A DNA stretch of 63,986 nt, filler included, from an uncultured Ignavibacteriales bacterium (GCA_964611355.1; 4 parts of 4 records of this genome joined end to end with filler, not necessarily neighbours in it); one strand, 5' to 3'. Counted from the first letter of the whole stretch, positions 1-63,986 are shown. Notes: generated by a model not told the origin, from the sequence alone. Program-made: numbers and translations.

Positions 1-2
1 AA

Positions 3-107
3 ACCGACGGTCGGGTTAACCCGCTCATGCCGGCAATGGGTCCCAACGTCGCCGGGGTGATCGGCTCCGCCGTCGCCGCAGGCGTATTTTTGACGTTTTT
101 GGGGTAG
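3..107 (+). CDS. oadB: Na+-translocating decarboxylase beta subunit, C-terminal fragment (5' truncated)
   Basis: Manual translation TDGRVNPLMPAMGPNVAGVIGSAVAAGVFLTFLG*; AMGPNVAGVIGS is the conserved OadB/GcdB/MmdB C-terminal motif. Confidence 0.85.
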   Translation, partial: TDGRVNPLMPAMGPNVAGVIGSAVAAGVFLTFLG

Positions 108-160
108 GATAATTTCGCCGTGCGCGTGAATGTCCCCGACGCACATATAAGCATAATTAT

Positions 161-200
161 AAAGCCGGTGGATGTCATCGTCCGCCGGTTTTTCTTTTTT
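161..200 (+). terminator. Intrinsic terminator after oadB
   Basis: Stem AAGCCGGTGGA/TCCGCCGGTTT followed by a T-rich tract. Confidence 0.75.
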
Positions 201-369
201 GCGGAATTATTACTTGCAAAAAATGGTAGACAGATATAAATTGATTCTATCATATTGCACTGCAGGAGAATTCGGAGAATGGATTATATTAAGGAGACGC
301 GGCCCCAACCCGGAAAAGCGGGGATAGGTTGTTTTTCTTCGTTATTTGGATGTATTTTAGAGCAGCAAT

Positions 370-1527
370 ATGGCCTATAGGAATATATCACAATTAAAGT
401 CAAGAATTGTAACGATTCTTAACGCGCAGGGTTACGCTGTAGATAAAAAGGGACATTTCTCTTTAATACAGAACAGTAGAGAAACGCGCCGCCGGGTTCA
501 TGAATTGGCAAAAGCGGAAAGGATTAGGCCAAGAATTAGTTTTATCAAGCGTTTTTCGTCAGTAGTTGGCGCAAATATTCCAAATGGTAGCGATATTCAA
601 GTAGAGAAAATTGATCCATTACTCATTGAGATAAAGCCTGACTCGGACGAAGAGGAATATTTCCGTTGGTGGAACCTGGTATGGTGGAGTCTTCCATATG
701 AAAAAGCTTATGGCAGACAGATGAGATACATAATTTGGGATACTTATCACAATGCTGTTATTGGTTTGATCGGACTTCAGAGCCCAATCCTCAGATGGGG
801 CGTCCGCGATGATTACCTAAACATATCTTTGGAGCAAAGAGACTATTGGATAAATCAATCCTTAAGTGCCCAGCGTTTAGGGGCTGTGCCGCCCTATAAT
901 CAGATTTTGGGCGGAAAATTGGTCTCTCTACTCTTGACTAGTAATAATATTAGAGAAGATTTTCGAAAAAAATACTATAATAAAATGACTATTATGAATC
1001 GTCGCAAACTGCCTGCGCGATTGTTATTTATTACGACAACGGGAGCCTACGGTAAGAGTAGTATATATCAACGGCTAAAGTTTAAAGATGAAGTTGTAGC
1101 GAAATTTATAGGATATTCGCATGGCTCGGGCTCATTCCATATTTCTAACGAAATTTATGATGACTTATTGATGTATCTTGATCGTCGGGGATACAATATC
1201 AAAAGGGGATTCGGCGCAGGTCCTTCCCGTAAGTTACGACTTATTGACACGGCGCTTGGTTTACTGGGATTTAAAGATGGCGCTAAACATGGTATTTTGC
1301 GCGCAGTTTATCTGTTTCCTTTGGCCAAGAACCTAGATAATGTTATTCAGTTCAATAAGCAACCTGTATGGTTTGATAGACCAATTTCGGACTTAACATC
1401 TTTCTGGAAACAGAGATGGGCTATACCACGAGTCGAACGCGATACATCATTTAGAAACTTCAAAGCCTCAGAATTTTTCGACGATGTGGAACACGAATTA
1501 GAAAATATCTGCAATTCCAAAAACTGA
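370..1527 (+). CDS. Druantia DruA-like protein (DUF4338)
   Basis: 385 aa; motifs WSLPYEKAYGRQMRYIIWD, VIGLIGL, LGAVPPYNQILGGKLV, TTTGAYGKSSIYQRL, GYSHGSGSFH, FGAGPSRKLR and W..RWAIPR match DruA/DUF4338 as I recall the family. Confidence 0.8.
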   Translation: MAYRNISQLKSRIVTILNAQGYAVDKKGHFSLIQNSRETRRRVHELAKAERIRPRISFIKRFSSVVGANIPNGSDIQVEKIDPLLIEIKPDSDEEEYFRWWNLVWWSLPYEKAYGRQMRYIIWDTYHNAVIGLIGLQSPILRWGVRDDYLNISLEQRDYWINQSLSAQRLGAVPPYNQILGGKLVSLLLTSNNIREDFRKKYYNKMTIMNRRKLPARLLFITTTGAYGKSSIYQRLKFKDEVVAKFIGYSHGSGSFHISNEIYDDLLMYLDRRGYNIKRGFGAGPSRKLRLIDTALGLLGFKDGAKHGILRAVYLFPLAKNLDNVIQFNKQPVWFDRPISDLTSFWKQRWAIPRVERDTSFRNFKASEFFDDVEHELENICNSKN

Positions 1528-1536
1528 GAGTGACGC

Positions 1537-2727
1537 ATGGAAGGCCAAATCGAAAACAAGGGAAATTATGCCCATCTTCCTGAAGAGTTAATGTCGAAGA
1601 TTCTGGAATCGGTTCCTCAGACGGTTGACAAGATGAATAAGATGTTTGACGTTCAAGAAAAGCCATTAAAGCAGGCTATTGATAAGCTAAGAAAATTAGG
1701 AATGACTCAATTTATATCTTCTGATGATTATTCGACATCATTGATTGCGGTGGACGGTGGAATGGTAGTTGATCGGATGACAGGTTCGGATTTACTTTTA
1801 GCTGTTGCGGTTGGTGTCGAAGGGTTAAGTGAAGACCCGAAAGCCGGTTGGGGCATTGACAGAAATCAATATTATCAATGGCAGACGGTTTTACCGCACG
1901 AAGAAGCAACGCCTCGTTTGGCCCAGGGTATCATGTTTCTAATGGAGTTAAGTGTATTAGCTCAATCGGAACATGAAATAAGGATTATGGATGGTACTCA
2001 CTTCACACCGATCTTAAAAATAAACAGCATGCTATCAGCAAAAGAAGAAAATGCTGGTCCTGAATACATTCAGGCTCTGAGGGATTTTTTATCGGATACT
2101 TACGAAAAAATTATACCTGACATACCTGATATAATTGCTTCGGCATTTCAAAATATTGCGATAATCGCTATAGCCAAATACTCATCTTCACGTGATATTC
2201 TTGATCAATACGCGCACGATTTTAAAATATCGGTCGATGATAAAACGTTTTTTGCCCTTACGCTCGATGAGAATGAATACCTTAATCCGCTTCCTGTCGG
2301 GCAAAGTGAAAATGAGCGTAGAAAAATATGGAATGATCTACATATCAAATGTAATCTTGAGATACCTGAAAAAGATGATTTGAATAATGCCCTGGAAAAG
2401 GCAGTCTATCCTTTAATTACTAAAAACAAAATGTCAGAACTACATTTTACGTATTTTAAGCCTTACGCCGATGGCCCCGCTTATCGCATTGAATTAAAAA
2501 AAGCCCTTGCAGAGAATAAAGATGATTTTGAAAAAACCCTCTTAAGTCTGAAAAAGCAGGTTGTTTTTCCCGAAATTCGCGAACCATACCCACAATATTT
2601 AGTTGATTTGATGGCCAAAAGCGTAGCGTCCGGTTTATACGCGATTCAAGAGGGTATAAAATTATCTCCTAATTTGGAATTGGATAAAGGGAGATTTAAT
2701 CTTATTTTTGGTTATAGGACAAAATAG
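1537..2727 (+). CDS. NurA-family nuclease
   Basis: 396 aa; acidic RNase H-like motifs IAVDGG and IMDGT, C-terminal EPYPQYLVDLMAK; directly upstream of a HerA ATPase. Confidence 0.8.
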   Translation: MEGQIENKGNYAHLPEELMSKILESVPQTVDKMNKMFDVQEKPLKQAIDKLRKLGMTQFISSDDYSTSLIAVDGGMVVDRMTGSDLLLAVAVGVEGLSEDPKAGWGIDRNQYYQWQTVLPHEEATPRLAQGIMFLMELSVLAQSEHEIRIMDGTHFTPILKINSMLSAKEENAGPEYIQALRDFLSDTYEKIIPDIPDIIASAFQNIAIIAIAKYSSSRDILDQYAHDFKISVDDKTFFALTLDENEYLNPLPVGQSENERRKIWNDLHIKCNLEIPEKDDLNNALEKAVYPLITKNKMSELHFTYFKPYADGPAYRIELKKALAENKDDFEKTLLSLKKQVVFPEIREPYPQYLVDLMAKSVASGLYAIQEGIKLSPNLELDKGRFNLIFGYRTK

Positions 2728-2729
2728 CT

Positions 2730-4511
2730 ATGTCTCAAGAAATTGATATCCTAAAAGTTATTGAAGATGATGAAGGCAAGATACTTGGTATTACAGGATC
2801 GCCAAGCACGACTATTGATATAACAATAGATATTAAGGAAGAAAGCAAATTAGGTCGTATTTTAGGCCAAATGGTCCATTTTGTGGTAGAAGAGGAAGAA
2901 AATCCTATATTAGTAATCGGTCAAGTTATATCAATTGAAACACAGAATCGTTGGCACCAGGATCCCACATTCAAAGGGGTTATACGGTTACATGGCAACC
3001 TGCCCCATTTAAGCGGTCGAGCCGATAATCGTGTTGCGACAATAAGTGTTCAAGCAGCTTATTCTGTAAAAAAGGAAACCAATGCTCAAGGACATGTCCT
3101 TGGAACATCACCTTCCACTGGTCTCCCCGTAAAGAAAATGTCAAATCCATTAATGAGTGCACTCATGAGACCGCATGAAAAGTATATAACTTATATGGGG
3201 CATGTTTACGGTACTGACGTAAATCTCCCTTTTTGGTTTAGGCATTTTGATAAGGGAGATGGGGGTGCTGGAGATGCCCACCACATAGGTGTTTTCGGCA
3301 AAACCGGGTCAGGAAAGTCAGTCACCGCAGCCTATATGCTACTTGGTTATGCAAAGAATAAAGAAAACATGAATATTTTGGTCTTGGATCCACAGGCACA
3401 GTTCTATTATGAAAAGGACTTCCCACCACTGCTTAAGATGAAGAATATGATTGAAAAGTGCGGCATGACGTATATAAAATACCACCTCCTTCAGGAGCTA
3501 TATTTGCCGGGAGATGAACATGAGCTCTTTGCATCAATGTTACAGAAAAACCGCTTTATCCAAAAAGCTTTTAATATCAAAAGCGATAGAGAGCTTGATG
3601 CGGGATTGGCAGTTGCCGAATATTTAGCCTCACGTTTCGAGAAGAGCAGAGGTTCTGCGGCAAATATGAATCGGCTTGATCGAACGACCAGCAAGAAATT
3701 GATGACTGATTTGCTTAATCGTTTTGTTAAAACAGATTCAAACAGTGATTCTAATAAATATATTGATTCAATATATACTTCAAGACCGTACAAGAACAAA
3801 CTTATGGACCATATTTCACGGTTGATTAATGCGAAGGAAGAGGTCGATGCTCTTTTTTCAAATTACTGGCATCCGATCGTTAAATATTTTCAAAGCAAAT
3901 CGGATGATGGCGTGAATAAAAAACCGATTGACGAAGTGATAAATCTGATATCTGATAAAGATCATAAGGGAAATATCGTTATCTTGGATATCAGTGGCGA
4001 ACAAGAGCGATTAGGTAGTGAAAATGTTAAGGCTCTTTTCGTCCGCTTGATCGAAGGACGAATAAAGGAAGTAGGGCAACGGTACTATGCCGAAGGGCAA
4101 AAGGTAAATTGTTTGATCGTGATGGATGAAGCACATCGATATATTTCACGAACTGCCGATGATCCACAGATTCAGGCGTTAACTCACGAGATAATCGATT
4201 CCGTTAGAACTACTCGAAAATTTGGCATCGGCTATATGTTCATTACTCAGACAATCGAGTCGCTCGATAAAGAGATCTTGCAGCAAACCCGGATATTTGC
4301 TTTTGGATATGGACTCACACTGGGTACGGAGATGAGGGTGATAGGCAATATCGTAAACAACGATAGCGCAATGAAATTGTACAGATCATTCATTGATCCG
4401 GGTGCGAATAATAGGTACCCGTTTATGTTCTATGGATCGGTATCGCCTTTGTCATTTACAGGTGCTCCTCTCTTCTTGGAGGTTTATACAAATCCCGGAG
4501 ATTTTCGTTAA
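2730..4511 (+). CDS. HerA/FtsK-family ATPase (DUF87) with N-terminal HAS-barrel-like region
   Basis: 593 aa; Walker A GKTGSGKS, VLDPQ, Walker B VMDEAHRY, RKFGIGYMFITQ. Confidence 0.88.
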   Translation: MSQEIDILKVIEDDEGKILGITGSPSTTIDITIDIKEESKLGRILGQMVHFVVEEEENPILVIGQVISIETQNRWHQDPTFKGVIRLHGNLPHLSGRADNRVATISVQAAYSVKKETNAQGHVLGTSPSTGLPVKKMSNPLMSALMRPHEKYITYMGHVYGTDVNLPFWFRHFDKGDGGAGDAHHIGVFGKTGSGKSVTAAYMLLGYAKNKENMNILVLDPQAQFYYEKDFPPLLKMKNMIEKCGMTYIKYHLLQELYLPGDEHELFASMLQKNRFIQKAFNIKSDRELDAGLAVAEYLASRFEKSRGSAANMNRLDRTTSKKLMTDLLNRFVKTDSNSDSNKYIDSIYTSRPYKNKLMDHISRLINAKEEVDALFSNYWHPIVKYFQSKSDDGVNKKPIDEVINLISDKDHKGNIVILDISGEQERLGSENVKALFVRLIEGRIKEVGQRYYAEGQKVNCLIVMDEAHRYISRTADDPQIQALTHEIIDSVRTTRKFGIGYMFITQTIESLDKEILQQTRIFAFGYGLTLGTEMRVIGNIVNNDSAMKLYRSFIDPGANNRYPFMFYGSVSPLSFTGAPLFLEVYTNPGDFR

Positions 4512-4893
4512 ATTCCTCTATTATCTCCGAGCTGTATATTACCAACTCGCCAGTCCATCATTTTCCCTTCTGAGAAATAGGATTCAATATCAAGGCGGCC
4601 TCCAATTCCCCCACACTTTCACCACAAAACCACCCCTGATTCCTGACCCGCTCGCATTTATAGACAACCATATTCTATAGGTATATCTATGTCGGTAAGT
4701 GAACGCAAGCTCAAGGCCAAAAGCCGGAATCAATCCGGCGAAAAGACCAAAAATGAAATGGGGCCCCCAAAATAATGACAAAACGAACCCAAATCACGAC
4801 CTCTATCCTGTGGCCTGCAATAAGTTCCCGTAAGTTGCGTTTTCAGCGGCGCACGGAAACAACCTTTAACCCTGAATTTCGAATTTCAGATAT

Positions 4894-5988
4894 TTATTTT
4901 ATCCGCTTCGAAAATCTGAGCCACGAGAAGGTAAAAATTACCGCACTGAAGATTATCATTGCAAGGATTTCAGGATAAAGGGCGTCAACGCCGGAACCTT
5001 TCATCATGATGCCACGGACGATTTTCATGAAATATCGCAGCGGGTTGAGATATGTGATATACTGCACCAGCTCCGGCATGTTTTCGATCGGCGTGAAAAA
5101 GCCGGAAGTCAAAATAGCGAAGATGGAAAAAAACCAGGCAAAAAACATCGCCTGCTGCTGCGTGCCCGTTACCGTCGAGATAAACATCCCCACGCCCAGC
5201 GCGGTGAACAGATAGATAAACGAAAGACTATAGAGCAGCGTCCACGAACCGGCAAACGGAATGTCAAACCATAAGATACCGAAAGCCAGCGCGATCGACA
5301 TCTCGACAAAACCAAGAATGGCAAACGGGATGGTTTTCCCCAGGATAAAGGCCGGGGTGGAAATCGGCGTAACCATCAACTGTTCCAGCGTTCCCACTTC
5401 GCGTTCGCGCACAATCCCCATTGAAGTCAGCATGGCCGTAATCATAGTCAGAAGAACGGCCACTATCCCCGGGACCATGTAGTAAACCGATTCACCTTCC
5501 GGGTTATAAAGGATTTTCTGCCGCATCGAAACAGGCCTTTCAACACCGGCGATGCGCTGGTTGAACTGCCCGGTTATCAGGCCGGCGTAACCGATGGCGA
5601 TGGCCGCCGAGTTGGCGTTGGTGGCGTCAACGATGAATCCGGCTTTGACCGACTTACCTTCTTCGAGCTTCTCCGAAAAATCCTCCGGGATAATCAGGGC
5701 GGTATTATAACGATTTTCGGTAAATCCCCGCTCAACCTCCGGAAGCGGAATATCGCTTGACCGGCAGACGAAATAATCCCCGGCCGAGAGCGAACGAACG
5801 AATTCGCGGGACAGTTGACTGCGGTCATAATCATAGACTGCGGTATAAATCTGCTTCACATCGACATTAATGGCGTATCCCAGTATCAGAAGCTGGATGA
5901 TCGGCATGAGAAAAATAAGGCTCAGCATTATGCGGTCGCGGAAAACCTGCAGGAATTCTTTTTTGACCAGCGCCAGTACCGTTCGCAT
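4894..5988 (-). CDS. ABC-2 type permease (YbhR-like)
   Basis: KEFLQVFRD, REREVGTLEQLMVTP, multiple TM helices. Confidence 0.92.
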   Translation of the reverse strand: MRTVLALVKKEFLQVFRDRIMLSLIFLMPIIQLLILGYAINVDVKQIYTAVYDYDRSQLSREFVRSLSAGDYFVCRSSDIPLPEVERGFTENRYNTALIIPEDFSEKLEEGKSVKAGFIVDATNANSAAIAIGYAGLITGQFNQRIAGVERPVSMRQKILYNPEGESVYYMVPGIVAVLLTMITAMLTSMGIVREREVGTLEQLMVTPISTPAFILGKTIPFAILGFVEMSIALAFGILWFDIPFAGSWTLLYSLSFIYLFTALGVGMFISTVTGTQQQAMFFAWFFSIFAILTSGFFTPIENMPELVQYITYLNPLRYFMKIVRGIMMKGSGVDALYPEILAMIIFSAVIFTFSWLRFSKRIK

Positions 5989-5994
5989 TCTTAC

Positions 5995-7101
5995 TTACCC
6001 GATTTTGATTTGGAACTTCTTCGCGGCAACGCCGAGAAGTACTACCGACAAGACCACCAACAACGCCGCCTGCGGCCAGAGCACATCGATCCCCGATCCC
6101 TTGAGCATGATCCCCCTGATAATCAAAATAAAATACCGCGCCGGTATGAGATAGGTTACAAGTTGAAGAATCTGTGGCATATTTTTAATCTCGAAGATAA
6201 ATCCGGAAAGCATTACCGATGGCAGCATCGTAACCACCATAGAAGCAATCATCGCCACCTGCTGGGTTTTGACCAGGGTCGAGATCAAAAGCCCCAGGGA
6301 CAACGCCGCGATAACATAGATAATGCCGAAAAGGAAAAGCAGGAAAACCGATCCGGTCATCGGGACGCCAAAAAAAAGAATGCCGAATCCCCAGACCAGA
6401 AGGCCGTCAAGCCCCGCCAGCCCAATGTATGGAATCACCTTGCCGATAATTATCTGATGCGGCTTCACCGGCGCGGTGAGAAGCTGCTCCATGGTGCCGG
6501 TCTCCTTTTCGCGGGCGATGGTGATTGACGTCAAAAGCGCCGAGATCATCATCAGGATTACGGCAATCAAACCCGGCACAAAAAAATGCGACGATTTCAA
6601 ATCGGGATTGTACAACACCTGCTGCGAAAGAACAACTCCCGGCATCTCGAAGCCGGGCGGCAAAAGGTCTTTCATAAATTGAAAAACAATTACGTTCGAA
6701 TAACCGGCCGCCGCCGCGCAGGTATTGGCATCGGCGCCGTCAAGCAAAAGCCCCAGTTGGAATTTATTGCCGGTTTTCACGGCTTTGGCAAATCCCGATT
6801 TAATGGTTAAGACGGCATTAGCGTCACCTTGTTTAAGCGCCCGTTCAGGGTCGGATAAATCGGCTTCGGCGAGCGGCCCGGTAAAATAGCCGGAATTGTA
6901 AAAACGGCCGACCAGTTCTCGCGATTCGGCCGTCCGATCATAATCAAGAACCGCTAGTTTGATATTCTTGATATCAAGATTGATGGCATAACCGTAAAGC
7001 AGCGTCATCAGGATCGGCATCAGGATGGCGATAAAAAGCGAGCGTGTATCCCGCAGGATATGGCGCACCTCTTTGAGGGCGATATATCGCAGTTTATCCA
7101 T
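5995..7101 (-). CDS. ABC-2 type permease (YbhS-like)
   Basis: KEVRHILRD, REKETGTMEQLLTAP, multiple TM helices. Confidence 0.92.
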   Translation of the reverse strand: MDKLRYIALKEVRHILRDTRSLFIAILMPILMTLLYGYAINLDIKNIKLAVLDYDRTAESRELVGRFYNSGYFTGPLAEADLSDPERALKQGDANAVLTIKSGFAKAVKTGNKFQLGLLLDGADANTCAAAAGYSNVIVFQFMKDLLPPGFEMPGVVLSQQVLYNPDLKSSHFFVPGLIAVILMMISALLTSITIAREKETGTMEQLLTAPVKPHQIIIGKVIPYIGLAGLDGLLVWGFGILFFGVPMTGSVFLLFLFGIIYVIAALSLGLLISTLVKTQQVAMIASMVVTMLPSVMLSGFIFEIKNMPQILQLVTYLIPARYFILIIRGIMLKGSGIDVLWPQAALLVVLSVVLLGVAAKKFQIKIG

Positions 7102-7837
7102 CAGCTTCGTTCCCGGAGATCAGGCTGATAAAGGTTTCCTGCAGGTCGGGCTGGTTGTGTTTTTCGATGAGTTCCCGAGGTTGCCCAGCTTCGATGATCC
7201 GGCCGTGATGCATAATTGAAATCCGACGGCAGAACTCGGCTTCATCCATGTAGTGCGTGGTGACAAACAGAGTCGCGCCGGAATCGGCCAGACGATACAG
7301 GATTTCCCAGAAACGCCGACGAAAAACCGGATCGACGCCCGCGGTCGGCTCGTCCAGAAAAACAATCCTGGGCTTGTGCAGTATAGCGGCCGCCAGGGCG
7401 ATTCTCTGCCGCCAGCCAACCGGCAGTGGACCGGTCGGTCGGTCAATGAAATCCTGCAGACCAAGATAACCGGTCAGTTCCTCGATTCTCATTTTCAAGC
7501 GGTGCGCCGGAATCTTATACACCGTCCCATAGAAGCTCAAATTTTCCCGCCCGGTCAGGTCGCTGTAAAGCGAAAACTTCTGCGACATGTAGCCGATGCT
7601 CTGCTTGATTTTTTCCGGCTCGCGGTTGACGTCAAAACCGTTTACGATGCCGTTTCCCGAGGTGGGCAGAAGCAATCCACAGAGCATCCTGATGGCGGTT
7701 GTTTTGCCCGCACCGTTGGCGCCGAGAAAACCGAATATTTCGCCATAATCAACCGTCAGGCTTATCCGGTCAACGGCGGTGAAACTGCCGAATTTCCTGG
7801 TTAATCGGTCTATGACTACGGCGTTGTCCATGACCAT
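7094..7837 (-). CDS. ABC transporter ATP-binding protein
   Basis: GANGAGKT, FLDEPT, TTHYMDEAE; signature motif degenerate (LPVGW). Confidence 0.93.
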   Translation of the reverse strand: MVMDNAVVIDRLTRKFGSFTAVDRISLTVDYGEIFGFLGANGAGKTTAIRMLCGLLLPTSGNGIVNGFDVNREPEKIKQSIGYMSQKFSLYSDLTGRENLSFYGTVYKIPAHRLKMRIEELTGYLGLQDFIDRPTGPLPVGWRQRIALAAAILHKPRIVFLDEPTAGVDPVFRRRFWEILYRLADSGATLFVTTHYMDEAEFCRRISIMHHGRIIEAGQPRELIEKHNQPDLQETFISLISGNEADG

Positions 7838-7844
7838 AAACCGC

Positions 7845-8759
7845 TCAATTACGCGAACCCATCAGTTGAATAAAAACATCTTCCAGTTCGGCCGGAATTT
7901 TCTCGACCAAATCACCGCCGATGCCGGCCGCGCTCAATCTCCTGACAATTTCATCCCGATCGGTTGTTTCGGGCGCATATAGATGTACCGAAGCTCCGAA
8001 GCGGTGCGCATTGATGTCCTCAATCTGTTCCAATTGATACATACGATCGGCGGTTGGTTCCACTCGTAACTGAAAAACGCTTCCTCGATACCGGGCGGCC
8101 AGTTCATTCGGGGCGCCTTCGGCCAGCTTTTTCCCGCCATGTATAAATACCGCCCGATTCGCCAGCGTTACCTCATCCATGTAAGGAGTAGAAACGGCAA
8201 TCGACGAGCCGTCATCGCGCAGCGATTTGAGAATATCCCAGAACTGTCGCCGTGACAGCGGATCAACGCCGGTGGTCGGCTCATCAAGGATAAGTATCTT
8301 CGGGTTGTGAATCAGGTTACAACTGAGAGCCAGCTTCTGTTTCATTCCGCCCGACAGGTCGGCGGCTCGTCTGTCGCAAAAAGGCCCAAGTCCCGAAAAT
8401 CGATAAAGCAATTTCTTTCTTGTTTCGAATTCGTCGCGGCTTAACCCGAAAAGCCCGGCATAAAAACGGAGGTTTTCCTCGACAGATAGATCGGGATAAA
8501 GCGAGAACGTCTGTGGCATATATCCAAGAAGCGGCTTTATTTTCTCGAAATCGGCCGCCACGCTGTAACCCGATATATGGACTTCCCCGCTGTCAAAACG
8601 AATAAGGCCGCATATCGAACGAAACAGGGATGTCTTGCCGGCGCCGTCGGGGCCGACCAGCGCAACTATTTCGCTCTCGCCGATGGTAAGGCTGAAATCA
8701 TCCACCGCCGTCAGCGAACCATATTTCCTGGTCAAATTCCTGACTTCTATCGGGATCAT
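7845..8759 (-). CDS. ABC transporter ATP-binding protein
   Basis: GPDGAGKT, LSGGMKQK, ILDEPT. Confidence 0.93.
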   Translation of the reverse strand: MIPIEVRNLTRKYGSLTAVDDFSLTIGESEIVALVGPDGAGKTSLFRSICGLIRFDSGEVHISGYSVAADFEKIKPLLGYMPQTFSLYPDLSVEENLRFYAGLFGLSRDEFETRKKLLYRFSGLGPFCDRRAADLSGGMKQKLALSCNLIHNPKILILDEPTTGVDPLSRRQFWDILKSLRDDGSSIAVSTPYMDEVTLANRAVFIHGGKKLAEGAPNELAARYRGSVFQLRVEPTADRMYQLEQIEDINAHRFGASVHLYAPETTDRDEIVRRLSAAGIGGDLVEKIPAELEDVFIQLMGSRN

Positions 8760-9643
8760 AGAATCCTTACCGAAACAGGCATGCCGATCTTGAGCGTTTC
8801 ATCGGGATTGGGAATAATTATTTTGACGGCATAAACCAGATCGGCCCTGGCTTCTCTGGTTTGCACATTCTTGGGAGTAAACTCCGCCTCCGATGATATC
8901 CAACTAATATAACCGGACAGCGCCCTGTCGCGACCGTCTTCGGGATCGACTTCGGCTTTGTCGCCCAGCTTAATCCGGGTCAGATCCTCCGGAGGGAGAT
9001 AAATCTTGACCCATACCGTATCAAGCCGGGCCATTTTGATTAATGGTTTTCCCACGCCAACCAGTTCACCGCTTTCAATGTAGGTAGTAACCACAATGCC
9101 GCCGGAAGGAGCGGTCGGATGGCAGTCGGAAAGCTGTTTTTCGAGCAGGGCGATTTCAGCGTCGATTCTTTCCAGGTCGGCTTCGGCCGCCTGAAGACCG
9201 GCCTCGGCTGCCTTTTTGGCCAGTTTGGCCTGCTGAAACCTGTTTTCTGTCTGGTCAAACTGCTGCTGGTTGGCCGAACCGGTTTTTAACAGGCGGCTGA
9301 TCCGGTTGTATTCTTTTTCAGCCAGGTTGATATCCAACGTCGTCTTTTCCACCTGGAGTCGGGCTGAATATTTTTGAGTTTCGGCCGCATGACGGCACGC
9401 TCTCGCCTGTGCCGACCGAAGAGACAGGGTCGTGGTATCAATCAGAGCAATGGTATCGCCGGGATTGATACGGTCTCCTTCATCGAAAAAAAGTTTTTCC
9501 AGTCTTCCGGCCGTTTCCGCGGAAATGACTATTTCGGTCGCCTCAATCAGACCCGACCCGCCGGGGACGGCATCGCCGCTGCTGCACGAAATAATGGCGA
9601 AAGCAACAATGCTGAAAAGGACAGCGCAAAATACCCTGTTCAT
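8756..9643 (-). CDS. HlyD-family periplasmic adaptor (probable lipoprotein)
   Basis: Lipobox-like IISC, coiled coil, AEFTPKNVQT motif of YbhG-like adaptors. Confidence 0.9.
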   Translation of the reverse strand: MNRVFCAVLFSIVAFAIISCSSGDAVPGGSGLIEATEIVISAETAGRLEKLFFDEGDRINPGDTIALIDTTTLSLRSAQARACRHAAETQKYSARLQVEKTTLDINLAEKEYNRISRLLKTGSANQQQFDQTENRFQQAKLAKKAAEAGLQAAEADLERIDAEIALLEKQLSDCHPTAPSGGIVVTTYIESGELVGVGKPLIKMARLDTVWVKIYLPPEDLTRIKLGDKAEVDPEDGRDRALSGYISWISSEAEFTPKNVQTREARADLVYAVKIIIPNPDETLKIGMPVSVRIL

Positions 9644-11025
9644 CGCAAACCTCCGAAAATTTCAGGCGAACCGAGGGCGTAAAGGTAATCAGCCTCGGCC
9701 AGATAATATTGAATAATCGACGCCCGGTATTGCTGTTCGGTGGCGGTCAATTCCGCCTCCATTTCCAGAAGTCGGTTAACCGACAGCCGGCCGGCCTTCT
9801 GCTTCTGCGAGGCGAGATTGAACCTCCGGCCGGCCAGATCATATTCGCGGCCGGAAATCTGTATCACGCAATAAGCATGCTCAAGGTTACTTGCGGCCGT
9901 TTCATACTGTAAAAGAAGACCATCGAGTAACTCCTTCTCGGCCATCCGCGCCGACAATGCCCGCCTCCGGGCGGCGGCCCTCGATTTACCCGTTTTGCCG
10001 CCCAGATTGAACTCCCAGTTCAAAGTCAGACCAATAGTGAAATAATCGTTCCAATCCTTGTTGAACATATCCAGGTTCGGCTTGCCCGCCGAGTACCCGG
10101 CAAAACCGGCCAAGGCGGGAAAATACTCCGCCTGCGAAAGAGACGCTGCAAAATCGGCGGCCCGCGCCAGATGTTTTAGACGTTCCAATTCGGCCCGTTT
10201 GATCTCGGGCGGCTCTTGTTGACTCAAGAAATCCGGCTCCCGCGGCGCTTGAATATTTTCAGTGGGATGGATTGGCCCGGCCCTGTCAAGGCCGGTGATT
10301 CTATACAGAGATGCCATTGCGATCTTATGTACCGTTTCCTGCCGATTCAGAACCTGCCGCCCTTTTTCCACCGCCAGCGCCGCTTCGAGGACGTCGATCG
10401 AATCGGCCAGGCCGTTGTCGTACAAATTCCGGATGTCCCGTTCGATGATCTTCACCCGCTCCAGCGACGCCCCGGCGATGTTAACCGATGATTGGGCCAT
10501 CATCAACTGCAGGTAAATGCGACGGCAATCATACGCCGTCGACAATTCTTCAGCCCGCAGTTTCGCCATTTCCGCGCAGCTGTTTTCGCGTTCGATATTG
10601 ATTACGTTGGACAGCCATCCGCCGGTATATAAAGGCACGGACAGCCTGAAATCAGCCTGATAATTTTCTTTTGACCCCATTTCTATATTCATAAAGGGCA
10701 ATTCCAGTGATGGGACCTCGTCAATGAAATTCGACCGCGCCTCGAGCGACAGTGTCGGGAAACGCAGCGTTTTCGCCTTCACATAATTAAATGCGGCTGC
10801 CGCCGAATCGTACCTGGCCGATTTGACGCCATAGTTATAATCCAGCGACAGGGCAATGGCTTCGACGAGCGAAAGACCCCTGTCTGCCACAGCCGTTGTA
10901 TATAAACAAGTTAGAAGCGTTAAGATTATCGCTAAAAGCAACGTTGACGGTCTATCTGGCTTCAAGACCGCGCATAAAAAGATCGACCACCGCCTGCGGC
11001 CTTTCTTTTCTGAACTTTTTGTCAT
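9640..11025 (-). CDS. TolC-family outer membrane efflux protein (true start probably nearer 10965)
   Basis: LSLVEAIALSL, FPTLSL, YFPAL, LNWEFNLGG; lies in the efflux operon; the called ORF overlaps the tetR end. Confidence 0.85.
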   Translation of the reverse strand: MTKSSEKKGRRRWSIFLCAVLKPDRPSTLLLAIILTLLTCLYTTAVADRGLSLVEAIALSLDYNYGVKSARYDSAAAAFNYVKAKTLRFPTLSLEARSNFIDEVPSLELPFMNIEMGSKENYQADFRLSVPLYTGGWLSNVINIERENSCAEMAKLRAEELSTAYDCRRIYLQLMMAQSSVNIAGASLERVKIIERDIRNLYDNGLADSIDVLEAALAVEKGRQVLNRQETVHKIAMASLYRITGLDRAGPIHPTENIQAPREPDFLSQQEPPEIKRAELERLKHLARAADFAASLSQAEYFPALAGFAGYSAGKPNLDMFNKDWNDYFTIGLTLNWEFNLGGKTGKSRAAARRRALSARMAEKELLDGLLLQYETAASNLEHAYCVIQISGREYDLAGRRFNLASQKQKAGRLSVNRLLEMEAELTATEQQYRASIIQYYLAEADYLYALGSPEIFGGLR

Positions 11026-11572
11026 CTCTTATCTCCCAGATGGCGTTGACCACGGGGGCCATTACCAGGTACAACAGGTTCATACTGATAAACGAAATCA
11101 GGGCCTGGCAGCTGTCAATATCGCGGTAGCGCCCGTCCCGCTTCCCCTGATCGATTATCCTTTTCAATTTCCACGGCAGACCTCGTTTAGCTATCAGATT
11201 AACCATAGCTGCCTTTAGCCTTTTACCGCCGGAAGCCATCTCGCGAATGGCGATCGGGCCGAATTTGCTGCCTGCGCCTAACAAGTTGTAATAATTCTCC
11301 GACAAAGCCAAAAGCAGCTCTTCCGTATCCCTGACTTCTTCGATCTGAACTTGAAAAAGAGCTATAAGGCGTTCCATTTCTCCTTCTATAACCTTCTGGT
11401 AAAGATCTTCCTTGGAGGCAAAATGGTAGTATATCATAGCTTTGTTGACCTTAGCCCGGCGGGCGATCCGGTCGACCCTGGCCCCGGCCAGACCGAGTTC
11501 GGCGAATTCGTTCATGGCGGCATTCAGTATTTTGGGGCGTGAACCTGATTTTGATGTCTTTTGATTGTCCAT
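10952..11572 (-). CDS. TetR/AcrR-family transcriptional regulator
   Basis: ILNAAMNEFAELGLAGARVDRIARRAKVNKAMIYYHFASKEDLY HTH. Confidence 0.93.
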   Translation of the reverse strand: MDNQKTSKSGSRPKILNAAMNEFAELGLAGARVDRIARRAKVNKAMIYYHFASKEDLYQKVIEGEMERLIALFQVQIEEVRDTEELLLALSENYYNLLGAGSKFGPIAIREMASGGKRLKAAMVNLIAKRGLPWKLKRIIDQGKRDGRYRDIDSCQALISFISMNLLYLVMAPVVNAIWEIRDDKKFRKERPQAVVDLFMRGLEAR

Positions 11573-11576
11573 AAAT

Positions 11577-11636
11577 AACTAACCATTTAGTTTAACTAAC
11601 CGGTTATATAATACGTATAATGTTTCGGTCTGTCAA
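11577..11636 (-). promoter_or_regulatory. sigma70-type promoter and TetR operator-like palindromes
   Basis: Minus strand TTGACA(11636-11631)-N17-TATTAT(11613-11608); palindrome AACTAA-N4-TTAGTT at 11577-11592 and a related copy at 11594-11609. Confidence 0.7.
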
Positions 11637-11713
11637 TATATTTTTTTATCCTTTGGAAAAAATTTTGCTTTTTTCTTTTGCCGACCGTCCGGATGCGCAC
11701 TAAGCCAGCCGTT

Positions 11714-14476
11714 CTACCGGAGCAGGAGCATTTTCCGGGTGGCCGTAAAATCATCGGCCTTCAATCGGTAAATATAAATCCCGGAAGCGACCGGCCGGCC
11801 CGCTCGGTCACGGCTGTTCCATTCTATCTTATTCAGCCCCGGCTCGGCCGGGCCGTCAAGCAGCGCCCTTATTTTCTGCCCCAGGATATTNNNNNNNNNN
11901 NNNNNNNNNNNNNNNNNNNNNNNNNNNNNNNNNNNNNNNNNNNNNNNNNNNNNNNNNNNNNNNNNNNNNNNNNNNNNNNNNNNNNNNNNNATCGGTTCCG
12001 CTTCATCGGTCGGAAACAGGTATCCCGACATCGGGATATATCCCTCGATCGGGATAAATGATCCGCCGAATTTATCGGTGTCGGCATAAAGCCACTGATA
12101 TTCCGAAACAAGCGGCCGGCAGGCAAACAGGTCGCCATAAATCACGCGAGTAGCGTTATCAAAATTGATATTGTTAGTAACGGCGCTGTCCAGTTTCAGG
12201 ATGTCATGAAAGAAATCGCCGTCTTCGAAGTATTCCGTTACCGGCTGACCCACCACAATATTCCAATCCGATACTGATAGAATTATAAAGATTGCCTTGC
12301 CGCCGTGTTCCAGGTAAAGACGCAGGAAATCGTAATTGGGCCACCAAATACTACCCATCCGCGATTCCACATCAAATATCAAAGGCGAGTAATCAGCTAT
12401 GGTTCTCATGTCAAGAACGCTGTCGTCTGCGTTATGGCGGGCCGCACGTGTATAGGCGGCGACCGATTCGTATAACCGGTCAATGTATTCTCTCTGAAAA
12501 GCTATGTAATTGCCCGGGCGATCAAGGTTACGGTCAACAAACAGCACACCCTGATCCATCGCCATCGGTATCACCTCTACCGGCCCGGCCTTTTCCGATT
12601 CCAGGCCAAGATCATTTTTGCCGCTGACCCGATAGCTGTACTTTTCTCCTGATTCGGCATTGTTATCCCGATAGCTATAAGCCTGGGTTGAGTCGTACAG
12701 TACGAAAGCGCTGTCCCAGACGGCCCGGTATATCATAAACCACTGGGTCGCCGTATCGACGTGCGGCGACCAGGTCAAAACCGGAATTATGCCATCCAGT
12801 ATAACCTCCAAGCATTCCGGGGGGTGAGGCATGGCCGGAATTATTTCAACCGGCAACGACAGTCCCGATTCTCTGCCCCGGTTATCAACCAGACTAACCG
12901 CAAGACAATAATTATGGTCAGGATACGCCATGTAACATCGATAAACCGTATCGACAATCGGGTCGATAAAAACATGCCGCCATATGCTATCCAGAACAGT
13001 ATCCCTGGCCAGAAGATAATAACCGGCCAGATCTGGGCGACCGCTGGCATTCCAGACAAGATCGACAAAATCGTCATCATAATCGGTCACGGTCAATCCC
13101 GACGGCGGCCCGGGATGCGGCAGGGTAAGACCCGAACGATATACCGAGTCGGCGCGGCGGTGATAAGTTAAAAGGTTTGAAAAATCGAGCTTGCTCTGAA
13201 AAATATCCGGTGCGTACCAATTGAAATATCTATCAAAATCATCGGGATTGACATGAAAGTTGTCGGCCGCTGCAAGAGCCAGGCTGAAATTTACCGAATC
13301 GCCCGGCAAAAGGTCAAATGAACCGAACGAAAGCAGAAAACGAGCATCCAAGCCGCATGAAAAATCGATGGGACCATTAAGAGAAGGCGGTATCCACCCG
13401 TCGGCGGAGTCATGAATGGCCGTTTCAAGCTGGTTGTAGTCAATCTCCGGGTGGGACAGAATGTAGTACCTCTCTTTGTCATTCCCGGGAGTTCCCAACC
13501 CTCCTCCGCCGAACGGCCGGTACGGATCTTCCTGCGTGCCGACGCGGCGCGGGCCGAAATCGAGCGAAGGATTGCAGTTGGGACACCACCAGTTGAAGTT
13601 TTGATGCTCAGTTTCGAAGTCAGCGTCCAGCAACCTCAGAGAAATCACGCCTTCAACCGAACCGCTGTCCCAGCTTTCCCGGTCAGGGTCGCCATCGTTA
13701 TCGAATATATATGCTATCATGGCCCGACTGGAAAAATCGCCTTCATACAGCAGAGTATCCAGTAAACCGGAGTAGTCATCCTCATACCCGATGCCCACGG
13801 ATTCGTGAGCAACATCGCCGTCCAGATAAAAACCTATCCAGGCATCGGTAATATATTCCATCCCGATATTCTTGACGGTATAGTCAATTATTATAAAATC
13901 ATCATAAACCGTATCAGCCCAACTGCGGGTTGTTTGCGTTATTTTAAGGCCGAGAGGTTTATGGTCGCAGGGGTCGAATCCGCCGCAGTGAAAAGTATCG
14001 AAACCGACGGTAACAAATTCATCGTCGGCAAAATGGCCGACACGGTATGTGCCGCCGGTGCGATAATTTTCGGGATGTATTTCCTTATCGGGAAACCAAC
14101 CGTCCAAACCCACGGTGACCAGTGTATCCTGATTAACAATACCGCCCACCCATATACCGCCGCCGTAAACATATTGCTTGCCGCTGCCGCGCGGATATGT
14201 GGTTGGCTTCAACTCCTGTCCAGTTTCCGGGTCGACGTATGAATATGAGAATCCCGTCGAAACTATACCGTCGATAAACGGCGAATAAAGATCACCGGCG
14301 TCATGGACGGCAACATGACTCATAATGCGAGAATTGGGCAGAGTCAAAATGTCAGATGTCTTGGGGTAAACGTTGGTTGAGTTATCCTCAAGATGCGCCC
14401 GCGCCCAACCGGTTGATATGCACGATAAAACTATTAAGATTGAAAGAACCGCCTCGCAAAAATTCAGCTTTTTCAT
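11714..14476 (-). CDS. Secreted protein with fibronectin type III-like repeats and FlgD-Ig/T9SS-like C-terminal domain (spans scaffold gap)
   Basis: Signal peptide; PGPPSGLTVT..VDLVW and PHPPECLEV..LTW FN3-like units; tail NILGQKIR..W..RD..G..VASGIYIYRL..TRKMLLLR; length across 11891-11990 unknown. Confidence 0.7.
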   Translation of the reverse strand: MKKLNFCEAVLSILIVLSCISTGWARAHLEDNSTNVYPKTSDILTLPNSRIMSHVAVHDAGDLYSPFIDGIVSTGFSYSYVDPETGQELKPTTYPRGSGKQYVYGGGIWVGGIVNQDTLVTVGLDGWFPDKEIHPENYRTGGTYRVGHFADDEFVTVGFDTFHCGGFDPCDHKPLGLKITQTTRSWADTVYDDFIIIDYTVKNIGMEYITDAWIGFYLDGDVAHESVGIGYEDDYSGLLDTLLYEGDFSSRAMIAYIFDNDGDPDRESWDSGSVEGVISLRLLDADFETEHQNFNWWCPNCNPSLDFGPRRVGTQEDPYRPFGGGGLGTPGNDKERYYILSHPEIDYNQLETAIHDSADGWIPPSLNGPIDFSCGLDARFLLSFGSFDLLPGDSVNFSLALAAADNFHVNPDDFDRYFNWYAPDIFQSKLDFSNLLTYHRRADSVYRSGLTLPHPGPPSGLTVTDYDDDFVDLVWNASGRPDLAGYYLLARDTVLDSIWRHVFIDPIVDTVYRCYMAYPDHNYCLAVSLVDNRGRESGLSLPVEIIPAMPHPPECLEVILDGIIPVLTWSPHVDTATQWFMIYRAVWDSAFVLYDSTQAYSYRDNNAESGEKYSYRVSGKNDLGLESEKAGPVEVIPMAMDQGVLFVDRNLDRPGNYIAFQREYIDRLYESVAAYTRAARHNADDSVLDMRTIADYSPLIFDVESRMGSIWWPNYDFLRLYLEHGGKAIFIILSVSDWNIVVGQPVTEYFEDGDFFHDILKLDSAVTNNINFDNATRVIYGDLFACRPLVSEYQWLYADTDKFGGSFIPIEGYIPMSGYLFPTDEAEPXXXXXXXXXXXXXXXXXXXXXXXXXXXXXXXXXXNILGQKIRALLDGPAEPGLNKIEWNSRDRAGRPVASGIYIYRLKADDFTATRKMLLLR
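11891..11990. other. Scaffold gap (100 N)
   Basis: Run of N without linker. Confidence 0.99.
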
Positions 14477-14662
14477 AATACCCTCCTATCGGATATTTCT
14501 TAATGTAATGAGGGGTCCCTTTTGCTAATTATCAGACGAAAAAACATAAAAGATGTTTAAAAATATATTAACGCGGATATCAATAGCAATAAATAAACCC
14601 CGGGCAATGATACTGACCCGGGGTCGGTGAAGGAAGTGGTTTTATCGGGCTTTTCTGCCGGA

Positions 14663-15043
14663 TTAACTTTGTGGAAGCTGTGCCGGCGGCTGTTTTCCCT
14701 GTTCTCTCCTGCGGGCCGCATTGGCAATAAAGTAGTAAAGCAAAAGTCCCAGTCCGGCCGCAATCAGCATCGCTCCAAAGAATGTCTCACCTTCCTGGAA
14801 ACGATATGGGAGCGATTTGACGACAAAAATCCCCGCTCCGGTAAAGAGAGATACCAGACCCCATTTCAAAGACGCCGGGGCATAACGCTCGGTAGTGTCA
14901 AAATACAGGTACTTGATTTTTTCATCGACCAGCCCCTTTTCGATCAAACGCCTCCGCGTCAGGTAATCGAGGTACCATTTAAGCATTATTGCAAACGTGG
15001 GGAAGATTATCAGAATCGGAAAAACGTCCCAAAAACTGCTCAT
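14663..15043 (-). CDS. Small membrane protein (DUF6249-like), divergent from the ECF sigma factor
   Basis: RRRLIEKG and SLKWGLV motifs, three TM segments, AGGAGG RBS. Confidence 0.7.
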   Translation of the reverse strand: MSSFWDVFPILIIFPTFAIMLKWYLDYLTRRRLIEKGLVDEKIKYLYFDTTERYAPASLKWGLVSLFTGAGIFVVKSLPYRFQEGETFFGAMLIAAGLGLLLYYFIANAARRREQGKQPPAQLPQS

Positions 15044-15096
15044 ATTTGCCTCCTTTATTTATGTTTTAATCTTATATTTATTTTATCTGCCTTATC

Positions 15097-15167
15097 TGAC
15101 CGGCGGCACGGACAAAGGTTGCAAAATCGGCGGAAAGAATTGCAACTTTTATTATTACTGGCGGTCA
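15097..15167. promoter_or_regulatory. Back-to-back ECF-type promoters
   Basis: TGCAAC-N16-GGTCA on + (15141-15167) and on - (15123-15097). Confidence 0.7.
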
Positions 15168-15186
15168 TATCAATACAGAGACAGGC

Positions 15187-15753
15187 ATGACAGATCAGAA
15201 GATCCTTGTCGAGAAAATCCTGGCCGGCGACAAAAACGCTTTCCGGACGTTGGTCGAAAAACACCAGCGGCTGGTTACTCACTTCGTCTTCAGGATGATT
15301 CCGGCCGGGCCCGACCGGGAAGATATCTGTCAGGAGGTTTTTTTGAAAGTGTACCAGAACCTGGGCCGGTTTCGCTTTGATTCCAGGCTTTCCACCTGGA
15401 TCGGAAAGATTACCCGTAATACCTGCCTCAGCTTTCTGGAGAAAAAGAAACTGCCGTTCTATGAAGACCTTACCGACGAAAATAAAGGCTTTGGGCCGGT
15501 CGATAACCAGCACACTCGCCCCGATTGCAGCCTTGCCGAAAAGGAAATCTCGGCAATACTTCACGGAGAAATTGACCGGCTGCCGGCTGTATATAAAACC
15601 ATCGTGACGCTTTATCATGTTGACCGGATGAGTTACGCCGAGATTGCCGATATTATGAATATGCCGGAAGGAACAATTAAAAGCTATCTTTTCCGCGCCC
15701 GGCGGCTAATGAAAAACAGGCTCTTGTCAAAGTATCAGCGGGAGGAGTTATGA
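15187..15753 (+). CDS. ECF RNA polymerase sigma factor
   Basis: EDICQEVFLKVY, LSTWIGKI, MSYAEIADIMNMPEGTIKSYLFRAR. Confidence 0.93.
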   Translation: MTDQKILVEKILAGDKNAFRTLVEKHQRLVTHFVFRMIPAGPDREDICQEVFLKVYQNLGRFRFDSRLSTWIGKITRNTCLSFLEKKKLPFYEDLTDENKGFGPVDNQHTRPDCSLAEKEISAILHGEIDRLPAVYKTIVTLYHVDRMSYAEIADIMNMPEGTIKSYLFRARRLMKNRLLSKYQREEL

Positions 15754-16289
15754 ACGAAAAGCATCTGACCGATGATCAATTGCAGGAGTATCTCGACGGC
15801 AACCTGAGCGATTCCGATCCCTGCGTCCGGCATCTCAAATCCTGCCCTTCCTGTCAAAGGGCGTTGGACAACTATCGGGCACTTTATGGTGCCCTGGAAA
15901 CAGAACCCGGCTTCAAACTCTCGCCTGAATTTATTGATAAGGTTATATCGCAATTACCGGAAGGGAAAACCCCGGCCATAAAAGAAACCAAAGGCCGGGC
16001 AAAAATATACGATCGTATAATCGCCTTCGCTTCCATAGCCGCAGTGATGGCCGCCGCCTTTTATTTCATAAATCCCGTGACTCTGATTAAATCGGTATTC
16101 GGCTGGACTGATCAATCATTCTCATCCGGCAATCAGATTCTGAACAGTCTCTCCGGTTATTTCTCCGGTCTGGGCATTAACCCGATGATGTTTCTTCTCA
16201 CGGCGCTGACAATTATTACTATCGCCGTCATCGATTATATTATCAGCCGCCGGAAACTGAGGCATAAACAGGTATCATTGATAGTCTGA
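15750..16289 (+). CDS. Zinc-binding (HxxxCxxC) membrane anti-sigma factor
   Basis: LQEYLDG..HLKSCPSC, two TM helices, overlaps the sigma factor stop codon. Confidence 0.85.
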   Translation: MNEKHLTDDQLQEYLDGNLSDSDPCVRHLKSCPSCQRALDNYRALYGALETEPGFKLSPEFIDKVISQLPEGKTPAIKETKGRAKIYDRIIAFASIAAVMAAAFYFINPVTLIKSVFGWTDQSFSSGNQILNSLSGYFSGLGINPMMFLLTALTIITIAVIDYIISRRKLRHKQVSLIV

Positions 16290-16507
16290 TTCGGGTAAGC
16301 AAATCCCCGATAAAAAAGCGTGCTCCGATGAGAAAACTGCCGAAATTGCAGGCATATGCCATTGGATAAATTCACTCAAAATACTATCAGAATACGGAGA
16401 GGCTAATTCGGATAGACCCAAATGCCATATTATCAGACAGGTTTCCGTGTAGAGAAATGTGACGTTCGGGGCTGTTTTGCCGGATTTGGATTGTATATAT
16501 TTATTCA

Positions 16508-17872
16508 ATGGATATTTTCGACAACGGCAGGAAAAGAGGCGGCGTTCCGGCAGCCGAAGCCAAAGAGACCGGCTCTGCTTCCCGAAATGATCGTCCCCTG
16601 GCTATCCGGGTGCGGCCGGACTCATTTGATAGTTTCGTCGGCCAGGAAAAGATAATTGGTCCGGGCGCTCCGTTGCGTCAGGCCGTTGAACGGGGCAGGG
16701 TCGGATCGATCATTTTCTGGGGGCCTCCCGGAAGCGGCAAAACCACTCTTGCTTATCTTATTGCGAAATCGTGCCGGGGCGATTTTCTGCCTTACTCGGC
16801 GGTTACCTCAACAATCAGGGAATTAAAAGAAGTCATCATCCGGGCAAAAAAAAGAAAGAAAATGTATGGTGTCTCCACTTACCTCTTCATCGATGAAATC
16901 CATCGCTTCAACAAGGCTCAGCAGGACGCCTTCCTGCCATACGTCGAAGACGGCTCGATAACTCTCATCGGCGCAACCACCGAAAACCCATCATTTGAAA
17001 TCAACACGCCGCTCCTTTCCCGCGTACGGGTTTACGTTCTCGAAAGGCTATCGCAGGAACATATCAGGCACATTATCAACAACTCGCTGACCGACAAGGA
17101 AAACGGACTGGGTAATCGGAAGCTAACCATTGAAACCAAAGGCCTCGACTGGCTGGCGGAGCAGGCAGACGGCGACGCTCGACGAGCGTTATCTATTCTT
17201 GAGGCTGCTGCCGAAGAAGCCACCGATGGCGATCGGATCAGCTACGATCTGCTGAAAAAGATAATCGGGCAACGAAGCATCATTTACGACAAATCGGCCG
17301 AGGAGCATTATAATATCATCTCCGCCCTTCATAAATCGGTCCGCGGGGGTGATCCCGATGCCGCATTATACTGGCTGGCAAGAATGCTTAAAGGGGGCGA
17401 AGACCCGCTGTATATATTGCGCCGCCTGGTACGCATGGCTTCCGAAGATATCGGCCTGGCCGACCCGTTTGCCCTGACCTTTTGCATATCGGCTGTCGAA
17501 TCGTACCGGTTTCTGGGTTCGCCCGAAGGCGAGTTAGCTATCGCCGAGGCTGTCATCTACCTTGCTACGGCTCCCAAATCAGTCGCGGCTTACAAGGCGT
17601 TCGGCGATGCAATGAACGAGGTGGAAAAATCCGAGAACCTGCCGGTGCCGATGCATATCCGTAACGCCCCGACCGGCCTGATGAAGGCGGTGGGCTACGG
17701 CGAAGGCTATATTTATCCGCCCAATTGCGACACGCCGTTTGTTAACCAAACCTTTTTGCCGGAGAATATCAAAGATCGGCAGTTTTACCATCCCACCGAC
17801 AGGGGACGCGAAAAGAAAACAGCCTGTTATATGGCCGCGTTCCGAAAATACCGGAAGAAGCAGGGAAATTAA
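16508..17872 (+). CDS. rarA: Replication-associated recombination protein A (MgsA/RarA)
   Basis: [52 protein letters not shown]. Confidence 0.95.
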
Positions 17873-18148
17873 AAAAATAGCACTATTTTGAAATATGCGA
17901 TTTACATAGCCGGTAGCATCATGAATCACCGAATCGGTGGATCTATTACGGAAGAGCAAGTATGGTGCTGAAATTCCCGCCACCAAAAGTATCAAATAAC
18001 TTATTGAAATGTTCATAGAAATCTCTACGTGTATTCTTGCACTTATTGACAACATGATCCATTTCAAGGTTGGCCCCAATACATCAATAAACATCTCAGA
18101 ACATAGGCATTAATCAAGTATCAAGGCTATTTCAAGCCATAATATTAC

Positions 18149-18174
18149 TGGAGGTGGGGGGAATCGAACCCCCG
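18149..18174 (-). repeat. tmRNA/tRNA-Ala-like 3' end fragment (att-like duplication)
   Basis: Minus strand CGGGGGTTCGATTCCCCCCACCTCCA (T-arm plus acceptor 3' strand); first 12 bp repeated at 20470-20481 at the contig end. Confidence 0.7.
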
Positions 18175-18358
18175 CCTCGCGTTGTGGCACAAGAATTTAC
18201 GGGTCATAGGTGACCAAATTGTGACGCTTTTTTGTTAGCCCCAGTCCTGCTCTCCCACTCACTCTTGAACTCCAATCTCCTCATGGTGGCGCGGGAATCT
18301 GCAGTGGCTCTAACCTGGGCGAAATGCCAATGTGCTCTCCCGCATATCAGGAATGTTC

Positions 18359-18388
18359 TTGACATTGTCTAAACTAAGACTTTATCCT
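18359..18388 (+). promoter_or_regulatory. Putative promoter of the fur/perR-katA unit
   Basis: TTGACA-N18-TATCCT, ending 6 nt before ATG 18395; spacer contains the inverted repeat GTCT-N6-AGAC. Confidence 0.5.
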
Positions 18389-18394
18389 ACTTCA

Positions 18395-18832
18395 ATGGAG
18401 AACGTTATCGCCATCCTCCGGGAATGTGGGATTTAACCAACGCCGCAAAGAATAGCTGTCGTGGAGTATGTCCTCGAAAGCGAAGTTCATCCGTCGGCTG
18501 ACCAGATGTTGGAACGAGTTCGGCGACAGTGTCCTACCATTTCTCGCGCGACCGCCTATAATACGCCGAATCTTCTGGTCGAGAAAGGGCTGCCAAAAGC
18601 GCAGATTCTTAAGGAAGGAACGGTGGTATTTGATTCCAATATCAAACGACATCATCACTTCATTGATGAGGATACGGGGAGCATATACGATGTTCCATGG
18701 AACGCCCTCAAGGTGACAGGTGAGAAATCTCTGAAGGACTTTCAAGTCCGTGAGTTTCAGGTTATTCTGCGAGGGAAGAAGAAGTGGACCCAGGTTTCTT
18801 CTCAGATCGGCAGTAGACCAGGTCCAAGATAA
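18395..18832 (+). pseudogene. Fur-family (PerR-like) repressor with in-frame TAA at codon 14
   Basis: MENVIAILRECGI*PTPQRIAVVEYV..HPSADQ..ISRATAYNTPNLL..HHHF; stop at 18434-18436 is in frame with ORF 18461-18832. Confidence 0.8.
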
Positions 18833-18871
18833 GATGCAATTGACCAATCATTCAGAACAGGAGGATAAAAG

Positions 18872-20311
18872 ATGGCAAAGAAGAAGCAATTGACCACCGC
18901 GGTTGGAATACCGATCGGTGACAACCAGAACGCGTTGACTGCGGGACCACGTGGTCCCTTGCTGGTACAGGACTGGCAACTTTTTGAGAAACATGCTCAC
19001 TTTAATCGTGAGCGCATTCCCGAGCGAGTCGTGCACGCCAAAGGCTCGGGCGCCTACGGCACTCTGACCATTACCAATGACATCACGAAGTACACCAAAG
19101 CCAATATCTTCTCAGCCGTGGGAAAGAAAACAGAATGCCTTCTACGCTTCTCAACCGTTGCTGGTGAGAGGGGCGCGGCGGATGCAGAGCGGGATGTTCG
19201 AGGGTTTGCGATGAAATTCTACACGGAGGAAGGAAACTGGGATCTGGTCGGGAACAACACCCCTGTATTTTTCGTCAGGGACCCATACAAGTTCCCAGAC
19301 TTCATCCACACGCAGAAACGTGACCCGAAGACCAATTTGAGAAGCAACACTATCCAATGGGACTTCTGGTCGCTGTCTCCAGAAAGTCTGCATCAGGTCA
19401 CGATTCTTTTCTCCGATCGCGGGCTACCGTGCAGTTACCGGCATATGAACGGTTACGGCAGCCACACCTACAGTTTAATCAACAAGAAGAACGAGCGATT
19501 TTGGATCAAATTTCACTTCAAAACAGCACAGGGCATACAGTGTCTGACAGCTGAAGAATCAGAGGCAATCATCGCCAAGGATCGGGAAAGCCATCAACGG
19601 GATCTCTTCGAAGCAATTGAAAAGCGAAAATTCCCCAAATGGAACATGAAGATTCAAGTGATGACGGAAAAGCAGGCCGAGAAGACTTCCTTCAATCCAT
19701 TCGACTTGACCAAGGTGTGGCCTCATGGTGAATTCCCATTGATCGATGTCGGCATCTTGGAATTGAATCGCAATCCCGAAAACTACTTTGCGGAAGTGGA
19801 GCAGTCAGCCTTTTCACCGGCAAATGTGGTACCCGGGATCAGTCACAGCCCCGATAAGATGCTTCAATTTCGCATCTTCTCATATGCCGATGCCCACCGC
19901 CATCGTCTGGGCGTAAACTACGAGAGCCTGCCGGTCAATCGTCCACGGTGTGAAGTCAACACGTACCACCGTGACGGATCCATGCGTTTTGATGGCAACT
20001 ATGGTGGCGATGTCAACTACGAGCCGAATAGTTCTGGCGGCCCGACCGAAGATGCGCGCTTCAAGGAACCTCCGCTGAATATCTCCGGAGACGCCGATAG
20101 ATACAATCACCGTGACGGAAATGACGATTACACTCAAGCAGGGAATCTCTATCGTTTGATGCCGGTCGAGGAACGAAATCGGCTACATAAGGCTATCGCA
20201 GGTGCGATGTCCGGGGTCCCGAAAGAGATTATTGAACGACAGCTCGCGCATTCTGCTAAAGCCGACAAGGCCTATGCTGCGGGTGTCAAGAAAGCCCTGG
20301 GTTGGAAGTAG
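18872..20311 (+). CDS. katA: Monofunctional heme catalase (small subunit)
   Basis: [15 protein letters not shown] distal His motif, RIFSYADAH proximal Tyr motif, GGAGG RBS. Confidence 0.96.
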
Positions 20312-20334
20312 TCGTTGGCGATGTTGATACAGTT

Positions 20335-20360
20335 GGGGCGGGATGTCATGTCCTGCCCCT
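20335..20360 (+). terminator. GC-rich hairpin after katA
   Basis: GGGGCGGGA..TCCTGCCCC; weak U tract. Confidence 0.4.
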
Positions 20361-20481
20361 TACATCGTCATGACTGATGAGGCTATATATTTTTCTTGCG
20401 AGCCTCAAGCTCGGTTAACAACGGCCACGTCTGGTCATGTATAATATAGGAATCATAGACCCAATATATTGGAGGTGGGGG

Positions 20482-20581
20482 NNNNNNNNNNNNNNNNNNN
20501 NNNNNNNNNNNNNNNNNNNNNNNNNTTAATTAATTAANNNNNNNNNNNNNNNNNNNNNNNNNNNNNNNNNNNNNNNNNNNN
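20482..20581. other. Artificial contig join
   Basis: N run with TTAATTAATTAA at 20526-20537. Confidence 0.95.
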
Positions 20582-20634
20582 CCGCCAAAGGCCGCGCCAA
20601 AAACCGCCGCATCGAGCTTGTTTTTTCGAAATAG
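20582..20634 (+). CDS. OmpA-family domain, C-terminal fragment (5' truncated)
   Basis: Manual translation AKGRAKNRRIELVFSK*. Confidence 0.7.
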
Positions 20635-20699
20635 ATTGCGCGTCTGCGCACTCATAGATTAGTAGGCACGCGGCAAAACAATTTTTAAGGGGGAATATT

Positions 20700-21194
20700 G
20701 TGAAATTCGATAGCGTCGATCACTTGAAAGATGAAGGGTTTACTGGTTTTAAGAAAATAGGCGATCTAATTGAAGATCAATCGCATATTCCTAATGGCAA
20801 AGGTGTATATTTAGTTGTTCATAAAGCAAAAGATAAACCAGAATTCATTATGCCGGGTGTCGGTGGTTGTTTCAAAGAAAGAGATCCTAATACATCAAGG
20901 CAAAAACTTGAATCTAATTGGGTTGACAAGAATGTTGTTATTTATATTGGTCAAGCTGGCGGCGGAAAGAGTAATCAAACCCTTAGAAAAAGAATAAGAC
21001 AATATATGAAATTTGGTCAGGGTGAAAATGTCCCCCATTGGGGTGGTAGGTATATTTGGCAGATTGAGAACTATCGCGATCTTCTTATCTGTTGGAAAAC
21101 AACTGATCAAGATCCAAGAGATATAGAGAAAAATTTAATATTGGGATTTCAAAAAATATATGGCAAGAGGCCATTTGCGAATTTATCAAATTAA
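20700..21194 (+). CDS. GIY-YIG-like nuclease-domain protein
   Basis: GVYLV..VIYIGQA..LRKRIRQY..E..RPFANL; AT-rich. Confidence 0.7.
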   Translation: MKFDSVDHLKDEGFTGFKKIGDLIEDQSHIPNGKGVYLVVHKAKDKPEFIMPGVGGCFKERDPNTSRQKLESNWVDKNVVIYIGQAGGGKSNQTLRKRIRQYMKFGQGENVPHWGGRYIWQIENYRDLLICWKTTDQDPRDIEKNLILGFQKIYGKRPFANLSN

Positions 21195-21274
21195 TGGTCT
21201 TTGTTGCTGGAAGACGCTTAAAGCCAACTTATGAATGAGTGGGGCACACGGCACACTCGATAGAAAGGCGTGGA

Positions 21275-22651
21275 ATGCCATTAAACATCAAAGGTTACCG
21301 TGTATTTATTGCTTCGCCGTCGGGCCTGGAACAAGAACGAAAAGCGTTCAAAGATAATCTGGAAGAATATAATATTTCCGATGCGTATGCCCGAGGCGCG
21401 CACTTTTATCCCGTGGGCTGGGAAATTACGCTTGGCGGAATAAAAAACCCCCAATCGGAAATAAATCAACTGGTACGCGAATGCGACTACTTGGTCCTGG
21501 TTTTACACGAACGCTGGGGAAGTCCACCTGGAAAGGATGACAAATTCACATCAGGCACCGAGGAAGAGTTCCACGTCGCCCGCGAGTGCTACCGCCATCC
21601 TGACAGACCCATGAGGCAGGTAGTTCCGTTTTTCAAAGCGGTTTCCCCGGAGAGGCTTGCTGACCCGGGCCCTCAATTGCAGAAGGTTCTCAGTTTCAAG
21701 AAAGACCTGCGAGATGGACAAGAGATTTATTATCACGATTTTGACGATGTTACTAAGTTTGTTGTAATTTTGAGATGCCATTTGGCCAAGTGGCTGCGGG
21801 ATCATGATAAGGGTGACTCAGGAAAACTGATCGGTGAAGTTCCCTCACCCCCTGCACCGACCCAAGCAGAGGCGGAACCCATAGGTAAAGAATACCTTTC
21901 CTCGGCAGAGAAAGAGATGATCGGGAAGGCGTGGGATTATGCGGACAAAGGAAAACTGCTGGAGGCTGAAGAGTATTTCGCTCGCGCCGCAATTAGGGGA
22001 AATAACCCTGCTGCAGTAAATGAATACGGCCTGTTTCTTATTAGGATAGGCCGGTTGTCGCAAGCAACCGTGATGTTTGAGAGAGTTCTGGAATTGGCTG
22101 ATCTTGTGGAGAATCAAGAATGGCAAGCCGCCTCATACGGCAACCTGGGCAACGTTTACAAGACGCGAGGCGACCTGGGCAAGGCCGAGGAGATGTACAG
22201 CAAGTCGCTTGAGATAAATGAAAAGCTCGGGCGGCTGGAGGGGATGGCGTCTAACTACGGCAACCTGGGCAACGTTTACAAGACGCGAGGCGACCTGGAC
22301 AAGGCGGAGGAGATGCACCGCAAGTCGCTTGAGATTGAGGAAAAGCTCGGGCGGCTGGAGGGGATGGCGTCTGACTACGGTAACCTGGGCATCGTTTACC
22401 AGACGCGAGGCGATTTGGACAAAGCGGAGGAGATGTACCGCAAATCTCTTGAGATAAATGACAAGCTCGGGCGGCTGAAGGGAATAGCGTCTGACTACGG
22501 CAACCTGGGTATCCTTTACCAGACGCGAGGCGATTTGGACAAGGCAGAGGAATACTGGAAAAAAGCGAAGCGTTTGTTTCTTGAAATTGGCGTACCAGAT
22601 ATGGCGAAAAAGTTTCAGCGTTTGCTTGACGCCTTGAAGGATGACGTGTAA
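21275..22651 (+). CDS. DUF4062 (TIR/NDT-like) domain plus TPR-repeat protein
   Basis: RVFIASPSGLEQER, ECDYLVLVLHERWGS, SGTEEEF; 40-aa YGNLG TPR repeats; ATG 21275 preferred over GTG 21239. Confidence 0.8.
   Translation: MPLNIKGYRVFIASPSGLEQERKAFKDNLEEYNISDAYARGAHFYPVGWEITLGGIKNPQSEINQLVRECDYLVLVLHERWGSPPGKDDKFTSGTEEEFHVARECYRHPDRPMRQVVPFFKAVSPERLADPGPQLQKVLSFKKDLRDGQEIYYHDFDDVTKFVVILRCHLAKWLRDHDKGDSGKLIGEVPSPPAPTQAEAEPIGKEYLSSAEKEMIGKAWDYADKGKLLEAEEYFARAAIRGNNPAAVNEYGLFLIRIGRLSQATVMFERVLELADLVENQEWQAASYGNLGNVYKTRGDLGKAEEMYSKSLEINEKLGRLEGMASNYGNLGNVYKTRGDLDKAEEMHRKSLEIEEKLGRLEGMASDYGNLGIVYQTRGDLDKAEEMYRKSLEINDKLGRLKGIASDYGNLGILYQTRGDLDKAEEYWKKAKRLFLEIGVPDMAKKFQRLLDALKDDV
22136..22552 (+). repeat. 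120-bp intragenic tandem repeat (about 3.5 copies)
   Basis: TACGG(C/T)AACCTGGG recurs at 22136, 22256, 22376 and 22496. Confidence 0.92.
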
Positions 22652-23275
22652 TTTTGTGTGCGGAGGATGTCCAGATTTGCGCTTGCTATGTTACCTGGTA
22701 CCCCACTCAAAGCGCCGGCGGCAGGTGTATCCTGAAAGAAGTGAAGGGTGGGTTTTGCTTTGCCGCCTGAGGAGTTGACCATAAAATGATGAGCCGGTTG
22801 GCCCATAATTTATTGTGCGTTTCTATCTGACATAATCAACATACAACCAATGGTATTTCATAACCTTCCCCCTATTAATGGATAATTATACCGGGGATAT
22901 AAATATATCCATAAGCAAAAAACAACTCATCGCCAAATGGCTTTGGCGATCCCGCCGCGTCTATAGACTCATCAAACTCGTTCAGTTTCAACGTCATACA
23001 AGAATCACTACAAAACCGGTAGTACCAAAAGTAAAATATGACGGAACAAACCCATTTTCCCCCAATTGCATCAGGCGCCATACGATATGAGATATTTTCA
23101 CCTGGGGCCAAGCCGAGAAGCATGCTGCTTGAAAATACAATTTACACAACTATTGACGGAAGCTATAGAAATGTTTCACGATTGTGAATATGCACAAAAC
23201 AATTATTTTAATTTGACATACAATTGCGCCGGGGATATCGTGCATAAACCCATGAAGCAATCATTGGAGGTTCAA

Positions 23276-23650
23276 ATGAGACCCAGTACGATTACAGCAT
23301 TTCTGGGGGTTATTCTAATCGGTTTGGGAGTATTCATGCTGTTCATGAATCTCAAAGTGGCGGTTATAATACCCGTTCTTATCGGAGGCGCCCTGTTGTA
23401 TCTTGCCTTCGGAGGAGGCCGCATCGCCACCCTCGTTTTTGGCCATACTTGCATCGTTATCGGAGCATACATGATTACCTGGGGAATTTTGCTTCTGCCG
23501 GTATCCAGGCCGACTATAGCTCATATTTTTGGGCGTCCCCTTTTCTGGGGAATCTTTTCCATGATGGGGGGTATATGCGCGATTTTTCATGGCTTCTGCC
23601 ATTGTATAACAAAACAGGTAGAACAATTCGAAGAGAATAAAAACCCATGA
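23276..23650 (+). CDS. Small multi-pass membrane protein of unknown function
   Basis: GGAGG RBS at 23266-23270, about four hydrophobic segments, C-terminal HGFCHC. Confidence 0.65.
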   Translation: MRPSTITAFLGVILIGLGVFMLFMNLKVAVIIPVLIGGALLYLAFGGGRIATLVFGHTCIVIGAYMITWGILLLPVSRPTIAHIFGRPLFWGIFSMMGGICAIFHGFCHCITKQVEQFEENKNP

Positions 23651-23790
23651 TGGATTACGTAAATGACGGGATGCACAAAGTTCATCTTTGGCATTACATT
23701 ATATTTATAAACCGGTGTCTGATCCGTTTTGGGGATGGGGACGTATAGTTAAAATTCCGACTCATAAATGAGCAGGGCGCAATGCAACAA

Positions 23791-25083
23791 TCAATACAAT
23801 TTCTTTAACTCAGTCCCCTGATAATAACGGGAAAGGATCGAATCATAAGTCACGCCTTTGGCGGCCATGCCCCTCGCTCCCATCTGGCACATACCGACCC
23901 CGTGGCCGTAACCATGGCCGTTAAAGATTACCTCGGTAATATCGCCCCTGCTGTTACGTTTAATATCGAGCGTGAACTTTGATGATCTGAGTATAGCTTC
24001 GGTATCGTCGCTTCGGCGCATCACCCAGCGGACTTTCTCCTTGTTGAAAACGTAATGTCCGGATGTGGTTTCAAAGGTAATCGAAGCGACGCGGCCGCCC
24101 GGCGTGCGGTTGGTAATACGAATATCGGTCAATTTGCCGATTTTCACTCGTTCGCCGTGCTCCTGCGACAGGTATTGCCCCAGGCGAAGGGCCACCTGAT
24201 CGACCGTGAACCGTTCCTGCCATGTATAATATTTGGACTGCCTGCAGGCACCTTCGTCTTCAACCATCACCAGGTAAGGCTGCGGCTCTTTGTCCCACAC
24301 GTCCTCGATATCGTCGGTGGCTCCCCCGCAGGTCGAATGATAATAAGCGTTAATCATTTTGCCTTTATAAACGGCAACTTCTCCGCGAGTCGCGTCAACC
24401 GCGCGGCTGGCCAGCTTTTCTTCGGCCTCCATACCTTTATATAACTGATCGGTAATGTCGGCTTTGAGATCATACCCGGCTTCGGCCCCGTACTGCCCAA
24501 AATGAGACATGGCGTAAGTGCGCGCCGCCACCGCCTGCGCCTTGATCGCCTCGATCTCATTTTCAGGAGTGGGCCCGATTTCCAGAGGCGCAACACCCTT
24601 GAGGTAATCCTCCGTGTACACGATGTTAATCAACTTTATCTGCCCCGAAGACGAGTAAAGCTCAAACAGCCCGCGGTACTGCGTATCGTCACAGGTCAGT
24701 CGCCGCTTTTTCCCACGCGACGATATAACCATGCGATCGATATCACGGTCAAGGTTATTCCCTTCGTGAGCAAACAGTTCCAGTTTTTGCCGTTCGCTCC
24801 GGACAACGACAGGGCTGCGCGAGTAATACGAAAATCTTTTACCGTTCTTGTAACAGTCGATGGCGATCTCATCGCGGCCGACGGGTGAAACGGTATGCTC
24901 TCGCGCGCTGTTATCGAGCAGAACTTTGACAAACGGCAGGCGGCTTAACGGTTGCTCGACGTCAGTCAGTTGCGGCACGCGGCCGCAGCCCCAGACAACG
25001 ATAATAAGCAGCGCCGCGGTTGAGAATTTGGCCAGGACTGATTTCAGGCGTAATAGTTTCATACTTCTCTTCTTATCGGTCAT
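23791..25083 (-). CDS. SpoIID/LytB-domain lytic transglycosylase (lipoprotein)
   Basis: EDYLKGV..E, EAIKAQAVAARTY, YHSTCGG, GYGHGVGMCQ. Confidence 0.92.
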   Translation of the reverse strand: MTDKKRSMKLLRLKSVLAKFSTAALLIIVVWGCGRVPQLTDVEQPLSRLPFVKVLLDNSAREHTVSPVGRDEIAIDCYKNGKRFSYYSRSPVVVRSERQKLELFAHEGNNLDRDIDRMVISSRGKKRRLTCDDTQYRGLFELYSSSGQIKLINIVYTEDYLKGVAPLEIGPTPENEIEAIKAQAVAARTYAMSHFGQYGAEAGYDLKADITDQLYKGMEAEEKLASRAVDATRGEVAVYKGKMINAYYHSTCGGATDDIEDVWDKEPQPYLVMVEDEGACRQSKYYTWQERFTVDQVALRLGQYLSQEHGERVKIGKLTDIRITNRTPGGRVASITFETTSGHYVFNKEKVRWVMRRSDDTEAILRSSKFTLDIKRNSRGDITEVIFNGHGYGHGVGMCQMGARGMAAKGVTYDSILSRYYQGTELKKLY

Positions 25084-25119
25084 TTACCGAACTTGTTGAC
25101 AACCATCAGAATCCAAATA

Positions 25120-26286
25120 CTATTCGGGCGGCAGAGACAAGTTGCCGGCCACGCCCCCCGCCTTCGCTCCGGTTACATGCGGCAGGGTTGAAGGAATACC
25201 ATAAACAAAACAGCCTCCCAACACGGCGAAGCTGACCGCCTCCAGCAAATCGCCGTCGTAACCGAGCGCTTCAATCGGCCGGACCTGTACAGTTTTCAGA
25301 TGCTTTTGCAAACACTCAACCAGGAAGATATTCCTTCGCCCGCCCCCGGACAGGTACACCCCTTCCAGTCGTTTATCTTTCAAATAACTCCTGATCGAGT
25401 TGTGTATCAATTTCGCCGTCGCAGCAGTAATCGACGCCATAAGATCGTATCGATCGGCTTTCGTTTTTCTGGATATATGCACCAGCCTGGCCAGTAAAAG
25501 CTCGTCGAACTGCTCGCGGCCTACTGAAACACCGCGCCTGCGATTAGCTTTATCAATGGCTTTGATTATTTCACCGATTATCTTTCCCTTACGCGCGATG
25601 GCTCCATCCTTATCGAATTTACGTCTGAACAGAAGCTGACCGGCCAGATCGGCGAGGATATTGCCCGGCCCACAATCGCCGCCCCGGATGGAGTCAAAAT
25701 CGCCTCCGGCAGGATGATAACTGTAATTGGCAATTCCCCCGATATTGACAATAATTCTGCTTTTCTTACGATCGCCAAAAAGCATTTGATTGACAAACGG
25801 CGTCAGCGGCGCTCCTTCGCCTCCAAGGACAATATCAACTTGGCGGAAGTCGGAAACCACCGGCAGGCCGGTTTCGGCCGCGATGGCCTGACCCTCGCCC
25901 AACTGCATCGTCGCCCCGGTCCTGATGCCGAGAATACTTTCTTTCTTCGGATAATGCCCGACAGTCTGCCCGTGCGAAGTGATTAGATCAGCTCTGCACC
26001 TTTTCCGCGATAGGAAATTTTTCGCGCTCCGGCCAAGATAATGTCCGTAGGCGACATCAAGTCGAGCCGCACCTTCAAAATCTTTATCCGAGACTCCGAT
26101 CATTTTTTCCAACTCCTCCCTGATCTTCCGGGAATAAGGCAGCATCTTACCATCGATACAGGTAATCTTTGGAGTTTTTCTTCCCGGGACGAATTGAATC
26201 AACGCCAGATCGATGCCGTCGGCCGAGGTTCCTGAATTCATCCCGAGGATAGTCAGAGTTCTTTTTGACGAGAGTTTCTTAAGCAT
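25120..26286 (-). CDS. anmK: Anhydro-N-acetylmuramic acid kinase
   Basis: GMNSGTSADGID, SHGQT, GGEGAPL, NIGGIAN, DCGPGN. Confidence 0.93.
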   Translation of the reverse strand: MLKKLSSKRTLTILGMNSGTSADGIDLALIQFVPGRKTPKITCIDGKMLPYSRKIREELEKMIGVSDKDFEGAARLDVAYGHYLGRSAKNFLSRKRCRADLITSHGQTVGHYPKKESILGIRTGATMQLGEGQAIAAETGLPVVSDFRQVDIVLGGEGAPLTPFVNQMLFGDRKKSRIIVNIGGIANYSYHPAGGDFDSIRGGDCGPGNILADLAGQLLFRRKFDKDGAIARKGKIIGEIIKAIDKANRRRGVSVGREQFDELLLARLVHISRKTKADRYDLMASITAATAKLIHNSIRSYLKDKRLEGVYLSGGGRRNIFLVECLQKHLKTVQVRPIEALGYDGDLLEAVSFAVLGGCFVYGIPSTLPHVTGAKAGGVAGNLSLPPE

Positions 26287-26328
26287 GACAAATCTACCAG
26301 CTTAAATAATATCTGGTTTTTATGGTCT

Positions 26329-26964
26329 TTATTCTTTCTTTATCGGCTGCCTGACAATCGTCCGCCATCTTTCCGGAGCGGCGCGACGAACATCGCTCAG
26401 GCACACTTCATGATGCCTGCCGTTAAACACGCAGCCGTTATCTTTAATAAAACCATGCACTTTCTCGATAGTCGGACCTTCCTCCGAAAAAAGACCGTGA
26501 TGCATAATCTGGGCCGCCGGCCCTTCAAAGAAGGAGTCAAACCTGACTTCCGGAAGAGCCGGAGGGTTTTTCTGGCGCTCGGCTTCCCGGACGGCCGCGG
26601 CAACAAGTTCCGCGTTGACGTATTCCGGTTGCATGATCATCAGCGTCCACTGCCACTCATCTTTCCGGTCGCGGTCAAAAGCGTTCATGTCGTCGCTCCA
26701 CCACAAACCCTCCAGAGGCATTACGCCATAGTCAATTCCCGGTTCGCCTTTTTTGACGGCAATTTTAAGGATATACGAAACGATAAAAAGCGCTTCGATC
26801 GCGTTTTTGAAAGCAACAACCCTATCGGGATCGCCCCGACCGTCGATCATCAAAAAATTCATTGGCGGCACATCAATAATCGAGACCTCTTCCAATGACG
26901 GCTCGTAGAGATGTCCGAGCTCTTTCTTAAAATCTATCTTTTTCACCTTTGGTTCCATCCACAA
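26329..26964 (-). CDS. GyrI-like small-molecule binding protein
   Basis: FLMIDGRGDP, PLEGLWW, WTLMIMQP, HHEVCLSD..TIVRQP. Confidence 0.85.
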   Translation of the reverse strand: MWMEPKVKKIDFKKELGHLYEPSLEEVSIIDVPPMNFLMIDGRGDPDRVVAFKNAIEALFIVSYILKIAVKKGEPGIDYGVMPLEGLWWSDDMNAFDRDRKDEWQWTLMIMQPEYVNAELVAAAVREAERQKNPPALPEVRFDSFFEGPAAQIMHHGLFSEEGPTIEKVHGFIKDNGCVFNGRHHEVCLSDVRRAAPERWRTIVRQPIKKE

Positions 26965-27049
26965 CAGTTCATAGTAAAACCTTCCTCAACGTTGTCGCCG
27001 GCTTCAGAACATCAAAGATATTCTTAAAATGTTTTTACCGCAAATGAGA

Positions 27050-28033
27050 TTACACTTTAATTCCGGCTGTCAGGGTATTTATCCTTTTCCGGGAATCATC
27101 AATCCGCAGTCGATCAAAGCCCGATGAATGCCAATATTCACCAAAGCGGTCAAATGCCTCTCTGGTCTTTTTCAGATCCTGCCCGAAGAGCAAAAGATCG
27201 GCGCCCGCTTCAAAACTTCTGACGGATAGCTGGGGCAGCGGCAGGATGGTGCAAGCTCCCTCCATCAGCAGATCGTCGGTTATAACCGGGCCGGAGAAGC
27301 CCAGCTTATCCTTCAGCCAGCCGGAGATAATTTCGCGCGAAACAATAGCCGGATTATCATCCACTTTCGATGCTGAAAGATGCGTTACCATAACCGAATC
27401 GACTCCGAATTCGATAATATCGGAGAATGGCTTTAACTCCAGCTCAAAGAAATCTTCTTCGGACAGATCGCTTTCCGCCAAAACGGCGTGCGGATCGCCC
27501 CGGCTACGTCCCAATCCGGGGAAATGCTTGCCACACGCCAAAAGCCCCTGTTCATGATGGACCTCGATTGTTGCGCGGGCGAATTTGGAGACTACTTCAG
27601 GATCGTCCGAAAATGTCCGGCTATCCAGAACATGGCCTTCCCCGGCGTCGAACAGGTCAACGGTCGGAGAGAAATTCATATTAACGCCGATTTCACGCAG
27701 TTTTTCGCATACCCGCGAGAGATCGCTCTTATACCGCTTTAATTTTCCGCCTTCGCCGTAATAACGGGGGCTTTCCAGCATCGGAAAACGGCCCGTAAAG
27801 CGTCGCACCCTGCCGCCCTCCTGATCGACGGCTACAATGATATTATAGTCAATCGACTTTTTGAAATCCCCCAGCCAGCTTTTCAGGTTATCCTGATCAC
27901 GGCAATGACCGGCAAACAGAATAATACCCCCGATCCGGTTATCCTCGATAAAATACAGGGTGTCGTCATCGGGTACGGACTCCGGAAAAGAAACGACAAA
28001 AAACCTTCCAATCTCATCGGGAACGGCTGTCAT
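27050..28033 (-). CDS. nagZ: GH3 beta-N-acetylhexosaminidase
   Basis: VDQEGGRV, KHFPGLG..DPH, ITDDLLM; start at ATG 28033. Confidence 0.88.
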   Translation of the reverse strand: MTAVPDEIGRFFVVSFPESVPDDDTLYFIEDNRIGGIILFAGHCRDQDNLKSWLGDFKKSIDYNIIVAVDQEGGRVRRFTGRFPMLESPRYYGEGGKLKRYKSDLSRVCEKLREIGVNMNFSPTVDLFDAGEGHVLDSRTFSDDPEVVSKFARATIEVHHEQGLLACGKHFPGLGRSRGDPHAVLAESDLSEEDFFELELKPFSDIIEFGVDSVMVTHLSASKVDDNPAIVSREIISGWLKDKLGFSGPVITDDLLMEGACTILPLPQLSVRSFEAGADLLLFGQDLKKTREAFDRFGEYWHSSGFDRLRIDDSRKRINTLTAGIKV

Positions 28034-28064
28034 GCCGCCAAATATACCAAAATGAAAATGGCAA

Positions 28065-29636
28065 TCAAACGGTACAGACGGTATTTTTGCCCGAACCTTT
28101 GGCCCGGTACATGGCCTGGTCAACGGCGTTTATTAGCTCGTCCTGATGGAAGTTATTTTCCGGGTAGCTGCTGACGCCGATCGAGACAGTTACCTTGAGT
28201 TTGGGAATCCCTTCGCCGCCGCCGAACTCCGCCCATTCTATCTCGGCGCGTATCCGCTCGGCGATCTTGTATGCCTCCCGCTCAGCAGTATTGGGAAGAA
28301 TAATTATAAACTCTTCGCCGCCGTAACGGCAAAGAACATCAACGTCCCGGACACATCGCCCGGTAACGCCCACCAGCCCGACCAAGACGCGGTTGCCGAC
28401 CTCGTGACCATAATTGTCGTTGAATCTCTTGAACCAGTCGATATCGAGCATGATAAGCGACAACGGCTGATTATATCTTATGGCACGCTTTTCCTCTTCT
28501 TTAATCTTTTCCGAGAAGTAGCGGTAATTAAATATGCCGGTCAGCTCGTCAATAATCGTCAGTTCTTCCGTTTTCCTGTGCAGGATGGCATTCTCCATCG
28601 CCATGGCAGCCGAACGAGCCAGAACTGACAGAAATTTCTCATCGTGCTCTTCGAATGCTCCTTTTCGTGGTGATTCCGCGACAAGAAGCCCGGTGGTCTT
28701 ACCGTAAGTCATCATCGGCACCAGCATGGCCGACCTGGCTGATTTCAAAAGCGGCTGATAATCGGTTCGGCCCGACAGATCGACCACTCTGGCCGGTTCC
28801 TCATACTGAATCACCCGATAAGCCAAATTCATCAAGGTCGATGGTACCGCCCTCAATCTGGTATTCTTCTCGCCGCCGACCAATCTCCCCCGATAGATCA
28901 GGCTGTTTCCCGGACCGACCAGAATAATAGCCAAGGCCGGATAATCGAGAACGTGTTCGCCGATTTTGAGAACCTCATCTATGATTTGGTCAAAATCGAG
29001 GATTCCGGCCAGGATACGGCTGTTATCATAGACCATTTCAAGCTGTGCATGAATTTTCTCCAATTCGCTGGTTCTTTTATTAAGAGTATTAAACAGATTC
29101 AGCAACCTGGTTTCCGAACGCCGGATGAATTCGGCCACATAATTGATCAATACGGCAAAAAACCAGATAATGGCGATTCTTAAGGATAAATCCAGGGGGT
29201 TTATTAAATTGATCGTGTCCAGATTCGCCAGCACATAGGAAAAAGATATCAAAGCGGCATAAATAACGGTTGTCGTCAAAGGCATAATGTATGCGCTCAG
29301 AGTAACGCAGACATAATAAAATAGAAAAAAGTCGGAGGCCATTCCCCCGGTAATCCGCGTCAGCACCGTGACGAGGATAAGATCACAAATGTACAGTATA
29401 AGATAAAAATGCGAGTTCCTCTGACGCCGGTGGCGGAAAAGAATCCAAGTGCCGGCCAAAATGGCCACTTCACCGGCCAGGATTACCATAATTGGATTTG
29501 ATATCCGGAAGGCATCGCGCTGGAAATTGAGAACCAGATATGCCGCTATTCCCATCGCCCTCGCCAATCGGGCTAATAGAAAAAACGTTTCCACCCGTGG
29601 CAATATCGATTGCGAATCTCTGTGGAGAAGCTTCAT
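28065..29636 (-). CDS. Membrane-anchored GAF-GGDEF diguanylate cyclase
   Basis: N-terminal TM helices, GAF-like region, DELTG, DIDWFK, RDVD I-site, RYGGEEF. Confidence 0.92.
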   Translation of the reverse strand: MKLLHRDSQSILPRVETFFLLARLARAMGIAAYLVLNFQRDAFRISNPIMVILAGEVAILAGTWILFRHRRQRNSHFYLILYICDLILVTVLTRITGGMASDFFLFYYVCVTLSAYIMPLTTTVIYAALISFSYVLANLDTINLINPLDLSLRIAIIWFFAVLINYVAEFIRRSETRLLNLFNTLNKRTSELEKIHAQLEMVYDNSRILAGILDFDQIIDEVLKIGEHVLDYPALAIILVGPGNSLIYRGRLVGGEKNTRLRAVPSTLMNLAYRVIQYEEPARVVDLSGRTDYQPLLKSARSAMLVPMMTYGKTTGLLVAESPRKGAFEEHDEKFLSVLARSAAMAMENAILHRKTEELTIIDELTGIFNYRYFSEKIKEEEKRAIRYNQPLSLIMLDIDWFKRFNDNYGHEVGNRVLVGLVGVTGRCVRDVDVLCRYGGEEFIIILPNTAEREAYKIAERIRAEIEWAEFGGGEGIPKLKVTVSIGVSSYPENNFHQDELINAVDQAMYRAKGSGKNTVCTV

Positions 29637-29757
29637 AAACTCCCATCCCGGTGGTCTTCATACTGTTATCGGCCAAGGGCCACATAATCTTAACCCCTTA
29701 ACCTGTAATAAATTATCAGGAATAATAGATTGACTGAATGAGAGTTAACGGGTTCGC

Positions 29758-31494
29758 TTAAGCCCGGCGAAGTAAGCGCCGGGTTTGGATTATAGCCTTG
29801 AGAGACAAGATAATAATCCCCAACGACAGGCAGAGAAGAAGAAGGTCGGCCGTGATCAGAATTACTTTGCCGGCCGGAATATAGATATTGACCAACAGGT
29901 AAATAAGCGAGGCGATCGTTGTTATTACCATAAAAACCGCCGGAATGAGCGTATACCAGTTCCTGCGTCCCCGACGGTAAAGCCAGACCGAAACAGCAAT
30001 CAGCGCAAGCGCCGCCATTAGTTGGTTAGACGAACCGAAAAGCGGCCAGATCAGCTTGAAGGCGTTAAAATGGGCCATGAGAAACATGATTACGACCGAT
30101 AACCCGGAATTAAACCAGAATTTTTTCATAATCGGCGGCATGCGTTTAAACAAAAGAGACCAGAATTCCTCAAACAGATAACGGTTAAGCCGCACCGCCG
30201 AATCAAGCGTGGTAACGACAAAATCTTCTATCAGCAAAATACCGAATATCACTCCAATCGAAATCGGAATCCCCAGGCTGCCCTGGATTAGCCCCCCTAC
30301 GGCCAGAGCAAACGCAAGAACCGGGTTCGATCCCTTATCCGGCCAGACGATAGTAAGATAATCATTATATTGAAGCGATGAGGCGATCGTCAACAGCACC
30401 AGCATGGCCAGCGCACCCTCAAGGATCATGCCGCCATACCCGACCCGGCGAGCCGACAATTCGCTGTTGACCTGTTTACTCGATGTTCCCGAGGCCACCA
30501 GCGAATGAAACCCGGAGATCGCTCCGCAGGCGATGGTAATTATCAACATCGGCCATACCATACCAAGGTGCTCCATTCCCGCGGCAAATGAAAAGGTTGG
30601 AAATGATATGGTCAGGCCGGAGAAACCGCCGATGAATATTGATGTCAGCAGGACAGCCATTCCACCATATAATATCTACACATTGGTAAAATCGCGCGGT
30701 TGTAAAATCACCCAGACCGGCGTTCCGGCGGCAAAAATAACATAGATGGAAATAATTATCATCCAAGGCGGCGGCGAGAGACTTACCGGGTAATGAAAAC
30801 CCATTATTACCGAAAAGGCGCAAATCACAGTAGCCAGCAGGTAGCCATAGATGGTTTTTATTCTTTTACGATAGATTAAATATCCCAATATCGGCGCAAA
30901 GAGGGTAATAATTATTACTGAAGTGGAGGAGATTCCCCCGATGATTCCCATTCGTTGCCCATCCACCACGACCGTTTTAAGAAGCGTCTGTCCCGGTTCA
31001 AGCGACAACTTGCCCAGCGGCCACATCGAAGTCAGTGAGATGGCGGTCATATTGAGAAAGGCCGAGGTTACCAGAAAAATCATCAAAAGAGTAAATAGCA
31101 GGAAGAGGAACATACCGGTTCGCCCTAACGATTTTTCGGCAATCTCGCCGATAGATTTGCCTCCTTCACGGATCGAGGCAAACAGCGCCGAATAATCGTG
31201 GACTGCCCCGAAAAAGATACTCCCCAGGATAACCCATATCCAGGCCGGCGCAAAACCGTACAAAATACCAAGCGTCGGGCCGATTATCGGGCCAGCCCCC
31301 GCAATAGTCGAAAAATGATGGGCAAAGAGAACATGGGTTTTGGTCGGGATAAAATCCTTGTTGTCAAATTTTACGCTGGCCGGAGTCAAGCGGGCGTTAT
31401 CTTCACCCATCCGGCGGCCGATAAACCGGCCGTAAAACCTGTACCCCAGCCAGAGTGCGGCGAACGCTGCAATAAAAGGAAAAAGTATATTCAT
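29758..31494 (-). pseudogene. cstA: Carbon starvation protein A-family transporter with in-frame TAG
   Basis: HHFSTIAGAGPI, LQPRDFTNV*ILYGG, ITIACGAISGFHSL; stop at 30678-30676, both ORFs in the same frame. Confidence 0.85.
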
Positions 31495-31641
31495 GTCGAG
31501 CGTATCTCAACGACGAATATTTTATTTGCCAATTGCGACCAATATAGCCATTTTGACGCTTGCACACAAGAGAGTCGAGAAAACGTGAAACATGATCTTT
31601 TTTACGACGTATTGTATATGCGAACGTACAGGAGAGAATAA

Positions 31642-32802
31642 ATGGCAGTCAAATACACCCGGAAGATAATTTTTTCACTGTTGCTGCTGGCCCTTGCCTT
31701 CTTGTCCAGCACCGCTCATGCTTCCGTTTTCAAGAAGAGCGGCCGGTATTTCGTTCCTGCCGGTGATACCATTAATGATGATGTTGCTTTATTTACCGGT
31801 GAAGGTGTTATCAATGGAGTTATCACCAATGACTTATACATAGGCTCACGGGAATATACTGTCTCCGGCGAGGTCAACGGCAGTCTCAATTCTTTCTCCC
31901 AGAACGCAGCTATCCGCGGCATTATCGGAAATACGGCCAATATTTTCGCCTATAAACTCACCGTTGACGGTCAAGTCGAAAACAATCTGACGGCTTTCGC
32001 TTATAAAATCGAGCTTTCGCGCGGCAGCCGGATCGGTAAAGACGCTTTCCTTGCGGGCGCGGAAATATCAGTAACGGGCGAGGTCGGCAGAAACCTTAAC
32101 ATCGACGGCGATCATGTCGTCATTTCAGGCAAAATCGGCGGCGATCTGAATATAAAGGGCGGAAAAATGTCAATCGTTGCTCCGGCTGAAATCCTGGGTG
32201 ACGTAGAATATAAAAGCTCCAGAGAAATAAAAATCGATGATGGCGTAGTAATTCACGGCATTGTTAACTGGAAAAAAATAACTCCGAAAGAAGACAAAGA
32301 AGAGGCAGGAACAAGTTGGCCATTTCGGATAATCCTGTTTCTCTGCGCCCTGATAACCGGCCTGATTATCATCCCTCTATTCAATCAACATACCAGGGCC
32401 GCCGCCGGGCAGATTGCCGAAAAACCACTTGTTGCTCTCGGGCTTGGATTTGTCGCCTTTTGCGTTTCCCCGTTTCTCATAACTATCCTTACGCTGACCG
32501 TCATCGGCATACCGGCGGCTATAATTCTACTTTTTGTCTTTGCTATTTTCTTTTATATCGCCAAGGTTTATGTCAGCATCGCCCTTGGCCGCCTGATCGT
32601 TCGCGCGTTCCGCAAAGGGGTTGAGCCTAAACAAGGCTGGTCGCTTATCCTGGGCCTGATTATTCTGACATTGCTTTTTACGATCCCGGTAATCGGCTGG
32701 ATTATATACTTTGGCGTTATCTTTTTCGGTTTTGGAGCCATTATCATGGGCTACCGCAAATTGCGAACGGCAATGCCACAATCTGAACCACAACCAACAT
32801 AA
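31642..32802 (+). CDS. Bactofilin/polymer-forming-like beta-helix protein with C-terminal membrane domain
   Basis: Signal peptide, repeated (I/V)xGxV..(D/N)L units, several C-terminal TM helices. Confidence 0.75.
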   Translation: MAVKYTRKIIFSLLLLALAFLSSTAHASVFKKSGRYFVPAGDTINDDVALFTGEGVINGVITNDLYIGSREYTVSGEVNGSLNSFSQNAAIRGIIGNTANIFAYKLTVDGQVENNLTAFAYKIELSRGSRIGKDAFLAGAEISVTGEVGRNLNIDGDHVVISGKIGGDLNIKGGKMSIVAPAEILGDVEYKSSREIKIDDGVVIHGIVNWKKITPKEDKEEAGTSWPFRIILFLCALITGLIIIPLFNQHTRAAAGQIAEKPLVALGLGFVAFCVSPFLITILTLTVIGIPAAIILLFVFAIFFYIAKVYVSIALGRLIVRAFRKGVEPKQGWSLILGLIILTLLFTIPVIGWIIYFGVIFFGFGAIIMGYRKLRTAMPQSEPQPT

Positions 32803-32958
32803 TAGATACAATTCTATTATTTTTTAACTCTGACGAACTCCAATCGTGGGATTCATCCCGTATGATTCGATTTTCCGCTTGACAATCGAAATAGAAATAC
32901 TTTTTTTGAACTAAATGATGATTCAAGAGAACTCGTAAGTAGTCCGATAAAATTAATA

Positions 32959-33600
32959 ATGGATTTTAACGAACTAAATAATAAGTCAGGCGAACCTATT
33001 ATAGGTTCTACTTCTGCCATTGCGGATGCCCTTTTCCCTAAAGGCAAAAGGAAGATACTGACTCTTTTCTTCCTGCATCCGGATAAACGGTTCTACTACC
33101 GGGAAGTGATAAGACTTATCGGTTCCACGCCGGGGCCGGTCCTCAGAGAGTTGAGAACCTTAACCAAGGCTGGTATACTCGAAGTTGAGCCTGTCGGCAT
33201 TCAGAAGTTTTACAAGGCCAACCGCGACTGCCCGATTTTTTCGGAATTGCGTGGTATTGTCCAGAAGACTTTTGGAATTGCCAATGTTCTCGCAGAGACC
33301 CTCAAGGCTCACGAGGATAGAATAAGAATAGCCATGATTTATGGTTCCGTTGCCACCGGTGAAGATACGGCCAAAAGCGATATCGACCTGCTGGTGGTCG
33401 GTAATCTCTCTTTTCGGGAGTTGTCGCTGATTCTGAGCGACGTTGAAGGGAGCCTGAACCGCCCTGTTAATCCTACCCTTTATTCGGTTGAACAGTTTGC
33501 CAAGGAGTTGGCCGCCAACAATCATTTTATTAAATCGGTGCTGAGCTCGAAAACGATCTACCTGATAGGTTCGAAGGATGCCGCTGAAGAACTGGCTTAA
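32959..33600 (+). CDS. wHTH + minimal nucleotidyltransferase (MNT) antitoxin
   Basis: N-terminal wHTH; GSVATGEDTAKSDID fits GSX10DXD. Confidence 0.88.
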   Translation: MDFNELNNKSGEPIIGSTSAIADALFPKGKRKILTLFFLHPDKRFYYREVIRLIGSTPGPVLRELRTLTKAGILEVEPVGIQKFYKANRDCPIFSELRGIVQKTFGIANVLAETLKAHEDRIRIAMIYGSVATGEDTAKSDIDLLVVGNLSFRELSLILSDVEGSLNRPVNPTLYSVEQFAKELAANNHFIKSVLSSKTIYLIGSKDAAEELA

Positions 33601-34036
33601 AAGAGATCGTATCCGGCGGCAAAAGACCAGTCGGGAGGAAATCGCCGCAATTTTCGGCAAAATTGATCGCGACATTGCCGAATCGAAAAAGTCCGATATC
33701 ACCCTCGACTGGCGTTTGGTGATAGCCTATAACGCAACCCTCGGTTGCGCCACGGCTGCTTTGCGCGCCACCGGGTACCGTATCCCTCCCGGAGGCGGCA
33801 ATCATATATTAACGATCGATTCGTTGCAGTTCACTATGGGTATTGAAAAAGAAATGCTCATCGCTCTTCACGCCTTCAGAAAGAAACGGCATTTCACCAG
33901 CTACGATGCCGCCGGAACCATATCGGAACAGGAGGTCATTGAGACCATCGAAATCGCCGAGGAATTGCGCGATATGGTATATAGATGGATGCAGAAAAAT
34001 CATCCGGAGTTGATGCGGCCGGCCAACAGCAGATAA
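33578..34036 (+). CDS. HEPN-domain protein (toxin partner of MNT)
   Basis: AYNA..ALRATGYR..H, RKKRHFTSYD (RX4Y); overlaps the MNT gene by 23 bp. Confidence 0.78.
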   Translation: MPLKNWLKRDRIRRQKTSREEIAAIFGKIDRDIAESKKSDITLDWRLVIAYNATLGCATAALRATGYRIPPGGGNHILTIDSLQFTMGIEKEMLIALHAFRKKRHFTSYDAAGTISEQEVIETIEIAEELRDMVYRWMQKNHPELMRPANSR

Positions 34037-34091
34037 AACGGCTCGACTACCGTAAACATGCCGAAAAATACATCCTCCGCCCTGTCATACA

Positions 34092-35795
34092 TTAAAACCC
34101 CGCCACGTATCCCGGGCCGCGGGGGTCGGCCACGCCGGTGATAAACACGCCGCCCTGCGAAAATCCAAGCGCCATCACCTCACAGTAAGGCGTTCGCTCT
34201 TCGACTAAATGCCCCATATTGATCAATTTCCTGATGATGTTTATGTCATACCCGTTCCGCTCCAGGAAAACCTTGTCCGGCAGCCACTGATGATGAAAAC
34301 GAGGCGCGCTCACCGCTTCGGCGACGGTCATACCGTAAACGCGACGGTTGATAATTGTCTGCGCCACGGCGGTAATAATCTTCGATCCCCCCGGCGAACC
34401 AAGAGCCATATAAGGCTGCCCCGAATCGAATATAATCGTGGGTGTCATCGACGAAAGCATCCGCTTGCCCGGTTCGATTTTATTCGCTTCGCCTCCCACC
34501 AGGCCGAAAACATTCGGCTCGCCCGCCTTGACGGCAAAATCGTCCATTTCGTTATTAAGCAAAAAACCGCATCCCGGCACTACCGCCCCGCAGCCATAAG
34601 AGAGATTAATAGTATATGTCAGTGACACGATATTGCCGCTGCTGTCGGCTGTAACCAGGTGGGTAGTCTGATCCGATTCGCGCCGTCCTTTCGGCATGCC
34701 GGGAAGGACATCCTCCGATGACGAGGCTCGATTTGCATCGACTGATTTGCACCGGTTAGTAATATAACTTTCTTCCAGCAGCGTCTCGGTCAGGTCGGGC
34801 GTAAAGGCCGGATCGCCCAGATACTCAGCCCGATCGGCATAAGAGCGCCGCGCAGCTTCGATAAACAGGTGCATATATTCAGGAGAATCGGCAGTGTATT
34901 TTTCCAGTTCAAAAGGCTCCAGCATCCCCAGTATCTGACCTGCGACAATACCGCCGGAAGATGGTAATCCCGCGCAGTATATATCAAGCCGGCGGAACCT
35001 GAAACTGACCGGATCCCGCCAGATCGGTTCATACTCCTCGAGGTCTTTCATGGTAATCAGACCGTGGTTGTCGGCACAGTAATCGGCGATCTTTTGCGCC
35101 GTCTCTCCGCGATAGAAACCATTGCGGCCGTGAACTTCGACAGCCGTCAGCGTACCTCCCAGGTCAGTCTGAACCAGCCGATCACCCGCTTTTGGGTTTT
35201 TCCCGTCAGGGAAAAAGACAGCCTCGGTCGCAGGGAATTTCCCCAAACACTCGGTATGCTCGGCCAGCGATGCGGCCAGATTTTCATCGACGATAAAACC
35301 GGTGTCGGCCAGCATCCGGGCGAGATGTACCAAGTCCCGCCACTGTTTTTTGCCGAATTTCCGGTGCATCTCAAACAGCCCGGCCACTGTCCCAGGCGTT
35401 CCTGAAGCGGACGGACCGTATAACGCCTTGTCGCGATCAACGTCGCCGTTCCCATTGAGATAAAGCTCCGCTGTTGCCCCGGCCGGGGCCGTTTCCCGGA
35501 AATCAAGATAAAACACTTTTTGCGAATCAGCCGAGTAAATCAGAGCAAACCCGCCGCCGCCGATATTGCCTGCCTTCGGATAAGTTACCGCCAGAACCAG
35601 CGCCGTGGCGCAGGCGGCGTCAATTGCATTGCCGCCTTCTCTTAGAATCCGCAGGCCAGTCTCGGAAGCAATCCGATCGGAAGAAACCACGGCTCCGCTC
35701 CGGTACACTTTTTCCCGGTCGGTTATATCACAAGATAACGAAAGCAACAGAAACGATACTACAACAGACGTTTTGAATATGTAACGCATAGCCAA
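34092..35795 (-). CDS. ggt: Gamma-glutamyltransferase
   Basis: GGNAIDAA, GNIGGGGF, LDFRETAP, catalytic TTH, LNNEMDDF, LSSMTP, GSPGG. Confidence 0.95.
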   Translation of the reverse strand: MAMRYIFKTSVVVSFLLLSLSCDITDREKVYRSGAVVSSDRIASETGLRILREGGNAIDAACATALVLAVTYPKAGNIGGGGFALIYSADSQKVFYLDFRETAPAGATAELYLNGNGDVDRDKALYGPSASGTPGTVAGLFEMHRKFGKKQWRDLVHLARMLADTGFIVDENLAASLAEHTECLGKFPATEAVFFPDGKNPKAGDRLVQTDLGGTLTAVEVHGRNGFYRGETAQKIADYCADNHGLITMKDLEEYEPIWRDPVSFRFRRLDIYCAGLPSSGGIVAGQILGMLEPFELEKYTADSPEYMHLFIEAARRSYADRAEYLGDPAFTPDLTETLLEESYITNRCKSVDANRASSSEDVLPGMPKGRRESDQTTHLVTADSSGNIVSLTYTINLSYGCGAVVPGCGFLLNNEMDDFAVKAGEPNVFGLVGGEANKIEPGKRMLSSMTPTIIFDSGQPYMALGSPGGSKIITAVAQTIINRRVYGMTVAEAVSAPRFHHQWLPDKVFLERNGYDINIIRKLINMGHLVEERTPYCEVMALGFSQGGVFITGVADPRGPGYVAGF

Positions 35796-36013
35796 TACCC
35801 CCGCCTAAAAGACAACACTGCCGACTACATAATAATCGCCAGGGCCTGCCATACAATTATGCACTCGGAGCAGATTGATCAAAAAAGGGATTATTAATTC
35901 GCTGAAACCTAGGGTCTTGCCAAGCTTCATTGATTATTAAAAGCCATACCAAACGTTTTATGCGTCCGTCCGAAAAAACAATGCGTGCGGCTGATATTCA
36001 AAACCGTTTACGC

Positions 36014-38197
36014 CTACTTTTTCTCCACGAGTAATATCTTGCCGTCCGGGAATTCAACATCGATCAAAATACCGTTTTTCAACTCGTCCACGGATGTTTT
36101 GATCGGCTCGGCTTCCTCGTCGGCAAATTGATTGACCAGCTTTATCCTGGTCCCCTTAAAGCCGAGTTTCCTCAGGTCAACCTTCAACAGAATCTGCTTT
36201 GTACGGATATCAGTGGTGTCGCTTAACTCTCCCGGCGGAGGCGCCAGAAGAAAAATAACAAAGACCTTTTCGGTTTTCTGAATGATAACCTCAACGTTGA
36301 TGTCGGAAACATATACTGCCGGAGTTGACTTGGTTTCCGCCAGAACCGATTCCAAATATAACAGTTTCCTGAAATCACCTCCTGAAGCTAGGTCAAAGGT
36401 AAAAAGGAAGACCTTACCCTTAAATCGATTCGAAACCGCGCCGACGAGTCTGCCTTTGACGGTGGCTAATCTTTTGACCTTTGAGTCAACGGTTCGTATC
36501 GTGCCATAAAGATACGATGCGAATCTCGATTTGCGGTCGCACTCGACCTCGCCGATACCCTCGCCCTGATTGGTTTTCATATGCAGCACCCTGGACAGAA
36601 TGGCCGTGTCCCGGCCGTTTTCATCATAGCGCGGCAAAAGACCAATCAGGATAACGTTGATGCCCTTTTCAATAAGCCCGATAATATTTTCCTGTGCTTT
36701 CGGCGACATCACCTCGGCGACGGCTACCATAACCGTCTTGAACTTCATCAGTTTTTCGGGATAATCAATATCACCGACACCGAAGTCAAAACGAAGTCGG
36801 CTGAAATCTCGGCATATCCCATTGAAGGAGGCGTACGTCAAGCGGCTTATGTATCCGAACTTCTTTGGATCAGGCAAATCGCACATCCATTGGTAGGGTC
36901 GGTAAAAGGCGGCAGCCAGTGATTTGTTCGATTCGAGGCTGCTGACTTGCATCCTGGGAATGGCGATATTGAGTCGTTTGATTATCTCGAAACCGGTCCC
37001 GATAGTACCGTCCTGATCTACCGGCGCGCCGTACCAATGATCCCGATTGACAAACATGTAATGGTTGAAACCCTTAAAGCCGCCCGCCAGCCCCGACGCA
37101 ATAAAGAACCGCCTGTGTCCATCCGTTATCGGAAAGACGGCTTCCGAATCGGTTCGATTTGTGGTCATACTGCCGGAGACAAATGCCGGCGACCAGGCGA
37201 AATCGGTCATCATACGCATATACCGCGCCTTCTGCATCAGATCAAAAGCGGTACCGTCCGGAAACACCGAGGCTCCAACCAGATGTTCCTCCTCATCCTG
37301 TGTCCGCAACATAAAGGCCGGGAGAGGCCGGTCCTTATCGAAATATAGCGAACGGAAGAAAAACGGCAGGACCGTATATGATTTGAACAACTCTTCCAAA
37401 CCGGTGAGGAACTCCGACAGGTACCACTCCTTGAATCGGAACCAGTCAAAAACCCCGGGCAGATGCTTCAAATCAACCCCGGAAAAATCCCGGGGCGGCT
37501 CCACATCGGAAAAACTCCTGTTCCTTTCGCGATAGACTGCGTTGAGATGCTTGACCTCACCATATTTTTTCTCAAGGAAAAGAGGATACAAAGTGCCGAT
37601 TACATATTCATTATAATCCGCATCACCGGGCCTGGTCTTATGCCCAAATGACGTTTCAAAATCAAACTCTACCATAAATATCGGCCCGCGCGGATGAATA
37701 TAATTTCTGGTCGTCTCAATCAGGTTCTTGAGGTAGTTTTTCAAAAAATGCTGGAAATGGGGATGAAGATAACTAACCAGTTTACCACCCGGCACCCCTG
37801 CAATTTCATCAAGCGGAACCGTATTCCCCTCGGCATCGCGGGCCAGAAGAGTCTTATCTTCCAAGATAAAATCAGGAATACCGCCGTTAGGCCACTGACC
37901 GGAAATCCAGGGACCAGGGCGTAAAATAACTTTGAAGCCGAACTCACGAGCCAGTTCCAGAAATACGACCAAGTCTTTGCGAGAATCCTGAAATCCATTG
38001 AAATCGATTTCCTTGTTTTTATCCTGATGAAGGTTCCACGGAACGGCGGTAGAAATAATGCGAAAACCGGCTCTTTTTATTCTCTCAAAACAAACCGACC
38101 AGTACCGTTTATTCACGCGGAAATAATGCATTTCGACCGAAAATGGGTAGTAGATATCTTTCCCTATCGTCAGTCGGTTCTGATCAACGCCAAGCAT
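36014..38197 (-). CDS. Divergent GH35/GH42-like beta-galactosidase-family protein
   Basis: MHYFRV, VPWNLH, ILRPGPWI..W.NGG.P, GFNHYMF; C-terminal trimerisation-like region. Confidence 0.75.
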   Translation of the reverse strand: MLGVDQNRLTIGKDIYYPFSVEMHYFRVNKRYWSVCFERIKRAGFRIISTAVPWNLHQDKNKEIDFNGFQDSRKDLVVFLELAREFGFKVILRPGPWISGQWPNGGIPDFILEDKTLLARDAEGNTVPLDEIAGVPGGKLVSYLHPHFQHFLKNYLKNLIETTRNYIHPRGPIFMVEFDFETSFGHKTRPGDADYNEYVIGTLYPLFLEKKYGEVKHLNAVYRERNRSFSDVEPPRDFSGVDLKHLPGVFDWFRFKEWYLSEFLTGLEELFKSYTVLPFFFRSLYFDKDRPLPAFMLRTQDEEEHLVGASVFPDGTAFDLMQKARYMRMMTDFAWSPAFVSGSMTTNRTDSEAVFPITDGHRRFFIASGLAGGFKGFNHYMFVNRDHWYGAPVDQDGTIGTGFEIIKRLNIAIPRMQVSSLESNKSLAAAFYRPYQWMCDLPDPKKFGYISRLTYASFNGICRDFSRLRFDFGVGDIDYPEKLMKFKTVMVAVAEVMSPKAQENIIGLIEKGINVILIGLLPRYDENGRDTAILSRVLHMKTNQGEGIGEVECDRKSRFASYLYGTIRTVDSKVKRLATVKGRLVGAVSNRFKGKVFLFTFDLASGGDFRKLLYLESVLAETKSTPAVYVSDINVEVIIQKTEKVFVIFLLAPPPGELSDTTDIRTKQILLKVDLRKLGFKGTRIKLVNQFADEEAEPIKTSVDELKNGILIDVEFPDGKILLVEKK

Positions 38198-38252
38198 ATA
38201 ACTCCCTGAAACCTAATAAGTTACGAAACAAGAAACATATCGCCACCCGATA

Positions 38253-38281
38253 ATTCTAACAAATTATGATCGGAATGTCAA
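38253..38281 (-). promoter_or_regulatory. sigma70-type promoter
   Basis: Minus strand TTGACA-N17-TAGAAT. Confidence 0.6.
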
Positions 38282-38490
38282 CCAAAATCGCAATTCAAAC
38301 CTCTCCGACCCATCCAACCCGTTGCAGATCAAAGGGTTTCGCGTATAATACAGAGAGCGAGCACGTTGAACCGGCGAAACGGGCGGTCTTCAATGACAAC
38401 CCCTAAAATGTGAATCCTTATAAATCTTCATAACTTATTGTAATGCAGTGGGTTATTGGAATATCTCCCGCGGATTTACGGAATAGGCGG

Positions 38491-40836
38491 TCAACGGAGC
38501 AGTATCATTTTCTTTGTCCGGATAAGTCCTTCCGAAATCATATGATATAAATATATGCCCGAGGCGGCCTGATTGCCGTATTTATCCCGACCATCCCAGA
38601 TTACCGAATGATCTCCGGCCTCGTATTCACGATCGGTCAATACGGTCACAATCTGGCCGAGGATATTGTACACTCTTACGACGACTCGTCCGCGCCGGGG
38701 CAGACTGAAGTTTATCGTGGTCGTCGGGTTGAAAGGGTTGGGATAGTTCTGCCTTAAGCCGTATTTCGCAGCAACCGCCGGCGGCCCGTCATTATCCGCG
38801 TCTGTTGTTATCGAAGAGCTAACCTTGCCTAACAGGATAAGAGGTTGGTAGATAAAAGCGTCGTTTGGATCAAAAATCATGCGTTCTTCGGATGCCTTGG
38901 CAGGCGGATTGCCATTTAGCTCCGAGTAGAAAAAGAACCTTCCCATGTTTCCAACCCTGGTTGTATCAAAGCGGATTCTTGAGCCTGGTTCCCACGCGGC
39001 TCCAGCCTTGTAATGAAAATAGGCCGTGAAGTATTCGCCCTTGCCGGTATCAAGATAAAAGTTGTAGTAGAAAATAAATTCGACGCTAAAAATCAGGCTG
39101 TCATTATAAATCCGAGCCGCATTAAAATAGGAAGTGTCAACCGTCTCGTCGAGGATTACCGAGTCGCATACCAGAGAACTGTCAAACCATCTGAACCCGG
39201 TTATGGCCGTGGAAATAGCCGAATCGTTCCAGATATAGCAGGTTACGGCCAGTTCGCCCTGACCGTCCCACTCGCGACTTTCCAAAACCAGCGTATCCGC
39301 TTCGCCCGGGTCCTGATCATGGCACCCAACGTCATACACGGTTATGACTACTTCTTCCGAATCGTAATCAATGCCATCGGTGGTATAAAACATGACCGGA
39401 ATAATCTTATGACTTACCTCTACCTGATCGTATCCGGGGGAAAACTCGAACAAGGCGGTCCCGTCGCCAAAATCCTCGAATTCCAGACGGCCTTTGTAAA
39501 CAGTGTCATCGACCGGCGGATCGATCCAGATCGAATCGATCTCCCCTTCGCAATCGTAAGCGGTGACATTAACCTCCAGAACCCGGCCTTCGCTGGTGGC
39601 GCGGGAACCGATCGAATCAATTTCCGGCGCCCAGTTACCGGCGTCCTCAACGGTTATTTGCACCACCTCGGAATCGGTCGCCAGTTGTTCGTCGGTAACG
39701 TAAAAAGTGATATATTGAATACCTTGTTGTTTACAATCGGGCGTGAAGTCAAACTGTCCCGTGCCGTCTTCATTGTCGGTAAAGCTCGCATTTCCCGGCA
39801 ACTGGCTGACAGACAGCGTCAGAATCGAATCATCGAGATCGCCAGCAGTAACATCAAAACTCAGTAGTTCACCTTCAAGAATCGTTTTCGGGCCGATAGA
39901 ATCGAGAACCGGCAACCGGTTGCCGGCTTCAGTCACCTCAATGGCGACTACCTCGGAATCGATATACTTGCCGTCGGTTACCGAAAAGGTTAGCTCATAT
40001 GAGGCTGCCTGAATATAGCTGGGCATAAATTCAAACGTTGCCGTTCCATCGGTTCGTGGATCCCAGGTGGCATTCTCCGGAAGGGGGGTCACCGTCATCT
40101 CAAAGACCGTGCCTTCGTTCGGATCGGTGGCAGTGATTTCCAGAGTTAAGGCATCGCCTTCCACCAGCGATTTCGGCCCGATCGGATCAAGTACCGGCGG
40201 GAAATTAGCCACGACCGTGACAGTTATCACTTCAGAATCGACTACGGAGAAATCATCGGTGGCATAAAACGTAATAATATGGTCGCCGATATGGCTTTCA
40301 TCCGGAAGGAAGACAAATTCGCCGGTTCCCAAACCTTTATCAACAAAATAGGGGTTTCCGGTTTGTTGCACCGTGGAAGTCAACACGGGAATGGTGCCGT
40401 CCGGATCGTTTGCGGTAACATTAAATCTCAGTTCGACCCCTTCCATGGTCTGTTTGGAGCCGATCGAATCCAGAACCGGCGGATGATTGCCCGATTCCGT
40501 CACCGTGATGGTGACAACTTCCGAGTCGGTGTCGATATCATCGGACGCATAAAACGTCACATAGTACGTCCACGCCTGAACAAAGCTGGGGGTGAAATCA
40601 AAAACGCCGGTACCGTCGCCATTATCCGTAAAAGTGGCGTTATCGGGCAGTTCGCTGGTTTCAAGAAGCGGTATGGTCGCGTCGGGATCGCTGGCGGTGA
40701 CAATGAAGTTGAGGTTTTCTCCCTCGACGACCTCTTTCGCCCTGATAGAATCAAGTACCGGCGGGTTGTTCTGGGCAGCGGCCATTGAGCCGAGGCAGAA
40801 AGCAGTTAAAATAATAGATAATATAAGACGTCTCAT
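38491..40836 (-). CDS. Secreted protein with five ~95-aa Ig/cadherin-like repeats and FlgD-Ig/T9SS-like tail
   Basis: Signal peptide; repeats starting N.PPVLD(S/P)IG; tail QNYPNPFNPTT..YNILGQ..WDGRD..ASGIYLY..TKKMILLR. Confidence 0.85.
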   Translation of the reverse strand: MRRLILSIILTAFCLGSMAAAQNNPPVLDSIRAKEVVEGENLNFIVTASDPDATIPLLETSELPDNATFTDNGDGTGVFDFTPSFVQAWTYYVTFYASDDIDTDSEVVTITVTESGNHPPVLDSIGSKQTMEGVELRFNVTANDPDGTIPVLTSTVQQTGNPYFVDKGLGTGEFVFLPDESHIGDHIITFYATDDFSVVDSEVITVTVVANFPPVLDPIGPKSLVEGDALTLEITATDPNEGTVFEMTVTPLPENATWDPRTDGTATFEFMPSYIQAASYELTFSVTDGKYIDSEVVAIEVTEAGNRLPVLDSIGPKTILEGELLSFDVTAGDLDDSILTLSVSQLPGNASFTDNEDGTGQFDFTPDCKQQGIQYITFYVTDEQLATDSEVVQITVEDAGNWAPEIDSIGSRATSEGRVLEVNVTAYDCEGEIDSIWIDPPVDDTVYKGRLEFEDFGDGTALFEFSPGYDQVEVSHKIIPVMFYTTDGIDYDSEEVVITVYDVGCHDQDPGEADTLVLESREWDGQGELAVTCYIWNDSAISTAITGFRWFDSSLVCDSVILDETVDTSYFNAARIYNDSLIFSVEFIFYYNFYLDTGKGEYFTAYFHYKAGAAWEPGSRIRFDTTRVGNMGRFFFYSELNGNPPAKASEERMIFDPNDAFIYQPLILLGKVSSSITTDADNDGPPAVAAKYGLRQNYPNPFNPTTTINFSLPRRGRVVVRVYNILGQIVTVLTDREYEAGDHSVIWDGRDKYGNQAASGIYLYHMISEGLIRTKKMILLR

Positions 40837-40919
40837 AATTAGTCCGAAGGCAACATCGCCCGGTTGTCCTCTGTACTAAGGTACGCAAATGTCCGGTTTC
40901 GTCAATAGAATTATACACT

Positions 40920-41019
40920 NNNNNNNNNNNNNNNNNNNNNNNNNNNNNNNNNNNNNNNNNNNNTTAATTAATTAANNNNNNNNNNNNNNNNNNNNNNNNN
41001 NNNNNNNNNNNNNNNNNNN
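40920..41019. other. Artificial contig join
   Basis: N run with TTAATTAATTAA at 40964-40975. Confidence 0.95.
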
Positions 41020-42216
41020 GACGAAATCGACTTTCAGTTCTACAATACCGAAAGTACGCTGGAATTGAAAATATCCGATAACGGACGACTGAAATCGTTT
41101 CGCCTCCGTGACCCCTTCTTTGACAGTCTTGGTCTTACGTTTGAACAGGCCAAAATTAAAGTATGCAATAATAACTGCATATTCTGCTTCGTTCACCAGC
41201 AGCCAAAGGGAATGCGGCGCAGCCTGTATGTCAAAGATGACGATTATCGTTATTCGTTCATGCACGGCAATTATATATCCCTGTCGGATATGAAGGACGC
41301 GGACTACGAAAGAATAATAAACCAGCGTTTGTCGCCGCTCTATATTTCGGTTCATACTACCGATGATACTCTGCGTCGTTATATTTTCCAAAACGAGAAG
41401 CTCGAATCTGTCCTGCCCGGTATGCGAAAGTTAATCGAAAACGGCATTATATTGCATACGCAGGTTGTGGTCTGTCCCAATATCAACGATGGAGACCATT
41501 TAAAAAAAACTATCGCCGATCTGGCCGCCTTATCACCCGGCGTGGCTTCGCTGGCGGTGGTGCCGGTCGGCCTGACAAAATATAGAAAACGGCTGCCCCG
41601 GCTCCGGCTTTCAACGGGCAAAGAAGCAGGTCGGATAATTGATATGGTCGAAAAATATCAGCGCGGGTTTTTCCCTGAACTGGGGACGCGATTCGTCTGG
41701 CCGGCAGATGAATTTTACCTTACGGCAGGCAGGAAACTGTCAAGTCTCGGTTCCTACGAGGAAATGCCACAGTTTGAAAACGGCGTAGGCATGTCGCGCC
41801 GGTTTATCGTCGATTTCAACCGACGAAAACGATTTCTTCCGAAAAAAGTAAGGCGACCTCTCAGGCTTGAGCTGATTACGGGTCGTTTGGCGAAACCGTT
41901 TATTCAAGAAACAATTGTCCCTTCTCTTGAGAAAATTAAAAATCTTCATTTGAAATTAACCGTGGTTGATAATAGATTCTGGGGGAGGATGGTTACTGTT
42001 ACCGGTCTTTTGACCGGAAAAGATATTCTTGACGCCGTAAAAGGCTCGGAAAGCGATATGGTTATTTTGCCTCCGAATTGTCTGAATGTGGACAATCTGT
42101 TTCTTGACGATATTTCGCTGGATCAGTTCACCGCGCGAACGGGGCGGCGGGTGTTGACCGGGACTTACGATATCGCCGGGCTGGTTCGGCGGGCGATCAG
42201 ACTCCGGGAGAATTGA
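41020..42216 (+). CDS. DUF512 radical-SAM-like Fe-S protein (5' truncated)
   Basis: CNNNCIFCF, LYVKDDDYR, SPLYISVH, PQFENGVG; frame open back to the contig edge. Confidence 0.88.
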   Translation, partial: DEIDFQFYNTESTLELKISDNGRLKSFRLRDPFFDSLGLTFEQAKIKVCNNNCIFCFVHQQPKGMRRSLYVKDDDYRYSFMHGNYISLSDMKDADYERIINQRLSPLYISVHTTDDTLRRYIFQNEKLESVLPGMRKLIENGIILHTQVVVCPNINDGDHLKKTIADLAALSPGVASLAVVPVGLTKYRKRLPRLRLSTGKEAGRIIDMVEKYQRGFFPELGTRFVWPADEFYLTAGRKLSSLGSYEEMPQFENGVGMSRRFIVDFNRRKRFLPKKVRRPLRLELITGRLAKPFIQETIVPSLEKIKNLHLKLTVVDNRFWGRMVTVTGLLTGKDILDAVKGSESDMVILPPNCLNVDNLFLDDISLDQFTARTGRRVLTGTYDIAGLVRRAIRLREN

Positions 42217-43535
42217 TGTCGTTGCCGGTTGTTTCCATAATAGGTCGGCCCAACGTGGGGAAATCGTCCCTTTTTAACCGGATGATAAAAAAAAGGCTGG
42301 CTGTTATTGACGCCAGTTCGGGCGTTACCCGCGATCGCAATTTTTCGCAGTGTGAATGGAACGGCCGGATATTCTATCTGGTCGATACCGGCGGTATGGT
42401 GCCCGGCGCCGACGATGCCATGGAGCGGCTGATACTGGAACAGGCCCGTATCGCAATGGATGAAGCTGACCTTGTACTTTTCCTGGTCGATTGTCGAACC
42501 GGTATTACGGATATCGATGAACGGATCGCCCGCCTGTTGCATCGGACGGAAAAACCGGTTCTTCTTGGTGCCAACAAAGCCGATAATGAGCAGCTTGAAA
42601 TAGAAACCGGAGGTTTCTACAGCCTGGGGTTTGACAGGCTTTTTCCGATTTCGGCCGCCAACGGCCGGGGCGTCGGAGATCTGCTGGATGAGATCGTCGA
42701 GCGGATGCCGGAAGAATTAAAAGAGCCTCCGCCTGAAGGCGCCGTGCGGGTAGCCGTTGTCGGGCGGCCAAACGTCGGCAAATCATTGTTTGTCAATTGC
42801 CTGCTGGGGGAGGAAAGGCATATCGTTTCCGATATTCCCGGGACAACCCGCGATTCGATTGATTCGCCGATAGTAATTGACGGGAAAGACTATATCCTGA
42901 TCGATACCGCCGGGTTGCGTCGGCGAAGCAAAATCAGGGAAAGCGTCGAATATTATACCACCCTGCGGACTGTCCGCGCCATTCAGCGTTGTGATGTCGC
43001 CGTTATCCTTCTTGACGCCAACGAAGGATTAAATTTTCAGGAATTAAAAATTATCGAAGAGGTAGCCGAAGCGAAACGGGGGATGGTTCTGGCGGTCAAT
43101 AAATGGGATATTTTCGAAAAGGATCAGCATTCCGCCGATATCTACGCGCGCCAGATACGCGAGGCGATGCCCACCTATGCTTACCTGCCGATTATTTTTG
43201 TCTCGGCCTTGAAGGGGAAAAGAGTAGTCAAAACCCTGAAACTGGTCGAAGGCGTTTATTCTGAATTTATCAAACGCATCCCGACACCGGAATTAAACCG
43301 ATTTCTGGAAGAGGCGGTCAGGCGCCAACCTCCGCCGGCGGTTCAGGGAAAGTGGATCAAGCTGTTATATATAACCCAGCCTTGCATCGCTCCGCCTGAC
43401 TTTGTCATTTTCTGTAATTATCCTAAACTGATTCAGGAGCCGTATTTTCGGTACCTGACCAACAGGCTCCGGGAAAAGTTCGGTTTTGAAGGCGTACCTG
43501 TCAGTATAAAGCTCAAGCCCCGCAAAGATTCATAA
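42213..43535 (+). CDS. der: Ribosome biogenesis GTPase Der (EngA)
   Basis: Two GRPNVGKS G-domains, GVTRD/GTTRD, DTGG/DTAG, NKWD, KH-like tail. Confidence 0.96.
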
Positions 43536-43547
43536 CCGCGATTGCCA

Positions 43548-43579
43548 ATAAAAAAGGCCGCCATAGGCAGCCTTTTTAT
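43548..43579. terminator. Bidirectional intrinsic terminator
   Basis: ATAAAAAAGGCCGCC-ATA-GGCAGCCTTTTTAT between convergent genes. Confidence 0.8.
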
Positions 43580-43605
43580 CGTTTTCTGTTTATTCGACGG
43601 GAGGT

Positions 43606-44304
43606 CTATTTCTTACGAAATCGCCTGATCCCGCCAGCTAAGCCAAGTGCCGAACCAAGAAGAAGAAGGGTGGAAGGTTCCGGGATTGGCGTTGAATCCG
43701 GACGGAGGATTTTGTAAATTGGGGCTCCTGTGGCATCTTGAAGTAAGCCGTCCTCGGGAGGAGCGGTCGGATCCGGATCCCACCAGTCGGTGTTATAGGC
43801 GTACACCGGATCATGATTATCTCCATAAACGCCATCTTTGACGTAGAAATTACCCCAAACCGGATCTTTAAATGAGTAGAAGTCGAAGTAAACGTCATTG
43901 CCAATATCGTCGGCATCGATTTTTAAGGCATAGAACTCGGAAGGCAGGCCGGGGTTAGAAGAACTGCCGTTATCCTCGAAAAAGCCGACTTCAAGGCCGG
44001 TTTTGTCGTTCGTATTACCTTCGGTTTTCCAGAAATCATCAATCGCGGCAACGGCGGAAATGGCCACGCTAAAATGGCTGATTCCTTTTCTTTGGGAAAA
44101 TTCTCCATAAGCGAAGGTATACTCATAGTGCCAGATACCACCGGCCATTTGAGTAATATCCCAGGTAAGACTCATTTCGCTGGCCCAGGGTTCTGATCCG
44201 GTAATACCTTCCGGTGTCGAGATAGTACCTATAAAAGCAGAGGCCGGTTGAACAACCATAATCAGCAAGATCACAGGGATAATTAATAAGAGTGTATTTT
44301 TCAT
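43606..44304 (-). CDS. PEP-CTERM sorting-domain protein
   Basis: Signal peptide; C-terminus PIPEPSTLLLLGSALGLAGGIRRFRKK. Confidence 0.92.
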   Translation of the reverse strand: MKNTLLLIIPVILLIMVVQPASAFIGTISTPEGITGSEPWASEMSLTWDITQMAGGIWHYEYTFAYGEFSQRKGISHFSVAISAVAAIDDFWKTEGNTNDKTGLEVGFFEDNGSSSNPGLPSEFYALKIDADDIGNDVYFDFYSFKDPVWGNFYVKDGVYGDNHDPVYAYNTDWWDPDPTAPPEDGLLQDATGAPIYKILRPDSTPIPEPSTLLLLGSALGLAGGIRRFRKK

Positions 44305-44350
44305 TATTGGGCTCCTTCGCCAATTTTACTATTTGTTGCAATTATGGGTC

Positions 44351-44365
44351 GCAACTCGCATGCCA
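44351..44365 (-). promoter_or_regulatory. sigma54 (-24/-12) promoter
   Basis: Minus strand TGGCAT-GCGAG-TTGC with exact GG-N10-GC spacing, 46 nt upstream of the PEP-CTERM start. Confidence 0.75.
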
Positions 44366-44810
44366 ATTATTGCCATTTAACCTGATTATTTAAATGAGAG
44401 CCCTAACCCATTTAGGTTCAAGTAAATATAGTCATTGGCACAGTTTCTCGCCGGCAAAAACGATAAATTACTGAAGAAATGATTGATAGAATATGTCCGG
44501 ATTTCCGACGGTTTTAACGTCATCGTATTATTGTCGAGGCTGATTTTTTCAATCGGTAATTAGTTGGCGGATCGTATCTCCAAGTTAATCAACTAAATAA
44601 AGATGTATCCCAAATGGCGACAATTGAAAAGGCGTAAAGGATGGCAGTGTAAATATACTGGACACTTTTTTATAAAGCCTGTAATTCCAGGTTAACGTTC
44701 AAAGGCTGATTATATCATTTTTTCGCCGGAATACCTGACGATAGAATAAACCTTATTTAAAACTGGTCGATAAGTTGCATATATAGAGCCACTTATCGGA
44801 AAGCGGGCCG

Positions 44811-46574
44811 GTGTACCAGGAAAAAATATACGATCTCGAAGAAAAGATATTCGAGCTTGAAAACGAACTGGAAGCGAAGAAACAGGAAACTCGCGACCTT
44901 GCTAATATTGCTTCAGTTATTACCTCGATTCTGGATATAGAATCGGTTCTTGCCATAACCATGGAAATCAGCATCCGGCAGGTCTCCGGAGAAGTGGGAG
45001 CGATTCTGCTTCTTGACAGAGGTGACCTAACGGCTAGAATCTCGTGGGGAGTTGACGCCGCCATGCTTGATAACCTCAAGTATAAGGATGACGTCGATAT
45101 CGCTCGATATTGTCTTCAAAGCAAATCATCTTTATATGAAAACGATTGTGAGAGCCTGTTCCCGGGGGATTTTTCTATCAGAAGTTTTATAGCTTCTCCA
45201 ATTCTTTCCAAGGAAAACGCTATTGGCGTGATAGTGATTCTCAATAAGGAGAACCAGGAGGAATTCGCCGATCTGGATTGCCGCAGTCTGGAAATGATCT
45301 GCAAGTTTGCTTCTGTGGCGCTTGAAAACGCGAATCTTCTGAAGGAATACTTAGAGAAGCAGAAAATCGAACAGGAGCTTGAACTGGCCCGGCAGGTGCA
45401 AACGACTTTCCTGCCGGAGGAGGTTAAGATCAAGGGTCTCAGGGTTGCTTCCAATTATATCCCTGCCCGGCAGGTCAGCGGCGATTACTATGATTTGATT
45501 CCGATTTCGAAAGACAAGCTTTTTTTCCTGGTTGGAGATGTGACCAGCAAAGGCGCACCGGCGGCCCTGGTAATGACTTCGGTTTATTCAATCATCCGCG
45601 CCCACGTGACTTCGGGTCAACCTGTTGACGTCAAAAAAACCATTTCCCATCTGAACGACCTGCTTTGTAACGATATTATCAAAGGGCGCGATATGTTTAT
45701 CACGCTTTTTATGGGCTATATCGATATGGAGACGGGAATTATGGAATACTGCAACGGCGGTCACCCGCCGGCGCTATATTATCGAGCCTCATCCGGAGAA
45801 ACTATTCATCTTAAGCCCGGGGGACCGCTGGTCGGTCAGTTTGCCGGGCTGCCATATCGGGCCACACGGGTGCGAGTCAGCAAAGGAGACCGGATTTTCT
45901 GTTATACGGACGGATTGATCGAGGCTGAAAACCGCCGTGGCGAGCTTTATGGTATGGCCCGCGCCGAAGAGTTTTTCAAAGCAGGCATTCTGCTTGATAC
46001 AAAAAGGTTCAGCCGGGTAGTAAAAGAGGAGATCGACCGCTTCGGACAGGGAGCCGGTTCCGAAGGCGTTGACGATTTGACCACCATGGTAATTGATTTT
46101 ATTGATGAGGAAGACCTGCGGAAATATGAGTTTACATACGCCTCTCACCAAAAGACCCTTGAAAAAATGCACGACGATTTGAACTCGATATTTATTGAAA
46201 ATAATATTCGTCCCGGGATTGCCAACCCATTCAGGGTGGCCGTTTCCGAGGCCGTTACCAATGCTATGGTGCATGGGCACAAAGGAGATAGTTCCAAGAA
46301 AGTTCGTCTCTCAGTTGAGCTAAACCATTCAGGAATAACGGCCGATATAGTGGACGAGGGTGAATGTCGCGGACTTGATGCGATTGAAAATCGGGACCTG
46401 AAATATGATCCGTCGGCGGAATCCGGCAGGGGACTCGGCTTAATCAATCGGCTGGCAGATGAGGTGGATATCAGGGTGATGCCTCATGGCGGGTTGGGTG
46501 TCAGGATCGTGAAATATCTGGAAAAAAACTTAATTCGCTTGGATGGAGGAAACGATGGACATCAAAGTATCTGA
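44811..46574 (+). CDS. GAF + SpoIIE/RsbU PP2C phosphatase fused to RsbW-like Ser kinase domain
   Basis: VSGDYYD, GDVTSKG, NGGHPP, YTDGLIE, DDLT; then EAVTNAMVHG, DEG, SGRGLGLI. Confidence 0.88.
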   Translation: MYQEKIYDLEEKIFELENELEAKKQETRDLANIASVITSILDIESVLAITMEISIRQVSGEVGAILLLDRGDLTARISWGVDAAMLDNLKYKDDVDIARYCLQSKSSLYENDCESLFPGDFSIRSFIASPILSKENAIGVIVILNKENQEEFADLDCRSLEMICKFASVALENANLLKEYLEKQKIEQELELARQVQTTFLPEEVKIKGLRVASNYIPARQVSGDYYDLIPISKDKLFFLVGDVTSKGAPAALVMTSVYSIIRAHVTSGQPVDVKKTISHLNDLLCNDIIKGRDMFITLFMGYIDMETGIMEYCNGGHPPALYYRASSGETIHLKPGGPLVGQFAGLPYRATRVRVSKGDRIFCYTDGLIEAENRRGELYGMARAEEFFKAGILLDTKRFSRVVKEEIDRFGQGAGSEGVDDLTTMVIDFIDEEDLRKYEFTYASHQKTLEKMHDDLNSIFIENNIRPGIANPFRVAVSEAVTNAMVHGHKGDSSKKVRLSVELNHSGITADIVDEGECRGLDAIENRDLKYDPSAESGRGLGLINRLADEVDIRVMPHGGLGVRIVKYLEKNLIRLDGGNDGHQSI

Positions 46575-46905
46575 AAAGGCGAGAATCAATATCCTGGCCT
46601 TAAGCGGTAAACTGGACCTGGCCAATGCGGCCAAACTTAAGGATCAGGTCAAAGAGCTTCTCAATGCCCAGAAAAACCTTATCCACCTTGATATGAAAGG
46701 AGTTGACTTTATCAACAGTTCCGGGCTGGGCGCACTGGTTTCCTTATTGAAAGAGGTGCGGATACACAAGGGGCGGCTGACGCTGTCTGATCTGGCACCC
46801 TATGTCAATGAAATATTTGAAATTACCCAACTATCGCATGTTTTTGAGATCTTTCGGAACGTTGACGAGGCGGTGGCCAGTTTTGATGCAGTGCCGACAG
46901 CCTGA
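46555..46905 (+). CDS. STAS-domain anti-anti-sigma factor (RsbV/SpoIIAA-like)
   Basis: LSGKLD, VDFINSSGLGAL; GGAGGA RBS before ATG 46555. Confidence 0.9.
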   Translation: MDIKVSEKARINILALSGKLDLANAAKLKDQVKELLNAQKNLIHLDMKGVDFINSSGLGALVSLLKEVRIHKGRLTLSDLAPYVNEIFEITQLSHVFEIFRNVDEAVASFDAVPTA

Positions 46906-46928
46906 ATCACCGCGTCGAAGGGAGTATT

Positions 46929-48842
46929 ATGCCGAATGTAGAATTATTGGTAGGAGACCTGCTTAATCAGCTGTCGAGCCCTGACTTTTTTGAGCGCGAG
47001 GAGGCGGTTAAGGAACTGGCCCAAATAAGGGAGGATGAGGCGGTCGCCGGCCTTGTTATGGCTCTCGAAGACGAGGATCGTGGTATTCGGGAGCTGGCAG
47101 CCGAGAATCTGGTCAAGATCGGCGGAAGTATTTCCTCGAAATTGCTGGCCATGTTTCTGGGACGTGAGGATATTTCGGTCAGGAACCTGGCTGCTGAAAT
47201 CCTTGTCAAAATCGGGTCTGACGCCGTTCCCGCTCTCGCCGAAGCGTTGGAAAACCCTGATCATGACATCCGCAAATTTGCTCTTGATACTCTGGGTATG
47301 ATCCGGGATAAGTCGATTACTTCGAAGATTCATCGGATGCTGGATGATCCTAACGAAAATGTCGCCTGTTCGGCGGCCGAGGCCCTTGGGTTGATCGGTA
47401 GTTCCGAATCAGTGGAGCCGCTTTTGAATGCGTTCGAGAAATATGATTTCCTCCAGCCTCAGGCGGCCGAGGCGCTGGGTCGTATTGGCGATAAAGCCGC
47501 CTTTGAAGGGTTGAGGAAGCGCCTGAATACCGATGATCCGGTAGTCCTTTTTTCCGTTATCGAAGCCTTGGGGTACCTGAAACATCCGGCCGGGATTAAG
47601 ACGCTGTCGCCGTATCTGGATCATCCCGAGCAGACGATCGCCGACGCCGCTACGGCTGCCGTCATTAGAACCACTCAGGGCACCGACCGGTTGGCGTACA
47701 AGGACCTGCCGCAGGATAAGTTTAAGAAATTTCTCTTCGACAGTCTTAAATCGGACGATCATTCGATAGTCCGGTTTGCTCTGGATGAACTGCATCACTG
47801 GGATGCGCCTGATGTTATTGAGGAATTGATCAGCCTTCTCAAGAAGTCGGAAGACGATCTGCTTGCACAGATTGCCGAAGTAATCAAGTCGGCGGGGGAA
47901 TCGGCGGTAGATTCGCTTGCCGACTCGCTTAACACGGCAACCGATGAAGAAAAAATCAGGATTCTAAATGCGCTGGCCGGAATAGGCGATTCAGGCAGCT
48001 TGCCAAAGGTGACGGAACAGGCCGATTCGGACAACCCTGATATTCGCGAGGCGGCGGCCGTTACTCTTGGGAAATGTAACGCGCGCGAAGCGATCGGATT
48101 TCTCAAAAAGCTCGGCAGGGATTCCGTCGGCCACGTCAGATCGGCGGCGATTAAATCGATTGGCTGGCTTGGCATTGAGGAAGATGTTGGCATGCTTGCC
48201 GAATATCTTGATGATCGCTTTCCGGATGTCCGTGAAGCCGCCATGGGAGCCATGATACTTATCGGCGGGAGTAAGGTGATTCGGATTTTTACCGATGATC
48301 TGCAACACGAATCCCCTGACCGGCAGCGTCTGGCTGCAGTTGCCCTTGGAATGATCGGTGAAGACGAAACACGGGAGCCGCTTATCCGGGCCCTGTCGCA
48401 TTCCGATCCAACCGTTCGACGCTCCGCCGTCGAATCGCTTTCGCGAATCGGGAATCTCGATGATGTGGATGAAATCAGGCTGGCCTTAAGCGATGAGGAC
48501 CCGGTGGTGCGAAAAACGGCAGTTTCGGCGCTCATCAATCTTATCGGTTCGAAGGCGGTTGATGATATCAAAATCCTTTTGACCGACGATGATATGTGGG
48601 TCAGATATCATACCATTGATGCCCTGGGCGGTCTTGGCGATTCCCGATACGCTCGTCTGATAGTGCCGCACCTCAGCGATGAGCAGGATATTGTCAAGAT
48701 TGCGGCGGTGAAGGCTCTGGCCTCTCTGGGCGATCAATCATGTTTGGGACATCTTAAGCAACTTGCCACCGAAGCCAATAAGGATCTGGCAACTGCTGTC
48801 GAGGAGACCACCAGGGCATTAATGGGGACCAGCAATGGATAA
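46929..48842 (+). CDS. HEAT-repeat (PBS lyase-like) protein
   Basis: Many D....VR..A..ALG repeats over 637 aa. Confidence 0.9.
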   Translation: MPNVELLVGDLLNQLSSPDFFEREEAVKELAQIREDEAVAGLVMALEDEDRGIRELAAENLVKIGGSISSKLLAMFLGREDISVRNLAAEILVKIGSDAVPALAEALENPDHDIRKFALDTLGMIRDKSITSKIHRMLDDPNENVACSAAEALGLIGSSESVEPLLNAFEKYDFLQPQAAEALGRIGDKAAFEGLRKRLNTDDPVVLFSVIEALGYLKHPAGIKTLSPYLDHPEQTIADAATAAVIRTTQGTDRLAYKDLPQDKFKKFLFDSLKSDDHSIVRFALDELHHWDAPDVIEELISLLKKSEDDLLAQIAEVIKSAGESAVDSLADSLNTATDEEKIRILNALAGIGDSGSLPKVTEQADSDNPDIREAAAVTLGKCNAREAIGFLKKLGRDSVGHVRSAAIKSIGWLGIEEDVGMLAEYLDDRFPDVREAAMGAMILIGGSKVIRIFTDDLQHESPDRQRLAAVALGMIGEDETREPLIRALSHSDPTVRRSAVESLSRIGNLDDVDEIRLALSDEDPVVRKTAVSALINLIGSKAVDDIKILLTDDDMWVRYHTIDALGGLGDSRYARLIVPHLSDEQDIVKIAAVKALASLGDQSCLGHLKQLATEANKDLATAVEETTRALMGTSNG

Positions 48843-49230
48843 ACACCGAATTCTTGTAGTTGACGACGAGCTTTTGATTCGCGATCTGCTTTACGACTTT
48901 TTTATTACTCAGGACTGGGATATAACCGTCGCTGAGAATGGTCAAAAGGCTATAGACTGTCTGAAAAACCGCCAATTTGACATCGTCCTGACCGATCTCA
49001 AAATGCCGGATATCGACGGTATGGATCTGACCGGTCGAATACGTAATCTGTACGGCGACCTGCCGGTTGTTATTATGACAGGATACCCTTCTCTTGATTC
49101 GGCGCTTGAAGCTCTCAGGCATAAAGTCGATGATTACATCATCAAGCCGTTTAACATCAATCAGTTATTCAAGGTTGTCAAAAAAGCCGTCGAATCAGGG
49201 CGTAAAAACGAAGCCCACGATACGGAGTAG
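48835..49230 (+). CDS. Single-domain response regulator
   Basis: VVDDE, LTDLKMP, IMTG, KPF. Confidence 0.9.
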   Translation: MDKHRILVVDDELLIRDLLYDFFITQDWDITVAENGQKAIDCLKNRQFDIVLTDLKMPDIDGMDLTGRIRNLYGDLPVVIMTGYPSLDSALEALRHKVDDYIIKPFNINQLFKVVKKAVESGRKNEAHDTE

Positions 49231-49421
49231 GAATTGACATGGAGGAGCTTTTCCCGGAAGCGGACCTGACGAGTTGATCAAGTAATAGAAATCAGACGCC
49301 GGATTTGTCCGGAGATAACGTGACAGTAATATATCCCGATGGTGGGGGTTGCTAACGAAGGCCGATTGATGCCGATCGGAATTGTATTTCGGCATCAATT
49401 GATAATAAAGGGGCGAACGAG

Positions 49422-50375
49422 ATGTACGCATTCAGTCAGGACCCGGAATTAAGTAAAGAGGAATTCGATCTCTTTCGCGAGTTTATCCATGAGAAGGCGG
49501 GTATTTATTTTACCGACAATAAAATGTATTTATTGAAAAACCGCCTGGCCAAAAGAATGCGGGATATCGGCATCAAAAGCTACAAGGATTATTTCTACCG
49601 GGTCAAATATGATGTTGCCATGAAAGAATTCAATCAGTTAATGAATCTGGTGACCACCAACGAAACCAGCTTTTTTCGCAATCCTCCTCAATTGAAATCG
49701 TTTTCGGACGAGGCTCTTTCTCAAGTAGTGCAGGAAAAGTTGAGCGGCAAGGGAACGAAAACACTCAAAATATGGTCAGCCGGCTGCTCCACGGGTGAGG
49801 AACCGTATACATTGGCCATTCTCGTGCTTGAACATTTGAAGTCAACGATCGGCTGGAGTGTTGAGATCATCGCCTGTGATATCTCAGAAAGCGTCCTGGC
49901 GGCGGCCAGACGGGGGGTGTATCACGAGATTACTTTGCGGACCACTCCGCCCGATATAAAAGAAAGGTATTTCACCGAAAATGACGGCAAGTACCATATA
50001 ATTCCGGAGGTGAAGAAGCTGGTCCGCTTCGGACATCTTAACCTGAACGATTCCCGGAAACTATCCATGTATTCCGGCATGGATTTTATTTTCTGTCGAA
50101 ATGTAATGATTTATTTCTCGGACGAGGTAAAAAAGCGAATCGTCCGCGGCTTTTATAATGCTCTGAAGCCCGGGGGTTATTTATATATCGGCCACAGCGA
50201 ATCGCTTCACGGTATATCCAAAGCTTTCAAACTGGTTTATTTCAAGAACGCTCTTGTGTACCATAAAGAGGCCAAAAGAGCCGGCTTCGACGTGGCCGCC
50301 GGGGCCGCCTCGCAACAGGGCGTCAGTAGAGCCATAGATCTGCTGAAACAGATCCAGCCGATGACGGTGAAGTGA
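49422..50375 (+). CDS. cheR: Chemotaxis protein-glutamate methyltransferase
   Basis: TTNETSFFR, IWSAGCSTGEEPY, IFCRNVMIYF, IGHSE. Confidence 0.95.
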   Translation: MYAFSQDPELSKEEFDLFREFIHEKAGIYFTDNKMYLLKNRLAKRMRDIGIKSYKDYFYRVKYDVAMKEFNQLMNLVTTNETSFFRNPPQLKSFSDEALSQVVQEKLSGKGTKTLKIWSAGCSTGEEPYTLAILVLEHLKSTIGWSVEIIACDISESVLAAARRGVYHEITLRTTPPDIKERYFTENDGKYHIIPEVKKLVRFGHLNLNDSRKLSMYSGMDFIFCRNVMIYFSDEVKKRIVRGFYNALKPGGYLYIGHSESLHGISKAFKLVYFKNALVYHKEAKRAGFDVAAGAASQQGVSRAIDLLKQIQPMTVK

Positions 50376-50407
50376 AGAAAAGCGATTTTAGAATAGAGGT
50401 GACGACC

Positions 50408-50779
50408 ATGCAACAGACAATATTGGTGGTTGACGATTCCCCGACGGTAGTCAAATTTGTCTCTTTCTCTTTACGGAATCGGGGATTCAACGTCCTGACC
50501 GCCTGCGATGGGATGGACGCCATCGAAAAGATATCGAATCATTCCGCTTCGGTCGATCTTATTATCACCGACCTGAATATGCCCAATGTCGACGGATACG
50601 AGTTTATTTCCACCCTGAGACGCAACAGCAAATACGAGAATATTCCCATTATTATTCTGTCGTCCGAAGAAGAGGAGGCCGACAAGCGGAAGGGAAGGGA
50701 ATCAGGTGCATCGTCATACCTGGTAAAACCGTTTAAATCATCCGTTTTGCTTCACGAAGTTTCCAAGTATTTGAACTGA
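50408..50779 (+). CDS. CheY-like response regulator
   Basis: VVDDS, ITDLNMP, KPF; GAGGTG RBS before ATG 50408. Confidence 0.88.
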   Translation: MQQTILVVDDSPTVVKFVSFSLRNRGFNVLTACDGMDAIEKISNHSASVDLIITDLNMPNVDGYEFISTLRRNSKYENIPIIILSSEEEEADKRKGRESGASSYLVKPFKSSVLLHEVSKYLN

Positions 50780-50813
50780 ATGACAAGTGATTTGAATATA
50801 AAAGGAGGCCGCT

Positions 50814-51191
50814 TTGGCTGATCTGAAGATTCTTGCGGTGGATGATTCTCCAACCATGCGGAGAATCATAACCAATACCCTAAAGAGGGCGGGGTATTCG
50901 GACATAACCGAAGCAACCGACGGCAAGGATGCTTTGGCCAAAATGAAGGTGAGCTCATTCAACTTTATCATCACCGACTGGAATATGCCGGAGATGGACG
51001 GCATGGAATTCGTGACCACCCTGAGAAAGAACCCGGAATTCAAGAGTATTCCGGTTCTGATGGTGACCACGCGGTCCGTGCAGGATGATATTGTTGAGGC
51101 GATTAAGGCCGGAATTAGCAGCTATATCGTCAAGCCGTTTACTCCCGATACCCTGAAAGATAAAATTAACGAAATTCTGGCCAATGTGTAA
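50814..51191 (+). CDS. cheY: Chemotaxis response regulator CheY
   Basis: AVDDSPTMRRI, ITDWNMPEMDG, VLMVT, YIVKPFT. Confidence 0.9.
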   Translation: MADLKILAVDDSPTMRRIITNTLKRAGYSDITEATDGKDALAKMKVSSFNFIITDWNMPEMDGMEFVTTLRKNPEFKSIPVLMVTTRSVQDDIVEAIKAGISSYIVKPFTPDTLKDKINEILANV

Positions 51192-51202
51192 AGGAGTCAG
51201 CC

Positions 51203-51829
51203 ATGTCAGAAGAACAAGCACGAGATGTTGGTAATTTTTTCCCGGCGAAGGTGCGCAGCGAGTTGGAAAAATTAACCGACTCCATCAACACCATAATGAA
51301 CAATATGAGGAAAATGCAGAACCCGATCCTGGAATCCCGGGAACAACTCCCGCAGGCCAATGCCCAGCTCGACAAAGTTTCGGCTCAGACTGAAAAGGCC
51401 GCCAATAAAATGCTCGATTTGGTCGAGCAGATCATAGATCATCAGGAAAAGGTCGTCCAACTTTCGGATGATTTGACCGGATTCCTCAGGAGGTCGCGCG
51501 CCAGGGACAGAGACGTTTACCGCGACAATGTCAAGCGCATCAATGAAATGGCCGCGACATCGCAAAATAACGCCTTTATGATTATGGATGCTCTCCAGTT
51601 TCAAGATATTACCGCCCAGCAGGTAAATCATGCCTCTTCGTTGCTGGAGGATATTGAAAGCCGCCTGCAAAATCTGTTGGGCGTGTTTGACGGCAAGGAC
51701 GTTTCGGAACTCAAAAACATGCCGTCTTCAAAAAAGGAACGCGCGTATGATCCGGGCGCCGACCTTTTCGAAGGGCGGGATCAGAAGGAAGTGGACGACA
51801 TTATTTCTCAGACCACCGGCGCTAAATAA
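51203..51829 (+). CDS. cheZ: CheZ-family phosphatase
   Basis: TEKAANKMLD, ALQFQDITAQ (DXXXQ), C-terminal DQKEVDDII peptide. Confidence 0.85.
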   Translation: MSEEQARDVGNFFPAKVRSELEKLTDSINTIMNNMRKMQNPILESREQLPQANAQLDKVSAQTEKAANKMLDLVEQIIDHQEKVVQLSDDLTGFLRRSRARDRDVYRDNVKRINEMAATSQNNAFMIMDALQFQDITAQQVNHASSLLEDIESRLQNLLGVFDGKDVSELKNMPSSKKERAYDPGADLFEGRDQKEVDDIISQTTGAK

Positions 51830-51849
51830 TCTAAAGGTGTGGAGTTGTT

Positions 51850-53577
51850 ATGTCGACGGTTGACGCTGAACAAGATGAGATGCGGGAAATTATAAACGAT
51901 TTCCTGGTTGAAGCGGAAGAGTTAGTAAATTCCCTTGACAATAATCTGGTTACGCTGGAGGAAAAGCCGAATGATCTGGAGTTGCTCAATGAGATATTTC
52001 GCGCCGCACATACCATAAAAGGTACGTCCGGTTTTCTGGGGCTGGATAAGATTACGTCGCTGACCCATGAGATGGAGGACGTACTTAACAAACTCCGCAA
52101 GGAGGAACTCAAGGTCACCAGCGGCATAATGGACGTCGTCCTCGAATCGGTCGATATACTCAAAATCCTGCTTGAAGATGTTTCTCAGGGAAGAGAGAGC
52201 GACCTCGATATTGAAGCCGTCAGGACAAAGCTGATTGCAATTGTTGAGGGCGGATCATCGTCCGATGTCCCGGCTGAGGAAGCGAAACCTCCCGAGCCGA
52301 AAGAACCGCCGGCCGAAACGGCGCTGAAGGATGTCGAGCCGGAGAAAGCAAAAAGGGCGACGGGAAAAAAGGAACCCACCCAAAAAGGCGTGGATCAGAC
52401 TATCCGCGTCGACGTTAACCGTCTTGACAGCCTGATGAACCTCATGGGCGAACTTGTTCTTGGGCGGAATGCGCTGATGCAAACCAGCAATCGCTTCGTC
52501 AAAAAGCATGAGGATCTGGATGGTATCGACGATCTGGCCCGGGCCGGCGCCCAGATAAACTTCATCACCACCGAAATCCAGACGGCGGTTATGAAGATGC
52601 GGATGCTGCCGATCGGCAAGGTGTTTGGCAAGTTCCCGCGCATGGTTCGTGATCTGGCGCGCGAGAAAAACAAGAAAATCAGCCTCGAGATTTATGGCGA
52701 GGAGACTGAACTGGACAAATCGGTCATCGAGGAAATAGGAGATCCGCTTGTACATCTGATCCGCAATTCGTGTGACCATGGTGTTGAATCTCCCGAAGAA
52801 AGAATTGCTGCGGGTAAACCGGAAACCGGCACTATTCGCCTGGGGGCCGCACAGGAAGGTTCCAGCATCGTCGTTACCATTGAAGATGACGGTAAGGGGA
52901 TGGATGTCGAAGCGATTAAGAAAAAAGCTGTCGAGAGAGGTCTGATTACCGAAAAAGCGGCCGAAAAACTCTCGAATCAGGAAGTTTTTCGTTTCATATT
53001 CCGGCCGGGTTTTTCCACGGCCAAGAAAGTCACCAACGTTTCCGGGCGGGGCGTCGGAATGGACGTGGTAAAAACAAATATCGAGAAGCTCAAGGGAATC
53101 ATTGAAGTTGAATCAACGTTCGGCGTCGGCAGCAAGATCAGTGTAAAACTTCCCCTGACGCTGGCTATAATCCAGGGGCTTTTAGTGGTCAGTCGGGGAG
53201 AGGTATATATCATTCCTCTGGGATCTGTCCTTGAGATGATTCGGATTTCCAGGGAGGATATTGATTCGGTCAATAGATGCGACGTTATAACGCTGCGCGA
53301 GGGAGTATTGCCGATTGTCGACCTGAACTATATTCTGAAAGGTAACCGGAGGGGCAGTCGCGAAAATGAAAAACCATACGTGGTCGTAGTCGGCCTTGCG
53401 GAAAAACGGCTTGGGTTGATTGTCGATGAAGTCCTCGGTCAGGAGGAAGTCGTCATCAAATCAATGGGCGAAATGCTTGGTGTTACCAAAGGTGTGGCCG
53501 GCGCCACAATTCTGGGAGACGGCCGGGTGAGATTGATTGTTGATCTTATCGGCCTGTTTGAACTGGCCGGCGGTTAA
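51850..53577 (+). CDS. cheA: Chemotaxis histidine kinase CheA (no P2 domain evident)
   Basis: FRAAHTIKG, TIRVDV, HLIRNSCDHG, SGRGVGMDVV, C-terminal CheW-like domain. Confidence 0.95.
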   Translation: MSTVDAEQDEMREIINDFLVEAEELVNSLDNNLVTLEEKPNDLELLNEIFRAAHTIKGTSGFLGLDKITSLTHEMEDVLNKLRKEELKVTSGIMDVVLESVDILKILLEDVSQGRESDLDIEAVRTKLIAIVEGGSSSDVPAEEAKPPEPKEPPAETALKDVEPEKAKRATGKKEPTQKGVDQTIRVDVNRLDSLMNLMGELVLGRNALMQTSNRFVKKHEDLDGIDDLARAGAQINFITTEIQTAVMKMRMLPIGKVFGKFPRMVRDLAREKNKKISLEIYGEETELDKSVIEEIGDPLVHLIRNSCDHGVESPEERIAAGKPETGTIRLGAAQEGSSIVVTIEDDGKGMDVEAIKKKAVERGLITEKAAEKLSNQEVFRFIFRPGFSTAKKVTNVSGRGVGMDVVKTNIEKLKGIIEVESTFGVGSKISVKLPLTLAIIQGLLVVSRGEVYIIPLGSVLEMIRISREDIDSVNRCDVITLREGVLPIVDLNYILKGNRRGSRENEKPYVVVVGLAEKRLGLIVDEVLGQEEVVIKSMGEMLGVTKGVAGATILGDGRVRLIVDLIGLFELAGG

Positions 53578-53601
53578 ATCCCAACCGGCCCTGGGGAGTA
53601 T

Positions 53602-54708
53602 ATGTCCGAAAGTAGGAAAATCAGAGTTCTGGTGGTGGATGATTCCGCTTTCATGCGTAAAGCCATAAGTATGATGATCGGTGATGATCCGCAGATCGAA
53701 GTCGTTGGTACGGCCATCAACGGGGAAGAAGGGCTGCAGAAAGTTCATGAACTGTCGCCTGATTTGGTCACGATGGATATCGAGATGCCGCGCATGGACG
53801 GACTGACCGCCCTGCGTAAAATAATGGAGGAGAAACCGACCCCGGTGATGATGGTTTCTTCCCTGACGTCCGAAGGCGCGCAGGCGACTCTCGATGCTCT
53901 CGAACTGGGGGCCGTTGATTTTATTCCCAAACAACTGTCATATGTTTCTCTCGACATTGTTAAAATTAAAAAGGAACTGGTTGAAAAAGTAAAGTATATC
54001 AGCAATAGGAAACACCTGCTTATGGCCGGCTTCCGTAACCGCAGGGCCGGACAGATAAGTAGAGCAAAAGCCGCTGCCCGAAGACAGGAAGCGCCAGCCC
54101 AACCGGTCGCGCCGTCACGGCGGCCTTCAAGGCGGAAAATGAATCTGCGGGTTGTCGCTATCGGCACCTCGACCGGCGGTCCCCCCGCCCTTCAGGCGGT
54201 CATCCCCAATCTGCCGAAAGGCTTCTCCGTTCCGGTTCTGGTTGTGCAGCATATGCCGCCCACCTTTACCAAGTCTCTGGCTAATCGACTGAACGGACTA
54301 TCGCCCTTGCAGGTGAAGGAAGCCGAAAATGGAGAACTGGCGGAGAAGGGAATCGTATACATTGCTCCCGGTGACAAGCATATGACCCTTACCAGGACGG
54401 GCGTCGAAAATTTCATCAGACTTTCCGATGAACCGGCGGGTGTACTTTACAGGCCGTCGGTCGATATCATGATGGATTCGGTAGCCGACCATTTTGTCGG
54501 AACCACAATGGGCGTCATTATGACCGGCATGGGACATGACGGCGTGGAAGCATTAAAGAAAATAAAGAAGGCCGGCGGCGTTGTTATCGCCCAGAATGAG
54601 GAAACCTGCGTCGTGTACGGTATGCCGCGTGCGGCCGTTGAAGCTCGCATTACCGACCGCGTCTCTCCAATAGACCGGATTGCTTCCGATATTGTCAGCT
54701 ATTTTTAG
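53602..54708 (+). CDS. cheB: Chemotaxis methylesterase CheB
   Basis: Receiver domain, GTSTGGP, VQHMP, RPSVD, MTGMGHDG. Confidence 0.95.
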   Translation: MSESRKIRVLVVDDSAFMRKAISMMIGDDPQIEVVGTAINGEEGLQKVHELSPDLVTMDIEMPRMDGLTALRKIMEEKPTPVMMVSSLTSEGAQATLDALELGAVDFIPKQLSYVSLDIVKIKKELVEKVKYISNRKHLLMAGFRNRRAGQISRAKAAARRQEAPAQPVAPSRRPSRRKMNLRVVAIGTSTGGPPALQAVIPNLPKGFSVPVLVVQHMPPTFTKSLANRLNGLSPLQVKEAENGELAEKGIVYIAPGDKHMTLTRTGVENFIRLSDEPAGVLYRPSVDIMMDSVADHFVGTTMGVIMTGMGHDGVEALKKIKKAGGVVIAQNEETCVVYGMPRAAVEARITDRVSPIDRIASDIVSYF

Positions 54709-54759
54709 GCGGTTATTGTAGAAGATTATTCGGGCTTCGTTTATTCGGCTAATCTTTAT

Positions 54760-54781
54760 CGGGCATTGGGCCCGTTTTTTT
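54760..54781 (+). terminator. Intrinsic terminator after cheB
   Basis: CGGGC-ATTGG-GCCCG followed by T7. Confidence 0.6.
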
Positions 54782-54820
54782 GTTGATTTCGAAACGGCGG
54801 AGCTTCAGTTTAGTAACGCT

Positions 54821-56116
54821 ATGGAAGGCACGGAATCAATAACCGAAGAAGGAAAGCCGGAAATCGAACTGCTCCAATTCAAAGAGTCGTTCGAAACATT
54901 CAGCAATATAATCAACAACCTGCAACGGCAGTACCTGACGCTGGAGAATGAATACCGCGAGCAGGGCCGCAAACTCGAAGAGATCAACCAGCAACTCCGC
55001 CATACGATTGCCGCCAACCGGTCGGTTACTTCCTTTCTGAATTCGATATTGACGTCGCTGACTTCCGGCGTGGTAGCTGTCGATCAGGCCGGAGTTATCT
55101 CTCATTTCAATCCGGCTGCGGAGCGAATTACCGAAGTCTCCACGGCGCGGGCCCTGGGCCGCAAGTATGACGAGGTTATTTCGGCCAAAAGCGGCGGACG
55201 TTTTTCAGCCTTCGATACCGTTATGTCGGGAATCGAGTTCGAATCCGAAGAAAAGGTCATCATCAATAAAATGGGCGAAGAGATACCGGTTTCGGTATCC
55301 ACGTCGCTTTTGCGCGACGAGGACGGCAATCATTACGGCGCCGTTGAGATTTTTTTCGATATGACCAAGATCAGGAAACTGGAAGAAGAAGTCAGTCGGG
55401 TAAAAACGCTGGCCGCGCTGGGGGAGATGGCGGCGACAGTGGCTCACGAGGTGCGTAATCCGCTGGGCGGCATCGGCGGTTTTGCTGCGCTTCTTAAGCG
55501 TGAACTCGAAGGAGACGAAGATAAAATCCGGCTGGCGGATAAAATAATCACCGGCGTGAATACCCTTAATCAAACGGTCGTTTCACTTCTCGACTACACC
55601 AGAAGGGATCAGTTGAATCTGCGCGAGGTTTCGCTGGAGACATTAATTCAGGAAAGCGTTGAATATGAACAGGCCGATCGGGACAACCCAAAGGAAGGCG
55701 GCAGACAGCCTGACGTTAAAATGGAAGTCCTCGTCGGCGACAGGAATCTGAAGCTCAAATGCGATCCTCATCTTATGCGCCAGGTACTGCTGAATCTTCT
55801 CCGCAACAGCCGCGAAGCGATGCCTGACGGCGGACGAATAACCATCCTGGCTGATAAGGTCACGGAAAGCAACGATTGCCCCGTGCCGTTTCCGGCTGTC
55901 TGGATCGAAGTGGAGGATACGGGAATCGGTATCAGTAAACGGATTCAAAACAGGATATTTCAACCGTTTTTCTCAACCAAACGCGGGAACAAGGGTTCCG
56001 GTTTGGGCCTGGCCTCGGTCTGGAAAACCGTACAGGCTCACGGAGGCGAAGTGACCGCTTCCTCCGAGGAGGGCAAAGGCTCGGTTTTCAAAATATTTCT
56101 ACCTCTCAACCTGTAA
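54821..56116 (+). CDS. Cytoplasmic PAS histidine kinase (FlrB/FleS-like)
   Basis: PAS FNPAAE, AHEVRNPL, NLLRNS, DTGIG, GSGLGL; no TM segment. Confidence 0.9.
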   Translation: MEGTESITEEGKPEIELLQFKESFETFSNIINNLQRQYLTLENEYREQGRKLEEINQQLRHTIAANRSVTSFLNSILTSLTSGVVAVDQAGVISHFNPAAERITEVSTARALGRKYDEVISAKSGGRFSAFDTVMSGIEFESEEKVIINKMGEEIPVSVSTSLLRDEDGNHYGAVEIFFDMTKIRKLEEEVSRVKTLAALGEMAATVAHEVRNPLGGIGGFAALLKRELEGDEDKIRLADKIITGVNTLNQTVVSLLDYTRRDQLNLREVSLETLIQESVEYEQADRDNPKEGGRQPDVKMEVLVGDRNLKLKCDPHLMRQVLLNLLRNSREAMPDGGRITILADKVTESNDCPVPFPAVWIEVEDTGIGISKRIQNRIFQPFFSTKRGNKGSGLGLASVWKTVQAHGGEVTASSEEGKGSVFKIFLPLNL

Positions 56117-56133
56117 AAACCGGCGGGCAAAAT

Positions 56134-57489
56134 ATGAGACTCAATATACTTCTCGTGGATGACGACAAGCTGGTCAATGAGTTTATCGGCGAAACGCTCC
56201 GGCGCGTGCGTCATAATACTACCATCGCCTATTCGGGAGAGGAAGCCGGAAAAATCCTGGAGCAGTCGGCTTTTGATGTTGTTCTCACCGACATCAAAAT
56301 GCAGAAGGTCTCCGGAATGGACATACTCAAATACGTCAAGACCAATCATCCCGACACCGAAGTTATTATGATGACCGCCTACGGCACGGTGCAAAACGCC
56401 GTCGAGGCGATGAAACTGGGCGCCTTTGATTATCTGGTCAAGCCGTTTTCGCCCGACGAGATCGAGCTGGTCGTCAACAGGGCGGGTGAGTATATATCGC
56501 TTCGGTCCGAGAACCGCCGGCTCCGCGCTGAAGTCAACGAGAAGTACAAAAGCCTGGTCGGCGCATCCAGGAAGATGACCGATATTATTGAGCTTATCAA
56601 GAATGTCGCTCCCAGCCGTTCAACGATTATGATCAGCGGCGAATCGGGAACCGGCAAAGAACTGATTGCCCGCGCCATTCATTTCAATTCCGGTCGGGCC
56701 GATCAGCCGTTTATAAAACTCAACTGTCCCGCTTTACCGGAAGGGCTGGTGGAGTCGGAACTGTTCGGGCACGAAAAGGGAGCTTTTACCGGCGCGGCCC
56801 GCCAGACGCGGGGCCGATTCGAACTGGCCGACGGCGGTACGCTTCTATTGGACGAAATTTCCGAGATTCCGATTACCCTGCAGGGCAAGCTCCTGCGCGT
56901 GCTTCAGGAGCGCGAATTTGAGCGGGTCGGTTCCGGTCATACGATTCAGGTTGATGTTCGCATCATCGCCACCACCAACCGGAATATCAAAAAGGAAATC
57001 GCCGACGGCAATTTCCGCGAGGATTTATTCTATCGTCTTAATGTTATCCCGATAGATGTCCCGCCGCTTCGGGAAAGGCTGGATGATATCCCGCTTCTGC
57101 TCGATTATTTCATGGGAAAGTACTGTGCGGAGACCGGCAAAAATATCAAGGGTTTGGATGATTCGGCGATGCGTCTTTTTATGAAATATCACTGGCCGGG
57201 CAACGTCCGCGAACTGGAGAATTTCGTCGAACGGGCGGTTGTGATATCTCAGAACGACGTCTTGAGCGCCAAAGATTTTCCGCAATCGCTGGTTTTGGGC
57301 AAAATCGAGGATAACGGCGGCGATTTCCAGGTCGGCATGAGCGTGCACGACGCCGAAAAGCTTTTGATTTTGCGCACTCTTGAAACTCAGGACGGCAACC
57401 GCACCCGCGCCGCCGATATACTGGGCATCAACCCCCGCACCCTGCGCAACAAACTGAACGAATACGGAATCAAAGATACCGACGATTGA
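56134..57489 (+). CDS. sigma54-dependent response regulator (NtrC/FlrC-like)
   Basis: Receiver, GESGTGKE, GAFTGA, LLDEI, WPGNVREL, Fis-type HTH. Confidence 0.94.
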   Translation: MRLNILLVDDDKLVNEFIGETLRRVRHNTTIAYSGEEAGKILEQSAFDVVLTDIKMQKVSGMDILKYVKTNHPDTEVIMMTAYGTVQNAVEAMKLGAFDYLVKPFSPDEIELVVNRAGEYISLRSENRRLRAEVNEKYKSLVGASRKMTDIIELIKNVAPSRSTIMISGESGTGKELIARAIHFNSGRADQPFIKLNCPALPEGLVESELFGHEKGAFTGAARQTRGRFELADGGTLLLDEISEIPITLQGKLLRVLQEREFERVGSGHTIQVDVRIIATTNRNIKKEIADGNFREDLFYRLNVIPIDVPPLRERLDDIPLLLDYFMGKYCAETGKNIKGLDDSAMRLFMKYHWPGNVRELENFVERAVVISQNDVLSAKDFPQSLVLGKIEDNGGDFQVGMSVHDAEKLLILRTLETQDGNRTRAADILGINPRTLRNKLNEYGIKDTDD

Positions 57490-57492
57490 TGT

Positions 57493-57528
57493 TTCTTTTG
57501 CTTCTTCTGCTTCTTTTGCTTCTTTTGT
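57493..57528 (+). repeat. 9-bp tandem repeat x4
   Basis: TTCTTTTGC TTCTTCTGC TTCTTTTGC TTCTTTTGT. Confidence 0.8.
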
Positions 57529-57613
57529 TTCATTCGATTTACTTTTCGTGCGCCGCTTATGGGATTTTTCTTGTATTGATGGCGCAGGTTTGCCTAAAAC
57601 CTGAAAACATTTC

Positions 57614-57645
57614 GTAGGGGCGGTTACGCGGATGGTTGCCCGCCC
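57614..57645 (+). repeat. GTAG REP-like palindrome
   Basis: GTAG followed by GGGCGG..CCGCCC between convergent genes. Confidence 0.45.
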
Positions 57646-57651
57646 TCAAAG

Positions 57652-58629
57652 TCAAATGTCTGCAAGATACAGGCGCTGCTGGAGGTAGTTTTGCACGTAG
57701 TCGCGTACCGCGTCCGGAAGGGGAGTGACGGACTTCTCATAACCTGCCTGCTGGAGTTTGCCCATTTCCGCCTTCGTGTGATACTGGTATTTCTCGCGAA
57801 GTGCTTTCGGCATTTCCACGTACTCTATGTTTTCTTTCAAGCCCATGGCGTCAAAGATGGCAGTTCCGACCGTATTCCACGAACTTGCCGTGCCGGACCC
57901 TACGTTGAAAATGCCGCATATCTCCGGGTTATCGAAGAAAAAAAGAGTCATCTCAACTGCATCTTTGATGTAGATGAAGTCGCGGAGCTGCTCACCATCA
58001 GCGTATTCCCTGCGATATGATTTGAAAAGGCACAGTCTGCCGGTTTCTTTTATCTTCTCATATCCCTTGCAGACAAGACTACGCATATCCCCCTTGTGGT
58101 ACTCATTCGGACCAAAGACATTGAAATATTTCAGGCCCGTGATCTTGTCGAGCAATTTGTTTCTATGGGCCCAAACGTCGAACATTCGCTTGCTCATGGC
58201 ATACATGTTAAGCGGCACAAACACCGACGGGTCTTTCACTTCGTCGCTGTATCCTTTTGAACCGTCACCGTAGGTGGCCGCGCTGGAGGCGTAGATGAAA
58301 CGTATGGCCTCCCTGGCTGCGAACTCTGCGACATATTTTGTGTATTCAAAGTTGTTCTTAACGAGAAACATGGCATCGGTTTCGGTTGTGCTCGAGCAGG
58401 CGCCCATGTGGAAGATTGCCTCTGTTCCTTTCCTGAACTTTCCGGCAAGCACGGCGTTCAGAAAATCACCTTTTTCCAGGTAATCCGTAAAGTATAATCC
58501 CGCCAGATTCTTCCACTTCTCGGAATTCTCGAGTTCATCCACAACGATGATATCGGTCCTGCCCCTTGCATTAAGTGCCCACACGATAGCGCTTCCAATG
58601 AACCCTGCTCCTCCAGTTACGATGATCAT
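57652..58629 (-). CDS. hldD: ADP-L-glycero-D-manno-heptose 6-epimerase
   Basis: MIIVTGGAGFIGS, HMGACSSTTE, YASSAATYG, PLNMYAMSK, YFNVFGPNEYHKG. Confidence 0.93.
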   Translation of the reverse strand: MIIVTGGAGFIGSAIVWALNARGRTDIIVVDELENSEKWKNLAGLYFTDYLEKGDFLNAVLAGKFRKGTEAIFHMGACSSTTETDAMFLVKNNFEYTKYVAEFAAREAIRFIYASSAATYGDGSKGYSDEVKDPSVFVPLNMYAMSKRMFDVWAHRNKLLDKITGLKYFNVFGPNEYHKGDMRSLVCKGYEKIKETGRLCLFKSYRREYADGEQLRDFIYIKDAVEMTLFFFDNPEICGIFNVGSGTASSWNTVGTAIFDAMGLKENIEYVEMPKALREKYQYHTKAEMGKLQQAGYEKSVTPLPDAVRDYVQNYLQQRLYLADI

Positions 58630-58640
58630 TGCTCGACTTT

Positions 58641-59687
58641 CTACATTATTTTCTTGAACAGCGAGAGAATCCCCTGTTTCCACGCAACGCGGTGGGTTAC
58701 GCCTGTTCCCGTACGGCTTACCTGATCCTTATTCTTGAGATACCAGTCATAACTTTTGATGAGTGCCTGCGAATTGGATATCTTCGGCTTCCACCCGAGC
58801 TTCTTTTCTATTTTTTCGATTGACACGTAAGAGTCCTTGTCAGCGGTGCCGTATATCCACTTGTAGAGTGGGGACAGCCTGAGGAACTCCAAGAAGGCGA
58901 GAGCGGCCTTGATGGGGGCTGCCGGTGTTCTCATAACCCGTGCGCCGGTGCCTGCGTGCTCGCACAGCGCGTTGACGTCCTTTTCCACACTATTGAAATC
59001 CGTTGCACCAACATTGAAAGTATCATTAGCCTTTTCACGCGGTGCAATCAGACAGAGGTATATGGCATCAACGAGATCATCTACCTCAAGGAGTTGGTAG
59101 CGGTTCTGGCCGTTGCCGATAACCGGGATGCGTTTCCCACTCTCGACCCAGTCATAGAGAATCTGAAACACGCCGAGCCGGCCTGTTCCGATGAACGTCT
59201 TCGGTCGGATTACAGGTACGAAGTACCCTTTTTCTCGGAACTGGTTACAGACTTCCTCCGCCTTGATCTTGCTTTCACCATAGGTCCCGACGCCTATCAT
59301 GGGGTCATGTTCATAAACCGGGTGTCTTGTCGGCACGCCATAGACAGCCGTGCTGGAAATGTAGACAACTCGTTCGACTCCGTATTTCCTGGAGAATTCG
59401 ATGACGTTGCGTGTGCCGTCTACGTTGGTATCAACAATGTCCTTTTTCTTCCATAACGGGAGTGCGGCTGCACCGTGCACTACCGCATTATAGTTGTTTT
59501 CCCTGATGAGTTTTTCTAAGGTGTCTCTGTTTCGAATGTCGCAATGGTGTTTTACGACTTCCAGGGGATAGTCGGCTTCCGGATAGTTTGCTATATCGAG
59601 AAGTTCAACCTGGTGGCCCTTCCCGTGTATGATGTTCGCGGCGTGATAACCGAGAAAGCCCGCCCCTCCGGTGATCAGCAGCTTCAT
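58641..59687 (-). CDS. NAD-dependent epimerase/dehydratase (extended SDR)
   Basis: ITGGAGFLG, ISSTAVYG, YGESK. Confidence 0.9.
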   Translation of the reverse strand: MKLLITGGAGFLGYHAANIIHGKGHQVELLDIANYPEADYPLEVVKHHCDIRNRDTLEKLIRENNYNAVVHGAAALPLWKKKDIVDTNVDGTRNVIEFSRKYGVERVVYISSTAVYGVPTRHPVYEHDPMIGVGTYGESKIKAEEVCNQFREKGYFVPVIRPKTFIGTGRLGVFQILYDWVESGKRIPVIGNGQNRYQLLEVDDLVDAIYLCLIAPREKANDTFNVGATDFNSVEKDVNALCEHAGTGARVMRTPAAPIKAALAFLEFLRLSPLYKWIYGTADKDSYVSIEKIEKKLGWKPKISNSQALIKSYDWYLKNKDQVSRTGTGVTHRVAWKQGILSLFKKIM

Positions 59688-59811
59688 GTTTTTACCTCCG
59701 ATGGCTATAGTAAAACTAGGGCAGGGGCTCCGTGCTCCCGCCTATTCTATTCCCCATTTTTGGTAATGCTCATTTTTTGTCGGCGGGGCGCTACACCGGC
59801 GATCAAAAAGT

Positions 59812-59842
59812 AAAAAGGAGACTGGTCTGTCCCAGTCTCCTT
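59812..59842 (-). terminator. Intrinsic terminator after the RRM gene
   Basis: AAGGAGACTGG/CCAGTCTCCTT stem with a T tract on the minus strand. Confidence 0.75.
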
Positions 59843-59890
59843 CACATACACAATGTTGTCGTATTCGCCTATAAGAGGCCCGTATGTCTC

Positions 59891-60169
59891 TTACCAGCTC
59901 CGGCGGCGATTGCCGCCTTGAGAGTCGTTGCGCGGGCGCGCTTCGTTGACATTCAACGTGCGTCCGTTCAGCTCCTGGCCATTCAACCCCTCGATTGCGG
60001 AAGTGGCCGCCTCCTGGGCGGACATCTCGACAAAGCCAAACCCTCTTGGTCTGCCGCTGTCTCTGTCCGTAATAATGTTGACGCCCGTGACTTCTCCAAA
60101 GCCTTCAAAGGCCTGGTGCAACTGATCTTCTGTCGTGTCAAACGACAGGTTACCAACGTAGATATTCAT
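59891..60169 (-). CDS. RRM (RNP-1) RNA-binding protein
   Basis: IYVGNL (RNP2), RGFGFVEM (RNP1), LNVNEARPR. Confidence 0.95.
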   Translation of the reverse strand: MNIYVGNLSFDTTEDQLHQAFEGFGEVTGVNIITDRDSGRPRGFGFVEMSAQEAATSAIEGLNGQELNGRTLNVNEARPRNDSQGGNRRRSW

Positions 60170-60349
60170 TCTACACTCCGGTTTTGTTTATCCCCAATCA
60201 AATCTCTCCCGAAGGAATTGCATTCGTCGAGATAAACTCATTAAAGCGCACTATTGCGCGTCAGTTCCCATATTCAGCTTTTTCAGAGATTTGACAGAAT
60301 ATACAAAGCCTTGATAAAAGCACCGACGGAAACCAATTTTGACTATTTA

Positions 60350-60378
60350 AGTATATCGGTTTATTCCGGCAATGTCAA
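60350..60378 (-). promoter_or_regulatory. Near-consensus sigma70 promoter
   Basis: Minus strand TTGACA-N17-TATACT. Confidence 0.7.
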
Positions 60379-60402
60379 TAGCTAATTTTAATTTTATTTC
60401 CC

Positions 60403-60502
60403 NNNNNNNNNNNNNNNNNNNNNNNNNNNNNNNNNNNNNNNNNNNNTTAATTAATTAANNNNNNNNNNNNNNNNNNNNNNNNNNNNNNNNNNNNNNNNNN
60501 NN
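60403..60502. other. Artificial contig join
   Basis: N run with TTAATTAATTAA at 60447-60458. Confidence 0.95.
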
Positions 60503-60623
60503 CCCTTCAGCCGCCCCGGGACCCTGATATCTGATATAGCAACTCAGAAACTATTTTGTGCGCGGCGTATCCTTCCTGCATCAGGACCGGTGTCGACATG
60601 CACCGCGGTGGATCATAAAAATA

Positions 60624-60651
60624 CCGCCAGATGTGGACATCTGGCGGCCAC
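60624..60651 (-). repeat. GTGG REP-like perfect hairpin
   Basis: Minus strand GTGG-CCGCCAGATGT-CC-ACATCTGGCGG. Confidence 0.6.
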
Positions 60652-60661
60652 CAAATAATCC

Positions 60662-60690
60662 TTGACAAAATCGCATATTTCTCTTATTTT
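60662..60690 (+). promoter_or_regulatory. sigma70-type promoter
   Basis: TTGACA-N17-TATTTT. Confidence 0.5.
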
Positions 60691-60764
60691 AAACGGAAGA
60701 ACACATCATCACCCATGGGATGCACGAAAAGATTAATAATCATACAGGTTAAATGGAGGTTAAT

Positions 60765-63700
60765 ATGAAGCGGCTCGGTGTATTTATGCCGGCGCTGATT
60801 ATTCTGGTTATGGCCGGGACTATTAGCGCTCAAACGATTGTATGTGATGGCCGGATCTGTGGCGGATCCGGAACCGTAAGCTATGACGCCATTTTACGAG
60901 ATTTTGTCTATCGCGTAACGACCGGGGCAGTGCCACAGAATCCGGATTCCATTTTTATAGGGACACACGACAACGATCTGAGTCATTATTCGGACATTTG
61001 TTATCCGGCTGGGTGGTCATACACTATAATCCAAGGCACTCGACCCGATTACAGCAACCCTACCAATCACGGTTCGGTGTCGCCAGCCGCGGACGGCAAC
61101 TGCCCCTATACGTTTCTGTTTAGAAACGTAAGCGGGGCACCGCTCTCGTCATCCACCCCGACTGATTTCGGGTTCAACTATCATGGGTATCCGCACAATG
61201 TCGACTGGACCGTGGCCGCGTTCCCACCGGTTTCGGCCGATTGGGCCGCTGTCGTCGGCGTCGGCGCCGGGCCGGTGCATGGCCCGCGCTGTGATACACT
61301 CTGTGAATCGGGGCAGGTAGTGGGCTGGTTTCAGCCAGCCGGCAACTTTGATAATTTTGCCACCGCTGACGGCCCGGAGCCTTCTTCTCCGAGTGCCGCT
61401 TTGCTGGCCCTGATGCAGACTCTCAGCGCCGGGGCCGATCCGTTTTTTGATTCCAATACAATGGATCGCTGTTTCGGGCACACGTTTGTAGGCTGGGACG
61501 CCCATTGTTGTGTTATCGGCGCCGAGCTTTGCTTCCGGATAACCCCGATTGGCAGCGGCTGCGCCAATGATATTCTCAATATACGGGAAAACGCTGTGAA
61601 TGCCACTTGGGGAACCTATATTAAGTTCCTGAAAGCGTGGGATTCCGGTAATCCCGCCGATACTTTCTGGAACGTCGGCGATACGCTGGATGTTTGCCTT
61701 GACCTGGCCAATATGCCTTTGATCAAGAGAGGCGAAGTTTACTATTGGCCCACCAACATCCTGGCCACGCTCGATGACGGCGATATCGATTTTCTGTTGG
61801 CTGACGATACGAAAATCGATTTCCTTACATTAGCAATACAGATATGTACCGATTGCGATACCGGCGCCTGCTGTCTTACGGACGGATCCTGCGTATTTGC
61901 CGTAGGAGCCGCCGACTGCGATAATATCTCGGGCGGCCTCGGGATTTTTTATCCCAACGCAGGCTGTACGCCCAATCCTTGCGGCGGCAATTGCGTCAAG
62001 CCTCCGCCGGACCTTATCTCCTGGTGGCCGCTTAATGAAACCGCCCCGTCCGTTGCCAATGACATCGTAAGCAACCGGGACGGAGTCCATCTTAACAATC
62101 CCGGATTTGTCACCGGAAAGGTTGGGGGTGCCTATAGATTTACGCGATTAAACGGAAGCGGCGTCGTGCGGGTCAATGATGATCCTTTCGACTTTATTGA
62201 CACCCGCGATTTTACAATCGATGCCTGGATTTATCCGGAGTCTTGGTCGACGTGGTGTCAGAGTGCGACTTGCGTGACCAATGGTGGTTTCCATCCATGC
62301 GAAAACCGAATAATCGTGGATAACCGGCTTTCACGTTGGGGGCCGGGAATAAGGTTTTTTGTCAATATGGATCAAAGCACGCCCGGCTATCTTGGCCTGG
62401 AGATGGTGGAACAGGGTGGAGCGATTTTACCGCCATTCCTGACTACAACCGCCCCGGTTGTATTAAACCAGTGGCAACATGTAGCCGTAACCGTATCGAG
62501 GACGGCGGGAACCCCGGTAATTACCTTTTATCACAACGGCACGCCCTACCCGGCATCGCCGACCGGCCCGATTCCGCTGGGCAAGCTTTTTTGGCCCAGC
62601 CCGCCTCAGGCGCGAATGGATATCGGCCATGGACCTTCGCTCAATGCCAGCTCCTGCTGTTTCACCAATGAGTATTTCAGCGGCCGAATAGACGAGGTTC
62701 AAATTTTCGAGAGAGCATTGGACCTCACCGAAATTCTGGCCATCTACAATGCCGCCGAAAAAGGCAAATGCCGGTCTCACTGTCATCTGCCCAAACTGGT
62801 TTTTTGCCCCAATGATGCCAACCGGACTTTTACTTTTAATATCTACAACGAGTCGAACGATCCGGTCACCTACTATTGGGGCATCGGCAGTTCTCCGGCC
62901 GATTGTCCTTCCGGTGTAGTGAGTAATTACAATACGCCTTTTTCTTTTGCCTCTTCTTCGCCCTCCAACATTACGATTCCTGCGGGAGGATCGTATCCCA
63001 TTTCGATCGTGGCAACCAAAGACCCAACATTTGGGGTTGGCGATATCGCCTGCTACAGCGCCTGGGTGCTTGATCCAGCTACAGGCGACATGTTCTTCTG
63101 CCGGGGATCCATTCACGGCGTGTCACACTTTTATTGCCCCTATATTGACGATGCCTATGTGGGGCCTCCGGCCGATATGTATTATGTGGACAGTACGATG
63201 ATTGTGAAATTCCCGATCACCAACACCGGCGACGGCTCGGAAACCTTCAATTACGAAATCGGCGTGATTTCCTCCTGTGCCCCCGATACATTTGTAATTG
63301 ACAGCATTATCCGTCTGAATGGTTTACCTCCCGGAGAAAACGTGATAGATGACATCTTCATTCCTCTTGATGATTCAGCCACTATAGAGGTTGCGGTGCA
63401 ATTGACCGAATACAAGCCGTTCAGCATTCAGGAAATTGTACTAAGGGCGGACTGGGATGATGGCGGGACGATGAGCGACGGTCCGACCATTGCCGTTCAT
63501 CCGGCGTTGCTGGCCGATTGCAATAATAACGGCGTGGAAGATTCGGTGGATATTGATCTCGGAACTTCACTCGACACCAACGGCAACGCCATTCCCGATG
63601 AATGCGAACCTTACGTTTGGCCCGATTACTGTTATTTCTGCGGCGACGCCAACGGCGATACCACGGTCAATCTCGGAGACGCTGTCTTCCTTATTAACTA

Positions 63701-63857
63701 TGTCTTTGCGGAGGGAAGTCCTGCGCCTGATCCGTTGCCCGCGGGCGATGCGAATAACGATTGTGCCGTCAATCTCGGTGATGCCGTGCTCTTGGTAAAC
63801 TATGTCTTCAAGGATGGCGATCCGCCCATCTGTGATGACATATGTGAGTGGCGCTGA
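60765..63857 (+). CDS. Large secreted Cys-rich protein with LamG-like domain and C-terminal dockerin-like domain
   Basis: GGAGGT RBS, signal peptide, TGACCLTDGSC, WWPLNE..FTIDAWI..WQHVAVT..FSGRIDEVQIFERAL, DCNNNG..PDECE, duplicated GDAN.D..VNLGDAV.L.NYVF. Confidence 0.85.
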   Translation: MKRLGVFMPALIILVMAGTISAQTIVCDGRICGGSGTVSYDAILRDFVYRVTTGAVPQNPDSIFIGTHDNDLSHYSDICYPAGWSYTIIQGTRPDYSNPTNHGSVSPAADGNCPYTFLFRNVSGAPLSSSTPTDFGFNYHGYPHNVDWTVAAFPPVSADWAAVVGVGAGPVHGPRCDTLCESGQVVGWFQPAGNFDNFATADGPEPSSPSAALLALMQTLSAGADPFFDSNTMDRCFGHTFVGWDAHCCVIGAELCFRITPIGSGCANDILNIRENAVNATWGTYIKFLKAWDSGNPADTFWNVGDTLDVCLDLANMPLIKRGEVYYWPTNILATLDDGDIDFLLADDTKIDFLTLAIQICTDCDTGACCLTDGSCVFAVGAADCDNISGGLGIFYPNAGCTPNPCGGNCVKPPPDLISWWPLNETAPSVANDIVSNRDGVHLNNPGFVTGKVGGAYRFTRLNGSGVVRVNDDPFDFIDTRDFTIDAWIYPESWSTWCQSATCVTNGGFHPCENRIIVDNRLSRWGPGIRFFVNMDQSTPGYLGLEMVEQGGAILPPFLTTTAPVVLNQWQHVAVTVSRTAGTPVITFYHNGTPYPASPTGPIPLGKLFWPSPPQARMDIGHGPSLNASSCCFTNEYFSGRIDEVQIFERALDLTEILAIYNAAEKGKCRSHCHLPKLVFCPNDANRTFTFNIYNESNDPVTYYWGIGSSPADCPSGVVSNYNTPFSFASSSPSNITIPAGGSYPISIVATKDPTFGVGDIACYSAWVLDPATGDMFFCRGSIHGVSHFYCPYIDDAYVGPPADMYYVDSTMIVKFPITNTGDGSETFNYEIGVISSCAPDTFVIDSIIRLNGLPPGENVIDDIFIPLDDSATIEVAVQLTEYKPFSIQEIVLRADWDDGGTMSDGPTIAVHPALLADCNNNGVEDSVDIDLGTSLDTNGNAIPDECEPYVWPDYCYFCGDANGDTTVNLGDAVFLINYVFAEGSPAPDPLPAGDANNDCAVNLGDAVLLVNYVFKDGDPPICDDICEWR

Positions 63858-63915
63858 TTTAGATGTAGTCCATAATAGAAATGGCATGAACAAATGAAGA
63901 GATAACCAAAGACCG

Positions 63916-63944
63916 GTGGCCCATCCCAGCTTTGCTGGGATGGG
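63916..63944 (+). repeat. GTGG REP-like perfect hairpin
   Basis: GTGG-CCCATCCCAGC-TTT-GCTGGGATGGG. Confidence 0.6.
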
Positions 63945-63986
63945 TTCCCGCATGGATATTATAATACAACATCGTCAGTTTCAATA

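Follow-up and report, generated by a model that had tools for sequence, protein, structure and literature searches.

Type I Druantia, with an operon of 12 kb, is among the strongest anti-phage systems known, and TdpABC of thermophiles joins the phosphorothioate modification gene tdpC to a TdpA-TdpB restriction machine (PDB entries 8wet and 8wfd). The accessible part of one account describes TdpAB as a HerA-like ATPase and a nuclease partner that work beside this single modification gene (PMC12914056). Sir2-HerA and DUF4297-HerA are compact systems of defence islands in which a HerA ATPase is combined with an effector, and HerA-NurA pairs are found in archaea and in Deinococcus-Thermus. The DruA-NurA-HerA cassette described here is unnamed and, as far as the literature was searched, new to it.

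The cassette has a full-length DruA in common with type I Druantia, and the copy in the window (P0001) is 33% identical over 95% of the length to the DruA of the canonical DruABCDE system of P. putida pKF715A. However, NurA and HerA follow druA in place of DruB, DruC, DruD and DruE, and type I Druantia was rejected as an identity on this basis. The first-pass annotation had found no druB-E at the locus, and the neighbours are indeed oadB, nurA, herA and an ABC transporter; the DruE-type MZB/DUF1998 domain (PF09369) was not found anywhere in the 96%-complete genome by a search that was positive in 8 of 14 control genomes. Like TdpABC, the cassette consists of three genes, one for a putative modification enzyme, one for a ring ATPase of HerA type and one for the nuclease that partners it; TdpAB chain G (8wfd_G) is the first non-NurA Foldseek row for the NurA model (rank 11, E 9.6e-5), and the cassette HerA weakly matches TdpA (8wet_A, E 1.2e-3). 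Unlike TdpABC, which was compared by its partial published description and PDB titles, the cassette begins with a gene for a predicted GNAT-fold DruA instead of tdpC for phosphorothioate synthesis, on which ground TdpABC was rejected as its identity; its proteins resemble TdpA and TdpB only marginally in sequence. The closest solved HerA sequences belong to Sir2-HerA and DUF4297-HerA systems (8xau and 8wiv), but the effector here is a NurA nuclease, druA is present as a third gene, and these systems were rejected because neither a Sir2 nor a DUF4297 domain occurs in the three proteins. Matches of the cassette to the anti-phage HerA models of PADLOC and NCBIfam are partial and far under the cut-offs. 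PADLOC, whose collection lacks a model for the nuclease, gave no match to it and only these partial HerA matches, so that no named system fitted, and no description of the cassette was found in the literature searched, in agreement with the initial impression that the architecture is uncatalogued.

Layout of the locus and limits of the AT-rich insert

The window, a stretch of 63,986 nucleotides from an uncultured Ignavibacteriales bacterium, was analysed at its full length; its bases 1-20481 are one contig of a 110-contig assembly, which provides 369 bases of upstream context. The cassette comprises druA (370..1527, 385 aa), a nurA-like nuclease gene (1537..2727, 396 aa) and a herA-like ATPase gene (2730..4511, 593 aa), all on the plus strand and separated by 9 nt (druA/nurA) and 2 nt (nurA/herA), as placed by the ORF list and Pfam and, for the nuclease, also by fold. 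GC content is 0.358-0.432 in intervals between positions 251 and 4250, versus 0.48-0.558 from 5001 onward. The AT-rich insert that holds the cassette extends approximately over 193..4607, as judged from the GC profile, the points at which metagenome contigs diverge from the window sequence (after 103 and before 4608/4612) and the start of a host repeat at about 4608. On the left, the contig opens, by reading of the sequence, within the 3′ end of the host gene oadB (1..108, plus strand), and positions 1-94 are 84% identical to the 3′ end of the OAD_beta gene (PF03977, E 4.2e-151) of a family relative (G012). A terminator-like hairpin with a T-run (161..202, plus strand; 14-pair stem at 161-192) lies 3′ of oadB, and the AT-rich insert begins after it. 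The promoter-like site upstream of druA (227..256, plus strand) is a weak candidate, a consensus match at 9 of 12 hexamer positions in a region where such sites are no more numerous than in shuffled sequence. On the right, Pfam matches identify a convergent ABC-2 permease/ABC ATPase operon (4894-8759, minus strand). The co-directional arrangement with its short gaps, the AT-richness relative to the flanks, and the setting between the oadB terminator and a convergent efflux operon, all read from the sequence in the first-pass annotation, were thus borne out.

Families and conserved residues of the three proteins

The second protein matches the NurA family weakly (PF09376, 25 bits, E 1.5e-5, over a 21-bit cut-off), and its AlphaFold model is of moderate confidence (pLDDT 68.7). 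The top 10 Foldseek rows for this model are all NurA, the best being 2ygk_A (E 8.8e-10), so that the family call is backed by the fold, which is RNase H-like. Columns D73, E95, D152, H155, D357 and K361 are invariant among 48 sequences, as are the "DG" motifs D73-G74 (motif I) and D152-G153 (motif II); D73 and D152 are the DGG/DGT aspartates originally singled out for mutation. A review, in its accessible portion, lists the "DG" aspartates of motifs I and II, further acidic catalytic residues and a motif III histidine (PMC13748450), and relative to that description the cassette NurA carries a variant motif III, with D357...K361 where the histidine is given. The D/E/D/D/K catalytic positions are retained even in a NurA subtype of 26% identity.

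The third protein belongs to the FtsK/HerA superfamily (DUF87/HerA, PF01935, 47.1 bits versus a 23.2-bit cut-off, E 4.2e-12), with Walker A at G190-K196 and Walker B at D466-E467. In an alignment of 14 sequences, G190, G193-K196, D466 and E467 are invariant, K196 being the Walker A lysine proposed earlier as a mutation target; the N-terminal region is conserved and the helical middle is variable. The nearest solved structures are those of defence HerAs and Sulfolobus HerA (E 7e-6 to 5e-3). The NurA fold, the invariant D73, E95, D152 and D357 and the intact Walker A and B motifs of HerA point to HerA-NurA as a DNA-degrading effector.

The first ORF had been assigned to DUF4338/DruA, and it matches PF14236 over profile positions 4-294 of 297 (E 2e-64, 218.1 bits versus a 27-bit cut-off) and the PADLOC DruA1 model (E 1.5e-88). 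In the predicted model (pLDDT 85.5), the core of DruA, at approximately residues 77-336, is a GNAT fold, preceded by an N-terminal helix/hairpin/long-helix region and followed by C-terminal helices. All 50 VIA structure matches listed are GNAT-superfamily folds aligned over residues 77-336 (Z 10.2 to 8.4), and a Foldseek search of the model against the PDB gave no match at E <= 1e-3, with weak rows that agree with GNAT. The top VIA row is Mom (8bv8_B; Z 10.2, rmsd 3.4, 168 residues, 8% identity), whose alignment is the longest but one among the rows listed, but its lead over ordinary GNAT acetyltransferases is less than 1 Z unit, so that the two are tied and Mom is only nominally the top match. 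The catalytic residues of Mom are R111 and S124. The DruA model shares with Mom, as the latter is described in the accessible part of the literature, a helical insertion late in the predicted GNAT fold (DruA helices 260-298), and differs from it by additional parts at both termini of its 385 aa. An alignment of 64 DruA sequences contains 77 invariant columns, and many conserved basic residues lie outside the GNAT core. In GNATs the acyl-donor binding loop follows strand 4, in a canonical pattern; in DruA, strand 164-172 is followed by the invariant N177, the near-invariant G181-G182 and the invariant K183. A GNAT fold leaves the acylated target undefined, protein, tRNA and small-molecule substrates all being common.

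One of the GNAT matches to DruA is a tRNA-acetylating toxin (7byy, Z 8.5), and known HerA systems bear cell-killing effectors, according to the available parts of two reports (PMC11472057, PMC11514289). Abortive infection would accommodate both, with DruA as a toxic effector, for example a charged-tRNA acetylase resembling TacT or AtaT, and HerA-NurA as sensors of phage DNA ends. We regard this as decidedly improbable: the catalytic set of NurA is full and invariant, which argues that NurA is itself an effector, and such toxins are less than half as large as DruA, which has many conserved basic residues outside the core.

Linkage, spread and genomic neighbourhood

The three genes form a real, obligately linked unit. 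The full trio is present at 14 of the 15 genome loci found via NurA, the contig of the fifteenth stopping inside nurA, and linkage was seen at 62 of 64 informative metagenome loci found via DruA (71 distinct loci: 52 with three genes, 10 with two genes and a contig end, 7 uninformative and 2 exceptions), so the trio is conserved elsewhere, the recurrence that had been named at the outset as a check. Two loci (L113 and L117) have the alternative order NurA-HerA-DruA. Linkage persists at great evolutionary distance: at seven loci the NurA is less than 30% identical to that of the window while DruA remains 45-60% identical; one such divergent NurA aligns to the family profile with an hhalign probability of 99.6 and keeps the catalytic positions. 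On a Rhizobium plasmid, a distantly related NurA-HerA operon includes a GHKL ATPase and no DruA, its first gene being unrelated (hhalign probability 0.25); the nuclease module can thus do without DruA as such, a point against the reading of DruA as a self-marking modifier.

Horizontal acquisition, proposed at the outset, agrees with the patchy distribution. The cassette occurs in 1 of 60 relatives, where its genomic context is different, and in 2 of the 285 genomes that represent the window's own phylum, the window's genome included. Among 401 sampled genomes from the phylum of the L005 genome, the query genome itself was the only one with the cassette. Across phyla, NurA is 62-76% identical. 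The hosts span many bacterial phyla and are mostly uncultivated, tiny-genome Patescibacteria among them. Ordinary DNA repair, in which a bacterial HerA-NurA pair would resect ends with an accessory acetyltransferase, draws on the archaeal and Deinococcus-Thermus pair, which has the same two folds and the same catalytic motifs; in archaea, according to sources available in part, resection is the task of NurA and HerA, and their homologues in Deinococcus and Thermus function in DNA repair. Such sparse spread combined with high identity across phyla would be unexpected of a repair function, as would defence genes near most loci and, as had been noted for the window, a lack of mre11 and rad50 neighbours, which holds there and at 13 related loci. 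The obligate DruA is a further difference from the archaeal and Deinococcus-Thermus pair. On the missing linkage and the 2 of 285 phylum genomes, a HerA-NurA-Mre11-Rad50 repair operon was rejected, and a repair role in general appears very unlikely.

The cassette sits in defence islands, a setting that had been suggested for checking: of 24 loci scanned, 20 have PADLOC matches (E <= 1e-15) no more than 4 kb away, and 6 of 13 genome loci are bordered by Pfam families of defence or toxin-antitoxin function. The window copy itself is flanked by housekeeping genes, outside any defence island, which is a point against the defence reading. At 10 of 23 triad loci, restriction-modification genes (types I, II, IIG and III) stop directly before druA on the same strand, and they likewise directly precede druA at L003 and L005 of the genome set. 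RecBCD finishes restriction-cut DNA in E. coli, and the cassette could be a comparable helper of restriction-modification in which the NurA-HerA exonuclease completes degradation and DruA tunes or protects; in archaea and Deinococcus, according to the portions of the literature available, HerA-NurA resects DNA in an end-dependent manner. This account is improbable, given that the neighbouring systems belong to four types, that many copies, the window's own among them, have no restriction genes nearby, and that mere clustering in defence islands would look alike.

A selfish mobile unit, or the replication or packaging machinery of a mobile element, might be suspected from the many cassette-bearing metagenome contigs of only 4-5 kb, from primase-helicase or serine recombinase genes close to several loci (serine recombinases border 4 of the 13 genome loci) and from weak matches of HerA to terminase and conjugation ATPases. 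We give this reading the slightest of chances. The cassette is single-copy in the window genome, and no terminal inverted repeats pair 193-369 with 4512-4893 around it, so that an insertion sequence or transposon was rejected; an integron cassette was rejected because a crude core-site-plus-folding scan, reaching 500 bases to either side of the cassette at 14 loci, found no attC-like site. IMG/VR viral contigs yielded no copy, and 72,556 plasmids no close copy.

Function of the cassette and the role of DruA

Collectively, the cassette is very likely a defence system in which HerA-NurA is the DNA-degrading effector, and it probably destroys foreign DNA. HerA, as a putative hexameric ring ATPase that would bind a NurA dimer, would load on DNA, probably at ends, and feed it into NurA, which would degrade it; the available part of a preprint reports that the phage end-binding protein Gam inhibits two other HerA systems (10.1101/2024.04.14.589459). 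DruA, as a putative GNAT-fold transferase, would label adenine N6 in the cell's own DNA with a group other than methyl, and unmarked incoming DNA alone would be degraded, in the logic of restriction-modification. The full reading, which adds DruA as a self-marking DNA modifier to defence by a HerA-NurA effector, is plausible at somewhat short of an even chance. We infer protection, the effector role of HerA-NurA and DNA modification by DruA alike, and the last of these is the most speculative.

The case for DruA as a modifier draws on its GNAT fold, the Mom top row, an adenine signal in Druantia, fusions to DndF and an orphan DruA in a phage module. Phage Mu Mom belongs to the GNATs and glycylates N6 of adenine in double-stranded DNA. 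The accessible text of one study describes Mom as a GNAT enzyme by which adenine N6 of double-stranded DNA is aminoacylated (PMC13219725). According to the available part of a preprint, E. coli with type I Druantia has a unique "m6A" signal with no methylase domain in the system, and that part attributes none of the signal to DruA. The Aravind group, in a report available in part, listed DUF4338 among GNAT-like domains, in fusion with DndF restriction proteins (PMC10853773). The companions of DruA vary, from DruBCDE in P. putida pKF715A to DndF fusions and NurA-HerA. An orphan DruA of the cassette clade (57% identical) has genes for a DnaD-like loader, DnaB and RusA as neighbours within a phage-type replication module, a setting that phage-borne, restriction-evading modification genes occupy. 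This orphan is one locus of 64. We tentatively propose, with considerable doubt, that DruA may be a cellular counterpart of Mom, attaching a group of acyl or aminoacyl origin to host adenine N6, which would make the cassette a minimal restriction-modification system with a non-methyl, non-phosphorothioate mark, and that the same activity would explain the Druantia "m6A" signal and with it the function of DruA in Druantia.

DruA might instead be a sensor or regulator within the same defence system, binding or acylating a phage component or NurA/HerA and thereby switching on degradation. The linkage and context evidence is equal for both accounts, most GNATs acylate proteins or small molecules, as do most of the VIA rows listed, and pairing with unrelated effector sets is as compatible with a portable sensor as with a portable modifier; control of effector partners by the HerA platform in Sir2-HerA and DUF4297-HerA offers a parallel. 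A sensor would leave unexplained both the adenine signal of type I Druantia, as far as the available part of its source goes, and the orphan DruA in the phage replication module, and we consider this role possible but unlikely.

The broad claim alone describes an unnamed defence system across many phyla, mainly of uncultivated bacteria and including Patescibacteria, and, if true, the cassette adds a NurA-based member to the HerA defence family. At 4.1 kb it makes the dissection of DruA far easier than in the 12-kb Druantia operon, and the partner of DruA in it, NurA-HerA, is a DNA-degrading machine of two proteins whose structures are solved and whose biochemistry is established. If DruA is a DNA modifier, the cassette would mark self DNA by a chemistry new to bacterial immunity.

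The cassette and its site

The cassette consists of three open reading frames (ORFs) that lie head to tail on the plus strand, namely, druA (370 to 1527; 385 amino acids [aa]), nurA (1537 to 2727; 396 aa), and herA (2730 to 4511; 593 aa), with intergenic gaps of 9 nt (druA/nurA) and 2 nt (nurA/herA). Its GC content is 0.36 to 0.43, compared with 0.48 to 0.56 beyond 5 kb. The ORFs and the GC profile thus agree with the first-pass annotation, which had described three closely spaced, co-directional genes that are AT-richer than their flanks. The proposed placement between the oadB terminator and a convergent efflux operon was also borne out: the 3′ end of oadB (ending at ∼108) is followed by a terminator-like hairpin (161 to 192), and an ABC-2 transporter operon converges on the cassette from the right. 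An Rfam scan of window positions 1 to 5200 returned nothing notable, the sole row being isrP (E value of 0.71). The contig carrying the cassette ends at position 20481 (window 1 to 20481), and positions 20482 to 63986 are N or other contigs. The assembly (2.57 Mb, 110 contigs, 96% complete) encodes a single copy of the cassette and a single DruA. The DruE-type MZB domain was not found in this 96%-complete genome, consistent with the annotated absence of druE.

Housekeeping genes lie on both sides of the window copy, and the site is not a defense hotspot. Orthologues of the ABC-2 permease are present in 9 of 13 family relatives, while oadB is located near the permease only in the relative G012, with unrelated Metallophos, Peptidase_S41, and OMP genes between the two; no clean empty site was found among the family relatives. 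One metagenome contig (run X2) tracks oadB to position 103 and then continues into 149 unrelated letters, which suggests that a strain or relative of the same habitat lacks the cassette at this site. One contig of the same run joins positions 248 and 4608 on opposite strands, with 41 letters on the shorter side. Such a joint would be expected if the whole segment bearing the cassette were inverted; one contig alone shows it, the corresponding right-hand joint was not found, and the joint may be an assembly artifact.

The ∼190 bases just 3′ of herA (4608 to 4795) are one member of a host repeat family. Contig C28 carries another copy, 88 to 96% identical, with 71 additional bases in the middle of the repeat, and a piece of ∼45 bases (4751 to 4795) recurs at 9 or more sites, of which several are contig ends. 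Over 4558 to 4991, metagenome depth is elevated 3- to 8-fold, and many contigs depart at 4608, 4720, 4759, and 4795. The repeat contains a short ORF starting at 4690 and may represent an insertion sequence end or a small mobile repeat. The cassette itself was rejected as a self-mobile element: it is present once in the genome, no terminal inverted repeats were found around the window copy, and a crude consensus scan of the sequences flanking the cassette at 14 loci detected no attC-like sites.

Linkage and spread of the trio

A genome search from NurA, retaining one genome per species, identified 15 loci from Patescibacteria, Omnitrophota, Gamma-, Alpha-, and Deltaproteobacteria, Bacteroidota, and Planctomycetota. 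The full trio is present in 14 of them, and the contig of the 15th stops inside nurA. Thirteen of the 14 have the gene order druA-nurA-herA; in the remaining locus (L015), druA is inverted and placed after herA. A metagenome search from DruA, with an alignment as the query, yielded 80 loci, 71 of them distinct, while a single protein as the query found nothing. Among the 71, the full trio is encoded in 52; nine others encode DruA and NurA on contigs that end before herA, and one encodes HerA and DruA on a contig that does not reach nurA. Five have no room on either side, two (L062 and L093) have room upstream only, and two (L047 and L108) are real exceptions. Linkage of the trio therefore fits 62 of the 64 informative metagenome loci, and the recurrence across phyla named as a check in the first-pass annotation is seen among the genome loci. 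NurA identity to the window protein, across the 61 loci with NurA, is at least 58% in 40, 45 to 58% in 14, and below 30% in 7; DruA is 45 to 60% identical in those 7. One of the distant NurA proteins aligned to the family profile with an hhalign probability of 99.6 and keeps the catalytic positions. Collectively, DruA, NurA, and HerA form a real unit whose link persists through deep divergence.

Several loci depart from the standard layout. L108 (6001 to 9084) encodes DruA alone, followed by ∼1 kb free of ORFs of at least 70 aa and a faint HerA C-terminal trace (8716 to 8835; E value of 0.068), and may be a decayed cassette. The herA of L117 (4185 to 5995) is divided into two ORFs (133 and 452 aa), which may reflect a frameshift. 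In L114, herA and druA are separated by 3.7 kb, and they are adjacent in L113, which has the same DruA; this suggests an insertion in L114. A small Xre-type helix-turn-helix gene, possibly a regulator, directly precedes druA in L006 (6583 to 6822) and L009 (6557 to 6778) and is absent from the window copy.

The cassette is accessory and horizontally spread; horizontal acquisition had been proposed in the first-pass annotation. One of 60 relatives carries it (G013, a member of the same family, with NurA 74% identical and an unrelated context), as do 2 of the phylum's 285 genomes, including the window's own, and 400 other genomes sampled from the phylum of the genome carrying L005 yielded no copy. 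NurA identity across phyla is nevertheless 62 to 76%. The sole match among plasmids was a distant NurA (25.5% identity), and the sole match among phages was a weak DruA-like protein of Pelagibacter phage HTVC008M (25.8%; E value of 4e-4). IMG/VR viral contigs gave zero matches.

NurA, HerA, and DruA proteins

The Pfam call of NurA is weak (25 bits, slightly over the 21-bit cutoff) and is confirmed by the fold, which matches solved NurA structures. In a Foldseek search with the AlphaFold model (48 homologues; pLDDT of 68.7), the best ten rows are all solved NurA nucleases, with 2ygk_A first (E value of 8.8e-10); chain G of TdpAB ranks 11th, and the Deinococcus HerA-NurA complex ranks 16th. Residues D73, E95, D152, H155, D357, and K361 are invariant in 48 sequences, and D73 and D152 fall in the "DG" motifs of NurA described in the accessible text of a 2026 review (PMC13748450). 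This NurA subfamily comprises 351 clusters at an E value of ≤1e-3 and 34 at ≤1e-30 among 1.84 billion representative proteins. HerA matches the Pfam DUF87/HerA domain (E value of 4.2e-12), with Walker A (G190-K196) and Walker B (D466-E467) intact in all 14 aligned sequences; these observations uphold the annotated identities of both proteins. The solved sequences nearest to HerA are the DUF4297 and Sir2 defense HerAs, Sulfolobus HerA, and TdpA, all distant (E values of 7e-6 to 5e-3). HerA-NurA machines are described as ATP-driven and as threading DNA end first into the nuclease. The HerA-NurA of the cassette, with fold and catalytic residues intact, would likewise thread DNA from its ends into the nuclease.

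The first ORF is DUF4338/DruA, as annotated (Pfam E value of 2e-64; PADLOC E value of 1.5e-88), and no solved structure related to it by sequence was found. Its model (64 sequences; pLDDT of 85.5) contains a GNAT-fold core at approximately residues 77 to 336. A wide structural search gave GNAT-superfamily folds in all 50 rows listed, with phage Mu Mom (8bv8_B) as the top row (Z score of 10.2, rmsd of 3.4, 168 residues aligned); its lead is less than 1 Z unit, which amounts to a tie. Foldseek alone found no match at an E value of ≤1e-3. The GNAT assignment agrees with the Aravind group, which lists DUF4338 among GNAT-like domains and notes its fusion to restriction proteins of the DndF type (PMC10853773). 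The model places a helical insertion late in the fold (helices 260 to 298), and Mom also carries a late helical insertion in its GNAT fold. Mom modifies adenine N6 in double-stranded DNA with glycine taken from charged tRNA (PMC13219725). A complex prediction for NurA and DruA scored 0.00, a value that speaks neither for nor against an interaction.

Defense context and the role of DruA

Among 13 genome loci, restriction, Shedu, OLD-type ATPase, Thoeris-type TIR, or Panacea genes adjoin the cassette in 6, serine recombinases are present in 4, and the flanks are exclusively housekeeping in 3 (L002, L011, and L012). Sufficient flank was available in 29 metagenome loci, 24 of which were scanned with PADLOC (120 of 149 ORFs); the others were L041 and L117 (Pfam scanned), L047 (analyzed separately), and L060 and L062 (same upstream ORF layout as L053 and L061), and two L108 ORFs of 133 and 100 aa, as well as an ORF of 127 aa, were also outside the set. 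PADLOC matches (E value of ≤1e-15) occur within 4 kb in 20 of the 24, with none at L043, L096, L107, and L108, in agreement with the suggested location in defense islands. Other neighbors include CBASS (L059), an E2/E1 pair (L041), and a Schlafen-type helicase with MazG, RadC, and YhcG (L117).

In 10 of the 23 triad loci of the PADLOC scan (L053, L065, L067, L068, L073, L077, L086, L099, L106, and L111), druA comes directly after the 3′ end of restriction-modification genes (type I, II, IIG, or III) in the same orientation. L003 and L005 share this layout, as if the cassette had been tacked onto restriction-modification operons, and L005 appears to have the arrangement of L099. This layout is what would be expected if the cassette were a helper of adjoining restriction enzymes, the second rival reading; housekeeping genes adjoin the window copy and the three genome loci with exclusively housekeeping flanks. 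We regard a defense cassette with HerA-NurA as the DNA-degrading effector as probable.

The nearest known architecture is TdpABC, which combines a single modification gene with a HerA-like ATPase and a nuclease partner (PMC12914056, accessible text) and whose TdpAB chain G is the first non-NurA fold match of the cassette NurA. The type I Druantia of Pseudomonas putida pKF715A encodes a DruA 33% identical over 95% of the window DruA (P0001), but four further genes follow its druA, the last encoding an 1,841-aa helicase, whereas the cassette has nurA and herA. PADLOC Druantia type IV is defined, in the part available, as DruE, DruF, and DruL. As expected for an uncataloged system, no complete call was obtained: PADLOC had no match for the nuclease and partial matches only for HerA, and NCBIfam had no model near its cutoff for any cassette protein. 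A preprint on YprA/ARMADA has zero occurrences of NurA, HerA, or DUF4338, and searches of full-text literature outside subscription journals and supplements turned up no account of a DruA-NurA-HerA system, although a table entry is possible. Within that literature, the cassette is an unnamed, new combination of known modules.

A distant four-gene operon lies beside a Rep3 initiator gene on Rhizobium leguminosarum plasmid pRlX5 (L133, 4644 to 10874), encoding a 387-aa protein, NurA-like and HerA-like proteins, and a 678-aa HATPase_c_3 (GHKL) protein. Its first protein was rejected as a DruA (hhalign probability of 0.25), and the operon looks like another unnamed NurA-HerA system with other partners.

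In L047 (1669 to 6200), an orphan DruA of the cassette clade (57% identical) precedes genes for a DnaD-like helicase loader, a DnaB-like helicase, and RusA, a gene content that identifies a phage-type replication module. No NurA or HerA was found within 3.8 kb downstream, and the 381-aa ORF after DruA was rejected as a hidden NurA (hhalign probability of 0.12) and is the DnaD-like loader. Modification genes stolen by phages sit in places of this type. In type II Druantia, the methyltransferase DruM takes the place of the DruA of type I. According to a preprint, Escherichia coli carrying type I Druantia, a system without a methylase domain, shows a unique "m6A" signal that the accessible text assigns to no gene.

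Four lines of evidence suggest that DruA would be the self-marking arm of the cassette: its GNAT core has Mom as the nominal top match and a Mom-like helical insertion; type I Druantia reportedly gives an "m6A" signal without a methylase domain; DUF4338 is fused to DndF-type restriction proteins; and the L047 orphan sits in a phage-type module. However, the Mom match is a tie, the fold does not give the substrate, the phage-module orphan is a single case, the preprint, as far as its available text goes, attributes nothing to DruA, and the distant Rhizobium operon starts with an unrelated gene and has a GHKL ATPase in place of DruA. We accordingly hold the defense function as probable and DruA as a self-marking DNA modifier tentatively, at somewhat less than even odds. 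The main rival is that DruA acts as a sensor or regulator. The observation of the first-pass annotation is confirmed, and its reading as an undescribed three-gene antiphage system is supported as far as computation reaches. The cassette offers a compact handle on what DruA does.
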